Below, one piece after another: positions 1-64,000 of a stretch of 64,000 bases of DNA. The position numbers and the translations under genes are program-made. The DNA is from Chthonomonadaceae bacterium (GTDB taxonomy: Bacteria > Armatimonadota > Chthonomonadetes > Chthonomonadales > Chthonomonadaceae), in contig DASRGZ010000017.1 in the NCBI GenBank assembly GCA_035650735.1, forward strand, positions 1 through 64,000, given 5' to 3'. The notes beneath the pieces are model-generated. The model made no database searches, was not told the origin of the DNA, and was given only the letters and a program-made list of their open reading frames with translations. The number at the start of each line of letters is the position of its first letter. Within the stretch, counting starts at the first letter, position 1.

Positions 1-137
1 CGCTTTAAGGCATCTCTTATGGCACAATAACGGGTGAGGTTGTCGCTCATTTTAGGTTCTCCAGTGTCTGTGGTAAGCACTAGAGTACCCAATGCGGCAA
101 CCTCTACGCCCTCCTTCCAAAAAGTGTACGGCAGTGA
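1..137 (-). mobile_element. Possible left end and first codons of an IS (IS4-like) transposase running off the window edge
   Basis: Minus-strand ATG at 50 with GGAG upstream reads MSDNLTRYCAIRDALK, which resembles N-termini I recall for IS4-type transposases. Lower-GC DNA, with a candidate end sequence TCACTGCCGTACAC starting at 137. Only 16 codons are visible. Confidence 0.3.
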
Positions 138-152
138 AGAAGGAGTTTAGAT

Positions 153-2027
153 TTACTTGCGTGCCGTTTCCTGGGCCGGCTCAGCGGTCAGCGCCAGGGC
201 CATCGTCGCCCAGCAGGTCGCGCTATAGGAGATGAACTGCGACTCTCCATGCGGAAAACCGGCATCGAAGTAGTTGTTGGCCGGGATGGCCCGTTTGTTG
301 ACGAACCAGGAGCCGTCCTCATCCTGGGTATTGAGCAGGAACCGGACGCCCCGCTGATACGCCGGGTCGGTGACGGAGACTTCGCCCGCCTGGTTGAGCG
401 CAAACAGGGCTTCGCCCGTAGCGTAAGCATCGCTGTGAAGCGAGGGCAGTTGCGCCCAGCCGCCATCGGGACGCTGTAGCGCCCGCAACTCCTCAATCGC
501 CTTCTGCCTCTCTGCCAGGCTGGCTCCGGCCCACTTCAAGCCCAGCAGCCGGAATGTTCTGTCCTCCGTGTTCCTGGCAGGCGTGGTCAGCAGCCACGTT
601 TTGGCGCGCGCCTTGCGTTCGGCGATCTCTGCGGTATGGTCCTTCGGCGCGTAGGCGTTCAGGATGCTCAGGGAGAGCGCCGTCACCGTGAAGTAGCTGG
701 ACTGGACCGGCACGCGTTGAATAATAAAACCCCAGTGCCCATCCGCCGCCTGCTGTTTCGCCAGCACCAGCGCGGAGGCCGCCAGCTTCTCATCGGCAGG
801 CCAGTTATGGGCGACCAGCCCGGAAAGGAAGAAGCTCAGGCCGGGGGTGAGTTCGCTGATCTCTACGCCCGGCAGGGTTTTGGCAACGTTGGGGTCCTGG
901 AGGGCCTTCCGCAGGATAGGATAGGCTCGCTCCTGCTCGGTATAGACCTTCTTTAGCTCGGACTGCGCGAGCGCCGTGTCTATGGCAAAGCCGTGCTGCT
1001 TGGCGATGGCCGTGACCATCAACCCCACTCCCTGATGGTGACAGGAGGTGCAGCCGGCGTTCTTAGCAAACGTCTTCGTGGCGCTTTGCAGCAGCGGCAG
1101 GCTCTTGCCAATGGCGGCGCGGGCCGTGAGCATCGGTAGGGGCGGCTCTCCCTTCTCGAAGGCCGCGCCCTTCGCCCGCAGCGCCTGTACGCACTCCTCG
1201 TAGCCACGGGTCGCCGCCAGCACCAGCGCCGTCTGGCCCCGGCTGTCCTTGATGTTCACATCGGCCCCGGCTTCCAGCAAGGGCTGGATCGTAGCGGCCT
1301 GCCCGTTGTAGCGCACCGCCAACAGCAGGGGCGTTCTGCCCTCTTGCTCCTGCGCGTTGACGTTGGCTCCCTTCTGCACCAGCAAGCGCACCAGGTCGGG
1401 ATAACCGTTGGCCGCGGCGTACATCAGGGCCGTCCACTTGCGGCTGTCGGCCAGGTCCACGCTCGCGCCCCGCTGGATCAGGAGGCGAGCCGCCTCCGTT
1501 TTGCCGGCGCGCACCGCGTACATCAGCGCGGTAGCGCCATCTACGTCGCGGGCGTTCACGCCCATCTTCTTGTCCAGCAGTTGCTGGAGGATGTCGGTGT
1601 AGCCGATGCGTGCGGCCAGCATGAGCGTCGTGATCTTGTCGCCACGCTTGGCGTTAACGTTGGCCCCACGGGCCAGCAGGAACCGGACGAACTTCGGCTG
1701 GTCGGCCTCAACCGCAAACGTCAGGGCCGTTCCGAAGGGGCTTTCGGCTTCCAGCTCGGCTCCGTTGGCCAGCAGTAGCCGGGCGCTCTCCACGTCCCCG
1801 ACGATCCCCGCGAACATCAGGGGCGTGAAGGACAGGAAGTTGCGCGCGTTCGGGTCGGCGTTCTTAGCCAGCAGGGCTTTGACCGCAGCGGCGTCTTTCC
1901 TGCCGACGGCCAGAAACAGGTCGGGGCCGAGGTCTTCCCGCTTCGGGGCGGCATAGCCTCGCATCCCGGACAGAGCCGCCATCAGTACTGCCAGACAGAG
2001 CAGTGTGAGGCTGATTTTGCGTTTCAT
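153..2027 (-). CDS. Exported ankyrin-repeat protein with CxxCH motif and C-terminal prenyltransferase/squalene-cyclase-like repeats
   Basis: Signal peptide MKRKISLTLLCLAVLMAALSG, about 8 ankyrin repeats (TPLMFA, TALMYA), GCTSCHHQ, and QW-like repeats (QRPDGGW, QDEDGSW). RBS AGAAAGGA. Confidence 0.85.
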   Translation of the reverse strand: MKRKISLTLLCLAVLMAALSGMRGYAAPKREDLGPDLFLAVGRKDAAAVKALLAKNADPNARNFLSFTPLMFAGIVGDVESARLLLANGAELEAESPFGTALTFAVEADQPKFVRFLLARGANVNAKRGDKITTLMLAARIGYTDILQQLLDKKMGVNARDVDGATALMYAVRAGKTEAARLLIQRGASVDLADSRKWTALMYAAANGYPDLVRLLVQKGANVNAQEQEGRTPLLLAVRYNGQAATIQPLLEAGADVNIKDSRGQTALVLAATRGYEECVQALRAKGAAFEKGEPPLPMLTARAAIGKSLPLLQSATKTFAKNAGCTSCHHQGVGLMVTAIAKQHGFAIDTALAQSELKKVYTEQERAYPILRKALQDPNVAKTLPGVEISELTPGLSFFLSGLVAHNWPADEKLAASALVLAKQQAADGHWGFIIQRVPVQSSYFTVTALSLSILNAYAPKDHTAEIAERKARAKTWLLTTPARNTEDRTFRLLGLKWAGASLAERQKAIEELRALQRPDGGWAQLPSLHSDAYATGEALFALNQAGEVSVTDPAYQRGVRFLLNTQDEDGSWFVNKRAIPANNYFDAGFPHGESQFISYSATCWATMALALTAEPAQETARK

Positions 2028-2092
2028 GGTCATCCTTTCTCTCGTTCTCCCTAACGACATGGCATTCCGTGCTTTGCGCTTTCCTGAATAAC

Positions 2093-2431
2093 TCAAAACC
2101 AAACATTCGCCTGGGGAGGCCGGTTATGCGGCACGTCATCGTGCCAGGGACGGCGACTCCACGCGCCCACGCCGACTCGCTGCATGACGCCAGAGGCCAG
2201 TGCGTAGGTGGCATGGGCCGCGCGCAGACGAGACAACTGGCTCAGCGAATCGGCACCGCAGTCCAACGCGGCCCTCTGGAGCGGCTGCCCGTCGGCATCT
2301 ACCGACTCCAATAGGGCGACCAACCGAGATAGCGCCTCCGCGCGCTGGCACGCCAGCGGGCGCGTTCGGCACTCTCCGCTCTCCACGCACGGGCGCTCCG
2401 GCGGTGCGATGGTTGATGTTATGGTCGTCAT
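2093..2431 (-). CDS. Hypothetical protein, Cys-containing N-terminus
   Basis: ORF with AAAGGAAG upstream of the ATG at 2431, co-oriented with the ankyrin gene. Confidence 0.5.
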   Translation of the reverse strand: MTTITSTIAPPERPCVESGECRTRPLACQRAEALSRLVALLESVDADGQPLQRAALDCGADSLSQLSRLRAAHATYALASGVMQRVGVGAWSRRPWHDDVPHNRPPQANVWF

Positions 2432-2536
2432 TGGCTCTCTTCCTTTCTGGACGCCGACCTTCACGCGGGCGCGAGAAGTGGCTATTACATTATTAAGCCT
2501 TTAGCCTTACGTGGCTGTGATGGATGTTACACGAGC

Positions 2537-2579
2537 ATTCTACAATGCCAACGTGACAGGAACGTAAGCAAAAACGTGA
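2537..2579 (-). promoter_or_regulatory. -10 box (TAGAAT) with three upstream direct repeats T(C/T)ACGTT
   Basis: Plus-strand AACGTGA/AACGTAA/AACGTGA at 2550, 2561 and 2573 (11-12 bp period). ATTCTA at 2537. Confidence 0.5.
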
Positions 2580-2754
2580 AATTCGCGTGCCGAACAGAAC
2601 TGGCCGTAAATTTTCCGGCCTCTCCTGTACCCCGTTCAGCCTCTGCATCCGTCTGGAAGCCTGCGTGCAGTATGTTTTAAAATACTCCTCCCGCGCCGCA
2701 AGCCGGGCGGGAGGAGAGAAGTTGTCCTTCCTTATGCGCCACTGTCCTGCAGGA

Positions 2755-3615
2755 TTAAAGCACGAAGGTCAGGATGCCCGCCCCGATCAGCGCCCCGGCC
2801 CAGAGCAGGTCGAGGTTGAGCCAGGCCCGGCGCAGGATGGCAAGACCGACCTTTTCGTAAACAGCGACGGCAATAACCGCCATCACCACAAACATCGCCA
2901 GCGTGTGCAGGAGGATCGCCGCCACGGCGGAAAGCGGCCCTGCCCCGCTCCGCATCGCCATCTGCTTTATCTGTGCATGACAGGCAGGCATCTGCGTGTC
3001 CGCTGCCGGTGCGGGATAGCTGCGGAGGGTCGCCCTGGCCTGCTCTTCCGATGAGGAGAACCGGACAGGGCTTAGCGTCGTTTTGTTTCCGGCTGCCCCG
3101 GCATGACAGGCGAGTTGCGTGCCGTCCGTTGTCTGGAAGGTGGTTGTTCCCTCGGCTTTCGGCTGGGTGAGTGTGGCAGGAACCACGCGCACCACGGGCT
3201 TGGAGCCGGACCGCAGTTGGAGGATAACCGGCACGACCATCAGCCCCGCGCCGCACGCCGTCGCCATCAGGAACGACCAGGCCGTCAACTGGCGGAAGCC
3301 AACTCGCATCCCTACCCAACGCGGACAGGACATCGGCACGATCAGTTTGTAGAGACCGAAGGCTATCAGCGTTCCGGCTCCGGCCCATCTCAGCAAGACG
3401 GACGAGACTGCCATCTGCAAGACTGCGATAAGCGCTACCACGACCGCGATGGAAGCGGCATGGCCCAGCGCAATCGGGACGAATGCACGCACGACCGCCG
3501 CCCGCGACCGCTCCTGAAGTCCCAGCGCGACGGCGAACAGCCAGCCCATGCCCGGATTGAGGCCGTGATAGACACCCAGCAGGATCAGGGTGATCCAGGG
3601 CCACATCTCTTTCAT
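2755..3615 (-). CDS. Conserved membrane protein typically encoded downstream of SBP56 genes
   Basis: Multi-TM protein with LGVYHGLNPGMGWLFAVALG motif. Start overlaps the SBP56 stop. Confidence 0.75.
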   Translation of the reverse strand: MKEMWPWITLILLGVYHGLNPGMGWLFAVALGLQERSRAAVVRAFVPIALGHAASIAVVVALIAVLQMAVSSVLLRWAGAGTLIAFGLYKLIVPMSCPRWVGMRVGFRQLTAWSFLMATACGAGLMVVPVILQLRSGSKPVVRVVPATLTQPKAEGTTTFQTTDGTQLACHAGAAGNKTTLSPVRFSSSEEQARATLRSYPAPAADTQMPACHAQIKQMAMRSGAGPLSAVAAILLHTLAMFVVMAVIAVAVYEKVGLAILRRAWLNLDLLWAGALIGAGILTFVL

Positions 3616-5041
3616 CACCCGCGCTCCTTTCGTGCGGGCTTGCTTCCGGTGTTCGGGTAACAGTAGGAATCTGAGGAAGCGTCGCCCCCCTGCAACCGAA
3701 TCTGGTGCGGGCGCTCGCTGCCAGAGTCCACGAAGAAATCGGGGTCGAGCGTCATGCCGCCTTCCGGCGAGACATTCATCTTGACGGCCCAGCCGCGAAT
3801 GCCCTCCGGGTAGAACTGCTTGTCCCACGCCAGATAGAGGGAGTTGGTCAGGTAGACCCGCTTTCCATCCCGGCTTATCTCCACCATCTGCGGGCCGCCG
3901 TGCAGTGGGCCGCTTTTCGGATGCGCCATCTTACGGACGATGCCGCCCAAATGCACGGAGCCGGTGAGCGCCGGGTGGAAGGGATCGGAGACATCGTACT
4001 GCCGCAGTTCCCCGGTTCCCCAGCAGGAGACATAGAGGAAGCGGTCGTCAAGCGAGAGGTTGATGTCTGTAATCAGCGGCGGCACGGCTCCGAAACCCTT
4101 CAGCAGCGGCGGCAGATCGTCGGCGTTCGCCGGTTCAGTGGGCACATCAATCACCTTGCGGATGGCCCATTTGCCGCTGTCTTCGCGGTACCACAGCCAG
4201 ATGGACGCGGAGAGGTCGTTCAGGCAGGTGACCACACCGGTAAAGCCGTAAGCCCGGTTAGGATCATGGGCGGGGCGCAGTTCCAGCACCATCTGGTACT
4301 CCGGTCCCATGTCCAATTCCTGAAGGTGGCGGCGGGTACGCAGGTCCCAGACGTGCACGCGATGCCCATATTGGCTGCTCAGGAGCAGTTCCGGGTTGAC
4401 TCCATCCTCAACCATACGGGGCGTTCCCCACTCACTGGTGAGCATGGTGTCATAGCCCAGATGCCACCAGAAGTCATAGGCAAGGAACTGCGACCCCGGT
4501 CAGCCTCCCACGGCCCTTTCACGTCAAAACTCGTATGGTCGAGCAGGAAGACGCCGCCCGGCCCTCCACCGTCCGGCGTTCCCAACGCGCCCATATAGAG
4601 GTCGTCCGGGCCGCAGTGGACGGTGTGCGGTCGGGTGTAGCCGGTTTTCTGGTGCAGCGTCTCCGGCTCGATGGTCTTGACGAGCCGCGGGCAGCGTGGA
4701 TCGGGCTTTGTGTCCAGCACATAGATGCGCGAGGAGCGCAGGCCAGGAACGATCAGGTAGCGCCGCTCCAGGTGCGGGTGCGGCATGGTCGGGCAGAGTG
4801 CGGCGCTGCACGCATTCTAGCCGAAGTGGTGCAGTTCATCGCCCCTATGGGGCATATCAAACCGCCCAACGACCTGGCTGTAGGTGGGGGATGCGGGATT
4901 CATGTCCATCACCGCCAGCGCATCGGGGCCGTCACCGTTCGCGTTAAGGACAGCGACATAAGCCAGTTCTTCGGTTGGCGCCTGCATCGCCATTTCGGGT
5001 GAAGGGTAAAAAGTCGGATCGGGTCTCATTCCGGTAATCAC
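3615..5041 (-). pseudogene. Selenium-binding protein SBP56 / methanethiol-oxidase-like, disrupted
   Basis: Motifs DPTFYPSP, ELHHFG*NACS (TAG at 4817-4819 in place of Trp), PHTVHC, YDFWWH, GGPQMVEIS and GGDASSD. 1-bp deletion near 4492. Confidence 0.9.
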
Positions 5042-5080
5042 TGTTTTTCTCCTATCCTTGTCGAGTAAGTCCTGTTTATG

Positions 5081-5497
5081 TCAAGCCTTCTGCGGCTGAA
5101 CTCTTTCCAGCATGCTCCCACATCCCGGGCGCGAGAAGATAGTACGTATCGCCAGTGCCAGCGACAGAGGCGCGCGCCGATTCCAGGGCATGAGGGATAG
5201 AATTCGGCCCAGCAGGCAGTAGTCGAAGAGGACGATTGCCGTTGTCCCCGCGAGTTGAACTCCATGCACAAAGCGGAGCGGTTCCCACACACCGAGCAGC
5301 AACAGGCCCAGAAAGGCCATGCGTATCTGCACCGAAAACGCCCGCGCGTCCCCTTCCAGAATCGCGTGGTGAACGACCTGCACGCCGGTGAGCGCGATAG
5401 CAAGCCAAAGGGCGACCGGCGATCTGAGGAAATGGGCAGCAAGAAGTCCGACGGTCGCCAGCCAGTACCACCAGCCCATCGTTCGTCTGGGCAACAT
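5081..5497 (-). CDS. Hypothetical integral membrane protein
   Basis: Hydrophobic ORF with WWYW and YCLLGRILSLMPWNR. RBS AAGGAG. Confidence 0.7.
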   Translation of the reverse strand: MLPRRTMGWWYWLATVGLLAAHFLRSPVALWLAIALTGVQVVHHAILEGDARAFSVQIRMAFLGLLLLGVWEPLRFVHGVQLAGTTAIVLFDYCLLGRILSLMPWNRRAPLSLALAIRTIFSRPGCGSMLERVQPQKA

Positions 5498-5558
5498 GGT
5501 CTCTTTCTCCTTTCCGTAATTGTGCCGTGTGCTCCTCATGGGGTTCCTCTGCTGCTTG

Positions 5559-5978
5559 TTATTTGCACCGGGACACGGTCACTTCCCAGCAGACACCATA
5601 GGGGTCCTCAAATATCAGGTGGGCGGGCGTCTCGACTTTGATCAGGCAGCCCAGTTCTTCCGCCTGTTCTCGCAGCCGACAGACTTCCGCGGCGTCGGCG
5701 CAGAGGCAGATATGGTTCAGGCGGCCCTGAGAGGCGTGCTCAGGCACGCCCCGGCACAGCGCCAGCCGGAATCCCTCGCATCCAAGCAGGCTGCACTGCA
5801 AGGGGATGCCTGCGGCTTCTGCTTCGTCCCACCCGGTATCTACCGGCAGGGCGCTCCAGCCTTCGTTCGGCGCTTCACGGCAAAGCACTTCCAGCCCGAA
5901 CAGGCAGGTGTAAAAGTTCTCGGCCTGTCGCAGCGACTCGACCGAAAGGGCGATGTGATCTATGCGCGTGAAGCTCAT
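5559..5978 (-). CDS. VOC/glyoxalase family protein
   Basis: IDHIALSV..AENFYTCLFGL and LNHICL..FEDPYGVCWEV. RBS AAGGAG. Confidence 0.85.
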   Translation of the reverse strand: MSFTRIDHIALSVESLRQAENFYTCLFGLEVLCREAPNEGWSALPVDTGWDEAEAAGIPLQCSLLGCEGFRLALCRGVPEHASQGRLNHICLCADAAEVCRLREQAEELGCLIKVETPAHLIFEDPYGVCWEVTVSRCK

Positions 5979-6063
5979 CCGATACTCCTTAACACAGAGA
6001 CCGCCAGGCGGCGGCTTGTGTCTCTATCCTTAGTTAGACGTTCTCTATGATTTTGTCAACCTG

Positions 6064-6145
6064 GGTAGACACTCCCAGCCGTGTCGATCAATCTCACGCA
6101 GCCTGCCGCTGAGGAGATACGTCCACACCGTTGGGAGGGATTACC
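6064..6145 (+). mobile_element. 82-bp MITE family 1, copy A
   Basis: Imperfect TIRs GGTAGACACTCCCAGC / GTTGGGAGGGATTACC. 8-bp TSD TCAACCTG at 6056-6063 and 6146-6153. Confidence 0.9.
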
Positions 6146-6153
6146 TCAACCTG

Positions 6154-6502
6154 AGAATAGGTCTGAAATGCGAATCGTCCGGGCCGTCACTGTGGGGGGA
6201 ACGCCGTCGGTCCCGCCACAGGAACGGCATCGCCCGGTAGTTGCGTTTATCGGGGGTATTCTACTAAGCCACCGTGACAGCAGCGCGAGGAGGATCGTGA
6301 AATGTGCGCGGCATGCGGTTTTTTTTGTCGCTTTTTGCGTCTGTGTTGGGGAAGCGGCAGCGCCGCAGGTTCTGCGAGAGATAGTAACGCGCTTCCCCAC
6401 GTTGGCGAAGCGTTCGCAGCGCCAAGACAACGCGGCGCAAGATCATCTGAGGCAACAAAAAGGCAGGGGAGTGTTGACCACTTCCCTGCCTTTTTATTTT
6501 TT
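6154..6502 (+). ncRNA. Candidate structured non-coding RNA of unknown class
   Basis: Long irregular hairpin 6154-6263, three-way junction 6333-6442 and a terminator. G-U pairs favour the + strand. No convincing ORF. Confidence 0.35.
6456..6502. terminator. Bidirectional intrinsic terminator
   Basis: AAAAAGGCAGGGGAGTG-ttgac-CACTTCCCTGCCTTTTT followed by a T tract. Confidence 0.85.
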
Positions 6503-6951
6503 ATCCACACTGGTTCGATTCAAGATTCCTTCTCCTATGAGAAGGTGGCGAACACGATTAACATAGTCTTGCGGGTCTTCGGTAGTGTCCTTCTACAGAG
6601 TTGATAAGGTCATCGGCGACGAAGTATCAACTCTCTATGGGTACACTACCGGGTCTTCTAACTTGGCAATTAGTTCCAAGTCTCCCAAGCATTGCCCGAT
6701 AGTCAATTTTCTCTTGGCGTAGATAATACCCGCGAAGAACTGGCCTTCTCGCTGGCGCCGGGCGCCTTCGATCAGGAAGTCGGCATCCCCGTAAAGAGAA
6801 CGCGGCCTAACGTTGTGGCCCGATCCAGGACTATGGGGTCATCTGTCCGCATGTGGCCGTCTTGCTGCGCGGTCAGGACATCCACCCCGCGCCGACGCAG
6901 TTGCCGGATGATGGCGCCGTCCACATTCTCGTCGGTGTAGAGGCGTATCAT
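6494..6951 (-). pseudogene. DUF5615/PIN-like toxin, frameshifted and MITE-interrupted
   Basis: MIRLYTDENVDGAIIRQLRRRGVDV...GRVLFT, then a 1-bp deletion near 6787, then DADFL...ELIAKLEDP. The 70-bp insertion precedes QDYVNRVRHL. Confidence 0.85.
6581..6650. mobile_element. 70-bp MITE family 2
   Basis: TIRs of about 26 bp (GGTAGTGT.....TA.AGAGTTGATA). 8-bp TSD GGGTCTTC at 6573-6580 and 6651-6658. Confidence 0.9.
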
Positions 6952-7290
6952 TCGGGGCGATGGTCCGCCTTCAGCTTCTGGGCGGCGCGTGCTCTTAGTG
7001 CCTCCAGTCTATAGGCGTCCCATATTCGGCCAGCAGTGCCTCCACTTCCTGTTCTTCCTGGGCAATCTCGGCGTCTATCGCTTCCTTGTGGCTGTAGTAG
7101 TAGGCCAGCGCCGCATGGATTTGTGCGAGGGAAAGATGCTCATGGGCCTCCTGTATCTCTTGCGGGCTATAACCGAAATGCTCCGCTTCGATGGCAATCT
7201 GACGAACTTTCATACGCGTATTCGCGATGTAGGCTATTCCGCGCTCATCCGTGCTGATTAAGTTGATAGGCGCAATAGTCTCATGGCCAT
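6948..7290 (-). pseudogene. DUF433 antitoxin, probably frameshifted at both ends
   Basis: Core IANTRMKVRQI...LSLAQIHAALAYY. The RBS-linked ATG at 7290 is out of frame by one base. An alternative C-terminal frame (EALRARAAQKLKADHRPE*) overlaps the toxin ATG. Confidence 0.75.
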
Positions 7291-7363
7291 AGTAGTGTTG
7301 CCTCTCTCGCACAATCAACAGCACTTTTGGCGTATCTCTGAAGTCTTACTCTCTTCAGATTTC

Positions 7364-7445
7364 GGTAATCGCTCCCAACGGTGTGGACGTATCTCCTCAG
7401 CAGCAGGCTGCGTGAGATTGATCCACACGGCTGGGAGTGTCTACC
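7364..7445 (-). mobile_element. 82-bp MITE family 1, copy B
   Basis: Near-identical to copy A. TSD CAGATTTC at 7356-7363 and 7446-7453. Confidence 0.9.
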
Positions 7446-7486
7446 CAGATTTCTCCTGGCTCTATTATAACACGGCGTCCTTGCCT

Positions 7487-8524
7487 TCAGGTGCGCAGCA
7501 GGCTGCGGAAGTAGTTGACACTGCGCCGCACGACGTCCCACTCCTCCGCCGCCACCGTCGCCGAGTCTGCGCCGCGCTCCCACGCGCTGGAGTAGGGCTC
7601 ATCGGCGGGACGGCCCTTCTCCCACAGCAGGCGTAGCGCGGGAACCAGCCGCGTGGCCGGAGTTGGCGGATAGCAGGCCCACCAATCCGGCTCTAACAAC
7701 GGGATGGTGCGTGTTGCCTGCGCCGCACTCTCGATGGCGGGCAGGACATCGTGCCCGTTCTGGCGCACGATGTCGAGAATGGCCGGAAAATCGATCACGC
7801 CGTCGCCCGCCGCGCAGCGCACCAGGCGATAGCCTTCGGGCGCGAAGTGGAGGGTATAGTCCTTCATGTGGACGTGCCGGATGAGAGGCGCGATGCGCTG
7901 GGCGTACTCCACCGGGTCTTCCCCGACGGCCAGCGGGTTGCCCGTGTCCAGCGTCACGCCGAACGCCGGGCTGTGCTGGACCTGCTCGGCCAGGCGCAGG
8001 AGGTCGTCGCTGGCGGCGTCCTGATGGTTTTCCACCGCGATGCAGACGCCCACCTCTTCCGCGTGCGGCAGCACCGCCCGCAATCGCTCGGCCAGCGCCG
8101 CCTGGTGCGCTTCCCAGCCCCCCGGCAGCTTGCGCCGGTCGCCGCACAGGACATGGCTTAGCGTCGCCCGCACGACGTTCGCTCCGGTCTTTGCCGCCAG
8201 CGTCAGGTAGTCGCGCAGATGCTCGGCGCTCGTATCCAGCAGCGCGCCGTAGTCGCCGACGACTTTCAGCCCGCGCGATTGCAACGCCTCGCCTAAGTCC
8301 GCTTCGACCTGCGCCGTCTGGACGCGCGCTCCGTCGAAGGAAGGCACCAGCGATTGCAGCGGAAACTCTACGCCCGCCAGTCCCAGCTCGCGCACGGCAC
8401 CCATCAGGCCCAGCGGCGTGAGCGGCTCAGGATAGCGCTCGCCGGATCGGGTCGGCAGGTAGCCCATCACATGGGGCAGGCTGTAGGCGCATAGCGCAAA
8501 AGGTAGCATTTCGGAAGGTATCAT
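7487..8524 (-). CDS. Sugar-phosphate isomerase/epimerase (xylose-isomerase-like TIM barrel)
   Basis: IAVENH, TLDTGN, HVHMKD and GDGVIDF motifs. Confidence 0.85.
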   Translation of the reverse strand: MIPSEMLPFALCAYSLPHVMGYLPTRSGERYPEPLTPLGLMGAVRELGLAGVEFPLQSLVPSFDGARVQTAQVEADLGEALQSRGLKVVGDYGALLDTSAEHLRDYLTLAAKTGANVVRATLSHVLCGDRRKLPGGWEAHQAALAERLRAVLPHAEEVGVCIAVENHQDAASDDLLRLAEQVQHSPAFGVTLDTGNPLAVGEDPVEYAQRIAPLIRHVHMKDYTLHFAPEGYRLVRCAAGDGVIDFPAILDIVRQNGHDVLPAIESAAQATRTIPLLEPDWWACYPPTPATRLVPALRLLWEKGRPADEPYSSAWERGADSATVAAEEWDVVRRSVNYFRSLLRT

Positions 8525-8620
8525 CGTCTCCTCGCAGCGTCGCAAAATTTAGGAGGGGGGAGCGCCCTGCCGCACGCATAACAGAGGCTTCCGGGTCACG
8601 GTGGCGCCTCGTCCCCCAAT

Positions 8621-9430
8621 TTAAGAGGGGGAGAGCACCATGCCTCCACAGACGGGGATGCACTGCCCGGTCACGTAGTCGGAGAGGTCGGTGGCAAGGA
8701 ACTCGACCACTTTGGCGCAGTCCTCCGGCACGCCCACGCGCCGCAGCGGAATCCGGGCGGAGGCGACGGCGATGTTCTCCGGGCTGTTGCGATTAAACTG
8801 CTTGTTGGCGCGGGAGGTCAGAATCAGGCCGGGCGCGATGCAGTTGACGTTGATGTTGTAGGGGCCAAGCTCGCCCGCCAGCAGCCGCGTATACTCCACG
8901 ACGCCCGCCTTTGCCACGCAATAGTGCGCGATGCTGCCTTCCATGTTGCCGCGCAGGCCCGCCTGGGAGGAGACGTTGATGATCTTGCCGCTACGCTGCT
9001 CTTTCATCGGCACGGCGGCGGCCTGGCAGCAAAAGACAGTGCTGGTCAGGTTCACGTCCAGGATGTAGCGCCAATCGTCCTCAGGTACGGTGGAAGCCTT
9101 TCCGCGCTCGGCGGGCCGCAGCACGCCGCCCGCGTTGTTGACCAGGATATCCACGCGCCCGAAGGCCGACAGCGTTGCATCGAAGAGCCGCTGCACTTCC
9201 GATTTGATGGTCACGTCCGCCGCGACGCCGATGGCGCGCACGCCTAGCGCCTCGCATTCGGCCATCACCGTCTCCGCCGTTAGCTCCTCGTCAAACTCCC
9301 TGGCCGAGTCCAGGCGAAGGTCATTGATGACAATATTGGCGCCTAAGGAGGCCAGGCGCAGTGCATAGGCGCGTCCCAGGCCGCGTCCGGCGCCCGTGAT
9401 AACGGCAACTTTACCCGTTAGTTTTCCCAT
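8621..9430 (-). CDS. SDR family oxidoreductase
   Basis: TGAGRGLG, NNAG and YCVAK motifs. Confidence 0.95.
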   Translation of the reverse strand: MGKLTGKVAVITGAGRGLGRAYALRLASLGANIVINDLRLDSAREFDEELTAETVMAECEALGVRAIGVAADVTIKSEVQRLFDATLSAFGRVDILVNNAGGVLRPAERGKASTVPEDDWRYILDVNLTSTVFCCQAAAVPMKEQRSGKIINVSSQAGLRGNMEGSIAHYCVAKAGVVEYTRLLAGELGPYNINVNCIAPGLILTSRANKQFNRNSPENIAVASARIPLRRVGVPEDCAKVVEFLATDLSDYVTGQCIPVCGGMVLSPS

Positions 9431-9543
9431 TCTTTCTTAAAATCTCCCTGCCTAGTGCGTTTCCGTCTGTCCGTTCGTCATTCAGACCGGAAACTCCTCC
9501 GTCAAACGTTCTGGAGATCAGGCGGCCTTAGATGGCTGCCCGT

Positions 9544-9572
9544 TTGACAAGGCTCCCTTGCCGTGCTACAAT
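9544..9572 (+). promoter_or_regulatory. Sigma70-type promoter
   Basis: TTGACA-17 bp-TACAAT with an extended TG. Confidence 0.85.
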
Positions 9573-9578
9573 GATTCC

Positions 9579-9897
9579 AGGGTCAGGAGCCGCGTCCCGG
9601 TTGCGCTTGCTGGGCCATAAATGACCCATCTGTGTGGCCTACGGCCAAGCGTCCTTACGGACGCCCTGCCAAGCCAGGCTGTTCCGTCCGCCAGTCACAA
9701 GGCAGAGGCGCGAGTGTCGCCAGGCGGAGATCGCCAGGCAGAGCCGCGAATCGTTGAGCGGCGTCCCCTGGCAGTCGAGCGTGCGTAGTTCCGACCCTTG
9801 CAGTCGTAGCGCCGTCCCTTGCAGTCGCTTGGCCGCAGGCCCTAGAGCCGGGTACGTTCAGTGCCCAGCACTGGATGGCTTACTGCACCAGGCCCTT
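9579..9897 (+). ncRNA. Candidate long-hairpin ncRNA or structured leader containing a repeat insertion
   Basis: Nested pairings AGGGTCAGG/CCAGGCCCT, AGCCG/TGGCT, TGCTGGGC/GCCCAGCA and ACCC/GGGT, starting right after the promoter. Confidence 0.35.
9635..9842. repeat. Composite GCNAGG/CCTNGC intergenic repeat
   Basis: About 80 bp shared with 30685-30765 and 38950-39030. Bounded by a 15/16 inverted repeat GGCCTACGGCCAAGCG. Confidence 0.8.
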
Positions 9898-9912
9898 CCG
9901 AACTGTTTTGTC

Positions 9913-10818
9913 ATGCCAACCAACGAGACGACCGACTGTAACGACCCGGATATTTACCGAGATCGGTTGTATGCCCTGGCCGCACCGGAAGATCGCAGCC
10001 AGCTAGAAGCCGCCTATGCGCTGGCGGCGCGCGCCCATAGCAACCAGTGGCGTCGCGTGGCCAGCGGCGTGCCTCCGGTGCCCTATATCGTTCATCCTCT
10101 GCGGGTGGCCTGCATCCTCGCCGAAGAGTGGGGGTGCCGAGATCGGCGCGCGCTGACCGCCTGCCTGCTCCACGACGTGCTGGAAGATGTTCCTGAGGCC
10201 GACCGTGCCCGCTACGCGCAGGAGATCCGCAAAGTGGCGGGGAAAGAAGTCCATGACGCCATCTGGACGTTGACCAAACCGGCCCCCGGACCGGCGGAGG
10301 TCAAAGCGGCCCGTGATGCGCGCTACTTTTCGGAACTACGGAACGCGCCCAGATGGGTACGCCTGATCAAGTGCGCCGACCGCGTGGATAACCTGCGGGA
10401 TGCCCGTGCCTGGGGGGACAAGGCTTTCTGGGAACGCTACAGTAGCGAAACCATCGGCTGGCATCTCTATCTGGCGCGGGAGACGGCGCCCATCGCCGAA
10501 GTGGCCCTGTTCGGCGCGCTGGTCGCCGGAGAGCGCGACATCCGGGGCCGCGTGCCCGTCTGGGTTGATGGGCATCTGGTGGATCCGAGCGCCGCCGCGC
10601 TCATCCCCGAAGAGATCGCCCGCCATCGGCACGCTATCGGGCTGGCGCTGCGGGGCGATACGCTCCTCGTTGCCATGCTCGATCCCGATGATGAGGACTG
10701 TATCATCACTCTGGGAAAGATTACGGGAAAGCGCATTGCGCCAGTGTCGGTCTCAGCCGAAGGGCTGCGCGATGCGCAGGTCGCCGGACTGTTTAAAAGG
10801 ATGAAGGCGGAAGGATAA
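9913..10818 (+). CDS. RelA/SpoT-type HD hydrolase (small alarmone hydrolase-like) with C-terminal T2SSE_N/PilB-N-like domain
   Basis: AHSNQWR..PYIVHP, LLHDVLED, LTK and LIKCADRVDNLRD. C-terminus DPSAAALIPEEIARHRHAIGL..GDTLLVAMLDP. Confidence 0.8.
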   Translation: MPTNETTDCNDPDIYRDRLYALAAPEDRSQLEAAYALAARAHSNQWRRVASGVPPVPYIVHPLRVACILAEEWGCRDRRALTACLLHDVLEDVPEADRARYAQEIRKVAGKEVHDAIWTLTKPAPGPAEVKAARDARYFSELRNAPRWVRLIKCADRVDNLRDARAWGDKAFWERYSSETIGWHLYLARETAPIAEVALFGALVAGERDIRGRVPVWVDGHLVDPSAAALIPEEIARHRHAIGLALRGDTLLVAMLDPDDEDCIITLGKITGKRIAPVSVSAEGLRDAQVAGLFKRMKAEG

Positions 10819-10920
10819 AGGATGAAAAAAGCAAGGGCTTCTTCCTCCCTTTCCGGCAAGGAGAAAGGCGAGAGGAGGAAAAGAGCCAGAGTCTTTCTTC
10901 ATCCTTCCGCCTTCATCCTT
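10797..10920. repeat. 20-bp perfect inverted repeat built from AAGGATG-like heptamers
   Basis: AAGGATGAAGGCGGAAGGAT at 10797-10816 and its reverse complement at 10901-10920. Confidence 0.9.
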
Positions 10921-10958
10921 AAACCCGAAGTCTGCCAGGCGATGATTTTTAAGGAAAT

Positions 10959-12164
10959 ATGAGCGAAGCATCTCCTTCCCCCGACGCCAGCGCGTCGGCG
11001 CCTTCCGAACGCTCTGCCTCGGGGCGTGCCCGGGCGGAAAGCGCGCCCGCCGTCCCAGGGCGGCTGCTTGGCGCGCATATGCCTACCGCCGGTGGATTGC
11101 ATAAGAGCCTGCTGGCCGGCAAAGCGATAGGCTGTACTGCCGTGCAGCTTTTTACCAGCAGTCCCCGCCAGTGGAGCCATCCGCCGCTGTCCGCTGAAGA
11201 GGTCGCGGCCTTCCACGCCGCGCGGGAGCAGACGGGCATCGCCTTTACCGTCGCCCACGATTCCTATCTCATCAACCTGGCCGCTCCCGCCGCCGATGTC
11301 CTCGAGCGCTCTCGGAAGGCGTTCCGGGCCGAGCTTGACCGCGCTAACCAACTGGGTATTCCCTGGGTTGTCACCCACATGGGAGCCCATCTCGATCAAG
11401 GCGAAGAGCCAGCTACCCAGCGCTTGATAGAAAGCTTGCAGCGCGTTCTGGAGGAGACCGATGCCGAAGGATACGCCGCGGGCGTGGCGCTGGAGACGAC
11501 GGCAGGGCAGGGCACCGGCCTGGGGTATCGCTTTGAGCAGCTGGCGGAGGTTCTGTCCGGCGTGGGGCCGCATCCACGCCTGGGCGTCTGCCTGGATACC
11601 TGCCACGTCTTTGTCGCGGGCTACGACCTGCGCGATCCGGACGCTTACCAGCAGACCTGGGCCGCTTTTGACGGCATCCTCGGCCTGGACAAGCTCAAAA
11701 TCATCCATGCTAACGACTCCAAGAAGCCCCTGGGCAGCCGCGTAGACCGCCATGAGCACATCGGCGAAGGCCAGATCGGCATCGGCGCCTTCGCGCGCCT
11801 GGTCACCGACCCACGCTTGGCGCATCTGCCCATCATTATCGAAACCCCCGACTCGGCCACGATGCACGCCGTCAACCTGGCGCGCCTGAAGCGGCTGGCG
11901 GCAGGAGGTGCGCTCGGCATGAACGTCACGGTTTATCTCTTCGGCCACTACAGCGATTACCTGGGCAGCGAGCCGCTGGAGATCACGCTGCCCTCCGGCG
12001 CCACCGGACGCGATCTGGCGGCCCTCCTGGTCGAGCGCGACTCGCGCCTGGCGGACCTGGCTTCCTACTGCCGCTGCGCCATCAACGAAGAGTACGCCGA
12101 CCTGGATACGGCCTTAACAGAGGGCTGCACGGTCGCCTTCATCCCCCCCATGAGCGGCGGATAA
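10959..12164 (+). CDS. nfo-moaD: Endonuclease IV fused to a C-terminal MoaD/ThiS sulfur carrier
   Basis: Nfo motifs LGAH, HDSYLINLA, HMG, LETTAGQG, CLDTCH, HANDSK, DRHEHIG and IIETP, followed in frame by MNVTVYLFG...AINEEY...VAFIPPMSGG*. Confidence 0.9.
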   Translation: MSEASPSPDASASAPSERSASGRARAESAPAVPGRLLGAHMPTAGGLHKSLLAGKAIGCTAVQLFTSSPRQWSHPPLSAEEVAAFHAAREQTGIAFTVAHDSYLINLAAPAADVLERSRKAFRAELDRANQLGIPWVVTHMGAHLDQGEEPATQRLIESLQRVLEETDAEGYAAGVALETTAGQGTGLGYRFEQLAEVLSGVGPHPRLGVCLDTCHVFVAGYDLRDPDAYQQTWAAFDGILGLDKLKIIHANDSKKPLGSRVDRHEHIGEGQIGIGAFARLVTDPRLAHLPIIIETPDSATMHAVNLARLKRLAAGGALGMNVTVYLFGHYSDYLGSEPLEITLPSGATGRDLAALLVERDSRLADLASYCRCAINEEYADLDTALTEGCTVAFIPPMSGG

Positions 12165-12187
12165 AGGGCAGTGAGGTAGAGGCAAGG

Positions 12188-12625
12188 ATGGCGGAGGTTA
12201 AGATAGGCAGCGCGCCGATTGACGTGGCGCAGTTGGAGGCGAAGGTCGGCGGGCATGCCAACGGGGCCGTCTGCACGTTTATCGGGCAGGTGCGCAAGAA
12301 TTCGCGCGGGCGGGAGGTGGCCTATCTGGAATACAACGCCTACGTGCCGATGGCCGAGAAGATGCTGCGCCGCATCGCCGAGGAAGCCGAGGCCCGTTGG
12401 GGCTGCGAGGTCGCCATTGCCCACCGCATCGGGCGCATCGAGTTGGGCGAGGCCAGCGTCGTCGTCGCCGTCGGCTCGCCCCATCGCGCCCAGGCGTTCG
12501 CGGCGTGCCGTCACTGCATTGATACGCTCAAAGAGACGGTTCCCATCTGGAAGCGCGAGGTCTGCCCGGATGGGACGTACTGGATCGAGGGAGAGGAAGC
12601 CCTCAAAGCCGAGGCCACTCCCTAA
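12188..12625 (+). CDS. moaE: Molybdopterin synthase catalytic subunit
   Basis: GAVCTFIGQVR, LEYNAY, HRIG, SPHR and LKETVPIWKRE. Confidence 0.95.
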   Translation: MAEVKIGSAPIDVAQLEAKVGGHANGAVCTFIGQVRKNSRGREVAYLEYNAYVPMAEKMLRRIAEEAEARWGCEVAIAHRIGRIELGEASVVVAVGSPHRAQAFAACRHCIDTLKETVPIWKREVCPDGTYWIEGEEALKAEATP

Positions 12626-12670
12626 ACCTACCCGAAGGTAAAAAGGTAAGTCCGGGGAATTCCTTTCCGC

Positions 12671-12735
12671 AGGGTTCTAGGGTACTAGAGGGTGCTGAGG
12701 GTTCTAACTACCTCAGAACCTTTAGAACCTTCAGA
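12671..12735. repeat. Degenerate 9-mer tandem repeats in inverted arrangement
   Basis: AGGGTTCTA-like units followed by CAGAACCTT-like units. Confidence 0.6.
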
Positions 12736-12748
12736 TCTGGAGGCGGCG

Positions 12749-13270
12749 ATGGGCCGGGCACTGGTTCTGTTGCTGGTGGCCGTAGCATCGGGCCTGCTCG
12801 TCTACTGGCTGGCGGCCCCACGCTTCCTGTCGCCTGCCAACACCGCGCCGGGCACGGTTGCCGCAACGGGGCCTGCGATGGCCTCCTCCCCATCGGGCTC
12901 TGAGCTACCCAACACTGCTTCCGCGCCGGCTGTCATTCCCGCACCGCGCACGCCCCAGCAGCAAGCGCGCGATGCTCTGGAGGCCCAGCGCGCCCCGTTC
13001 TACGCGCGCTTGCGCGTGCTCGGCCCCAACCTGGAGGCTTTTCGCTCTGCCGAGGACGATCCAGCTACCCTGGAACTTTATGCCGCCCGCGACGACCCAC
13101 AGCTTGTCTCCCAGTGGCTGGCCCAGATCGTCCAGCCGGACGCCTACCGCTATGGGTTCCGCCATGTCCGCTTCTTCCTGCCCGGCTCTCCCGACGGCGT
13201 GGAGCGCTACCGCCTGGATTCCGAGGCCAGTCTCGACGACCAGGGCCTCTGGCACGCTTTTCGCAAATGA
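12749..13270 (+). CDS. Hypothetical membrane-anchored protein
   Basis: RBS GGAGG, N-terminal TM helix and a Pro/Ala-rich linker. Confidence 0.75.
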   Translation: MGRALVLLLVAVASGLLVYWLAAPRFLSPANTAPGTVAATGPAMASSPSGSELPNTASAPAVIPAPRTPQQQARDALEAQRAPFYARLRVLGPNLEAFRSAEDDPATLELYAARDDPQLVSQWLAQIVQPDAYRYGFRHVRFFLPGSPDGVERYRLDSEASLDDQGLWHAFRK

Positions 13271-13397
13271 GAGGGCAGAAGGCTGGTGGAACTTTAGCGG
13301 GCCGCCTTTGCGTTATTTTAACCAGATACGCGTTAGATAAGAGTTCCGGTTTGTTAGAAATTTAATCTCTTTGTTCGTAAGTAGAACTTGCGACGGG

Positions 13398-13426
13398 TTG
13401 ACAAGGGGCACAGCGCAGGATATAAT
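13398..13426 (+). promoter_or_regulatory. Consensus sigma70 promoter
   Basis: TTGACA-17 bp-TATAAT. Confidence 0.9.
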
Positions 13427-13471
13427 GACTCGCTACGTTTGCTCCTGCTGGGAGTGAGAGCGCCCCAGTTT

Positions 13472-13792
13472 TCGGTTGCTGGCGAATGAATTCGCAGCAA
13501 CCAGGACACGATGTCGGCCTTCGCCGACTCTATCCTCCCCTCTCCCGCAGCGCCGGGGGGCGCCAGGCGGAGGGTTGTGGCCAGGTGTGGCTAGGCGGAG
13601 GCGCGAACCATTGCCGCGCCGACCCGAGCAGGGGCCCAACCATGGCAGGCGCGACCCTTGCAGTCCATTGTAGGCCCGACCCTGACAGTGGGCCGGGGGT
13701 GAGGGCAGAACCCGCGTAGGCGGGTTTAGTGCTTTTGTTGCTACTGCCAGGGTCGGCAGGGTTACGGCCCCTGCCTCCGCCTGGCGAGGCTT
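13472..13792. repeat. Composite palindromic repeat cluster
   Basis: GCGAATGAATTCGC palindrome, CCCCTCTCCC unit, GCNAGG/CCTNGC array and a GTAG-loop hairpin. Homologous to 49660-49885. Confidence 0.8.
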
Positions 13793-13846
13793 TCGCCGCC
13801 CGCAAAGAAAACGGGGATGGACACGCAAGGAGAAGGAGATATTCCT

Positions 13847-14677
13847 TTGAGCGACCACGAGGTCGCGGGGAACGATTTACACGCTGCCCCCGCCACAGCT
13901 TCCAACGCGCCCGCTAACCCCATCGGGGATCGTCCCCTCTTATCGGTTGTCGTCCCGGCATATAATGAGGAGGGGCGCCTGGGCGCCTCTCTGAAGCGCA
14001 TGCTGGCCTACTTCGATGCGCAGGAATATCCCGTTGAGATCCTGGTTGTGGACGATGGCAGCTCCGATGGCACAGCCAGCATCGTTGAGCAGATCGCGGC
14101 CTGTCGGCCGCAGGTACGCCTGCTCTCCTACCAGCCCAATCGGGGCAAAGGCCACGCCGTCCGCTACGGAATGCTGCGCGCCAGCGGGGAGCAGATCCTC
14201 TTCTGCGATGCCGATCTCGCCACGCCGATTGAGGAGGTCGAGAAGCTGATCCCCAGGCTCCAGGGAGGCTACGACATCGCCATCGGCTCCCGCGACGTGC
14301 CCGGCTCGGAGCTTATCAAGCGGCAGTCGCTCGTGCGCGAAATGGGCGGGCGTACCTTCAATAAGCTGGTGCAGTTGATGGCGGTGCCCGGCATTCACGA
14401 TACGCAATGCGGGTTCAAGCTGTTCACGCAGCCGGCGGCGCAGGCTATCTTCGGCCAGTGCCGCGTGGACCACTTTGCCTTTGATGTGGAAGTGCTCTAC
14501 CTGGCCCTGCGCCGCTTCGATCTGCGAGTGGCCGAAGTTCCCGTTCGCTGGGCCCATCAGGAAGGCTCCAAGGTGCGCTTCCTGCGGGACGCCTGGCGCA
14601 TGCTCAAGACCCTCTTCCGCATTCGTCTGACGCGCTACAACGCGCCCGCACCCGCTGCTGAATTGCGGTTGCCCTAA
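13847..14677 (+). CDS. GT2 glycosyltransferase (polyprenol-phosphate hexosyltransferase-like)
   Basis: SVVVPAYNE, VDDGSSDGT, NRGKG, DADL, DTQCGFKLF and FDVE. TTG start after AAGGAG; ATG 13817 is an alternative. Confidence 0.92.
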   Translation: MSDHEVAGNDLHAAPATASNAPANPIGDRPLLSVVVPAYNEEGRLGASLKRMLAYFDAQEYPVEILVVDDGSSDGTASIVEQIAACRPQVRLLSYQPNRGKGHAVRYGMLRASGEQILFCDADLATPIEEVEKLIPRLQGGYDIAIGSRDVPGSELIKRQSLVREMGGRTFNKLVQLMAVPGIHDTQCGFKLFTQPAAQAIFGQCRVDHFAFDVEVLYLALRRFDLRVAEVPVRWAHQEGSKVRFLRDAWRMLKTLFRIRLTRYNAPAPAAELRLP

Positions 14678-14779
14678 AAACGCGAACAGGATGTTGCCTG
14701 TGAGTGAAACTGCCGGAAGTCAGCAACGCTTCCGGCAGTCTTGCCGCAGGGGGCCCTGGCGCCCCGTTTATACCGGACC

Positions 14780-15523
14780 ATGAATGACCCCGAATACGAG
14801 CGGATGTATCGTCTGGAAGATACCTACTGGTGGTTCGTCGGGCGGCATCGGCTCGTCGAAGCTCTGATGCGCGCCCGCTTCGGCCCGCCGGGAGCGCGCC
14901 CGGAGACGACCATCCTGGATATTGGCTGCGGCACGGGCGCGATGTCGAAGCGCCTGACGCGCTGGGGCCGTGTGGTTTCGGCGGACTTCTCCCCCCTGGC
15001 CTTGCAGTTCTCGCGGCGGCGCGGCCTGCGGCACCTGGTCGGCGCGGACGCTATGCGCCTGCCGTTTGCCTCCGAGCGGTTCGATGCGCTGGTGGCGATG
15101 GATATGCTGGAACACCTGCCCAACGACTGCGCCGCGCTCTGCGAGTTCTATCGCGTGCTCAAGCTGGGCGGATACGTCTTTGCCACCGTTCCCGCCTACC
15201 CGCGCCTCTGGAGCGAGCACGACATCGCACTGATGCATCACCGCCGCTACCTGCGCCACCAGGTCGCCGAGCGGTTCACCGCCGCCGGTTTCCGCCTGAA
15301 AAAGCTCTCACATACCATGACGGCGCTCTATCCGCTGGTGGTCATGCAGCGCCATCTGAACGCCCGCAGACCGCCCCACGACCCGCCGGAGGCGGCCATG
15401 CCCCTCTTTCCCGCGCCCATCAATGCGGCGCTGACCGGCCTGCTCACCCTCGAAAACGCCCTCGCCCGGCGCGTCAATTTTCCCTTCGGCGTCACCATCC
15501 TGTGCGTTGCCGTCAAGCGGTGA
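14780..15523 (+). CDS. Class I SAM-dependent methyltransferase
   Basis: YWWFVGR, ILDIGCGTG, DAMRLPF, DMLEH and HHRRY. Confidence 0.9.
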   Translation: MNDPEYERMYRLEDTYWWFVGRHRLVEALMRARFGPPGARPETTILDIGCGTGAMSKRLTRWGRVVSADFSPLALQFSRRRGLRHLVGADAMRLPFASERFDALVAMDMLEHLPNDCAALCEFYRVLKLGGYVFATVPAYPRLWSEHDIALMHHRRYLRHQVAERFTAAGFRLKKLSHTMTALYPLVVMQRHLNARRPPHDPPEAAMPLFPAPINAALTGLLTLENALARRVNFPFGVTILCVAVKR

Positions 15524-15528
15524 CTAAA

Positions 15529-15665
15529 GACCTCACCCCCAGCCCTTCTCCTTCTCAAGGAGAGGGGAGAGCAGAAGCCGGTTCCCCCCCTTCCCTGCCG
15601 CGTTAGCGGCGAAGTAGGGAAGGGGGCCGGGGGGTTAGGTCAAGAAGGGCAGGGGGTGAGGGCCG
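15529..15665. repeat. CCTCACCCC/CCCTTCCC-type palindromic repeats (family A)
   Basis: The same units recur at 17575, 36823, 60205 and 61733. Confidence 0.8.
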
Positions 15666-15700
15666 TAAAGAAAACGCAAGGACCCTGGAGAATAGATGGG

Positions 15701-16759
15701 ATGCCCGCCGAACGACCGACGCTTGCCTTTCGCGCTCGCAAAATCCCCGCAGTCGCCGCTTCCCGGTCCGGCCTGCGCGCGTTGGCCCTGCGCGGAGAAG
15801 CCGTCGTGTTCGACCTGGCGGCAGGCGGCGAGGCGCTGCGCCAGGCGTGCGAGAATGCGCGCGGCCTCGGCGTGCCGGTCTGGGGCTGGATCGAGGTCGG
15901 GCGGGATGAGGCGGCTGCCGAAGCGCACCCGGAGTGGATGCACGCGCCGCAGCATCCCGAATGGCTGCAAGCCTTCCCGGATTGGTCGGGAGGCCCGACG
16001 GCGCTGGTCGCGCCCTGGATCTGCGTCAACAATCGGGCGGCCTTTAACTACGCGCTGGAGCGCGTTCGCGCGCTCGTGCAAAATGCGCCGCCGCTGGAGG
16101 GCCTGTTCCTCAACGACATCCAGGGACCGCCAGCGGGCTGCGGCTGCGGCAACGTCCTCTGCCGCTCCTGGGACAACTCGCCGGGCGAGAAGATCGCGCC
16201 CACGCCCTACGCCAACCCCGACGTGTTTTTCCCGCAGGTTTTCTGGCACGCCTGCGCCCATGCCCTGGTGGACACTCTCCCGATTTCGCGTATCTGCCCG
16301 ATAATCTGTGGCGAGTGCGAGATTGGCGTGACGCTAGGCGGCGTGGAAAGCCCGGACGAACAGCTCGGCTCCTGTCGCGGCATTCCCTGCGCGCGGCCCT
16401 GCGCACAGGTCTATTGGCCGGGGCTGGTGCGCGCGCTGGCGGCAGAGCGCGGCGGCCCCTCTGCGGTCGGCCTGCTGACTCCCTACAAGCTGTTTGGCCG
16501 CGATGTGCCGCTCTACGGCGATACGGCGGCGTGGGTCGGGGCGTCGGTGACGCACTATCGGGAGTACGACCCCGCCGCGCAGGTGATCGCAGTGACGCAG
16601 GGCTGGGACGTGACGCCGGAGGAGCTTGCGGCCCAGATCGAGCAGGCGGCTAGCAATGGGGCGTGGGGAACGCTGGTGCTGGAAGAGCCGCTGGATCAAT
16701 CCTGGTGGCCGGCGGCCCCTCCCGCCGACTATGCGCCCATCGTGCCGCCGGTGAGCTAA
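15701..16759 (+). CDS. Hypothetical Cys-rich protein, possibly a glycoside-hydrolase-like TIM barrel
   Basis: Long ORF with AHPEWM, LEGLFLND, GCGCGNVLC, CPIICGEC and CRGIPCARPC. Confidence 0.65.
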   Translation: MPAERPTLAFRARKIPAVAASRSGLRALALRGEAVVFDLAAGGEALRQACENARGLGVPVWGWIEVGRDEAAAEAHPEWMHAPQHPEWLQAFPDWSGGPTALVAPWICVNNRAAFNYALERVRALVQNAPPLEGLFLNDIQGPPAGCGCGNVLCRSWDNSPGEKIAPTPYANPDVFFPQVFWHACAHALVDTLPISRICPIICGECEIGVTLGGVESPDEQLGSCRGIPCARPCAQVYWPGLVRALAAERGGPSAVGLLTPYKLFGRDVPLYGDTAAWVGASVTHYREYDPAAQVIAVTQGWDVTPEELAAQIEQAASNGAWGTLVLEEPLDQSWWPAAPPADYAPIVPPVS

Positions 16760-16852
16760 GCGCCCATGCAGGGTAACTTCGCAGTTCTCCGAGATGGGAA
16801 ATCTACGCAGGAACTGTGAGGACGTGTTTAGGCAGCAAAGAACGGAGCGAAC

Positions 16853-17560
16853 ATGGCAAATTGGCAGTTTCCTGATGGCAAGACGGTCGCCGTCGTGACC
16901 AGTTGGGATGACGGCGCGGCTACAGATCAGATGATGCTGCGCATGCTGGAGCAGTACGGCTACAAGGGGACGTTCTACGTCTGCCCGGAGTCTCTGGGCA
17001 CGGAGGGCTTTCTGGATGCGGCGGCCTTGCACCAGATCGCGGCGGCAGGGCACGAGATCGGCTCGCACAGCCTCAGCCACCCGCATCTGGAGACCCTGAC
17101 GGCCGCCGAGTGCCACCGGCAAATAGTGGAGAGCAAGGTGCAGCTAGAGGCCCTGATCGGCGCGGCGGTGACCTCCTTTGCCTACCCTTACGGTTTCGCG
17201 CAGGGGCCGCAGTGGATAGCGGATACGGTGCGCGCGGCAGGCTATGCCAGCGCCCGTACCACCCAAATAGCGGAACTGCTGACGGCGGCGGATCTGGCGG
17301 CGGGCGATCCCATGCGCCTGCTGGTGACCGCCTATTTCACCGAGTCGTTCCCGGAAATACAGGCCAAGTGGCAGAAGGTGGAGGAAGTGGAAGGCGGCAT
17401 CTTCCACCTGTGGGGATGCTCGCGGGAACTGGGCATGGACCCGAACGATTGGGTGGATTTCGAGTGCAACCTGGGCTACCTGGGCGGCATCTCCCACGTC
17501 TGGTACTGTACCGTCGGGGAGCTTATAGCAGCCGTGCGCGCTCCCGCCGATGAGCGCTAA
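16853..17560 (+). CDS. Polysaccharide deacetylase (CE4/NodB)
   Basis: TSWDDG, HEIGSHSLSHP and FAYPYG. Confidence 0.9.
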   Translation: MANWQFPDGKTVAVVTSWDDGAATDQMMLRMLEQYGYKGTFYVCPESLGTEGFLDAAALHQIAAAGHEIGSHSLSHPHLETLTAAECHRQIVESKVQLEALIGAAVTSFAYPYGFAQGPQWIADTVRAAGYASARTTQIAELLTAADLAAGDPMRLLVTAYFTESFPEIQAKWQKVEEVEGGIFHLWGCSRELGMDPNDWVDFECNLGYLGGISHVWYCTVGELIAAVRAPADER

Positions 17561-17574
17561 CCTAATTCCCGTTA

Positions 17575-17965
17575 AGGCCCTCACCCCCGGCCCCTCTCCC
17601 GCAGCGTGGGAGAGGGGAGAGTCAGCGTTGGCTTCTGCTCTCCCTTCTGCCTTGCAGGGAGAAGGGCCGGGGAGGAGGGGAGATAAGAGAGTGCGGAAGA
17701 ACCTGGGAGGAAGAGACTCTCCCCTCCCCTGTTGTTGGGGATCGCTAGGCGGAGGGCTGTCGCAAGGCGGAGCCGTGTCGCCAGGTGTCGCAAGGCGGAG
17801 GCAAGGGCCGTAACCTTGCCGACCCTAGCAGTCCGTTGAGCGGCGTCCCTTGCCGTCCGTTGCAGCCCCGACCCTTGCAGTGGGCCGGGGGTGGGGGCGA
17901 CCCTACCCCCTACCCCCTATCCCCTACCCCCTACACCCTGCACACGGGGCCGGGGGTGAGGGCCT
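17575..17965. repeat. Composite repeat cluster (family A, GCNAGG array and CCCCTAC heptamers)
   Basis: 5 GCNAGG followed by 4 CCTNGC within 17744-17878. Heptamer run at 17900-17939. Confidence 0.85.
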
Positions 17966-18194
17966 CTCCTCCAATCATCAGCCCGAATTCTCTATAGACG
18001 CCTGAGCGCGGAGCCGGGGTTTCCTGGCTCCGCGTTGCTTTACGCCCGTATCCGGCTGCCAGTCCGGGAACATAGCGTTTGTCTGCGTAGTCTGTACCAC
18101 GAATGACGCCCCCGGATTTACGGAACTTCCTTGCGGCCCATGAATGCCAGGTAAGCAGACGCGAAACCTATGGCAGGAATGCGAGAACGGCAGC

Positions 18195-19751
18195 ATGAGG
18201 CGGATAATATATTTTCTCATTCCGGCCCTTGCGCTCGGAGGATTGGTTATATGGCGCTTCCTCCAGAATAAACACCAGCAAGCGCTACAGGCGCAGGCGG
18301 CAAGTGCGCGCCGACACGCGCCGCCTATCGTGCGCGTGGCGCCGGCCATCGTCCGCGACATCGTGCATATCTTCCAGGGTGTCGGCAACGTGGAGGCGCC
18401 CTTCGATGTGCGCGTCGCCCCGAAGGTAACCGGACGCCTGGTCTATCTACAGGTCCGGGAAGGCGCTCCCGTCACCCGGGGCGAAGTCTTGGCGCGTCTC
18501 GATGCCTCGGAGATCCAGGCGGCCATCAACCAGCAGCAGGCCGTGGTCGAAAGTGCGCAGGCCAGTCTGGTCAACGCGCAGGTGCATTATAACCGCCTAT
18601 ACGGTCTCTACAAGCAGGGCTTTACCGCCGCGCAGGACATAGACGATGCCCGCACGCAGGTCAATGTCCAGCGGAGCGCCCTCAAAGCCGCCAGAGCGCA
18701 GCTGCGCAATCTCCAGGCCCAGCTTGCCGACACGATCCTTCGCTCGCCCCTCAACGGCTTCGTGACCGCCCGGTTTTTTGATCCCGGCTCCGTTGTGGCC
18801 GCCGGGCAACCCATCGTCACCGTGCAGGCGATGCGGCACGTCTATGTAACGAGCTCCGTGCCGGAAGGCGTTAACCGCAGCATCTATGTGGGGATGCCGG
18901 CCCACGCCGACTTCGATGCGCTGCCGGGCCGCGTTTTCAACGGCAGAGTCGCGCAGCTAAATCCCGCCGCCGATCCGCAAAGCCGGCAGTTCCTCGTGCG
19001 AGCCGTCTTCGACAATCCGCAGAACCTGATTAAACCCGGCATGTTCGGACGCCTGACGATCATCACGCGGGTCACGCATAACGCGGTCGTGGTACCGCAT
19101 GAGGCGGTGCAACCCGGCCCCAAAGGACCGACCGTCGTGGTCGTGGATAATCGCCTGACCGCGCATCGGCGGCCCGTGCGGACCGGCGATCAAGACGCGA
19201 CGGGCATTGCCATCACGCAGGGCGTACAGCCCGGCGAGAAGGTCGTCATCTTGAGCGCGCAGCCGGTTCGCGACGGCCAGATCGTGCGTATTGATAACGG
19301 CGGCATGCCGGTGCAGTTGGCGGGGCTGCCTACCGTGGAAGGGGGTGGCGGCGGTGCTTCGCCCAGCAGCGCCGGCCCACCCTCAGGAGGAGGCGCGAAC
19401 GCTCCGACCTATGGCAGCCCATCGAGCGCAGGCGGCCTGTCGGCGGGCGGCGCCGCCTTTTCTGCCGGCACAGGCGGCCAGGCTGCCGGAATGACCGGTT
19501 CCGGAACCGGGACGAGCGGAGGAGCGGCCTCCAGTGGGAGCAGCACTTCTCCGCCGGCCATCACGCCGCAGGTCTATTCCGGCGCTCCCGGCAGTGCCGG
19601 GCAGGGGACGCAGGGATTAGGGCAGGGAACGCAGGGCATCGGTTCGGGATTGTCGGGCGCTAATCCCTCCGCTTCTCCGGGCGCTCCGGGCACGACTGGC
19701 ACGCAGGCCGCGCCGGGAACGAGAACCGGCGGTGCCTCGGGCGGAAGGTAA
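18195..19751 (+). CDS. RND efflux periplasmic adaptor with long Gly/Ser/Ala-rich tail
   Basis: VAPKVTGRL..VREG, LRSPLNGFV and IKPGMFGR. About 130 aa of low-complexity C-terminus. Confidence 0.92.
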   Translation: MRRIIYFLIPALALGGLVIWRFLQNKHQQALQAQAASARRHAPPIVRVAPAIVRDIVHIFQGVGNVEAPFDVRVAPKVTGRLVYLQVREGAPVTRGEVLARLDASEIQAAINQQQAVVESAQASLVNAQVHYNRLYGLYKQGFTAAQDIDDARTQVNVQRSALKAARAQLRNLQAQLADTILRSPLNGFVTARFFDPGSVVAAGQPIVTVQAMRHVYVTSSVPEGVNRSIYVGMPAHADFDALPGRVFNGRVAQLNPAADPQSRQFLVRAVFDNPQNLIKPGMFGRLTIITRVTHNAVVVPHEAVQPGPKGPTVVVVDNRLTAHRRPVRTGDQDATGIAITQGVQPGEKVVILSAQPVRDGQIVRIDNGGMPVQLAGLPTVEGGGGGASPSSAGPPSGGGANAPTYGSPSSAGGLSAGGAAFSAGTGGQAAGMTGSGTGTSGGAASSGSSTSPPAITPQVYSGAPGSAGQGTQGLGQGTQGIGSGLSGANPSASPGAPGTTGTQAAPGTRTGGASGGR

Positions 19752-19755
19752 AGCA

Positions 19756-22700
19756 ATGAGCATCGCCCGCTTTTCCGTGACGCGCCCGGTGGCGGTCAGC
19801 ATGCGGATCGCCTCCCTGGTGCTGCTGGGCTTCATCTGCCTGATGAAGCTCCCCATTGACCTGCTGCCACGAGTTTCGCTGCCGACGGTTGCCGTTGTGA
19901 CGCAGTGGCCCAACGTCGCCCCGGAAGAGATAGAGACGCAGATCACGCGCCCGATTGAGCAGGCCGTCTCCTCGGCGTCCAACATCTATCAGGTCAGTTC
20001 CACCTCGACGCAGGGGGTCTCTGTCGTCCGCGTCCAGTTCAACTACGGAACCGACGTCGGGCAGGCCGCCGTGGATGTCTTGCAGCAGGTCGAGCGCGCC
20101 CGCCAGGCCTTTCCCAACGATCCGACGCTGCAAACTCCCCTCGTCTATCGGTTTGATCCCTCGCAGCTGCCCATTCTGATCTTTGGGGTGTCGGGAGAGC
20201 AGGATTTAGCGCGGCTTAAGGCGGAGCTGAACAATCAGGTCGCCCCGATCCTCCAATCCGCCGGAGGGGTCGCCTCTGCCGTGGCCACGGGCGGCCTCGA
20301 CCGCGCCATCATCGTAGATGTAGATCCGAACAAGCTGCAATCCTACCATCTGTCGCTTGCCGAGGTCAGCAGGCGCATCGCTCAGGAGAATCTGGAGCTG
20401 CCCGCCGGAATCGCCAGGCGGGGCGAGACCGAATACACCATCCGCAGCGTGGGCTTCCTCCGAAGCCCTCAAGAATTGGCGGCTATTCCGGTCGGCTCCT
20501 ACAACGGGCAGCTTGTCTCCATCGGGCAGGTCGCCACGGTTCGGGACAGCCACCAGGAGCAGCGAGTCTATACGCGCCTGAACGGCCAGCCTGCGGTCGG
20601 CATGACCATTGTCAAGCAGAGCGCGGCCAACACGGTAGATACGGCCAGGAACGTCTTCGCCAAGCTGGAGCAGGTCCAAAAGCTCTATCCCAACCTCAAG
20701 TGGGGAGTAGCCTACGATCAGTCGCAGTTTGTCGTCAATTCCATCGCCGACGTCCGCAACAGCGCCCTGATCGGCGGCCTGCTGGCTATTCTCATCCTGC
20801 TCCTCTTTTTGCGCAACTTCCGCAGCACGCTGGTCGTCGCGCTCTCCATCCCGATCTCGATTATCTCGACATTCACCCTGCTCTATCTGTGCGGCTTTAC
20901 CCTGAACACGCTCTCCCTGAGCGGCCTGTCATTGGCGACCGGGCTGATCGTGGATGATGCGGTCGTGGTCCTGGAGAACATCTTCCGGCATATCGAGCGC
21001 GACCGCAAGCGCCCGGCGGAAGCGGCGGTGACCGGCACCAACGAGATCTCGTCTGCGGTAGTCGCCTCGACGCTCACCGTCATGGTCGTATTCCTGCCGC
21101 TGTTCCTGATTCAGGGACTGGCCGGGCAGATGTTTACCCAATTTGCGCTGGTGGTCGTCTTCTCCATCGCCATCTCGCTGCTGGATGCCCTGACGGTCGT
21201 GCCCATGCTCGCCTCGCGCCTGATCAAAGAGGAAGAGGTGGAGGCGGAAGCGGAAGAATATCAGCACCAAATTCGCGCCGGGGAAAACGGCGACCGACCG
21301 CCAGAGACGGATGCGGCCCGGAAAAAGCGCGGCCCGATGACCTGGCTGTTTGATTGGTTTGGCGAGCGCTACTATGCCCTGGACAGGTCTTACCATCGCG
21401 GGCTAGGGTGGGCGCTCCAGCACCGTGCCTGGGTCATCATCGGCGCCCTCGCCGCTGTAGGAGCGACCTTCTTGATCGCCACCCAGATCGGTACGGAGAT
21501 GCTGCCGCAGAGCGATAGCGGCAACTTCAACGTCACGCTCAGGCTGCCGGTCGGAACGGCCCTCGATGAGACCGATGCGGTCATGCAGCGCGCCGAGCAG
21601 ATAGTAGGCCAAAATCCCGACGTGCAGACGGTCTTTGCTGCCGCAGGCTCGGGCCTGAGCTTGCGCGGAACCACGACTAGCCTCACGCCCTATCAGGGGT
21701 CCATGACCGTGCGCCTGAAGGACAACCGAAAACATAGCACGCAGGAGGTCATGCGGTCTATCCAGAGGCAGTTAGGACAACTGGCCGGCGCCCGCGTCGT
21801 CGTCACTCCCATTGATATCGTCGCACAGCTTATCTCAGGCGGCAACCTGAACGTCGAAGTAGATATCTACGGTTCCGATTTGCCCACGCTGGCCGGCCTC
21901 TCCCGTGATGTTCTCAGCCAGGTACGCAACATTATTCCGGGGATGGAGAACGCGGACGTGAACGTGCAGGAGGCCACGCCGGAGTTGCAGTTCCAGGTGG
22001 ATCGGCAGAAAGCGCTCGAACAGGGCGTCAGTTTTGCCGACATCGCCACTACGATCAACGCCGCTACCAACGGCACCCTCTCCAGCTACTATCAGGAGGG
22101 CGGCTTCCAGTACCCGATCTATGTCCAGTTGCCGGAAGCGACCCGAAAGGACATCGATCAGATTCTCAATATTCCCATTAGCTCGGGAACGGGCGGTTCG
22201 ACCGGCACTTCAGGCACAGCCGGCGCGGGCAGCGCGGCAGGGAGCGCCCCGACCGCGACGGCGGCAGGCGGGAATAACTACGTTCTATTGCGGGTGGTCG
22301 CTCAGCCTTCTGTTCAACAGGGCCCCAACGAGATTCTGCGCCAGAACAGCCAGCGTTACATCGGGATCACAGCGGTCACCCAGGGACGGCCCCAGAGCCA
22401 GATACTGGCGGACCTGCGGAAGCTGCTCTCCCGATACCGCTTCCCGCCCGGCTATTACTGGGATTTTGGCCTGACGCAGCGCCAGCAGAGCGAGGAGTTC
22501 GCAGGCCTGGGCCTGGCGGTCGGGATGGCCATTGCGCTGATCTATATGCTGCTGGCTTCGCAGTTCGAATCGTTCATCCATCCCCTGACGATCCTGGTTT
22601 CCGTGCCGCTCTCCTCTCTGGGCGTGGCGCTGGCGCTGTTTCTGACCGGGCGGTCCTTCGGCTTGACGGCGTTCATCGGCCTGCTGCTGCTGATCGGCAT

Positions 22701-23088
22701 CGTCGTCAAGAACGGCATTCTGCTGATTGACTATACCAACCATCTGCGCGCTCGCGGCCTGGAACGCGACGAGGCGGTCCTGACGGCCAGCCCCACGCGT
22801 ATGCGTCCTATCCTGATGACCGCCTCCGCCGCCGCTCTAGGCATGCTTCCGCTGGCGCTGGGCATCGGGAAAGGCTCAGAAACGCAAGCGCCGCTGGCGA
22901 CCGCCGTGATCGGCGGATTGACAACATCCACGCTGCTGACGCTGTTCGTCGTGCCTGTCGTCTACACGCTCTTCGATGACCTGGGACGTTTCCTGCGCAG
23001 AGAGAAACGGGACCTGGCGGCGCCGACGCTTATCCCGCCCAGCGTGGAGGCGGTCGATCGCGCGCCTATGCGACCGCGTGCGCGGTAA
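19756..23088 (+). CDS. RND efflux permease (AcrB/SwrC-like)
   Basis: RPVAV, GLIVDDAVVVLENI, GIVVKNGILLIDY and RMRPILMT. Confidence 0.95.
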   Translation: MSIARFSVTRPVAVSMRIASLVLLGFICLMKLPIDLLPRVSLPTVAVVTQWPNVAPEEIETQITRPIEQAVSSASNIYQVSSTSTQGVSVVRVQFNYGTDVGQAAVDVLQQVERARQAFPNDPTLQTPLVYRFDPSQLPILIFGVSGEQDLARLKAELNNQVAPILQSAGGVASAVATGGLDRAIIVDVDPNKLQSYHLSLAEVSRRIAQENLELPAGIARRGETEYTIRSVGFLRSPQELAAIPVGSYNGQLVSIGQVATVRDSHQEQRVYTRLNGQPAVGMTIVKQSAANTVDTARNVFAKLEQVQKLYPNLKWGVAYDQSQFVVNSIADVRNSALIGGLLAILILLLFLRNFRSTLVVALSIPISIISTFTLLYLCGFTLNTLSLSGLSLATGLIVDDAVVVLENIFRHIERDRKRPAEAAVTGTNEISSAVVASTLTVMVVFLPLFLIQGLAGQMFTQFALVVVFSIAISLLDALTVVPMLASRLIKEEEVEAEAEEYQHQIRAGENGDRPPETDAARKKRGPMTWLFDWFGERYYALDRSYHRGLGWALQHRAWVIIGALAAVGATFLIATQIGTEMLPQSDSGNFNVTLRLPVGTALDETDAVMQRAEQIVGQNPDVQTVFAAAGSGLSLRGTTTSLTPYQGSMTVRLKDNRKHSTQEVMRSIQRQLGQLAGARVVVTPIDIVAQLISGGNLNVEVDIYGSDLPTLAGLSRDVLSQVRNIIPGMENADVNVQEATPELQFQVDRQKALEQGVSFADIATTINAATNGTLSSYYQEGGFQYPIYVQLPEATRKDIDQILNIPISSGTGGSTGTSGTAGAGSAAGSAPTATAAGGNNYVLLRVVAQPSVQQGPNEILRQNSQRYIGITAVTQGRPQSQILADLRKLLSRYRFPPGYYWDFGLTQRQQSEEFAGLGLAVGMAIALIYMLLASQFESFIHPLTILVSVPLSSLGVALALFLTGRSFGLTAFIGLLLLIGIVVKNGILLIDYTNHLRARGLERDEAVLTASPTRMRPILMTASAAALGMLPLALGIGKGSETQAPLATAVIGGLTTSTLLTLFVVPVVYTLFDDLGRFLRREKRDLAAPTLIPPSVEAVDRAPMRPRAR

Positions 23089-23102
23089 GTCTGAGGCAGG
23101 CG

Positions 23103-23420
23103 ATGTGGATCTATACCAAGCCCCGAAGCGAGCATGATAGCCGCTTCCTCTTGAATCTGGATCACTGCTCTCGCATCAACATCAGCCAGTTGGGCGAGCG
23201 ATGGTTTATCGAGGCGATGCTGGAATCGGAATCGATCCCGGTAGCGGCAGCGGGCTCACAGGAGGAGGCCACGGCTCTCCTCAAGCAGGTCTTCGATGGC
23301 CTGAAAGCAGGCGAGAAGGCGCTGGATCTGGATGCGCTCCCGAGGGGAGAATCAGAGGAAGAACAAGAGACGCCCCCAGCAACGCCCTTGTCAGAGGCTG
23401 TGGCCGCGCAACAGACGTGA
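23103..23420 (+). CDS. Hypothetical protein
   Basis: Compact ORF with GAGG upstream, in operon position. Confidence 0.65.
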   Translation: MWIYTKPRSEHDSRFLLNLDHCSRINISQLGERWFIEAMLESESIPVAAAGSQEEATALLKQVFDGLKAGEKALDLDALPRGESEEEQETPPATPLSEAVAAQQT

Positions 23421-23464
23421 TTCCTCCGGGACAAGAGCAGCTCAACGCAAGGAGGGATACGCCT

Positions 23465-25105
23465 GTGCATGAGGTGGAGGTTCTGCTGGGACTGCTGGTC
23501 GTGGTGGCCGCCCTCGTCGCTGTATCTCGTCATCTGAGTGTGCCTTACCCCGTTTTGCTCGTTCTGGGCGGACTGGTGCTGGCGCTGGTGCCGGGGCTGC
23601 CTACCATCCAACTGAATCCGGATCTGATTTTCCTGCTCTTTTTGCCGCCCTTGCTCTATTGGGAAACGCTGTCGGTTCCCTTTCGAGACTTGCGCGCCAA
23701 CACCCGTCCCATCCTCTGGCTTGCCATTGGTCTGGTGCTGGCGACAACCGGAGCCGTCGCCTGGGTGGCCCATCGGGTCATACCGGGACTGACATGGCCC
23801 GCCGCTTTCGTGCTGGGAGCCATTCTTGCGCCGACGGATGAGGTCGCCGCTACCGAAGTAGCTACCCGCCTGCCCATTCCCCGTCGGGTCCTGACCATCC
23901 TCGAAGGCGAAAGCCTGATCAATGACGCCATCTCCCTCGTCGCCTATCGCATGGCGGTTGCCGCTGCCGTGACGGGAGCGTTCTCCCTGCGCAGCGCCAG
24001 TCTGCAATTTCTGGCCGTTGGCCTGGGCGGCGTGAGCATTGGGCTGGCGGTCGGTTGGGGGATCGCCTGGCTGCGTCGTCGTTTGCTGGCCGACCCACCC
24101 GTTGAGAATACGATTTCGTTTCTGACTCCCTTTGCGGCCTACCTGCTTGCGGAAGCCCTTGGCGCTTCCGTAGTGCTGGCCGTCGTGACTATCGGCCTCT
24201 ACTGGCAGCGGCAGGGTCCGCGTATCGTCTCTTCGCGGGCACGCCTTCAGGCGCAGGCAGTCTGGCAGATGCTCAGCTTCCTCCTCAACGGCCTGCTCTT
24301 TATCCTGACGGGATTGCAGCTCCGGTTGATCCTGAGCGCGGGCCTGCCCCAATCGGTCCCTGTGGTGCTTGGCTATATCGCGAGTATCCTGGTCACGCTT
24401 ATCCTGGTGCGTGCCCTCTGGGTCTTCCTCGTTGCCTATGTGCCGCGCGCGCTCAGCCCGCGCCTGCGTCGGCAGGACCCGTATCCGCCCTGGCAATCGG
24501 TACTTCTCATCGTCTGGACAGGCATCCGTGGTGGGATATCCTTGCTTACCGCCCTGGCGATACCGTTGACTCTGGCCGGGGGCCAACCCTTTCCGCAGCG
24601 CAGCCTGATCCTCTACATCGCCTTTGTCATCATTTTGGCCACCCTCTTGCTGCAAGGGCTAAGTCTGCCCTGGCTGATTCGCCTTCTTAAGATCCCGGAG
24701 GAGGATGGATGGGAACAAGAGGAGACCCGAGCGCGCCTGGCGGCGATCCATGCGGCGCTCTCGCATCTGGATACGTTAGCCCCAAGAACAAACAAGCAGA
24801 AAGACGATGGGGGAAAGACGGAACCGGGCGCGGAATCGATTCCTCCGGAAACGATTGCGGATCTGCGCCACCATTATCTGATGCGTAAGCAGCATCTAGC
24901 CTCGCGTGCGCGGGGAGAAGAGAGCGATGGCGACCAGGCGCAGGCAGAGGCATATCGGAAGCTGCGCCGCGACTTGATCCAGGCCGAACGCGAGACGGTG
25001 ATACGGCTGCGCGATGAGGACACCATCAATGATGAGGTTCTGCGCCGTATTCAGCGAGACCTGGATCTGGAGGAAATACGCCTGGGACCACCGTTGGAAC
25101 CCTGA
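23465..25105 (+). CDS. Na+/H+ antiporter, CPA1 family (YjcE/NhaG-like)
   Basis: FLPPLLY, LAPTDEVA, LEGESLINDA, GIRGGISL and RRIQRDLDLEE. GTG start after AGGAGG. Confidence 0.92.
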   Translation: MHEVEVLLGLLVVVAALVAVSRHLSVPYPVLLVLGGLVLALVPGLPTIQLNPDLIFLLFLPPLLYWETLSVPFRDLRANTRPILWLAIGLVLATTGAVAWVAHRVIPGLTWPAAFVLGAILAPTDEVAATEVATRLPIPRRVLTILEGESLINDAISLVAYRMAVAAAVTGAFSLRSASLQFLAVGLGGVSIGLAVGWGIAWLRRRLLADPPVENTISFLTPFAAYLLAEALGASVVLAVVTIGLYWQRQGPRIVSSRARLQAQAVWQMLSFLLNGLLFILTGLQLRLILSAGLPQSVPVVLGYIASILVTLILVRALWVFLVAYVPRALSPRLRRQDPYPPWQSVLLIVWTGIRGGISLLTALAIPLTLAGGQPFPQRSLILYIAFVIILATLLLQGLSLPWLIRLLKIPEEDGWEQEETRARLAAIHAALSHLDTLAPRTNKQKDDGGKTEPGAESIPPETIADLRHHYLMRKQHLASRARGEESDGDQAQAEAYRKLRRDLIQAERETVIRLRDEDTINDEVLRRIQRDLDLEEIRLGPPLEP

Positions 25106-25118
25106 GCAGCCCTCGGCT

Positions 25119-25213
25119 GTGCGGCAGGCGAAACCCTGCCGCTGTGAAGCCTACGGCCCGCCGACTGCCAGGGTCGGCGCTGCAACGGTTCGCGCCTCGG
25201 CCTGGCGATACCT
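25119..25213. repeat. Partial family-B repeat (GCGGCAGG..CCTGCCGC end plus GCNAGG modules)
   Basis: Matches the reverse-complement end of the 30517 and 38782 elements. Confidence 0.7.
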
Positions 25214-25254
25214 TTGTGGGCAGGAAAAGCGTCGTCCATGAGGGGTCGGACGCT

Positions 25255-26304
25255 TCATCGATCGCGCTGCACCACGTAGTCAGTGAGAGCGGCGAAGCAG
25301 TCACGCGCGGTCGAAGGAGGCAACAGGCTCAGCGCCGCCGCCGCCTGCTCCACCTGGTCGCGGGCCTGGGCGCGGGTGCGGTCGAAAGCGTTATGCGCGT
25401 CCAGGATGGCGCAGACCTCCAGCACGCCCGCGTCGTCCAGGGCGGGGTTGCCGAAGGCCCTCAGGAGCCGCTCGCGCTCCGCCGGCGTCGCCTCTTGCAA
25501 GGCCAGCAGGAAGGGCAGGGTCGCCCGCCCGTCGCGCAGGTCGCTGCCGCGCGGCTTGCCGGTAATCAGAGGGTCGCCGGTATAGTCGAGCAGGTCGTCG
25601 GCGATCTGGAAGGCCATCCCCAGGCGATAGCCATAGGCAGCCAGCGCCTTCTCCAGCGCCGAATCCGCGCCGCCCAGGATCGCCCCACAGCGGCAGCAGC
25701 CCTCCACGAACACCGCCGTCTTCTTGCGCAGGATCTCCATATACGCGGCCAATGGCAGGTCCGGCTTGCCCGTGGCCGCGATCTCCATGACCTCGCCCTC
25801 GCTCATCTCCACCGTGATTTCGGATACCGTGCGGATCACGCCAATATCACCATCCAGGGCCAGCATGCGCATAGCCCGCGCCAGAATATAGTCGCCGCTC
25901 AGCACGGCCACGCCATTGCCAAAGACCGCGTTGGCCGTCGGCTTGCCCCGGCGCGTGGATGTGTTGTCCACTACATCGTCATGGACAAGCGTGGCCATGT
26001 GGACGAACTCCACGGAAGCCCCAACCGTCGCGATGCGCTCCGTGCCCAGCTCGGGCCGAAGGGCGCGGGCCGCGAAGGCGACCATCGCCGGGCGCAGCCG
26101 CTTGCCGCCGGCATTGAGGACATGGTGGGTCAGGGCGTAGACTTCCCGCACATCCGAGCCGAGCTCGGCGTTCATGCGCGCCTCGACGGCGTCCAGGTCG
26201 GGCCGGATATAGTCGAGAAAGGAGACCGCCGAAGCCGACGCCTGCGCCGTTCCGGCGCCGTCCGGTTCGCCTGTGGGGGCAACGATGTAGGTCGTCACGC
26301 TCAT
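25255..26304 (-). CDS. Polyprenyl diphosphate synthase
   Basis: GGKRLRP, LVHDDVVD..RRG and FQIADDLLD. Confidence 0.95.
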   Translation of the reverse strand: MSVTTYIVAPTGEPDGAGTAQASASAVSFLDYIRPDLDAVEARMNAELGSDVREVYALTHHVLNAGGKRLRPAMVAFAARALRPELGTERIATVGASVEFVHMATLVHDDVVDNTSTRRGKPTANAVFGNGVAVLSGDYILARAMRMLALDGDIGVIRTVSEITVEMSEGEVMEIAATGKPDLPLAAYMEILRKKTAVFVEGCCRCGAILGGADSALEKALAAYGYRLGMAFQIADDLLDYTGDPLITGKPRGSDLRDGRATLPFLLALQEATPAERERLLRAFGNPALDDAGVLEVCAILDAHNAFDRTRAQARDQVEQAAAALSLLPPSTARDCFAALTDYVVQRDR

Positions 26305-27089
26305 GCTCGTGTTTTCGCCTCCGGGGGCAGGGGCTTTCTTCCCAGGTGAATACAAACGGTGCCGAAATTCAGGTCGCGCACCTGGATTTCGCCCAGCCCG
26401 GCCCGCTCCATCGCCGCTGCCAGCTCCTCACGGGAGACGAACTGCTGCATCGACTCCGGCAGATAGGTGTAGGCTTCCCGGCGGCTGAGCAGCCCGCCGA
26501 TGCGTGGTAGGATGTGGAACAGGTAGAAATCCACGAACGGCCTGTACCAGCGGTCAGGCGGGCGGTTAAATTCGAGAATGACCACGCGCCCGCCCGGCTT
26601 GACGACGCGGGCCATCTCGCCAATAGCCCGCTCAATATGGGCGACATTGCGGATGCCAAAGCCGACGGTGGCGGCGTCGAAAGCGTTGGAGGGATAGGGA
26701 AGGGATTCGGCGTTGGCGACCATCATGGCGATGGGGCCGCCCCTAGCGCGGGCGATCTTGCCGAGGCCGTGGCGGATCATCGGCTCGCAGAAGTCGGCGC
26801 CGACCACGCGCCCGGTCGGGCCGACGGCGCGGGCTAGATCGAGGGCAAAGTCGCCGGTGCCAGTGCAGACATCCAGGCATCGGTCGCCAGGCTGTAGGCA
26901 GGCCATACGAACGGCCAGCCGCCGCCAGGCTTTGTGTTGGTTGAAGCTCAGGATGGCGTTGAGCAGATCATAGCGCGGCGCGATGCCCGCAAACATCTCG
27001 CGTACGTAGCGCTCTTTGTCGCCGGTATAGAGGGGGCGCGTCTGCCTGCCGCCCACCTGCCCCTGGTTCTGAAAGACTGCCCGCGCCAT
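26301..27089 (-). CDS. menG: Demethylmenaquinone methyltransferase
   Basis: VREMFAGIAPRYDLLN, LDVCTGTGD, GFGIRNV and AYTYLPES. Confidence 0.93.
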   Translation of the reverse strand: MARAVFQNQGQVGGRQTRPLYTGDKERYVREMFAGIAPRYDLLNAILSFNQHKAWRRLAVRMACLQPGDRCLDVCTGTGDFALDLARAVGPTGRVVGADFCEPMIRHGLGKIARARGGPIAMMVANAESLPYPSNAFDAATVGFGIRNVAHIERAIGEMARVVKPGGRVVILEFNRPPDRWYRPFVDFYLFHILPRIGGLLSRREAYTYLPESMQQFVSREELAAAMERAGLGEIQVRDLNFGTVCIHLGRKPLPPEAKTRA

Positions 27090-27402
27090 TGTATGCTCCG
27101 CTGCGCCGCTGCGCTTCCTGGCCGCCGGTCGCGAAGAGGTGCCTGCGCCTGACCAACTTCGTTGTCTTTTTCACAAATTGTGTGCCAGTATACCCCGCAA
27201 GCCCTCTTGCTGTCAATCAAAACCCGGCGGGTATATCCAAACGGCTGCCAGTGTTTTTACCGCGTCAAGTGGCGCACGCGATCCTGCCTGTAAGCTATTC
27301 GCCACGCCTCCCGCGCGCCGGCCATTCGCTTGTTTTTCCCGCGTTGCCAGACCGTCTGAGGGCCTTCGGCCATCCCGCCCCGTTGGAACTCCATTGGGTC
27401 GC

Positions 27403-27432
27403 TTGCGCGTTAATCCTGATAAATGCTATAAT
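27403..27432 (+). promoter_or_regulatory. Extended -10 promoter for the cysteine-synthase operon
   Basis: TTGCGC-18 bp-TATAAT with TG. Confidence 0.65.
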
Positions 27433-27505
27433 CAAAGTCAAGATAAAGCATCGCCAACCCCTAAACTTAGGGAACTGGCGGTTGGAGTCAGAAGTAGATA
27501 ACACC

Positions 27506-28504
27506 ATGAGCCTATCCGAAATGGGTGAACTCTATAGCGCGCTGCACGTCCCCAAGTCGAACGGGGCCGCAGTCCAATCTTCCCATGGGGTGGACCTGAT
27601 CGACCTGATCGGCAACACGCCCCTGATCCGCCTGCGGCGCGTGGTCCCGGACAACCCGCGGGTGGAGATCTACGGCAAGGCCGAATGGGCCAACCCCGGC
27701 GGCTCAGTCAAGGATCGGCCCGCTCTGAATATGATCCTGGAGGGCGAGCGGTCAGGACAACTGCGGCCCGGCAAGATCATCCTGGACGCCACTTCCGGCA
27801 ACACGGGCATCGCCTACGCCATGATCGGGGCGGCGCGCGGCTATCCGGTGCATCTGTGCCTGCCGGTCAACGCCAACGAGGAGCGCAAGCAACTGCTGCG
27901 CGCTTACGGCGCCCACCTGATTTTAACCGATCCGCGCCTCTCCTCCGACGGAGCCATCCTGAAGGCGCGCGAGCTTTATCAGGCGGACCCGGAGAAGTAT
28001 TTCTATCCCGATCAATACAATAACCCGGCCAACTGGCAGGCGCATTACCAGACTACCGCGCCGGAGATCTGGGCGCAGACGGAGGGGCGCGTCACCCACT
28101 TCGTCGCCGGGCTGGGCACCAGCGGCACGTTTGTGGGAACGGGGCGGCGGCTGCGCGAGCTCAATCCCCATATCCGCCTGATCTCCTTCCAGCCCGACTC
28201 GCCTTTTCACGGTCTGGAAGGCATGAAGCATATGGAATCCGCCATCGTCCCCGGCATCTATGACCCCACCCTGGCCGACGAGAACCGCGAGGTGGGCACG
28301 GAGGAGGCCCACGGGATGGTCAAGCGGCTGGCGCGCGAGGAGGGGATTCTGGTCGGCATCTCCGGGGGCGCCGCGCTGGTCTGCGCGCTGCGCGTTGCCG
28401 AGCAACTCGACGAGGGCGTGATCGTGACCATCTTTCCCGATAGCGGCACGCGATATCTCTCCGAACGGTTCTGGCAGGAGGACGAGGATGATCCGTCTGT
28501 CTGA
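27506..28504 (+). CDS. cysM: PLP-dependent cysteine synthase (CysM-type)
   Basis: IGNTPL, NPGGSVKDRPA, DATSGNTG and GLGTSGT. Confidence 0.9.
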   Translation: MSLSEMGELYSALHVPKSNGAAVQSSHGVDLIDLIGNTPLIRLRRVVPDNPRVEIYGKAEWANPGGSVKDRPALNMILEGERSGQLRPGKIILDATSGNTGIAYAMIGAARGYPVHLCLPVNANEERKQLLRAYGAHLILTDPRLSSDGAILKARELYQADPEKYFYPDQYNNPANWQAHYQTTAPEIWAQTEGRVTHFVAGLGTSGTFVGTGRRLRELNPHIRLISFQPDSPFHGLEGMKHMESAIVPGIYDPTLADENREVGTEEAHGMVKRLAREEGILVGISGGAALVCALRVAEQLDEGVIVTIFPDSGTRYLSERFWQEDEDDPSV

Positions 28505-28973
28505 GGCGCAGCGTGAAGCCATCCGTGCGCACGGCGCGCAAGAGTTCCCCTATGAATGCTGCGGCGTCCTGCTGGGCGATGTCGAGAACCGAGTCAAGAT
28601 CGTTCATGAAGTACGCCCGCTCAGGAACACTTTCCAGCCGGGCGCCGAGTTTGAGGAGCCAGCGTCTCCACAGACAGATTCGAGCCGAGAGGCGCAGGAA
28701 GCGGTTGGACGCGAGCGCCGCTACTTGATCTCGCCGGAGGAGATGCTGGCGTTGATGCAGGAGGAGCGCCGCACGAAGCGCAAGGTTCTCGGTTTCTATC
28801 ACTCGCATCCAAACCATCCGGCCCGGCCAAGCAAGTATGACTGGGAATGGGCCTTCCCCTGGTATACTTATATCATTGTCTCGGTGCTAAACGGAGAACC
28901 TGCCGATATGACGGCCTGGCAACAGGACGAAGACCGCCAGGCGTTTATACCCGAAGAGATCCAGGATTTTTGA
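28488..28973 (+). CDS. JAB/MPN+ (Mov34, M67) metalloprotease, Mec-like
   Basis: ECCG and FYHSHPNHPARPSKYD. Confidence 0.92.
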   Translation: MIRLSEAQREAIRAHGAQEFPYECCGVLLGDVENRVKIVHEVRPLRNTFQPGAEFEEPASPQTDSSREAQEAVGRERRYLISPEEMLALMQEERRTKRKVLGFYHSHPNHPARPSKYDWEWAFPWYTYIIVSVLNGEPADMTAWQQDEDRQAFIPEEIQDF

Positions 28974-28996
28974 ATTTGAAATGAGGTGAGCAGAGA

Positions 28997-30502
28997 ATGG
29001 CGAAAGTGCTTATCCCGACGGCGTTGCAGCAGTACGCAGGCGGGACGGACGAATTGGAGATACCGGGCGGCACCGTCAAGGAAGTGCTCAGCCATCTGGC
29101 CGAGCGCTACCCGGACTTGAAGAAGCATCTGTTGAACGAAAAGGGTGAATTGCGCCATTTCGTCAACATCTATAAGGGCGCGGAGGATACACGCAGCTTG
29201 CAGGGCTTGCAGACGCCCGTTGGCGATAACGACGAGCTCAGCATCGTGCCCAGCATCGCTGGCGGCACGGGGACGGTGGAGCGCCCGGCAGTCGGCGTGC
29301 CGCAGCCAGGCCGTGACGGCTTTGGCGTGATTGACACGGCGCGCGAAGAGGCCGCCACGCTCAGCAACGAGGAGATCCTGCGCTACAGCCGCCACCTCAT
29401 TCTGCCGGAGGTCGGGCTAGAGGGCCAGAAGAAGCTCAAAGCCGCGAAGGTGCTCTGCATCGGCGCGGGCGGACTCGGTTCGCCGCTGGCGCTCTATCTG
29501 GCCGCCGCTGGCGTCGGGACGATTGGCCTAGTGGATTTTGACGCGGTAGACCTGACCAATTTGCAGCGCCAGATCATTCACGGCACCAACGATGTGGGGC
29601 GTCCTAAGCTGCAATCGGCGATAGAGGCCATCAAGGACATCAACCCGAATGTCGAGGTTATTGGGTTTGAGGATCGGTTTACCTCCGACAACGCGATGCA
29701 GATCGTGCGCGATTTCGACATCGTCGTTGACGGCACGGACAACTTCCCGACCCGCTACCTGACCAATGACGTGTGCGTGCTGCTCGGCAAGCCCAACGTC
29801 TACGGTTCCATCTTCCGGTTTGAGGGGCAGGCATCGGTGTTCTGGGCGGAGAAGGGGCCGTGCTATCGCTGCCTCTATCCCGAGCCGCCGCCTCCGGGAC
29901 TGGTGCCCTCGTGCGCGGAGGGCGGCGTTCTGGGCGTGCTGCCGGGCATCGTCGGCTGCATCCAGGCAAACGAGGCTATCAAGCTGATCCTGGGCATCGG
30001 CCAGCCGCTCATCGGGCGGCTGCTGCTCTTCAACGCGCTCAAGATGGAGTTCCGCCCGTTGAGGCTGCGCAAAGACCCGAACTGCCCGATCTGCGGGGAG
30101 CATCCCACCATCCACGAGCTGATCGATTACGAGCAGTTCTGCGGCATTCGCGGCGAGGAGACGGAGCCGCAGCCGGTGGAGGAGAGCGAGGAGATCACGG
30201 TTCGCGAGCTCAAGGAGCGCATGGATCGCGGCGAAGCCCTGACCATTATTGACGTGCGCGAGCCGCACGAATACGCCATCGCGCGCATTCCCGGCACCAG
30301 ACTCATCCCGCTGGGCCAGGTCGCCGAGCGGGCGGTCGAACTCGACCCGAACGCCGAGATTATCCTGCACTGCCGCTCCGGCAAGCGCAGCGCGGATGCT
30401 CTCAATCAGCTCAAGGCCCGCGGGTTCAAGCGTCTGAAGAACCTCAAGGGTGGCATTCTGGCCTGGAGCGAAGAGATCGATCCTACCGTTCCGAAGTACT
30501 GA
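28997..30502 (+). CDS. moeZ: ThiS/MoaD(CysO)-like Ubl + MoeB E1 + rhodanese fusion
   Basis: Ubl domain ending VPSIAGG (aa 89-90), RYSRH, GAGGLG, NLQRQ, CYRC and PSCAEGGV. Rhodanese IDVREP..HCRSGKRS. Confidence 0.93.
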   Translation: MAKVLIPTALQQYAGGTDELEIPGGTVKEVLSHLAERYPDLKKHLLNEKGELRHFVNIYKGAEDTRSLQGLQTPVGDNDELSIVPSIAGGTGTVERPAVGVPQPGRDGFGVIDTAREEAATLSNEEILRYSRHLILPEVGLEGQKKLKAAKVLCIGAGGLGSPLALYLAAAGVGTIGLVDFDAVDLTNLQRQIIHGTNDVGRPKLQSAIEAIKDINPNVEVIGFEDRFTSDNAMQIVRDFDIVVDGTDNFPTRYLTNDVCVLLGKPNVYGSIFRFEGQASVFWAEKGPCYRCLYPEPPPPGLVPSCAEGGVLGVLPGIVGCIQANEAIKLILGIGQPLIGRLLLFNALKMEFRPLRLRKDPNCPICGEHPTIHELIDYEQFCGIRGEETEPQPVEESEEITVRELKERMDRGEALTIIDVREPHEYAIARIPGTRLIPLGQVAERAVELDPNAEIILHCRSGKRSADALNQLKARGFKRLKNLKGGILAWSEEIDPTVPKY

Positions 30503-30516
30503 GACCCGACCCTGAC

Positions 30517-30796
30517 GCGGCAGGCTGAACCCTGCCGCTCGGGGGCGCGCTGCGCCCGTCGCCCACCTGCGTGGGCGAGACTCTCTGCCTGCATAGGCAG
30601 CAGGGCTGCCTTTAGAAAGGGATCATGACTGTCCTGGTGTTTCACCGGGTATTCTGCCCGCGTAGGCGGGCAGAGAGCCTCGCTAGGCGGAGATCGCCAG
30701 GCAGAGCCGCGAACCGTTGAGCGGTGTCCCTGGCAGTCGAGCGTGCGCAGTTCCGACCCTAGCAGAGCTCCACAGCGGCAGGGTTTAGCCTGCCGC
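30517..30796. repeat. Family-B REPIN-like element, copy 1 (280 bp)
   Basis: Palindromic inverted ends GCGGCAGGCTGAACCCTGCCGC / GCGGCAGGGTTTAGCCTGCCGC. Arms nearly identical to 38782-39062. Confidence 0.9.
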
Positions 30797-30816
30797 TAGG
30801 GGCGTAGAGGACGGCG

Positions 30817-31560
30817 ATGCGTGTTGCCTATTTCGACTGTTTCAGCGGTATCAGCGGAGATATGGCGCTGGGGGCGCTGCTGCACGCGGGAGTGGATGAG
30901 GCGGCGTGGCGGGCCGAACTGGCCAAGCTCAACGTGCCCGGCTATGAACTGCGCGTCGAGCCGGTCGTCAAAGAGGGCATCTCCGCGATAGATGTGGACG
31001 TCGTGCTGCACGAGGCTGACCAGGGGCACGGGCGCCATCTTGCCGACATCGCCGAGATACTGAACCGAAGCGGCCTCTCGGATACCGTGCGCCGGCGCGC
31101 GCTGGGAGTGTTCACGCGGCTGGCCTGTGCTGAAGCCAAAATCCACGCCACCACGCCCGACTGTATCCACTTCCACGAGGTCGGCGCGGTGGATGCGATA
31201 GTGGATATCGTCGGCGCGTGCCTCGGACTGGAGCTGCTGGGCGTCGAGAAGGTCTACGTCTCGCCGCTGCCCCTCAATCGCGGCTGGGTGGAGTGCACGC
31301 ACGGCACCATGCCGGTGCCCGCTCCGGCCACGCTGGAACTGTTGGTCGGTTTCCCCTTCCGTCCTGACGACCGCCCGAAAGAGCTGATCACGCCGACCGG
31401 CGCAGCGCTGCTGGCCGAATATGCGGAGCGCACGCCGCAGGGCGCTATTGCCCCGGTTCCTCCCCTGGTCCTGCGCGCCATCGGCTACGGCGCGGGCAAG
31501 CGCGACACCTGGATTCCCAATCTCCTGCGCCTCCTCGTCGGCGAGACCTACGCCGATTAA
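30817..31560 (+). CDS. larC: Nickel insertase LarC, N-terminal part only
   Basis: YFDCFSGISGDMALGAL, IHFHEVGAVDAIVDI, HGTMPVPAPAT, ELITPTGAA and GYGAG. Stops at 247 aa. Confidence 0.9.
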   Translation: MRVAYFDCFSGISGDMALGALLHAGVDEAAWRAELAKLNVPGYELRVEPVVKEGISAIDVDVVLHEADQGHGRHLADIAEILNRSGLSDTVRRRALGVFTRLACAEAKIHATTPDCIHFHEVGAVDAIVDIVGACLGLELLGVEKVYVSPLPLNRGWVECTHGTMPVPAPATLELLVGFPFRPDDRPKELITPTGAALLAEYAERTPQGAIAPVPPLVLRAIGYGAGKRDTWIPNLLRLLVGETYAD

Positions 31561-31576
31561 ATCCCAAAACCATTTA

Positions 31577-31669
31577 GACAGGATTAACGGGATTAACCGG
31601 ATTTCAAGAATACAGACAAGCCCTGTTTCTCTGTCCTTGTCTAATCCCGTAAATCCTGTTAATCCTGTC
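31577..31669. repeat. Inverted pair of 9-mer tandem repeats (ACAGGATTA / AATCCTGTT)
   Basis: Three units on each side, visible directly in the sequence. Confidence 0.85.
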
Positions 31670-31700
31670 CAAAAAATTAAAAGCCAGCAGGAGGTTGAGG

Positions 31701-32666
31701 ATGGCCCTCTATCTGACCGAGAAGGACGTAACGCAACTGCTGACCATGCCGGAGGCAGTGCGCGCCCTGGAAGCGATATTCCGGCGCGCGGCCAACGGCG
31801 AGGCCATCAACCAGCCGCGCCGCCGCCTCTTTATGCCGCAGGGCACCTATCACACGATGGTCGCGGCAGACCTCGGCCTGCGGACCTTCGGCATCAAGAC
31901 CTATGCCTCCTTTCCCCCACAGACCCGCTTCCTCTTCCTGCTCTATGACGCGCAAAACGGCGATCTGCTGTCCCTGATGGAGGCGGATAAGCTCGGACAG
32001 GTACGCACGGGCGCGGCCTCCGGCGTGGCGACGCGATATCTGGCAAAGCCGGACGGCCCCCTGCGCCTCGGCATCTATGGCACGGGCTGGCAGGCGCAGA
32101 GCCAGTTAGAGGCCGTCGCTGCCGTGCGGGAGGTATCCGGCATCGTCGTCTACAGCCGCAACGAGGCGCACCGCGCCGCCTTCTGCCAGGAGATGACCGA
32201 CCGCCTGGGCCTGCCGGTGACGCCGGTTAGCCACCCCGAAGCGGCTGCCGAAGGGCAGGATGTCGTCATCACGGCGACGTCCGCGCGGGAGCCGGTGCTG
32301 CGCGGGGAATGGCTCTCGCCCGGCGCGCACGTCAACGCTATCGGCAGCAATCAACTGACCCGGCGCGAGGTAGACGAGGAGACGATCCGGCGCAGCGCGG
32401 TGGTGGTCGTGGACTCGGTGGAGCAGGCGAAGGGCGAATCGGGGGATCTGCTCGTCCCCTACGAGCGGCGGCTGTTTCGCTGGGAGCAAGCGGTCGAATT
32501 GGCCGATGTCGTCACCGGTCGCCATCCCGGACGCACGGACGGCCAGCAGATCACGCTCTTCAAGTCCAACGGCATTGCCCTGGAAGATGTGGCTGTGGCG
32601 ACGCTCGTCTATGAAAAGGCGCGCGCCGCCAATGTGGGCGTGGAAATTCCGATGTGGGTAGGCTAA
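31701..32666 (+). CDS. Ornithine cyclodeaminase/mu-crystallin family protein
   Basis: RTGAASGVAT, GTGWQA, HVNAIGS and LFKSNGIALEDVA. Confidence 0.93.
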   Translation: MALYLTEKDVTQLLTMPEAVRALEAIFRRAANGEAINQPRRRLFMPQGTYHTMVAADLGLRTFGIKTYASFPPQTRFLFLLYDAQNGDLLSLMEADKLGQVRTGAASGVATRYLAKPDGPLRLGIYGTGWQAQSQLEAVAAVREVSGIVVYSRNEAHRAAFCQEMTDRLGLPVTPVSHPEAAAEGQDVVITATSAREPVLRGEWLSPGAHVNAIGSNQLTRREVDEETIRRSAVVVVDSVEQAKGESGDLLVPYERRLFRWEQAVELADVVTGRHPGRTDGQQITLFKSNGIALEDVAVATLVYEKARAANVGVEIPMWVG

Positions 32667-32692
32667 TGGGCGAGTTTGCCTCTGCCCTGATC

Positions 32693-35176
32693 TTACGGGT
32701 TTGTCGGACGCTGAAGATTGGAGCGGATCAGGCCGCGCTCGATGGCGGCGCGCGCCGCCTCCGTGCGGTTGGAGACGCCGAGCTTGGAGAAGATATTGGA
32801 GAGGTGGTACTCGACGGTCTTGGAGGTAATGAACAGTTGAGCCGCAATATCCTTGTTGCGCGCTCCCTGCGCCAGCAGTTGCAGCACCTCCAGCTCGCGC
32901 TCGTTGAGATCTGCCGCTTCTGCCGGTCGGGCGGCCTGTCCGGAAGCCAGCGCGGAAAGGCGAGCCGTCACGGCGGGAGAGAGCAGCGACTCGCCTCGAT
33001 GGGCCGCGCGTACCGCCGCCACGATATTGGCCGGCTCGGCGTCCTTGAGCAGATAGCCTCGCGCGCCCGCCCGCAGCGCCTCTCGCAGCGCCTCATCCGT
33101 CTGGAAGGTCGTCAGGATCACGACGGGCAGATCCGGCTGCTCGGCTTGAATGCGCCGCAGACCTTCCAATCCATCCACGCCCGGCATCTGCAGATCCATC
33201 AGCACCACATCGGGACGCAGGGCGCGCGCCTGGGCTGCCGCCTGCGCCCCGTCCGCCGCCTCGCCAACCACCGCGATCTCGCCGCTGGCCTCCAGCATCG
33301 CCCGCACGCCCTGTCGCGTTACCGCATGGTCGTCGGCAATCAGCACGCGCAGGCGGTGGTCGTCTACTTCCGTGCTGTGCTGCGTACGGATATCTGGGAG
33401 CGCCGCGCGAGGCGGCGTCAGGGCTGTTCCTACAGGGCTTCCGGCGGGTTCTAGCAAGGCGCGGTCGGCGGGACGCGCCGCCAGCGGGGAAGCGGGATGA
33501 TAGGGAAGGCGTGCCTGCACCCGCGTGCCCCAGCCGGGCGTACTCTCGATCCGCAGCTCGCCGCCGACCAACCGGGCGCGCTCGTTCATGCCGAACAGCC
33601 CATAGCCGCCCTCAGGGCCGGGCACGCTACGCGAATCCACGTCGAAGCCCACGCCATCGTCTTCCACGACCAGCGTCACGTCCTCCGCCCCATACTGAAG
33701 TCCGACGCGCACGCGCCGCGCCTGGGCGTGCTTGCGGGCGTTGGTCAGGGCTTCCTGCGCGATGCGCAGCAGAGCCAGTTGCTGCTCCGGGGTGAGCGGC
33801 TGCTCTTCGCCCATCAGCACGAACTGGGCCGTGATGCCGGCTTGCGCTTCGAGTTGAGCGACCTCCTCGGCGATAGCGTCGGCGGGGGAGCGGCTCTCCA
33901 GCGAGGCCGGAGAAAGTCCCTGCACGGCCCGGCGCGTATCTTCCAGCGCCTTTTTGGCCTGCGCGCGCGCGCCGGCCAGAATCTCCTGGGCCGTGACGGC
34001 GTCCTGGTGTTCCAGCCGCTCCTCCGCCGTCTGGATCTGAAGCACCAGGCCGGCCAGGGCTTGCGCCACCGTATCGTGCATCTCGCGCGCCAGCCGGTTG
34101 CGCTCCTCCATCACGGCGACCTCGCGCTGCTGCGCGAGCAGTTGGGTGAGCGCGATGGCCAGCGTTGCCTGGTCGGCAAAGCTTTGAAAAATGGCGAGCT
34201 CGGCGGGGGTGAACTGGCGCTCGTCCTGAGGATAGACCACCAGCGCGCCGCGCATGGCTTCGCCGTAGCGCAGGAGGGCGATCAGAATGGAGGTGATGCC
34301 TTCGCGCCGGAACCATTCGCGCATCCCCGGGCTGAAGCGCGTATCTTCCTGCACGTTGCGGGTATGCAGGGGCACGCCGCTGGCCTGGGCGCGATTGACG
34401 ATGGGACTGCGCGGCGCCAGACGCGCGGCGAAATGGGCGTATTCCGAAGAGACGTGGCGCAGGGCTATGGGGATCGCTTGGCCGTTGGCATCCTGCAGGA
34501 AGACGGCGACGCGCTCCTCACGCAGACGCTGGCTGACGATCTCGGCGATCTGCTCGGCGATGTCCGCTAAGGGGGCGCCTGTCAGGATGGCGTTGGCGAT
34601 GGTGCGGGTGGACTGGCGCAGGCGCAGCTCATCCTGATAGGCGGCGGCGACCCGCTGCAGCTCGACCGACAGGGCCGCCCGGGCCGCAATCTCCTGCGCC
34701 CGCGCCTGCCAGGCTGCCGAGCGCGCGGCCACACCCGGCGCCATCTGGCCGATCAGCACGGCCAGCGCGCGCTCACCCAGCGAGAGCGGCACGACCACGA
34801 TCTCCCCGGCCAGATGCGCGGCAAAGCGGGGGGGAAGACTGTCGGCGCTCGGCAGGACCAGGATCTCGCGCGTGCGCAGCGCGCGATCCGCCGCCGGAAG
34901 CGCGGAGAGGGGCAAGCGCAGCTCCCGGATCGTCTCGTCGGTGAAGCCGGCAGTCCCGACACCGCGCAGCAGCCCCTCCTTGGGCGCGTAGGAGAGGGCG
35001 ATAAGGCGGGTGCACTCCAGCCCCGACGCCATCTCCTCGATGGAGCGCTGCACGATCTCGGCGATGGCCTCGGGGCGCATCGCCACGCCGACGACTTCCG
35101 GGAGGACGAAACGGGGGAGGGGCGCATTGGTAACGGTTTTGCCTGCGGCGTTGGGTCGTTCCTCCGTAGGCATCAT
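32693..35176 (-). CDS. Hybrid GAF-GAF-HisKA_3-HATPase-REC-LuxR HTH protein
   Basis: ERNRLAREMHDTVAQ, QEALTNARKHA, DDGVGF, GYGLFGM, VLIADDH, DVVLMDLQMP and ERELEVLQLLAQG..TVEYHLSNI, all in one ORF. Confidence 0.93.
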   Translation of the reverse strand: MMPTEERPNAAGKTVTNAPLPRFVLPEVVGVAMRPEAIAEIVQRSIEEMASGLECTRLIALSYAPKEGLLRGVGTAGFTDETIRELRLPLSALPAADRALRTREILVLPSADSLPPRFAAHLAGEIVVVPLSLGERALAVLIGQMAPGVAARSAAWQARAQEIAARAALSVELQRVAAAYQDELRLRQSTRTIANAILTGAPLADIAEQIAEIVSQRLREERVAVFLQDANGQAIPIALRHVSSEYAHFAARLAPRSPIVNRAQASGVPLHTRNVQEDTRFSPGMREWFRREGITSILIALLRYGEAMRGALVVYPQDERQFTPAELAIFQSFADQATLAIALTQLLAQQREVAVMEERNRLAREMHDTVAQALAGLVLQIQTAEERLEHQDAVTAQEILAGARAQAKKALEDTRRAVQGLSPASLESRSPADAIAEEVAQLEAQAGITAQFVLMGEEQPLTPEQQLALLRIAQEALTNARKHAQARRVRVGLQYGAEDVTLVVEDDGVGFDVDSRSVPGPEGGYGLFGMNERARLVGGELRIESTPGWGTRVQARLPYHPASPLAARPADRALLEPAGSPVGTALTPPRAALPDIRTQHSTEVDDHRLRVLIADDHAVTRQGVRAMLEASGEIAVVGEAADGAQAAAQARALRPDVVLMDLQMPGVDGLEGLRRIQAEQPDLPVVILTTFQTDEALREALRAGARGYLLKDAEPANIVAAVRAAHRGESLLSPAVTARLSALASGQAARPAEAADLNERELEVLQLLAQGARNKDIAAQLFITSKTVEYHLSNIFSKLGVSNRTEAARAAIERGLIRSNLQRPTNP

Positions 35177-35255
35177 ATCTGCCCCTTTCATCAGGCGACA
35201 ACGTCTAGATTAACCGTGGGGAACGGGCGTACTTCCCTGTTCCCCGTGGTTTCTT

Positions 35256-35337
35256 GGTAATCCCTCCCAACGGTGTTGACGTATCTCCTCAGCAGCAGGC
35301 TGCGTGAGATTGATCCACACGGCTGGGAGTGTCTACC
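35256..35337 (-). mobile_element. 82-bp MITE family 1, copy C
   Basis: TSD GGTTTCTT at 35248-35255 and 35338-35345. Confidence 0.9.
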
Positions 35338-35487
35338 GGTTTCTTTATTATACAACAGATTGGAGAGGGATTATGCCCAGAAAAGGTATCAATGCGCCTT
35401 TTTAAGATTGAGTAGGGCAGGATGTATATCCGCTTTCTGGACATAATCCTGTAGGGGGATTGTGGAAATAGGGCCGGACAAGAAAGC

Positions 35488-36549
35488 CTACTCCGATGCG
35501 GGCTCCAGCGGGGCGGGCGTCTCTTCCGGCACCGAAGTTTCTGAGGGCGCCCTCAGGTTGAGCGACGTTTCCGCGTGGTCCGAGGAGGCGCCGTTGCCGG
35601 TGCCGGTGGGCAGGCGCTTGCGGCCGCCACCGCCGCCCCCGCGACCGCTCCGCAGCGATTCGGCCAGAGCGCGCACCTTCTCGCGGGAGGCTTCATACGC
35701 TTCCTGGTAGAAACGACGCAATTGCGACGTTGTAACGGTCTCGCCCGTCTCATAGTAAAGCTGGGCGGCCTTGCCAACCGTGATGGTTCCGGCATAGGCG
35801 ATCATGGCGCGGGGGATAAAGCCGACAAAGGGGATGGCGCCGACCAACTCGCGCGCCACCGCCCGCCAGCCAAAGGCGTTGGCTAGAATCGGGGCCAGCT
35901 CCTTCAGGCGGCTCTTGTAGTCCACCGACAGGCCATAGGCCGCCGCCAGCCGCAGCACCATCATGATCTGGTTCTTGGTCAGGATGACGATGTCGCTCAG
36001 GCTGTTGACGGGCAGCAGCACCGCCGTGATGGGGATGGCCTCCGCAATGCCGGTGACCAGGGCGAACTGCGCGTTGGTCATGGCGGTCTGCCCGACGATG
36101 CGCTGCGCTACGCGCCGCCGGAAGACGGGGAAGTTGCGCGCCAGGGAGAGCATCAGGTCCGGGCGATTTTCCAGGATGCGGTCGAGCGTGTTTTCCCAGC
36201 CGCCCAGTTCCGCGACGGAATAGATCTGGGTGCCTTCCGGCGCGCCTTTGCGTCCCGCGCCGACGTCAATGACAAAATCGAACACGCCGGGCTGGCGCGG
36301 GAAAAGCGCCTCTTCCGTCATGTTGTCGAAGCCCTGGACGAACGGCGAATCCGGCAGGGCGCGCGCCTTCTCCTCCGTGGACTGGCCCGGCTCGCCCGTC
36401 CCAAACAGCAGTTGGATCGCCTCCTGACGCCGCTCCGAAGGCCCAACAATCGCCACGCTGAGGGGCCGGTTGGCCTCTTTGGCTATCTCGGCCACCGAGA
36501 CGCTCTTAAGGGTTTTCCAGAAGCCCGTAGCTCCTCCCACTTTCGCCAT
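35488..36549 (-). CDS. DUF697/YcjF-like hypothetical protein
   Basis: SDIVILTKNQIMMVLRLAAAYG, FGWRAVAREL and IAYAGT. Confidence 0.7.
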   Translation of the reverse strand: MAKVGGATGFWKTLKSVSVAEIAKEANRPLSVAIVGPSERRQEAIQLLFGTGEPGQSTEEKARALPDSPFVQGFDNMTEEALFPRQPGVFDFVIDVGAGRKGAPEGTQIYSVAELGGWENTLDRILENRPDLMLSLARNFPVFRRRVAQRIVGQTAMTNAQFALVTGIAEAIPITAVLLPVNSLSDIVILTKNQIMMVLRLAAAYGLSVDYKSRLKELAPILANAFGWRAVARELVGAIPFVGFIPRAMIAYAGTITVGKAAQLYYETGETVTTSQLRRFYQEAYEASREKVRALAESLRSGRGGGGGGRKRLPTGTGNGASSDHAETSLNLRAPSETSVPEETPAPLEPASE

Positions 36550-36753
36550 TCCTGGTGTCTCCTCCACATTGAAACCGGAAGCCGCACATATCTATCCGCC
36601 GCCTGTCCTACTATTCCGAATAGTCGCTAACTGTTTCCTGCTTTCCCAAACATGAAGAGGACTCTTCGGTTCGCGCGCCGGTTCCCAAAATTGCCTGTTT
36701 CTCTTCTACCCTAGACGTAAAGAGGGTTCTGAGAGTTCCGAATGACGGCACGC

Positions 36754-36782
36754 TTGGCGTTTCGCCTGTATTGCGGTATAAT
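36754..36782 (+). promoter_or_regulatory. Sigma70-type promoter
   Basis: TTGGCG-17 bp-TATAAT. Confidence 0.65.
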
Positions 36783-36822
36783 GAAAGGTCAAATACCCTG
36801 CCTGTTCTGTCGCATTTCGGGC

Positions 36823-36997
36823 ACCTAACCCCCCGTCCCCCTTCCCTCGCAGGGAAGGGGGTGATCCAGCTTTTTCTCTCCCCTCTCCCGCAGCGTGGGA
36901 GAGGGGCCGGGGGTGAGGGCCGCAACCATCTCAAGTCGTGTCCCTCCCTTCCCTTTCAGGGAAGGGGGGTTAGGTCAAGAAGGGCCGGGGTAAGGTC
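36823..36997. repeat. Family-A palindromic repeats
   Basis: CCCTTCCCTCGCAGGGAAGGGG and CCCTCTCCCGCAGCGTGGGAGAGGG. Confidence 0.85.
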
Positions 36998-37011
36998 ATA
37001 AAGGAATCGCG

Positions 37012-38766
37012 ATGTCTACCCTGCGCCGCCTGCTGCGCGTCTCCCGCCCGCAGTTTCCCCTGATTCTGCTGGCGGTGTTTTGTTCGCTGATCAATAATGC
37101 TGCCGTGCTGGTGCCCTCGGCGCTGGTGCAGCGTGCCATTGATGTCGCCATTCCGCGCCACAACATTCGCCTTCTGGTGGGGCTATCGCTGACGGTCCTG
37201 GTTGTGGCGGCGCTGCGGGGAATTTTCATCTTCCTCAACATCTACTGCATCGAGTCGGCGGCGCAGCGTACCTGCTTCCAGTTGCGCAATGCCCTCTACG
37301 ACCACCTCCAGCGGCTCTCGTTCCGCTTCTACGACCAGGCTCAGACCGGACAGTTAATGTCGCGGGCGACCAGCGACGTGGACGCCCTGCGCCGCTTCCT
37401 GGGCTTCGGCATGCATAACATCATGTCCAACGCCGTCGTCTTCGTGGGGGTGCTGGCGGTCTGTTTCTACATCAACCCGGTGCTGTCACTGGTGGCGCTC
37501 TTTACGCTGCCGGCCATGATCGCCACCGCCGTTACCTACAGCCGCAAGCTCCACCCGACCTATAGCGCCGTGCAGCAGCAGACCGCCGAGCTAACGGCCC
37601 TGCTGCAAGAGAACATTATCGGCGTGCGGCTGGTCAAGACGTTTGCGCGGGAGCCGGCGGAGCGGGCGCGGGTGGCCAGGGAGATGCGCAAGCTGGTGGA
37701 CCAGAACCTCAAGGCCGCCCGCATCACTGCCTACTACTCGCCCCTGCTCGACTTCCTGACGGCCATCGGGACGACGGCGGTGTTCCTGGTGGGCGGCTGG
37801 CAGGTGATGCACGGCTATCTGAAGCTGGGGCAGTTGATCCAGTTTAACCTGCTGCTGTTTCAGTTGATCTGGCCGGTGCGCTCGATGGGCTTCATGCTCA
37901 ACACGGTGCAGAGCGCGATAGCTTCCGGCCAGCGCGTCTTTGAGATCCTGGATATTGAGGCGGAGGTACACGCCGCGCCGGATGCCAGGCCGCTGCCGCC
38001 CGTGAAGGGTCACGTCTGCTTCGCGAACGTGACGTTCCGCTACACGCATGACGATCCGCCCGTTCTAGAACAGATCACGCTGGATGTGCCGCCCGGCCAG
38101 ACCGTCGCCATCCTGGGGGCGACGGGCAGCGGCAAGAGCACTATCCTGCAACTGCTGCCCCGCTTCTACGACCCGACCGAGGGCCGCATCCTCATTGACG
38201 GCATAGACATCCGTACCGTGACCCTGGAGTCGCTGCGCGCCAATATCGGCCTTGTGGCGCAGGAGAGCTTCCTCTTCTCGGAGACCCTGCACGCCAACAT
38301 CGCCTACGGTAAGCCCAACGCGACTCAGGAGGAGGTCGAGGCGGCGGCAAAGGCGGCGCATATCCATGATTTCATCCTATCGCTGCCCGAGGGCTATGAC
38401 ACGGTCATCGGGGAGCGGGGCATCACCCTTTCGGGCGGGCAGAAACAGCGCATGGCTATCGCCCGCGCCCTACTCTTAAATCCCCGCATCCTCATCCTGG
38501 ACGACTCGCTGGCCAGCGTGGACACGCAGACGGAAGCGGCCATCCAGCGCGCCCTGGCGGTGCTCATGCGGGGCCGCACGACCTTCCTCATCGCGCAGCG
38601 CCTCTCCACCGTCAAGCTGGCTGACCGGATCGTGGTGCTGGAGGAGGGCCGCATCGTCGAGGAGGGCACACACGCCGAGCTGATGGCCCGGAACGGCTTC
38701 TATGCCGACCTCTACCGTACCCAGTTCGCCTCTCAGGAGCCACCGCAGGCGGTAGCGGCTATCTGA
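37012..38766 (+). CDS. ABC exporter, fused TMD-NBD (degenerate-site subunit)
   Basis: GATGSGKS, LSGGQKQR, Walker B ILILDDS and switch AQR. Confidence 0.93.
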   Translation: MSTLRRLLRVSRPQFPLILLAVFCSLINNAAVLVPSALVQRAIDVAIPRHNIRLLVGLSLTVLVVAALRGIFIFLNIYCIESAAQRTCFQLRNALYDHLQRLSFRFYDQAQTGQLMSRATSDVDALRRFLGFGMHNIMSNAVVFVGVLAVCFYINPVLSLVALFTLPAMIATAVTYSRKLHPTYSAVQQQTAELTALLQENIIGVRLVKTFAREPAERARVAREMRKLVDQNLKAARITAYYSPLLDFLTAIGTTAVFLVGGWQVMHGYLKLGQLIQFNLLLFQLIWPVRSMGFMLNTVQSAIASGQRVFEILDIEAEVHAAPDARPLPPVKGHVCFANVTFRYTHDDPPVLEQITLDVPPGQTVAILGATGSGKSTILQLLPRFYDPTEGRILIDGIDIRTVTLESLRANIGLVAQESFLFSETLHANIAYGKPNATQEEVEAAAKAAHIHDFILSLPEGYDTVIGERGITLSGGQKQRMAIARALLLNPRILILDDSLASVDTQTEAAIQRALAVLMRGRTTFLIAQRLSTVKLADRIVVLEEGRIVEEGTHAELMARNGFYADLYRTQFASQEPPQAVAAI

Positions 38767-38781
38767 CCCTCGGCCCTGAAA

Positions 38782-39062
38782 GCGGCAGGCTAACCCCTGC
38801 CGATGTGGGCCGCTTTGCGCCCGTCGCCCACCTGCGTGGGCGAGACTCTCTGCCTGCGCAGATAGCATCACGCACGGCCTGGCGGCAGTCGACGTATGGG
38901 AAGACCTCTCATTCCGTATGCTGCCCACGTAGGTGGGCAGCGGGCCTGGCTAGGCGGAGATCGCCAGGCAGAGCCGCGAACCGTTGAGCGGTGTCTCTGG
39001 CAGTCGAGCGTGCGCAGTTCCGACCCTAGCAGAGCCCCACAGCGGCAGGGTTTAGCCTGCCG
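38782..39062. repeat. Family-B REPIN-like element, copy 2 (281 bp)
   Basis: Homologous to 30517-30796 except for a central segment of about 60 bp. Confidence 0.9.
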
Positions 39063-39083
39063 GGAGAGAGGGACAGGAGATTA

Positions 39084-40790
39084 TCAGCGCTTTGCCATCT
39101 GCGCGCCGGCGGGCAAGTATTGCCGATTGCGCGGCAGCCACTTCTCCTGGTAGAAGCGCGGATAGTGCTGGCGGTAGAAGTCGGCGAGCGCAGTATAGAA
39201 CTGCTGGGTCTTGGAGCGGTCTTGCGGCCCGCCGAAATCCAGCAACGTGGTGTTGATCAAGCTGGCGTGCTTGGCGATCAGGGCTTTTAAGTCGCCGTCG
39301 CCCGTGATGGCCTCAGAATACATGGCCTTGACGGCGCGATTAAACTCGTTGGTGGGCGGCTCTCGCAGGCCGAACTGGCGCGGCAGCGGCGGCGCGGGCG
39401 CGGTGTGCAGCGCATCATAGAGGCGGATATAATCCGGCGGAAAGACCTGGCTGAGCGGCTTGTCCAGCAGGTTCTCTTTGGGCTTGTAGGGCAGCGTCAG
39501 CAGCGTGGCGTAGATGCTGTTGCGCTTGCCGAGCGCCTTGGATTGCTGCGCCTGGGCGCGCATGTTGTTGAGGAAGACGTCGCCGTAGAACCATTCCTTG
39601 ACCCACTCGAAGGCTACTTCTAGCTGCTCGGGCGTCAATGTGGGGTCGAAGCCGATCAGGTTGGTCATCGGCAGCAGCGTTCGCAGGCCCGTAGCGTCGC
39701 CGGGCGTTGTGACCATGCCGACCGTCTGAGCAAAGGGCTTGTCGGGGCCGAACTTGAGCGGGTTTTCCAGGCTCTCGGCGGGGAGGTGCGCCGCCCAACT
39801 CACGATCATGGCGGCGTGGCTGGCATCGAACTCCTGGTGGTACTCAAACCAACCCATCGAGACGGTGGTGTTGACGGACTTATCCACGTTGACCATCTCG
39901 CGGGCGTTCTTAAGCGATTCGAGCACCAGCGGGTCGTCGGCATTGAAGCGCCAGGTATGCTTGCCGGTCAGGTCCGGCACGTAGAGGCGCAGGCCGTGCG
40001 CGTTATTGAACAAGAAGTCGCTCATCTCGTAGGCGAAGCCAAAGCGTTTCTTCGCAGGGTTCGTGAGCTTCTTACAGGCGGCGCGGAAGTCCTCCCAGGT
40101 CCAGTCGGAGCGCGGCCCCGGCTCGCCGTACTCGTTGAAGATGCCCGCCTCCCGGAACCAATCCTTGCGGTAGCGGATGACGACGGCGGAGAGCTCGTTG
40201 GCGGCCAGCGTATAGATGTGGCCGTTGAGGGTGCCCTCATGGACGGACGCCTCCGGCTGCATCTTGGCCTGGTCCCACTTCTGCATCAGGGGCGTCAGGT
40301 CGGCGTAGAGGCCCTGCTCGATGGTCTGAGGCACGTCGCGGGCGATATAGTAGGCCGGGGCGTGGCGCGAGTTGATGGCGACGGCCAGCGCCGATTTGTA
40401 GTTGTCCGACCACATATCGAAGTTTATGTATTCCATCCGCACGCGCGGGTGCTTGAGTTCAAACAGGGATTGGTTATAGAGGCCCATCAGCGTGATTAGG
40501 TCGCCGCTGTGGATAGTCTTCTCCAGCGGCGTCTTGTAGGGGCCGGAGTCAAAGGGCAGCAGGACGCCGCCCCAGCTTGCCGGGACGCGCAGCACGACGT
40601 TTCGATAGCGGGCCTGCTCGCCCTGAGTAAGCAGTTGGAATTCGCCGGGCGTGATCTCCTTTGCCGCCTTGCCTGCCTGGTTTTGCGACTGATTCCCACA
40701 GCCCGATAGCCCGCCCGCACCGACGAGCGCTAGCGCCGCCGCCAACAGCGGCCACACCCCCTGCCGTTTCCTATCCTGCCCAATGCGCAT
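39084..40790 (-). CDS. Extracellular solute-binding lipoprotein (carbohydrate SBP family 1-like)
   Basis: Lipobox LSGC, GLYADLTP, YRKDWFREAG and WTWEDF. Confidence 0.85.
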   Translation of the reverse strand: MRIGQDRKRQGVWPLLAAALALVGAGGLSGCGNQSQNQAGKAAKEITPGEFQLLTQGEQARYRNVVLRVPASWGGVLLPFDSGPYKTPLEKTIHSGDLITLMGLYNQSLFELKHPRVRMEYINFDMWSDNYKSALAVAINSRHAPAYYIARDVPQTIEQGLYADLTPLMQKWDQAKMQPEASVHEGTLNGHIYTLAANELSAVVIRYRKDWFREAGIFNEYGEPGPRSDWTWEDFRAACKKLTNPAKKRFGFAYEMSDFLFNNAHGLRLYVPDLTGKHTWRFNADDPLVLESLKNAREMVNVDKSVNTTVSMGWFEYHQEFDASHAAMIVSWAAHLPAESLENPLKFGPDKPFAQTVGMVTTPGDATGLRTLLPMTNLIGFDPTLTPEQLEVAFEWVKEWFYGDVFLNNMRAQAQQSKALGKRNSIYATLLTLPYKPKENLLDKPLSQVFPPDYIRLYDALHTAPAPPLPRQFGLREPPTNEFNRAVKAMYSEAITGDGDLKALIAKHASLINTTLLDFGGPQDRSKTQQFYTALADFYRQHYPRFYQEKWLPRNRQYLPAGAQMAKR

Positions 40791-41122
40791 ACGTATCTTT
40801 CCCTTCCATTGCATACTTTCGGGTAACATGTCGTTCTATTCACCTGCGCGGGGTCAAATCCCTTCCTCTGACGAGAGGTCCTACGGCGGCAGCGATTTCG
40901 CGCGACGGTGAATGAAATACCGCTCGTTTGCGTACATAATTGCATAGGACCCGATGCTTTTATGGCCTCGGGTCAAATCGATTCAGCGCGCAGGTTTGGT
41001 TTCCCCTGGATGCAGGCAGGAACCGCAGGAGGGTCAGGCCAATAGTAAGGCACAGCCTCAGGACGGGCGGGGACGGGACGCCGGAAGAACACCCTGCGCG
41101 CTGTCAGAAAGGATTGCCTAAC

Positions 41123-43807
41123 GTGGAAGCCAGCGTTTCCGCGCTCGGCGCAAACTGCCGTGTCGCAGAGAATGTTGTTCCTGCTGTTTTGCCCAATGGG
41201 CTAAGAGTGCTGGTCAAGGAGAACCACAGCGCCCCGGTGGTCGCCCTGCTGGTAGCCGTGCAGGTGGGCTACTTTAACGAGCCGGATCGACTCAACGGCC
41301 TCTCGCACCTCATCGAGCACATGATGTTCAAGGGCACGCCGCGCCGCCGCGAAGATGAGCAGATAGCGCGCGAGGTGCGCGAACTGGGCGGCCTCATTAA
41401 CGCCGGGACTTACTACGAGGAGACCTCTTACTATGTCGTAGCGCCCAGCCAGCACTTAGAGCGCCTGATGGAGATCCAGGCGGACGCCGTCCAGAACTCC
41501 CTGTTCGATGCCGGCGAGCTAGCCAAGGAGATCGAGGTCGTCGTGCAGGAGAGCCTGCAAAAGCGGGACAACCCGACCGCCATGCTCTACGAGACGCTCT
41601 ACTCTCTGGCCTATGACGTGCACCGCATCCGGCGCTGGCGCATCGGCCATCCGGAGACGCTGCGCGCCCTGACCCGCGACGACCTGGTACAGTTCGTTCA
41701 GGAGACCTATCGCCCGGAGAACATGATCCTGGCCATCGTGGGCGCTGTGGACGCGGAGCAGGCGCTGACCCTGGCGCGGCGGTACTGGGGCGACGTGCCG
41801 CGCGGCACGCTCAAGCGCGAGATCTCCCCGGTTGAGCCCCCGCGCGAGGGGTTCCGCTACAGGCGCATGACCGGCGACACGCGCCAGCGATTGCTGCTGA
41901 TGGGGCTGCCCGCCCCGTCCATCCTGCATCCCGACGCGCCGCCGCTGATGGTGCTGGGCGCGCTGCTGAGCGATGGACGTTCCGCCAGGCTGTACCGCCG
42001 CCTGAAAGAGGAGCTGCGGCTGGTCAACAGCGCCTGGGCCTCCTACGAAGGGTTCGAGCAGATGGGCCTCTTCACCCTCGGCGCGGAGAGTATCGGGGAT
42101 GATCCGCTGCCGGTGGAGCGTGCGCTCTGGGCGGAGGTGGAGCGCATCCGGCGCGAGCCGGTGGACGCCGAGGAGCTGGAGCGGGTCAAGACGCGCATTG
42201 AGACCCGCCGTCTGACCGCGCAGGAGGAAGTCCTGGGTGTGGCGCGCACCCTGGCGACCTACGAGGCGCTGGGCGATTACCGCCTGGCCGATGCCATGCT
42301 GGAGCGCCTGCGCGCCGTGACCGCAGACGACGTGCGCCGCGTCGCCAACACCTATCTACAGCTATCACGCGCCGCGCTGCTGGAGTACCTGCCGGCGATG
42401 GCGGAATTGCCGTTCGAGCCGACCGCTGCCGAGGTGGAGAGCGCGCTGCGCGCCGAGGAGCGGCCTGGCGGCGCGGAAGCCGTATTGGAACCGCCGCGCG
42501 CACTGGAACTGCACCCGGAGGGCCGCATTCCCTGCATTGTGCGCAACAGACACGTGGCGGAGGTTTCCGCTCCCCAGGAGATCGCGCTGCCTAACGGCGG
42601 CAAGTTGCTCTACAAGGCGCGGCGGGACCTGCCGCTGGTCTCCATCTACGCGCTGTTTCGCGGCGGGCGCCGGCTGGAGACGCGCGCCAACGCGGGCATC
42701 ACCAACTTGATGCTCAAGTCGGGCATGAAAGGCACGCGCTCGTTTACTGCGGAGGAGATCGCCAATCGTATCGAGGGCCTGGGCTCGGGCATCGGGATGT
42801 CGCTGGCCCCGGATTACTTCGGCTACGGCATCAAGCTGCGCAAGGAGGCGCTGCGCGAAGGGTTCCCAATCCTTGCGGAAGTCATGACCTGCCCGAAGTT
42901 CGCGCCGGAGGAGGTCGAGCGGGAGAAGCAGTCCATCTACGCCGAGATCCGCCGCCAGCAGGACAACAACTTTGCGCTGGCCTACGACCTGTTCGCCTCC
43001 GCCTGCTACGGCGAGCATCCCTACGGCCTGCCCGCCAACGGCATCGCCGAGGCCGTCGCGGATCTGGGGCCGGACGACCTGCGGGCCTGGCACGCCCGCC
43101 ACCTCGTCGCGGAGAACCTGGTGGTCGGCATTGTCGGCGATATTGAGGCGGAAGAGGCAGCAGAGCTCTTTGCCGATCTGCTTCCGGTTTCCGGCACGCA
43201 CGCCGCCGCGTTCTGGGGAGCGGCGGGAGAGAGCCCGGAAGAGCCTGCCGAGCGCGCGACCTACCGGCAGAAGCAGCAGACGGCGGCGGTGCTGGGCTTC
43301 CCCGGAGCCAGCCTCTTCCATCCCGACCGGTACGCCCTCGACCTGCTGGAAGGGATTACCTCCGGCATGGGCGGGCGGTTCTTTCGCACGGTGCGCGGCG
43401 AGAACGCGCTGGCCTATCAGGTGACCAGCTTCCACCGTGCGCGCCTGAATACAGGCAACTTCATCGCTTATACCGCGACCTCCCCGGAGAACGAGGAGAA
43501 GGCGCGCGAGCTGCTGCTGAGCGAATGTGAGCGGCTGGGCCGCGAGTTCGTGGGGCCGGAGGAATTAGCGGCGGCCAAAGCCGCGATCCTGGGCGAGCAC
43601 ATCATCGGCACGCAGACCTTCGGCGCGCAGGCGGGCGAACTGGCGACGTCCGGCATTTACGGCCTGCCCCCGGACGAGCCGCAGCGGTATCTGGCCCGCA
43701 TCGAGGCGACGACCGCCGAAGAAGTGCGCGCCGCCGCCGCGCGGTATTTGCAGCCGGACCGCTACTGGCTGGGCGTGGTGCGGGGGGGGGCCGAAGCAGA
43801 GGAGTAG
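41123..43807 (+). CDS. M16 (pitrilysin/insulinase) zinc peptidase
   Basis: LPNGLRV, HLIEHMMFKGT (HXXEH) and a duplicated M16 architecture. Confidence 0.95.
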   Translation: MEASVSALGANCRVAENVVPAVLPNGLRVLVKENHSAPVVALLVAVQVGYFNEPDRLNGLSHLIEHMMFKGTPRRREDEQIAREVRELGGLINAGTYYEETSYYVVAPSQHLERLMEIQADAVQNSLFDAGELAKEIEVVVQESLQKRDNPTAMLYETLYSLAYDVHRIRRWRIGHPETLRALTRDDLVQFVQETYRPENMILAIVGAVDAEQALTLARRYWGDVPRGTLKREISPVEPPREGFRYRRMTGDTRQRLLLMGLPAPSILHPDAPPLMVLGALLSDGRSARLYRRLKEELRLVNSAWASYEGFEQMGLFTLGAESIGDDPLPVERALWAEVERIRREPVDAEELERVKTRIETRRLTAQEEVLGVARTLATYEALGDYRLADAMLERLRAVTADDVRRVANTYLQLSRAALLEYLPAMAELPFEPTAAEVESALRAEERPGGAEAVLEPPRALELHPEGRIPCIVRNRHVAEVSAPQEIALPNGGKLLYKARRDLPLVSIYALFRGGRRLETRANAGITNLMLKSGMKGTRSFTAEEIANRIEGLGSGIGMSLAPDYFGYGIKLRKEALREGFPILAEVMTCPKFAPEEVEREKQSIYAEIRRQQDNNFALAYDLFASACYGEHPYGLPANGIAEAVADLGPDDLRAWHARHLVAENLVVGIVGDIEAEEAAELFADLLPVSGTHAAAFWGAAGESPEEPAERATYRQKQQTAAVLGFPGASLFHPDRYALDLLEGITSGMGGRFFRTVRGENALAYQVTSFHRARLNTGNFIAYTATSPENEEKARELLLSECERLGREFVGPEELAAAKAAILGEHIIGTQTFGAQAGELATSGIYGLPPDEPQRYLARIEATTAEEVRAAAARYLQPDRYWLGVVRGGAEAEE

Positions 43808-43814
43808 AATCGGC

Positions 43815-44603
43815 ATGTTGCGGCACGAGGAAACGATGGAGCAGGAGCCGCCTGCGGCGCAGGTGCGGGTGTCGCCGCAGGAGCTGGCGCAGGCGGTGGC
43901 TACGGTCGAAGCCCGCAAAGAGGCCGAAACCCGCCGGCAGATGGATACGATACCCATCGGCGAGGCGGTCCAGCAGCTTGGCCTGTACGTCTCTCCGGAA
44001 GAGGTGCTGGCCGAAATCAAGGGGCAGCGCGCGTCGGCGGCCATCGCGGCAGCAGCGACCCGCAAGCGCCGACGACGACTCACGCTTACCGGCGCGCTGC
44101 TTACTCTATCGCTGGCGGCAAATCTGCTTCTCGTTACGCTGCTGCTCTCTGTAAACAATCGTCCTATGCCCGCTCCTGACATGGCCCCGGCAACGCCGTT
44201 TACAGAGACGCTGCCCTACGGCCAGCGCCGCCTCTCCGATGTCGCCGATAATGAGGTCGTCTATAGCAACCTCTACGCCATCCACGAACTCAATCAGGGC
44301 AAGCAGCCTTCGGAAGTGCTTGTCTCTACAGAGACAGGCAACACAAATCAGTGGGCGCTGGTGAAGTTAAACGACAAGCTCTACGTGCGGGGGCTGGCGA
44401 CGCCGGGCACGGTCGTCATGGAAGGAACGCGGAAGTTTAATCTGCTCTCCGGCCCATCGAACACTCTGCTCATGGGCGGGGGCCTGGTTCCAAAAACCGT
44501 GCCGGTGGAAGAATTTAAAGCGAAATTGGACCCCGATTACGCCGATCAGAACGGAGTGGAGGCGGTCTATATTCCGGGCTTGACTTCGGAAACAGGGAAA
44601 TAG
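43815..44603 (+). CDS. Hypothetical single-TM protein
   Basis: RBS GAGGAG. Basic patch followed by a TM helix. Confidence 0.7.
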   Translation: MLRHEETMEQEPPAAQVRVSPQELAQAVATVEARKEAETRRQMDTIPIGEAVQQLGLYVSPEEVLAEIKGQRASAAIAAAATRKRRRRLTLTGALLTLSLAANLLLVTLLLSVNNRPMPAPDMAPATPFTETLPYGQRRLSDVADNEVVYSNLYAIHELNQGKQPSEVLVSTETGNTNQWALVKLNDKLYVRGLATPGTVVMEGTRKFNLLSGPSNTLLMGGGLVPKTVPVEEFKAKLDPDYADQNGVEAVYIPGLTSETGK

Positions 44604-44641
44604 CCAGGGCAGGCATTTTCAAGCGAAAAGGAGGAGAGGCA

Positions 44642-45673
44642 ATGCGCGCAGTGGTCAACTACGAGCGAGCGCCCTACAAGGTGGCGCTGCAGGAGAAGCC
44701 GGTACCGGAAATTGGCGAGGAGGATGTGTTGCTGGCGGTCAAGGGCGTGGGCGTCTGCGGCAGCGACCTGCATCAGTGGCATGCCTCGCACTCCTGGCCG
44801 GTCAACTACCCGGTGACTCTGGGGCACGAGTTCTGCGGCGTCATTGCGCAGGCGGGCCGGAAAGTTCAGGGCTTTCAGGAGGGCGACCGTGTGGTCAGCG
44901 AGACGGCGGCCTCCATCTGCGGCCAGTGCGTCTACTGCCGGAGCGGCAACTACAACCTCTGTCCGAAGCGCCAGGGGTTCGGCTACGGCCTGGACGGCGC
45001 GATGGCCGACTACGTGCGCGTTCCCGCCCGCTGCCTGCACCACATCCCCGACCACGTTCCCTTTGAGGATGCGGCCATGACCGAGCCGGCCTGCGTGGCC
45101 TGCAACGCGGTCATGGAGCTTTCGCGCATCACGCCGGGGGATACGGTGGTCGTGCTTGGGCCGGGCACCATCGGGCTGATGGCCGTGCAGATGTGCAAGC
45201 TATGCGGGCCGGGGAAGCTGGTGCTCGTGGGCACGTCGCGGGACGCGGCGCGGCTGGAGGTCGGTAAGCAGTTGGGCGCGGACCTCACCCTGATGGCCGA
45301 CCAGGAAGACGCGGTAGGGCAGGTGAAGGCGTTAGGGGACGGCTTCGGCGCGCATCTGGTGGTGGACTGCGTGGGCCTCTCCGCCGCGCTCAAGCCGGCC
45401 CTGGAAATGGTGCGCCCGGCGGGCCAGATCACCAAAGTCGGTTGGGGCAAAGAGCCGGTCGGCTTCTCGCTCGATCCGCTGGTACAGAAGGCAGCCACGC
45501 TGCAAGGCTCTTTCTCCCATACTTACGAGACCTGGGAGCGGGTCATCGGCCTGATGGGCAACGGCCAGCTTCACCTGGCTCCCATGCGCCGCGTCTTTCC
45601 TCTCGACGACTGGGAAAACGCCTTCAAGACGATGGACTCGCTGGCCATCGCCAAAAGCGTGCTGGCGCCATAA
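44642..45673 (+). CDS. Zn-dependent medium-chain dehydrogenase (sorbitol/threonine DH-like)
   Basis: CGSDLH, GHEFCG, CGQCVYC..NLC and GPGTIG. Confidence 0.95.
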   Translation: MRAVVNYERAPYKVALQEKPVPEIGEEDVLLAVKGVGVCGSDLHQWHASHSWPVNYPVTLGHEFCGVIAQAGRKVQGFQEGDRVVSETAASICGQCVYCRSGNYNLCPKRQGFGYGLDGAMADYVRVPARCLHHIPDHVPFEDAAMTEPACVACNAVMELSRITPGDTVVVLGPGTIGLMAVQMCKLCGPGKLVLVGTSRDAARLEVGKQLGADLTLMADQEDAVGQVKALGDGFGAHLVVDCVGLSAALKPALEMVRPAGQITKVGWGKEPVGFSLDPLVQKAATLQGSFSHTYETWERVIGLMGNGQLHLAPMRRVFPLDDWENAFKTMDSLAIAKSVLAP

Positions 45674-45816
45674 GCGCCGGCGCGACGCGCTCAAGATCCT
45701 CACCAATGGTGGTTCCTCTCCCCTTCTTGATAACTTGAGAAGAGTTACATCGGAGGATGCAGGCGTTGTCACGCGGGTGTTACGAGGCGGGGCAGACGCC
45801 AACGGCTCGCGCTCGG

Positions 45817-46278
45817 CTACCGCTCGGTGGCAAGCCCAGGTTCTTGAGCGCAGGGCGCCTGGCTGTTCGTACCCGTGCTGAAGATAAGAGCCGATGCCAT
45901 CTCCGCTACCGTCGAGGCCCGAAAGCTCTGCTCGACCGCCTCCATCGCCTCATCCAGCCGCCGATGCAGCGCGCAAAGCTGGCGCTCGTGCGCCGGATTG
46001 TTCAGCGGGCACTTCGTTATACGACGGATCGGATCGACCGCCTGGATGACCTCATAGATCGTCAGTTTCTCCGCCGGGATAGCCAGGGTAAAGCCCCCGC
46101 CCAGCCCGCGCTGAGACAACACCAGCTCATGCCGGGCCAACGCCTGCATCACCTTGGCCAGGTAGCCGGCAGGCACCTGGGTTGCCGCAGCGATCTGCTG
46201 GATCGTATGGGGCTTGTTGCCCTGTTCGGCCAGAAAGACAACCGCCCGCAGAGCATACTCCGCCGTCTGTGAAAGCAT
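45817..46278 (-). CDS. Rrf2-family transcriptional regulator
   Basis: TAEYALRA, YLAKV, SQRGLGGGF and C..H..C..H. Confidence 0.93.
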   Translation of the reverse strand: MLSQTAEYALRAVVFLAEQGNKPHTIQQIAAATQVPAGYLAKVMQALARHELVLSQRGLGGGFTLAIPAEKLTIYEVIQAVDPIRRITKCPLNNPAHERQLCALHRRLDEAMEAVEQSFRASTVAEMASALIFSTGTNSQAPCAQEPGLATER

Positions 46279-46312
46279 CGCCTATCCCCTTTTTGACGGA
46301 TTTTAAGCTATA

Positions 46313-46357
46313 TCAGGATAAAAAGGTCTTGAAATCTAATATATCCTGTGCTATCCT
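46313..46357 (+). promoter_or_regulatory. ric promoter with overlapping imperfect palindrome (putative Rrf2 operator)
   Basis: TTGAAA-17 bp-TATCCT. TCAGGA-N8-TCTTGA overlaps the -35. Confidence 0.65.
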
Positions 46358-46477
46358 TTCTGTCAAGAACCGATAAACATTTACGCTGCCAGGGGCAGGC
46401 TTTCCTGAAGCCCTCTGCTCTCTTTGCCGAGGCTTGGAAGCCTTACCCAACAGCACGGAAAGAAAGGAAGACGGTAA

Positions 46478-47203
46478 ATGGCACACACACCCACACTGGA
46501 TAGGACCGTAGGCCAGTTAGTTGCCGAGCAGCCGGCCCGCTCGCGGATCTTTGAGCGGCTAGGGATCGATTACTGCTGCGGCGGAGGCCGTTCGCTGGCC
46601 GATGCCTGCGCGGCAAAGCGCCTGGACGCGCAGGCGGTGCTGCGCGATCTGGAAGCCTGCGATGCCGCCGCGCCCGCGCCGGAAACGGACTGGACGCAGG
46701 CGACATTGACCGAACTCTGCGATCATATCGAGCAGACGCATCACGCCTATTTACGGCAGGCGCTTCCCCGCCTGAGCGCCCTGACGGAGAAGGTCGCCAG
46801 AGCGCATGGCGCAAAGGACCCGAGGCTGCTGGATCTCCACGCCACCTTCGGCGGCCTGCGCGCCGAACTGGAGGCGCACATGGCCAAGGAGGAGTTCATC
46901 CTCTTCCCGCTGTGCCGCCAGCTGGAGGGAGCGACCGCGCGGCCCCGCTTCCACTGCGGCTCCGTGCAAAACCCGATCCGGGTGATGGTGGCCGAGCATG
47001 CCGACGCGGGCGAGGCGTTGGAGGAGATGCGGGCGCTGACCGACGACTTCACTCCGCCGGTGGGAGCCTGCAACACCTACCGGGCGATGCTTCAGGCGCT
47101 GGAGGAGCTGGAAGCAGACCTGCATCAGCACGTCCACAAGGAGAATAACCTTCTCTTCCCCAGAGCCGCAGAGGCAGAAGCGGCGCTCGCGCCGGCAGAG
47201 TAG
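46478..47203 (+). CDS. ric: Iron-sulfur cluster repair di-iron protein (YtfE/ScdA)
   Basis: GIDYCCGG, HHAYLR, HMAKEEFILFP and HVHKENNLLFP. Confidence 0.96.
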   Translation: MAHTPTLDRTVGQLVAEQPARSRIFERLGIDYCCGGGRSLADACAAKRLDAQAVLRDLEACDAAAPAPETDWTQATLTELCDHIEQTHHAYLRQALPRLSALTEKVARAHGAKDPRLLDLHATFGGLRAELEAHMAKEEFILFPLCRQLEGATARPRFHCGSVQNPIRVMVAEHADAGEALEEMRALTDDFTPPVGACNTYRAMLQALEELEADLHQHVHKENNLLFPRAAEAEAALAPAE

Positions 47204-47219
47204 GTTAAGGAGTAAGGCG

Positions 47220-48611
47220 ATGCTGCGATCCGGGGCGAATCACGAACCAGCGAGCGACGCGCCTGCCTGTGTCGCCATCTACCGCCCCTTCTTTCTGGCG
47301 GGGATGCTGAGCGTGCTGACCACCGGATGTCTGCTCGGTGCCGTCGCCATGCTGGGTATCTCCCTGCAGGGCAGCTATACGGCCAACGGATGGTCCCCCT
47401 ACATCCTCGCCCATGCCAATTCGCAGCTCTACGGCTGGGTCGGGCTGTTTGTGATGGGCGTTGCCCTCCAGCAGCATCGGCCCCGGCTCAGCCGCGCGAA
47501 ACTGTTTCATTGCCTTGCCACCTGCTCGCTCGCTCTGGTCGGCCTCTCTATCGGGCTGCGGTTTGTGGCCGAGCCGCTGGTGGCGCAGGCGCGTTCGCCC
47601 TGGCTGTGGGTCGGCATCGCGTCCGGCGTGATGCAGGCGGTCGCCGTTTGCCTGTTCGTCGCCAACATTCGCCTGACCCGCCACCGCCTCAGAGACCCCG
47701 CCACCGGCGCGGCGGCGGGCCTACCCTGGCAGAGCCTCTTTGTGTTTGCGGCGCTGGGCTGGTGGATGCTGGTCGCCCTTGCCGAGCCGTTCGTCTTCGC
47801 GCTCTCCCACCAGGCAGACCGGATGCAGAGCGTCTTCTTCATCGCCCGCTGGTTTGTTCCCTATCGCGAGGCGCAGTTCCTCGGCTTCGTGGTGAATATG
47901 ATCTTCGGGGTGGCGCTGGCGCGCTTGAGAAGCGATTTCGGGGTGTCTGCGGCCTATCGCCGCATCGGCTTGGCCGGATTTGCCCTCTGGAATCTGGGGC
48001 TAGTGGCGCGGATCGCCGGATGGCTCTGGTATTTCGATGCGGGCATGAGCGCGGGCAGCGGCAGCCTCTACCATATCGGCGGTCTGCTGCTGGCTGCCGG
48101 GGCGTTGTGGCTGGTCTATAGCTCCCGGCTGTTCGAGCCGCTGGCCGGCGCGCTCCCCGCGCATAAATTCTTGCGCGCCGCGTTCGGATGGCTGCTGCTC
48201 GCTGGCTTGCTTATGTTGCTGGAGCCGTGGCATCTGGGCCAGATCGGCAGGCCGTTCTCACATGCCTATACGGGCGCGATCCGCCATGCGCTGACGGTAG
48301 GTTTCATCTCGCAGATGATCGTCGGAGTATCCATCTACATCGTGCCGCGCCTGCGTGGAATAGAGCCGCAGGCGCAGAGGCCGCTGTGGGCCGTCTTCTG
48401 GCTGCTGAACCTGGGCAATGCGCTGCGGGTCGCCGGGGAGATCATCACCGACTACACGCCCGCCAGCTTCCTGCCCATGGGCGTCACCGGCTTTATCGAG
48501 TTGGCGGCGCTTGCCCTCTGGGCCGTCTATCTAGGCCGCCTGATTCTCTCGTCGGCTCCGGCTGCCAGTATCCGCCAGATCGGCGATGTCCCTTCCCCAC
48601 GCATCGCCTAA
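47220..48611 (+). CDS. NnrS-like multi-TM protein
   Basis: YRPFFLAG, HANSQLYGW and RHALTVGF. About 12 TM helices, downstream of ric. Confidence 0.75.
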   Translation: MLRSGANHEPASDAPACVAIYRPFFLAGMLSVLTTGCLLGAVAMLGISLQGSYTANGWSPYILAHANSQLYGWVGLFVMGVALQQHRPRLSRAKLFHCLATCSLALVGLSIGLRFVAEPLVAQARSPWLWVGIASGVMQAVAVCLFVANIRLTRHRLRDPATGAAAGLPWQSLFVFAALGWWMLVALAEPFVFALSHQADRMQSVFFIARWFVPYREAQFLGFVVNMIFGVALARLRSDFGVSAAYRRIGLAGFALWNLGLVARIAGWLWYFDAGMSAGSGSLYHIGGLLLAAGALWLVYSSRLFEPLAGALPAHKFLRAAFGWLLLAGLLMLLEPWHLGQIGRPFSHAYTGAIRHALTVGFISQMIVGVSIYIVPRLRGIEPQAQRPLWAVFWLLNLGNALRVAGEIITDYTPASFLPMGVTGFIELAALALWAVYLGRLILSSAPAASIRQIGDVPSPRIA

Positions 48612-48634
48612 ACTAAATCACGCAACACGGCGGC

Positions 48635-49430
48635 TCAGGGTCGGATCGCTACCTTGATGACATTGTCGCACCGCGCGCCGAATAGATCGTAGGCCTCGAC
48701 GATATTGTCCAGCGAGAAGGTGTGCGTCAGCAGCAGCGTCAGGTCCACGCGCCAATGCCGGACGGTCTCGATCAGGCGGCGCATACGCTCTTTTCCGCCG
48801 GGGCAGAGGGCAGTTACGATACGATAGGCCCCGATCCCGGCGGCATTAGGCATCGTAGGGAACCTGGAGCTTGCCGGAATAGACGCCCAGGCTGGAGAGC
48901 GTGCCGCCCGGACGCAGGCAGCGCAGGCAGTTCTCGAAGGTTTTCTGCGTTCCCAACGCCTCGATAGCCACGTCCGCGCCGCCTCCCGTCAGCCGCTTCA
49001 CCTCGGCGATCACGTCCTGATGCGTAAAGTTGAGAACGCCATCCGCGCCCATGCGCTCTGCCGTCTGTAGCCGGTTCTCGTCGCTATCCACGCCAATAAT
49101 GAGAGAAGCGCCCATCAGCCGCGCGCCCGCCGTCGCGCACAGCCCGAGAGGCCCCTGCGCGAAGACGACGACGGCATCGCCGATCTTCACGCCGCCGGAT
49201 TCGGCGCCGCTAAAACCGGTGGAGGCGATGTCCGCCAGCAGAACCATCTGCTCATCGCGCACATCGTCGGGAATTTTAGCCAGGTTGGCCTGCGCGTTCG
49301 GAACCACCAGGTATTCGGCTTGCGCGCCGTTTATGGTGTTGCCGAAGCGCCAGCCGCCGATAGCTTCGTATCCGTTCCCATGTCCGCACTGCGATAAATG
49401 CCCGGACAGGCAGGCACAGCATTGCCCGCA
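48635..49430 (-). pseudogene. NAD(P)-dependent secondary alcohol dehydrogenase remnant
   Basis: CGQCCAC..GGWRFGNTINGAQAEY and LCPGGKERMRRL. 5' truncated at about 49430, with a 1-bp insertion near 48846. Confidence 0.88.
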
Positions 49431-49659
49431 TCAGGGTAGCCGGAAGTGCAGGGTAACGCCCTCAGGAGGCCGGATAGACGGCGAAATTACATCCGCGAAA
49501 CGGCGGATTATTCAGGACCGGGCTGCCACTCTCCCCACTTTACCGGGCTGCGCCGAATCAGGTACAATAGCAAGGTTTGCGCCGCCATTTTCCTGAGAGC
49601 CAATTTTCAAAAGCATACGTAAGCGCTGCGCTGCCGGATGGAAATCCATCTTCACTCCG

Positions 49660-49885
49660 GGCGAGTGAATTCGCAGCAATGAAGGCATCAAGTCCGCCTT
49701 CGCCGCCTCATGTCTCCCCTCTCCCGCAGCGCGGATCGCCAGGCGGAGGGGTGTCGCCAGGCAGAGCCGTGTCGCGAGGCGGAGGCAGGGGCCGTAACCC
49801 TGCCGACCCTTGCAGTCCGTTGAGCGGCGTCCCTGGCAGTCCATTGCAGCCCCGACCCTAGCAGTAGGGGAAGGGGGTGAGGGCC
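49660..49885. repeat. Composite repeat cluster homologous to 13472-13792 and 17744-17890
   Basis: GCGAGTGAATTCGC, CCCCTCTCCCGCAGCG and a GCNAGG/CCTNGC array. Confidence 0.85.
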
Positions 49886-49924
49886 AACAAGCAGCGAGGG
49901 CGCACAAGAAGGAGACTTTCTGTT

Positions 49925-52591
<2,667 letters not shown>

Positions 52592-52615
52592 AACATGTTC
52601 CTCGTTCGTTACCTG

Positions 52616-52660
52616 GAGAGGTGCAGGGAGAAGTCGAAAAGGCTTCTCCCTGCACCTCTC
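52616..52660. terminator. Strong hairpin after ppdK
   Basis: GAGAGGTGCAGGGAGAAG..CTTCTCCCTGCACCTCTC. Confidence 0.7.
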
Positions 52661-52820
52661 GTGTTTAGGTAGGCCGGTTTGTATAATGAAGCGCTCAGGC
52701 TGAGAGCCATTGCCGATAACAAACAGAAAGCGCCGGGATCTTCTCGAAGCCGGAGCTAGGCTGATGTCCGTATGGTTAACAGTTCATAGTCAGATTCGTA
52801 ACGGAAAGCAGGTCCCGGTT

Positions 52821-54059
52821 ATGTCTGAACAACCCCACACGCAGCCCGAACGACGCGTATTCCATCCGGCCACTTACCAGGACTGGATCCGGGCAGGCTT
52901 TTTTTCGGCCCTGGGAGTGGCGGCGCTTGCGCTTGTGGCGCTGGTCGTCTGGCGATTAGCGCGCGCGGCGCTGGAGATCATTGCCCCGTTCGTGGTGGCG
53001 GCGGTTCTCGCTATGCTGCTCGATCCGCTTGTAGATCGCCTGGAACGCCGTGGCTTGCGACGGATTTTCGCCGTCGGGTTGGTATTTTGTGTATTCCTGC
53101 TTCTGCTCCTGGTGGCGGGAGCCATTGCCATACCGATCCTTGTCAGCCAGGCGAGCGAGCTGGCGCAGAGTGGCCCCGAGTACATTGCCCGCCTCAGAGC
53201 CTACACGGACGATTTCCTGGCCCACCACCGGCGCATTCTGGGCTTTTCCATGCCCCGCAACTTCTATATGCTGTCTGCGGAATTTTCGGATAGGGCCTCC
53301 GAGATCCTGAAGCATTCAGCCGGCAGTATTCCCGCGTTTCTGCTCGGTTCGGTCGCAATGCTGCTTGAAACTGTGGTCACGCTGATCGTGACCTTCTATC
53401 TGCTGCTGGACATTGATCGACTGCGAGCACGCCTGTATTACTTGCTGCCGGAGAAAGCGCGCGGCCCCATGAGGATGTTCGCCCAAGACATCGGCCGGGT
53501 CTTCTCAGAATACCTGCGCGGCCTGCTCATCGTTTCCGTGCTCTATGGGGCGATGACACTCGTCTTGCTGTTGGGGTTATCGCTGGTCCATTCCGAACTA
53601 GCGCGTTATGCCTTGTTGATCGGGGTTGTCGGCGGACTGCTCTATGCGGTGCCCTATATCGGCCCTCTGGTGACGGCGCTGATAACCTTTCTAGTAGCGT
53701 TCGCGGCGGGCGGCATCGGCTTTGGCGGCGTGGCGGTGGTGCTCACGCTGGCACTGAACCAGGTCTTTGACAACATTGTGACACCGCGTATCGTTGGAGG
53801 CGGTGTCGGCCTACATCCCGTGGCCGCTCTCTTCGCGCTGACGCTGGGCGGCGCGTTGTTCGGCTTATGGGGTATGCTGCTCTCCGTGCCTATAGCGGCC
53901 AGTATTCAAGCGATTCTGTTCCGCCTTTTCCCGAAATTGACGACGCCCACCCCGTTGTCGTTCTTGCAGGCGCAGGGTGTTCGTCCGGACGAGGAGGAAG
54001 CTCCCAAAATCCTGCAAGGTGGGGAGGTCTCCGAAGAAAGCAGACCGGCGCCCCTGTAG
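52821..54059 (+). CDS. AI-2E family transporter
   Basis: LDPLVDRLER, YLRG, VPYIGP, PRIVG..VGLHP and GMLLSVPIAA. Confidence 0.93.
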   Translation: MSEQPHTQPERRVFHPATYQDWIRAGFFSALGVAALALVALVVWRLARAALEIIAPFVVAAVLAMLLDPLVDRLERRGLRRIFAVGLVFCVFLLLLLVAGAIAIPILVSQASELAQSGPEYIARLRAYTDDFLAHHRRILGFSMPRNFYMLSAEFSDRASEILKHSAGSIPAFLLGSVAMLLETVVTLIVTFYLLLDIDRLRARLYYLLPEKARGPMRMFAQDIGRVFSEYLRGLLIVSVLYGAMTLVLLLGLSLVHSELARYALLIGVVGGLLYAVPYIGPLVTALITFLVAFAAGGIGFGGVAVVLTLALNQVFDNIVTPRIVGGGVGLHPVAALFALTLGGALFGLWGMLLSVPIAASIQAILFRLFPKLTTPTPLSFLQAQGVRPDEEEAPKILQGGEVSEESRPAPL

Positions 54060-54082
54060 AGCTTCGTTAGGGAGCGGCGGAA

Positions 54083-54215
54083 TTGGTGGAGAGTTTGCAG
54101 ACAGAAAGCAGAGTTCGTCTCCTTCCACAATCTCACGAATTATTCGTTGCTGCGCTCGATCTCTACAAACAACGCCCTGACAAAGAGTGGAGCTTAACGG
54201 ACTGCGCTTCCATCA
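54083..54215 (+). pseudogene. PIN/VapC toxin internal fragment
   Basis: ELFVAALDLYKQRPDKEWSLTDCAS is typical of the VapC C-terminal half. No N-terminus is present. Confidence 0.7.
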
Positions 54216-54251
54216 TTTCTGAATCCTATTCTAAGAAGTACAGGAGTCGGT

Positions 54252-55253
54252 ATGCGCCTCAAGACAACGGTTGTCGGAAGCTATCCCATCCCGTCCTGGC
54301 TGGCGGCTCTGCCAAGCCGTCCCAACCTGCGCGACGCCATTATGGTCGTGCTGAGAACGCAGGAGCTGGCGGGCATAGATGTGATTTCGGACGGCGAGCT
54401 TTCGCGCTTCGACGTCAGCCACCCGGAAACCAACGGGATGATCGAGTACTTTATTAGCCCGATGGAAGGCGTCACCACGCAGGTAAGCCGTAAAGACCTG
54501 GCGGCGTTCCGCTCGCAGTCGGGCATGGCCTTCCGCGCCCGACCGGCAGGCATCGTGCAGGGGCCCATCGGGGAAGGCACGCTCAACCTGCCTGCCGCCT
54601 GGGAGTTCGTCCGGCCTTTGACCCGCGCGCCGCTCAAGTTCACCGTCACCTCGCCCTACATGCTGGCGAAGACCCTGCTGGATCGGCACTACCGCGATGT
54701 GCGCGCCCTGGCTATGGATATTGCGGAGACGCTGCGCCGTCAGGCGGCCGAGATTGACGCGGCGGTGCTGCAAGTGGATGAGGCAAACCTGACGGGACAC
54801 CCGGAGGATGCGGGCTGGGCGCACGAGCCTATCAACCACGTACTGCGCGGGGCGCGCGGCCAGAAGGCGGTGCATCTCTGCTTCGGCAACTACGGCGGGC
54901 AGACCATACAGCGCGGCTTCTGGGCGGACCTGCTGCCGTTCCTGAACGCCCTGGATGTAAACCATTTGGTTCTTGAGTTCGCGCGTCGGGGCTACGCCGA
55001 ATTGGATGTTTTCAAAGACCTGCGGGACGACATTGCGCTCGGCGTCGGGGTGATAGACATTAAGGATAATGAAGTGGAGACCGTCGAAGAGGTCGCGCGC
55101 CGGATCGAGGGGGCGGTCAAGATACTCGGTCCGGAGCGGATTCAATGGGTGCATCCGGACTGCGGTTTCTGGATGCTGCCGCGCAGCGTAGCCGACCGCA
55201 AGATGGCGGCGCTCGTCGCCGGGCGCGACCGGTTTCTGGGCGGAGGCGGCTAA
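54252..55253 (+). CDS. Cobalamin-independent methionine synthase II family (single barrel)
   Basis: TTVVGSYP, QELAGIDVISDGE, HLCFGN and PDCG. Confidence 0.9.
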   Translation: MRLKTTVVGSYPIPSWLAALPSRPNLRDAIMVVLRTQELAGIDVISDGELSRFDVSHPETNGMIEYFISPMEGVTTQVSRKDLAAFRSQSGMAFRARPAGIVQGPIGEGTLNLPAAWEFVRPLTRAPLKFTVTSPYMLAKTLLDRHYRDVRALAMDIAETLRRQAAEIDAAVLQVDEANLTGHPEDAGWAHEPINHVLRGARGQKAVHLCFGNYGGQTIQRGFWADLLPFLNALDVNHLVLEFARRGYAELDVFKDLRDDIALGVGVIDIKDNEVETVEEVARRIEGAVKILGPERIQWVHPDCGFWMLPRSVADRKMAALVAGRDRFLGGGG

Positions 55254-55453
55254 AAGTCAAACCGGCACTGCTTGCCGCCTTCAAGAGCGCCGATAATACG
55301 GAAGAGGTCCCTGCGCCATCGGCAAGCTGCCGGCCGCTCCATCGTGCCGTTGGGGATAGAGTTCGGATCACGAAACGCCGTGGAGAGGAGTGCCGGCTTG
55401 TGCTATGTTTAGCGCAGGATCGATTGCGTGTGGTTGAAGGAGACAGGTACGGG

Positions 55454-56860
55454 ATGGCAACGGTAGATCCCCGGGTCTTTCGGACATATGATATTCGAGC
55501 GCTCGTCCCCGAACTGGTGGATGAGGACAGCCTCTATTACGGCCAGGTCGGCGCAGCGGACGCCTTCCAGGCTCCCCTGACCCCCGAAGGCGTCGAGCGC
55601 ATCGGGCGCGGCCTGGCCGCTTTCTTCGCCTCGCCTACCGTCGTCATCGGCCATGACGCCCGCCTCTCCAGCCCCGAGTGGGCCATCGCCCTGGCCTGTG
55701 GACTCAACCGCCAGGGCGTGGATGTCCTCGACATCGGCCTGGCTACCACCGACATGGTCTACTATGCCTCCGGCAAGCTCGCCCTGCCCGCCGTCATCAT
55801 CACCGCCTCCCACTGCACCAAAGAGCTCAACGGCATGAAGCTGGTCAAAGCCGGCGCCCATGTCGTCGGTAAGGGCGCGGGCATGGAAGAACTGCGCGAC
55901 CTGGTGCTGGCCGGCACCTTCGGCACGGCCAATCGTCCGGGCCGCGTGACCCGAAGGAGCCTGCTAGACGAGTACCTGGCCCACCTGCGCACCTTTGTCG
56001 CGGCAGACCAGATTGCGCCCTTGCGCCTGGTGGCCGATGCCGGCAACGGCGTCGGCGGCCTGGTCGCCCGCCCCCTGCTTTCCGGCCTGCCCCAGTTGGA
56101 GGTCACCGCGCTCTACTTTGAGCCGGATGGCCGCTTCCCCCACCACGAGGCCAACCCCTTCGTGCCGGAGAACATCATCGAGTTGCAGGCGCGCGTTCCG
56201 GCCTCCGGGGCCGATCTGGGCGTGGCCTGGGACGGGGATGCCGACCGGGTCGTCTTCCTCGACGAGCGGGGCCGGCCCGTGCCCGGAGATTTCGTCACCG
56301 CCCTGGTGGCTCGCCACTTCCTGGAGCGCCATCCCGGGGCCGGCATCGTCTACGACCTGCGGGCCTCCTGGGCCGTGAAAGAGTGGGTGGAGCGGCTGGG
56401 AGGCCGGCCCATCTCCGAGCGGGTGGGCCACTCCTACATCAAGCGCACCATGCGCGCCGAGGATGCAGTCTTCGGCGGAGAGGTCTCCGGCCACTACTAC
56501 TTCCGCGACCACTACTATGCCGATAACGGCTTCATTCCGCTGCTTTCGGTGCTGCGGATGCTCTCGGAGGCGAACGTCCCCTTGAGTCAACTGGTAGCCA
56601 GCCTGGGCGAGTACTACTTATCCGGGGAGATTAACTCGACGGTTTCGGATGTGGAGGCAGTGCTTGCGCGGCTGCAGGCGCGCTATGCCGACGGGGTGCT
56701 GGAGTTTCGGGATGGGCTGAGCGTGGAGTATCCGGACTGGCACTTTAACGTGCGGCCTTCGGCCAATGACCCGGTGGTGCGCCTGAACCTGGAGGCGAGA
56801 ACTCAGGAGAAGATGGAGCAGAAGCGCGAAGAGGTCCTGGCCTTAATACGGCAGGAATAG
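55454..56860 (+). CDS. Phosphomannomutase/phosphoglucomutase
   Basis: FRTYDIR, ITASH, WDGDADR and GGEVSGHYYF. Confidence 0.95.
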   Translation: MATVDPRVFRTYDIRALVPELVDEDSLYYGQVGAADAFQAPLTPEGVERIGRGLAAFFASPTVVIGHDARLSSPEWAIALACGLNRQGVDVLDIGLATTDMVYYASGKLALPAVIITASHCTKELNGMKLVKAGAHVVGKGAGMEELRDLVLAGTFGTANRPGRVTRRSLLDEYLAHLRTFVAADQIAPLRLVADAGNGVGGLVARPLLSGLPQLEVTALYFEPDGRFPHHEANPFVPENIIELQARVPASGADLGVAWDGDADRVVFLDERGRPVPGDFVTALVARHFLERHPGAGIVYDLRASWAVKEWVERLGGRPISERVGHSYIKRTMRAEDAVFGGEVSGHYYFRDHYYADNGFIPLLSVLRMLSEANVPLSQLVASLGEYYLSGEINSTVSDVEAVLARLQARYADGVLEFRDGLSVEYPDWHFNVRPSANDPVVRLNLEARTQEKMEQKREEVLALIRQE

Positions 56861-56875
56861 GAAGCCCTCTCTCCA

Positions 56876-57110
56876 CGACGGGCTAAAGCCCTTCGCTTTG
56901 TAGCCTGCGGCTCAGTGACTGCTAGGGTCGGGCCTACAACGGACTGCAAGGGGCGGCAAGGTTACGGCCCTTGCCTCCGCCTAGCGACACCTTGCGACAG
57001 CCCTCCGCCTGGCGACCCCTGCGGGGACACAACCTTTCGGTGGGCTGTTTAGTGTCCACGCAGGTGGACACTGGGCGGAACGCCACCGAGCGAGGGAATT
57101 CATTCCCTTG
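56876..57110. repeat. Family-C composite REPIN-like element
   Basis: CGACGGGCTAAAGCCCTTCGCT end, a GCNAGG array and a GCAG-loop hairpin. Homologous to 60333-60539. Confidence 0.85.
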
Positions 57111-57289
57111 TGCTCGTGTTTTTCCCTCTATCGAACTGTTCTGTGGCCGAATTCGTATCGGTTTTCAGGATCGCGCCGGACCGGGGCGGAAGCCACAGGC
57201 AGCAGAAGCGCACCGCGGATAGCCTATCCAACGGGCCCCGGAGGCCGGCCTGGACTGCGATCCAGATATGTGGATAACGAGGAAGTCTT

Positions 57290-58120
57290 ATGTGCCTGCG
57301 CCCTCCACACAGGAAGACCGTTCTCGTGTCGGTGCTAGCCCTGCTCTGCCTTGTGCTGCGGCGAGGCCCTGCCCACGCGGCCCCTTCCCTCGAACAGATA
57401 CGCGCCAGCATTCGGCGGGCCGAGAGACAGGGCGCACGAGTCGGCGTCTACATCAAGGACCTCTCCACCGGACAGGTCTTGTTCCGCTATAACCAGGACA
57501 GGCGTTTTCTCTCGGCCAGCGTGCTCAAGCTTGGCGTCCTGGGAACCATCTACTGGCTGCATCGGCATAAGGGGCTGCCGCTGACGCCCGCACGCCTGCA
57601 GGAGATGCAGGAGATGATCGGCGTCAGCGACAACGGCGCCGCCGACCGCCTGGTTAGCCAGTGCGGCAGAGCCAGGATCAATTGGTTTCTGGCCGCGCAG
57701 CTCGGCTGCCATCAGACGCGCCTGACGCACGGCTTTAGCCACGGCGGGGGAGGCGCCAACGTGACGACGCCTTATGAGGCGGTACGGCAACTGGAGTATC
57801 TCTTGCTGGATCCGAGCCTGGCACGTTTCCAGCCGCAGATTCGTGAGTTTCTGACGGTGGCGCGCTGGCACGACCCGACGCGCCTGGTGCGCTACATCGG
57901 CGCGGACATGGACTGCTACCGCAAAACCGGCACGCAGGCGCGGGTGCTCAACGATGTCGCCTACTGTGAGAATCCCAATAACGTCCATCGTCTCATTGCC
58001 AGCTTCCTTTCCTGGCATGGCTCGCAGGAGACCAACCTTCTTCTGAGCGAACAGATCTCTCGTTATCTAGCCGCGAAACTGGCCCAAACCCCTCCCGCGC
58101 AGAAAAGACTGGCCGGTTAG
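57290..58120 (+). CDS. Exported class A beta-lactamase-like serine hydrolase
   Basis: Signal peptide, ASVLK (SxxK), SDN and KTG. Confidence 0.88.
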   Translation: MCLRPPHRKTVLVSVLALLCLVLRRGPAHAAPSLEQIRASIRRAERQGARVGVYIKDLSTGQVLFRYNQDRRFLSASVLKLGVLGTIYWLHRHKGLPLTPARLQEMQEMIGVSDNGAADRLVSQCGRARINWFLAAQLGCHQTRLTHGFSHGGGGANVTTPYEAVRQLEYLLLDPSLARFQPQIREFLTVARWHDPTRLVRYIGADMDCYRKTGTQARVLNDVAYCENPNNVHRLIASFLSWHGSQETNLLLSEQISRYLAAKLAQTPPAQKRLAG

Positions 58121-58232
58121 ATGCGCGCCTGGGTGGGAAACGCATCCCTCCTTCTGCCTGAGCTACGTCCTTGATCCTAACGGTGACCACCCTAGAATCC
58201 TGGCACCCTGGCCTTCTGTTTGAGCTACGCCC

Positions 58233-59195
58233 TTGATCCTGACGGTAACGCCCAATGCCGCGATAGACAAGACCTATCAGGTAGAGGATTTCTGCCTGGA
58301 CCGCGTGCATCGCCCGCTCTCAATACGGGCGGTTGCGGGCGGCAAAGGGATCAACGTCGCGCGCGTCTACCAGGCGCTGGGAGGCACGGCCCTCACGACC
58401 GGCTTCCTCGGCGGCAGCAACGGACGATTTATCGCGCAGGGGCTGGAGCGGGAGGGCATCGCGGGCGATTTCGTGTGGATACGTGGCGAATCGCGGCTGT
58501 GCATCGCCATTGTAGACCCGAAGCGCGGCACGCAGACCGAGATCAACGAGCCAGGTCCGGAGGTTTCGGCGCGGGCGGTGCGGCGGCTGCGGCGGCACGT
58601 GGAGAGCCTGCTCGCGCGGCAGCACTTTGATTTTCTGGTCTTGAACGGCAGCTTGCCGGTGAACGTGCCGGAGACGCTGTACGCGGATCTAATTGAGGTC
58701 GCGCGCCGGACAGGGACTCCGGCGGCGCTGGATGCCAGTGGCGCGGCTTTGCAGGCGGGATTGCGCGCCCGGCCCTGGTTGGTTAAGCCCAACCGGTTTG
58801 AACTGGAGAGAGTTCTGGGCAGGCCCTTGCCGACAGAGGCGCAAATCATGGAGGCAGCGCGTGCGCTCCATGCTGACGGCATTCCCGTTGTCGCCATCAC
58901 GCAAGGCCGTGAAGGGGCGATACTGGTCACGGACGCCGGAGCCTGGTGCGCCGAGCCGCCTCCCATCCAGGCGATCAATCCGGTGGCCTCCGGCGATTCC
59001 TTTCTTGCGGCGTTTCTCTGGGCCTGGGCGCGGGAGGAGCGGCCCGGCGATGCCGCCTATGCGCTCCAGATGGGGGTCGGGGCCGGCGCGGCCAATGCCG
59101 CCACGCTCAACGCCGCCACCTGTTCCCGCGTCGCCATTGAGGAGCTTGCCTCACGCACCATCGTACGGCGGTTAGGAGACAAGGGGCCGATGTGA
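58233..59195 (+). CDS. 1-phosphofructokinase/LacC-family sugar kinase (PfkB)
   Basis: ILTVTPNAAID, GGKGINVAR, VKPNRFE and SGDSF. Confidence 0.93.
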   Translation: MILTVTPNAAIDKTYQVEDFCLDRVHRPLSIRAVAGGKGINVARVYQALGGTALTTGFLGGSNGRFIAQGLEREGIAGDFVWIRGESRLCIAIVDPKRGTQTEINEPGPEVSARAVRRLRRHVESLLARQHFDFLVLNGSLPVNVPETLYADLIEVARRTGTPAALDASGAALQAGLRARPWLVKPNRFELERVLGRPLPTEAQIMEAARALHADGIPVVAITQGREGAILVTDAGAWCAEPPPIQAINPVASGDSFLAAFLWAWAREERPGDAAYALQMGVGAGAANAATLNAATCSRVAIEELASRTIVRRLGDKGPM

Positions 59196-60104
59196 ATGTC
59201 CGGGATGCAGCCGGAATGACCGTTCTGATTCACTCCAACGGCGTAGCGCGTTCAAAAATCGTTTCCCGGCGGAAAAGGAAGCGCGCATCCGGCGTCCTTT
59301 CTGACTCAGCCAATGACCGAGTTGCGCTCCGGCATATCCCAGGACGACCCAGGGCGTTACGCCCGTAATTCCGGGAAGCGGCGACGGTATCCAGCCTCCG
59401 AGCAGTGGGTCCATGATGAAACCTGCATAGGACAGTGCCAATGTAAGGCCAGGCAACAGAAGCGCCGGGATAGCCAGCAGAGCTAGCGCGTTCACTACCC
59501 CGCGTCCGGCGCGATGGCGCACGAGCAGTCCGGTCACCAGCCCAACCAGCAGAGGAACGACGAAAAGCTCAAAGCGGTAGAAGGCTGTCAGGCCCGCCGT
59601 AGGAAGCATCGTGGTTGAGTCTCCGTTAGTCACCTTCATCATCCCGTCCCCGCCGATCCCAAACAGGCGCGACCAGACTCGCCAGGCCAACTGCGTCGCG
59701 TCGGCAGCATAGAAGGCGCTGAACAGTCCCAACGCGAGCAGCGTGGCCGGACGGGCGGACGGCGTTCGGCCTCGTGATGGGAGCGCGGTTTCTCCCAGTC
59801 GCTTGCCCGTGACAGAATGGGACGCGCTGTGCTGTCGTATGGCCGCCGTGACCGCTTCTTCTAAGGGGCTGCCGAGCTCCTGATGCGCGGCAATCAGCGT
59901 GTCCAGTTCCGCACGCATTGCGGCACGTCTCTGCTGTCGGGCCGCATAGGGAATGGTTCCGATCAGTGGAGCGCAGAGGCCGTCGAGATAATCTTCGATC
60001 TCGGCCTGGCATCCGGTCAAATCCAGAGATGGGTTAGGGGTGAATGCCGATTGTACGGGCTGTCCCGCTACGAACTGGGAATCTTCGGAAGTGTGTTCGA
60101 GCAT
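59172..60104 (-). CDS. Membrane protein with N-terminal permease-prefix/HAAS-like domain
   Basis: IEDYLDGL..RAELDTLIAAHQELG..EEAV followed by about 4 TM helices. RBS AGGAGG. Confidence 0.7.
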   Translation of the reverse strand: MLEHTSEDSQFVAGQPVQSAFTPNPSLDLTGCQAEIEDYLDGLCAPLIGTIPYAARQQRRAAMRAELDTLIAAHQELGSPLEEAVTAAIRQHSASHSVTGKRLGETALPSRGRTPSARPATLLALGLFSAFYAADATQLAWRVWSRLFGIGGDGMMKVTNGDSTTMLPTAGLTAFYRFELFVVPLLVGLVTGLLVRHRAGRGVVNALALLAIPALLLPGLTLALSYAGFIMDPLLGGWIPSPLPGITGVTPWVVLGYAGAQLGHWLSQKGRRMRASFSAGKRFLNALRRWSESERSFRLHPGHSHRPLVS

Positions 60105-60305
60105 GATTTCCTCCTCCTTCTACCCTCTTATACGGGACTGCGGCGAGGAATTGCATAGCTCCAGAAACCCTGCGCTAACAAAGTGTTGAGGAAAAGTGAT
60201 GTGCTCTCCCCTCTCCTTCGCAAGGAGAAGCCCTCACCCCCTGCCCCCTCTCCCACGCTGCGGGAGAGGGGAGAGCATAAGCCGGGTCACCCCCTTCCCT
60301 CGCAG

Positions 60306-60563
60306 GGTTCAGGGGCGGACAGATCGGTTGTAGCGACGGAATAGAATGCCTTCGCTTTGTAGCCTGCGGACTGCAAGGGTCGGGCCTGCAATAATGCAAG
60401 GGTCGGGCCTGCAATAATTCGGCCCTCCGCCTAGCGACAATGTCCGCCTACGCGGACACCCAACTGCCTACCGAAAGGGAGTGTCGGCGTAGGCCGACAC
60501 TGGGCGGAACGCCGCAGAGCGAAGGGCTTTAGCCCGTCGGTCAAAAGTGTCCGCCCTTGAACC
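60306..60563. mobile_element. MITE family 3 (about 258 bp), inserted in a family-A palindrome and carrying a family-C element
   Basis: TIRs GGTTCAGGGGCGGAC / GTCCGCCCTTGAACC. Duplicated target TCGCAG (6-10 bp, ambiguous). An uninterrupted target of the same type is seen at 36841. Confidence 0.75.
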
Positions 60564-60629
60564 TCGCAGGGAAGGGGGCCGGGGGGTTAGGTTACACAAG
60601 GGAAGGGGGTGAGGTCGGTTGGGGGCCAC

Positions 60630-61532
60630 TTAGCCGGACGCGATGACGTAGGCCCGGTAACCGGCATAGATGACAAGGCCCACAGCAATCGGGCTTACCA
60701 TGACGCCCGCGCTGTACATGATGAACAAGCCAAGCAGCGTCGAACCCGTAGCGCTGATGGCCGCGGCGATGGCCTGAGTGGGCCCGGGCTGATTGCTGGC
60801 TTTCAGCACCGCGTAGCCGATGATGTAGCCGATCAAAATGGTCAGGAAGGGAATCCGCATCCCCATCGCGACCGAGGCGTAGCCAAACCCCAGGCCGCAG
60901 GCCGCTCCCAGCAGCAGCGCCACCGCAACGCCTGCCCCGATATTCGGCTGACCCGTCGGAACGGGACGCGGTGCGGCTCCCTGCGTAACCGCCGTAGGAT
61001 AGGGCTGCTGTGGAGAGTACGATTGCTGGGGTGCGCCATAAGGGCTATTCAGGTTCGCTTGCGGCTGGGCCGGATAGGGCGCTTGCCCGTAGGAGGAGGC
61101 GCCGTAGGGCGCAGACCCGTTCAGCGGCGTGCCCGCTGCATATGCCGGCGCGGGAGCGGCAGCCATGACGGGCGCGACGGGCGACTGCGCTTGCTGAAGA
61201 CGCTGAATGGCCTCCTGCGCTTTCGGATAGTTGGGCTGCAGGGTGACCGCCTGCTGCATGGCCTCCAGGGCTTGGTTCGGCCAGCCGGCGCGCTCCAGCG
61301 CCACCCCAAGATTGTAACGCGCCTGGGCATTGGCCGGCTGCAAATAGACAGCCTGTGTTAAGACCCGCACGGCGTCGTCATTACGCTGGCTCTGCCCATA
61401 GGCGGCCCCCAGATACATATGGGCGTTGTAATCATTGGGATCGAGCTGGCAGGTGCGCTCCAGAGATACAATGGCAGTCGCATAATCGCCGCGCTGCAGG
61501 GCGGCCAGACCGGCATCTAGTTCTGCGGACAC
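60630..61532 (-). CDS. TPR protein with Pro/Gln-rich linker and C-terminal TM helices
   Basis: TPR motifs (AHMYLGAAY, ARYNLGVAL). GTG start after GGAGGAG. Confidence 0.85.
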   Translation of the reverse strand: MSAELDAGLAALQRGDYATAIVSLERTCQLDPNDYNAHMYLGAAYGQSQRNDDAVRVLTQAVYLQPANAQARYNLGVALERAGWPNQALEAMQQAVTLQPNYPKAQEAIQRLQQAQSPVAPVMAAAPAPAYAAGTPLNGSAPYGASSYGQAPYPAQPQANLNSPYGAPQQSYSPQQPYPTAVTQGAAPRPVPTGQPNIGAGVAVALLLGAACGLGFGYASVAMGMRIPFLTILIGYIIGYAVLKASNQPGPTQAIAAAISATGSTLLGLFIMYSAGVMVSPIAVGLVIYAGYRAYVIASG

Positions 61533-61908
61533 TGGTTTTTCACTCCTCCGGGAATCACAATCACATGCGAGCGATGAGGAGCTTATGATAACATGCCGGC
61601 AGATAGAATGCAAGCGATAAACGCGTTTTCACCCGCACGAACTGGCAATTTCCGGTAATTGAACAGAAGAGCGATTCTGCTCAGAGACGGCTTCCACACC
61701 ACAGGGACAGAGAGGAGGCAGGAGAGGAGGCAGACCTCACCCCGGCCCTCTCCTTCTCAAGAAGAGGAGAGAGTCATAGAAAGGGAACGGAAGAGCGTTC
61801 TTCTGTTCCAGGGGCGGAGGCAAGGGCGAACAAAGCAAGGGCCGGGCTGCCACTTGCCCGGCCCGACCGAAAAGGGAAATTCTCCGTCTGTGTTGGCTGC
61901 AATGCAGG

Positions 61909-62253
61909 CTAAAAAACTTTGCGGATAAAATTAAACACACGCGCGGCGATCATCAGTCCGGTGACAGCCGCTCCAATGGCCCGCGCAGACTGCGTCACCT
62001 GAGTGCCGGTGCTCTGAGCGGTGCCGAGCAGATGCTGGGTCTGCGCGTGGACGATTTCCGCCGTATTGGACGCCTTGAGCGCCACGCTCTTGGCCTGGTT
62101 AGACACGCGGCGCAACTGCGTTCGCGCCTCCGTCAGCACCGGCATCGCCTTCTTATAGAGCGCCAACAGGCCCAGAATCAATACAAACGTCCACACAATG
62201 TTGATGCAGATAAAGATCGCCGAGATGATGACCCACCACTCTGGAACGAGCAT
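61909..62253 (-). CDS. DUF948/YtxG-like membrane-anchored coiled-coil protein
   Basis: N-terminal TM followed by a coiled coil. Lies downstream of the YtxH-like gene. Confidence 0.6.
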   Translation of the reverse strand: MLVPEWWVIISAIFICINIVWTFVLILGLLALYKKAMPVLTEARTQLRRVSNQAKSVALKASNTAEIVHAQTQHLLGTAQSTGTQVTQSARAIGAAVTGLMIAARVFNFIRKVF

Positions 62254-62508
62254 CCGTCTCTCCTTTCGGCTTGCGGGGAAAGTCCCGGTCATGGCTGCCG
62301 CACAGCACAATGCGCTGACCTCAGCGAGCGCCTGGGGCCAATATAGCCTTCCTGCTACCCGGGCATAGGACGGACACAATACGGGGGTTGTTCCCGGTTA
62401 TGGGCCTGGCAGGCGAAGAAAATTCCGCGCCAAACCGCCCCCAAAGCCAATGGAGGAGCGGGCTTGTTGCCGCTCCTCCGCAGCTTCGCTCTCTTTACAG
62501 AGATCGCC

Positions 62509-62856
62509 CTACGACATGCTCTCCGCCGCCTCGGAGGCCCGGTTCAGCGTGTCCGAGGTCGCCTGCTTGGCCTTTTCGGCTGCCGTGTCAATGGCTTCCG
62601 CGCTCATCTGCTGGCCGCGATGCAGCATCTCCGAGACCCTATCGGAAGCCTGGCTCCATTTCTCCTTGGCCGTCTGAGCGACGTTGCTGGTCACTTCAGA
62701 AGCCTTATCTTTGTACTCATTGGCCTTCTCGCCGATGGTGCGGCGCATGGCCTCGCCCTCCTGTGGGGCATAGAGCAGCGCGACCGCCGCGCCGACGCAG
62801 GCGCCCAGGAAAAACATCATCAAACCATAGCCCGCATTCGATCCCCTGTTTTCCAT
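62509..62856 (-). CDS. YtxH-domain general stress protein
   Basis: FFLGACVGAAVALLYAPQEG..R. Confidence 0.88.
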   Translation of the reverse strand: MENRGSNAGYGLMMFFLGACVGAAVALLYAPQEGEAMRRTIGEKANEYKDKASEVTSNVAQTAKEKWSQASDRVSEMLHRGQQMSAEAIDTAAEKAKQATSDTLNRASEAAESMS

Positions 62857-63238
62857 CTTCCTCACTCCTTTTGCTTTGCCGCGCGATACGCGGGCAACCC
62901 GGCACGACGCGCCCGTATATCGCAAGAACATCGCCCTGCGCGCAGACCCTTCCGGTCTGCCTTGCGGACAGGCGACAAGCGGAAAATACGCCCGCCCTGC
63001 CAGCGTCCGTACTCTACTCTGATGTTACGGTACCGCTTCCCCTTTCTTCGCCCATGGAATTGCCAGGGAAGAGAGCGTTTCTGTGGGCGAAGAAGATCGT
63101 TATAGGCCGTCCCGGCAGATTGTGCTGCCGAAAAGACCGCAAATTGGAGGCTCGCCGTTTCCAGGGAGCGGCGCTGAAAATGACGCGCGAGCGAGCGGCT
63201 TTGTTCCCGAAAAGGCTGTTCCGTACCGGCAGCGCCGC

Positions 63239-64000
63239 TTAGCTCACCTCGCTCGCCTGCCGGGAATAGAGCCAGACATCGCGCCAGGCGTCCTCTTCCT
63301 GGAACTGCCCCGGCAGCACGGCCTCGCGCCGAAACCCTGCCTCTTCCAACGCCGCCAGCTTGGCCGCGTCGCGCGGATCGGCATAGCACTGGGTTTTGCC
63401 GGAGGGCAGGGGCAAGGCGTGCAGCAACGTGACCAGCTCCTCCGGGCCGACGTTGGGATGCGCGAAAAAGTCGAGCCATTGGATAGTGTAGTCCCAGCGG
63501 GCATCAGGGATAGCGGCAGCAAAGGCGACGACCGCGCCCGTCTCGGATTCCAGCACGGCGGCAGGGATGCCGGAGCGGCGACCCCAATCGGCCATGAACT
63601 CGCAGTACGGCCCTTCCAGCAGGCTGATGCCCCAGACGTGGAGCAGGGGACAGCGCATATAGGCCGACCCCGGAAGCGAGGCCAGCAGCGCGACCAGCGG
63701 CCAGTGCTTCCATCCGGCTTTCACGGGCCGGTAAGCCGCAGGCGCAAAGCTGCGCTGCACGAAGTCGGCATAATCCCCGCTTGTGTAGCGCATGAAGCCC
63801 GGCGCGCCGCCCTCCACCTGCCGGAATCCGAAGGAGTGATAGATCCAGTAGGGAGGACTCTCGTAGCCGGTGCCGAGCAGCAGGACGTGCCCGCCGCGCT
63901 GCCGGAAATCCTCCATCTGGTGGCGCATGATGGCGTTGCAGATGCCTTTGCGCCGCTGATCCTGGCGGGTATGGACGTGGCCGAAGAGGCCGACGCCGTT
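63239..64000 (-). CDS. GNAT acetyltransferase (5' end outside the window)
   Basis: GHVHTRQDQRRKGIC (motif A) and IYHSFGF. A second degenerate GNAT-like half follows. Confidence 0.8.
   Translation of the reverse strand, partial: NGVGLFGHVHTRQDQRRKGICNAIMRHQMEDFRQRGGHVLLLGTGYESPPYWIYHSFGFRQVEGGAPGFMRYTSGDYADFVQRSFAPAAYRPVKAGWKHWPLVALLASLPGSAYMRCPLLHVWGISLLEGPYCEFMADWGRRSGIPAAVLESETGAVVAFAAAIPDARWDYTIQWLDFFAHPNVGPEELVTLLHALPLPSGKTQCYADPRDAAKLAALEEAGFRREAVLPGQFQEEDAWRDVWLYSRQASEVS

Follow-up and report, generated by a model that had tools for sequence, protein, structure and literature searches.

In the known pathway to the molybdenum cofactor, an E1 enzyme adenylates the terminal glycine of the carrier MoaD and sulfur is loaded as a thiocarboxylate (PMC5372717), and the mycobacterial E1 MoeZR serves both MoaD and CysO (PMC3227635). 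Several fusions of enzymes to ubiquitin-like (Ubl) domains of this kind are known. Aldehyde ferredoxin oxidoreductase-MoaD of Azoarcus and sulfite reductase-ThiS of actinobacteria have the Ubl as their C-terminal part and end in a free Gly-Gly (PMC1779556). Cgi121-Ubl of Thaumarchaea and the Ubl-Mut7-C RNase are lineage-wide fusions with a partner from nucleic-acid metabolism (PMC2948915, PMC1779556), and DR2607 of Deinococcus is a MoaD-MoaE fusion that is cut by a JAMM peptidase (PMC8832034).

The protein described here joins an endonuclease IV (Nfo) to a MoaD domain and is encoded in a window of 64,000 nucleotides from a Chthonomonadaceae bacterium, the whole stretch of DNA that was analysed (Table 1). 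It shares the C-terminal position and the free Gly-Gly end with the oxidoreductase and reductase fusions, but their partners belong to pterin-cofactor or sulfur metabolism, whereas we know of no tie of Nfo to either. As in the Cgi121 and Mut7-C fusions, the architecture is lineage-wide and the partner acts on nucleic acids, although their partners are RNA-related rather than DNA-related and their Ubls are not known as moaE-linked carriers. DR2607 likewise has a fused MoaD of the same pathway, but its Gly-Gly is masked until a cut frees it, whereas here the Gly-Gly is free and a cut is unneeded. Compared with the usual MoaD/MoaE synthase activated by MoeB or MoeZR, the locus has the same beta-grasp fold, terminal Gly-Gly, adjoining moaE and loss together with moaE and moaC. 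It differs by the 315-aa nuclease at the N-terminus of the small subunit and, in 18 of 32 genomes, by a small subunit without its own start codon. The original prediction knew of no described Nfo-MoaD fusion, and no report of one was found in the literature searched, mainly the main texts of open-access papers. The same search found no paper on an nfo-moaD operon or on Chthonomonas molybdopterin. The word "endonuclease" is absent from the main text of PMC1779556 and PMC1949818, and the accessible portions of PMC1949818 and PMC6147048 do not report Nfo-MoaD.

Table 1. Features of the nfo-moaD locus and of the E1 gene cluster in the window
Feature	Position	Strand	Remarks
HD + MshEN-domain gene, 5' of nfo	9910..10818	+	start uncertain; ORF list opens at GTG 9634
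nfo-moaD fusion ORF	10959..12164	+	401 aa, ATG 10959 to TAA 12162-12164, no internal stop
Ser/Ala/Pro-rich N-terminal extension, aa 1-32	10959..11054	+	weakly conserved
Endonuclease IV TIM barrel, aa 33-315	11055..11903	+	TIGR00587, 1QTW alignment, conservation, Foldseek
Shine-Dalgarno-like AGGAGGT	11903..11909	+	inside linker codons Ala-Gly-Gly
Short linker GGALG, aa 316-320	11904..11918	+	six residues in the model; block pLDDT 75
MoaD-type beta-grasp domain, aa 321-401 (81 aa)	11919..12164	+	in-frame ATG to free C-terminal Gly-Gly
moaE, molybdopterin synthase large subunit	12188..12625	+	PF02391, E 3.7e-39; one copy in genome
Gene for protein with hydrophobic N-terminus, no Pfam family	12749..13270	+	follows moaE
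JAB peptidase gene	28488-28973		5' of the 28997 E1, along with a PLP enzyme gene
ThiS-ThiF-rhodanese, MoeZ-like E1	28997..30502	+	sole full-length ThiF match in genome

The single reading frame without a stop between Nfo and MoaD, as originally predicted, was confirmed. Three public runs, each from a different study, have assembled contigs that span the junction and agree with it at every position, but each of these runs may be the source of this DNA. Pfam places AP_endonuc_2 at aa 55-306 (E 6.5e-56) and ThiS/MoaD at aa 325-401 (E 1.4e-12), and the protein ends in PPMSGG. The matches of relatives to the protein mostly begin at aa 10-34. An AlphaFold2 model of residues 33-401, built with a 60-row alignment (pLDDT 92.9, pTM 0.82), shows the TIM barrel followed by a short linker and the beta-grasp domain. 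This pTM says nothing on a fixed orientation of the domains, because Nfo alone makes up 77 % of the modelled chain.

The nuclease half passes TIGR00587 (nfo) with 280.5 bits against a cut-off of 129.65, and four PRK01060 equivalog models score it below their cut-offs. Residues 36-299 align with E. coli endonuclease IV (PDB 1QTW, about 41 % identity), which also provides the best Foldseek matches of the model (TM-score 0.95 over the target, rmsd about 1.5 A) and confirms the TIM-barrel fold; the E. coli enzyme differs in that it does not bear the 81-aa beta-grasp domain. The metal-ligand motifs, expected to be intact, are complete with all nine ligands (H100, H140, E179, D213, H216, H250, D263, H265 and E295), taking as reference the E. 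coli residues that we assume to be the metal ligands, and the DNA-contact residues R70 and Y103 are present. The titles of matched endonuclease IV structure entries name H69, Y72 and E261. All 48 fused proteins have eight of the ligands, and 47 of them also have the ninth; Tyr103 is invariant, and the position of Arg70 holds Arg or Lys. With these residues, the Nfo half would incise DNA at abasic sites via a three-metal site.

The MoaD half scores 48.4 against 22.5 bits with PF02597, and the strand and helix pattern is seen in the model. It falls short of the moaD equivalog TIGR01682 (56.6 against a cut-off of 66.15 bits), which weighs little since just 5 of the 11 control genomes matching this model exceed the cut-off. 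The Gly-Gly terminus is found in 71 of 71 aligned rows (duplicates included), one with an extra Gln. This fused MoaD, L047 (G306), ends in Gly-Gly-Gln, and either trimming by a JAB-type peptidase is needed or it is damaged. Identity among MoaD domains is similar in fused (44 %) and split (43 %) genera. In the MoaD half, C371 (12069-12071) hardly varies within the order, being shared by 69 of 71 aligned rows irrespective of fusion, and Thr or Ser takes its place in many MoaDs of the phylum's other families. Such families also have linear MoaD-MoaE fusions (L041, L043).

In its distribution, the MoaD half goes with the molybdenum-cofactor pathway rather than with Nfo. moaE starts 23 nt 3' of the fusion ORF, and this genome (G000) has moaA-, moaC- and moeA-type genes; three molybdoenzyme families are also represented in it. 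Among 61 scorable genomes, a set that excludes G221, whose contig ends within nfo, 45 have both an nfo-adjacent moaD and moaE, 14 have neither and two have moaE elsewhere; an nfo-adjacent moaD without moaE was found in none of the 61. This coupling corresponds to only 4 independent pairs (sign test, p 0.25). All 14 genomes without moaE have a bare Nfo, and moaC is absent too from the 10 near-complete genomes of this type in a set of 41. In relatives without moaD and moaE, the gene that follows moaE here, the most constant nfo neighbour across the order, abuts nfo directly. In G036 (L028, protein P0054), which has neither moaE nor moaC, the Nfo tail consists of the linker and the first MoaD strand, a decayed relic of the fusion. 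A possible MoaD relic 3' of the nfo stop in G004 was too short for a claim.

Given the known pathway and this co-occurrence, the MoaD half would be the molybdopterin synthase small subunit of the genome, and it is intact and probably the working sulfur carrier for MoaE. Its likely activator is the MoeZ-like E1, which would adenylate the C-terminal glycine for subsequent thiocarboxylation, whereupon the tail would enter MoaE and give sulfur to cPMP. Nfo is attached at the MoaD N-terminus, so that the Gly-Gly tail would stay free. In folds of these kinds, the beta-grasp N-terminus is generally remote from the tail, and the end of the last barrel helix does not lie on the DNA-binding face; neither half need therefore block the other. 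MoaD has tolerated fusion at either end in expression tests, whose scope did not extend to sulfur transfer (PMC3906898). A thiocarboxylated nuclease docked on MoaE, as put forward in the original prediction, is thus likely as a side effect of an intact and probably working carrier.

The PLP enzyme, JAB peptidase and ThiS-ThiF-rhodanese genes form one cluster (27089-30502), which, by comparison with CysM, Mec and CysO, we take to be of the cysteine-synthesis type. The cluster resembles the CysM/Mec/CysO/MoeZ route, but its carrier is fused to the front of the E1. One MoeZ-like E1 would serve several carriers, and the service of two carriers by mycobacterial MoeZR (PMC3227635) fits one shared E1 here. 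A second gene of the ThiF family (G000:C224:86601-87245) is short and has no rhodanese domain. Besides the one in the 28997 E1, other ThiS-type domains of this genome lie after a gene on C81, which reads like a threonine synthase, and after a gene on C98. The latter is a stand-alone protein (G000:C98:18823-19092) 3' of a xanthine-oxidase-family gene, with a blocked tail, Gly-Gly-Arg-Ser-Glu. The HD-domain protein 5' of nfo, with its fused MshEN domain, has weak RelA/SpoT similarity, and its gene is kept there in several relatives.

The order was represented by 68 genomes, of which 63 had a match. The nfo end could be read in 62, leaving out the five genomes without a match and G014, in which moaD was found and nfo was not; by eye, G319 was classified as split and G033, G034 and G039 as bare Nfo. 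The genes are fused in 32 of these genomes (24 genera, three families), adjacent and separate in 13 (8 genera), and without an adjacent moaD in 17. Within the first 30 loci from 41 related genomes, moaD lies beside nfo in 26, 21 fused and 5 split. Residues 285-401, used as a query against proteins of 220-702 aa, yielded 48 clusters out of 731 candidates, and each cluster has both Pfam domains. Where sources give the fused proteins a name, it is deoxyribonuclease IV only, and one adds Chthonomonadaceae. One further protein, P0072, is an Nfo with a 100-residue tail resembling a frameshifted version of the fusion. The original prediction would have fallen if all relatives had a stop between nfo and moaD, but the domain architecture is conserved among them. 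This conservation is a stronger proof than the identical contigs against a sequencing error or a private stop loss as the origin of the fusion. Relatives with separate nfo and moaD exist, but nothing else speaks for such an origin, which is refuted by the conservation and has a negligible probability.

Among 301 genomes of the phylum, whole-junction matches came from the same order only, among the matches listed (56 weak matches are unlisted). A junction profile searched against 1.84 billion representatives matched 12,499 proteins, and 6 of the best 150 span both halves; all six bear the MoaD signature of this clade, which suggests their taxon. Two contig scans covering at least 160 nfo loci gave a MoaD-profile match in at least 10, of which those listed comprise five titled Chthonomonadaceae, three metagenome contigs and two of the split type, one of these titled Armatimonadota. 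No fusion outside the order was found in the phylum genomes, protein representatives or contig scans, among the matches listed, and the fusion seems restricted to this order. One family from outside it has nfo and moaD adjacent in 5 of 18 genomes; in the three loci read, the genes overlap by ATGA, are unfused, and moaE lies elsewhere. In these five as in the 13 split genomes of the order, nfo and moaD are translationally coupled, with overlaps or gaps of -10 to +7 nt. The adjacency therefore reaches further than the fusion does.

On a quick Nfo tree, the fused or split state changed about 7 times, once inside a genus, and split clades are sisters of fused genes. The shared linker in three families and the relic in G036 suggest an old fusion with several fissions, and fusions with odd linkers beside split lineages may be re-fusions. 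Since both trees are quick trees with many inner branches open, one fusion with several fissions is indistinguishable from several fusions. Pure drift explains the join poorly, because it was kept in 24 genera (Nfo mean 64 % identity) and in 32 of the 45 genomes able to have it.

The positions of AGGAGGT and of the in-frame ATG (codon 321), 9 nt after it, are as originally predicted. The site ranks among the strongest of the genome: of 3000 internal ATGs sampled, one equals its pairing with a short anti-SD probe (-11.6 kcal/mol), and GGAGG precedes 1.6 % of 17,647 internal ATGs against 13 % of 1009 likely true starts in the genome. This comparison overstates the case, because the linker encodes Gly-Gly and 1048 of 8970 genomic Gly-Gly pairs (12 %) start with GGA and thus spell GGAGG by codon usage alone. 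Folding of the 61-nt region does not differ from shuffles (z 0.27). In the region from -3 to +1 codons around the MoaD start, 11 of the 32 fusions have an ATG and 14 have any common start codon, whereas 18 have no ATG, GTG or TTG nearby. GGAGG stands before the MoaD start in 4 of the 11 fusions that have an ATG (3 of 9 genera), in none of the 21 that do not (0 of 15 genera), and in 8 of 12 split moaD genes. The motif with its ATG is kept in the congeneric G001, although just 96 of 180 four-fold sites agree between the two, and a separate lineage (L027, L052) spells GGAGG with different amino acids. Hence, the internal ribosome-binding site of the original prediction stands as plausible in this genus and two other lineages, but it is no general feature, GGAGG with ATG being found in 4 of 32 fusions. 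Dual products, Nfo-MoaD and free MoaD, are plausible in this genus, and in this genome the chance that a free 81-aa MoaD is also made from this site appears about even.

It is a different matter whether only free MoaD, released by internal initiation or proteolysis, works in cofactor synthesis while the copy on Nfo is idle. The strong site here, its retention in G001, its association with an ATG and its independent spelling would all fit, but the association is not significant on independent pairs, a Met lies near the junction in just 19 of 48 fused proteins, and more than half of the fusions have no start codon there. For proteolysis, JAMM peptidases cut after the MoaD Gly-Gly, not N-terminal to the domain (PMC8832034). 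Five fusions lack an ATG where MoaD begins; in their genomes the fused domain gives the best match to TIGR01682 and the sole other is far weaker, so that MoaD must come from the full-length protein or from a cut product. An idle fused copy is therefore quite unlikely, and in the start-less fusions the full-length protein is probably the molybdopterin synthase small subunit. The synthase of these lineages (18 of 32) would then carry the nuclease as a passenger, as (Nfo-MoaD)2(MoaE)2.

A tolerated fusion of the operon neighbours nfo and moaD, with each half doing its usual job, is the probable reading. The two genes would have been joined in frame in the ancestry of the order, with the join tolerated rather than required, and since it comes and goes between relatives, a chain shared by two neighbours is more probable than a new pathway. 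The long retention of the join and its short, mostly constant linker would also be expected if the fusion had been selected as a coupling of repair and cofactor synthesis, in which MoaE dimerises or sequesters Nfo or damage draws the carrier off MoaE. The adjacency of nfo and moaD in the outside family, even where moaE lies elsewhere, points the same way. Such a coupling is nevertheless unlikely, as the halves are split in 13 genomes, 14 have lost moaD and moaE yet keep Nfo, and no such fusion was found outside the order among the matches listed. The Nfo positions that are better conserved in fused genes than in others group at the linker (312-316), and the fused-specific differences at D298 and R117 do not exceed the 95 % level of a shuffle that ignores phylogeny. 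The link between AP-site repair and sulfur or cofactor metabolism in the original prediction is not supported: relatives repeatedly split the halves and drop the MoaD half whenever moaE is missing, while keeping Nfo. A complex of synthase and AP endonuclease by design is unlikely as well; in it, the nuclease would be adenylated and thiocarboxylated at its tail and dimerised on MoaE, and either its activity would follow sulfur loading or the tail would ligate it to partner proteins under stress.

The MoaD tail could also be a built-in ubiquitin-like tag, activated by the E1 so that the whole nuclease is conjugated to lysines of partners, with reversal by the JAB peptidase. The free Gly-Gly, the E1 and JAB genes within the same window, and the described conjugation of TtuB and SAMP2 (PMC5372717) make this conceivable. 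The two genes, though, sit in the cysteine-synthesis-type cluster with the PLP enzyme gene, and the human cofactor carrier MOCS2A cannot conjugate proteins (PMC5372717). The domain is lost together with moaE, as expected of a molybdenum-cofactor carrier; none of the 14 genomes without moaE keeps it beside nfo, whereas retention independent of this pathway would be expected of a conjugated Ubl such as TtuB or SAMP. A tag is very improbable, and nothing was found in support of the conjugation to partners that the original prediction had considered.

The preferred reading remains that of neighbours tolerated on one chain: Nfo-MoaD is lineage-wide and real, and new chemistry is probably absent. 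It is an order-wide architecture that databases label as endonuclease IV only, so that the genomes appear to lack moaD. The fused, split, SD-bearing and relic alleles provide a natural series of how neighbour fusions arise, keep or lose an internal start, and break. For the start-less lineages, the prediction is that a DNA-repair enzyme of 43 kDa serves as the small subunit of molybdopterin synthase. The fusion would matter far more if the join proved functional; a complex by design, if true, would connect base-excision repair with the sulfur traffic of the cofactor through a direct physical switch.
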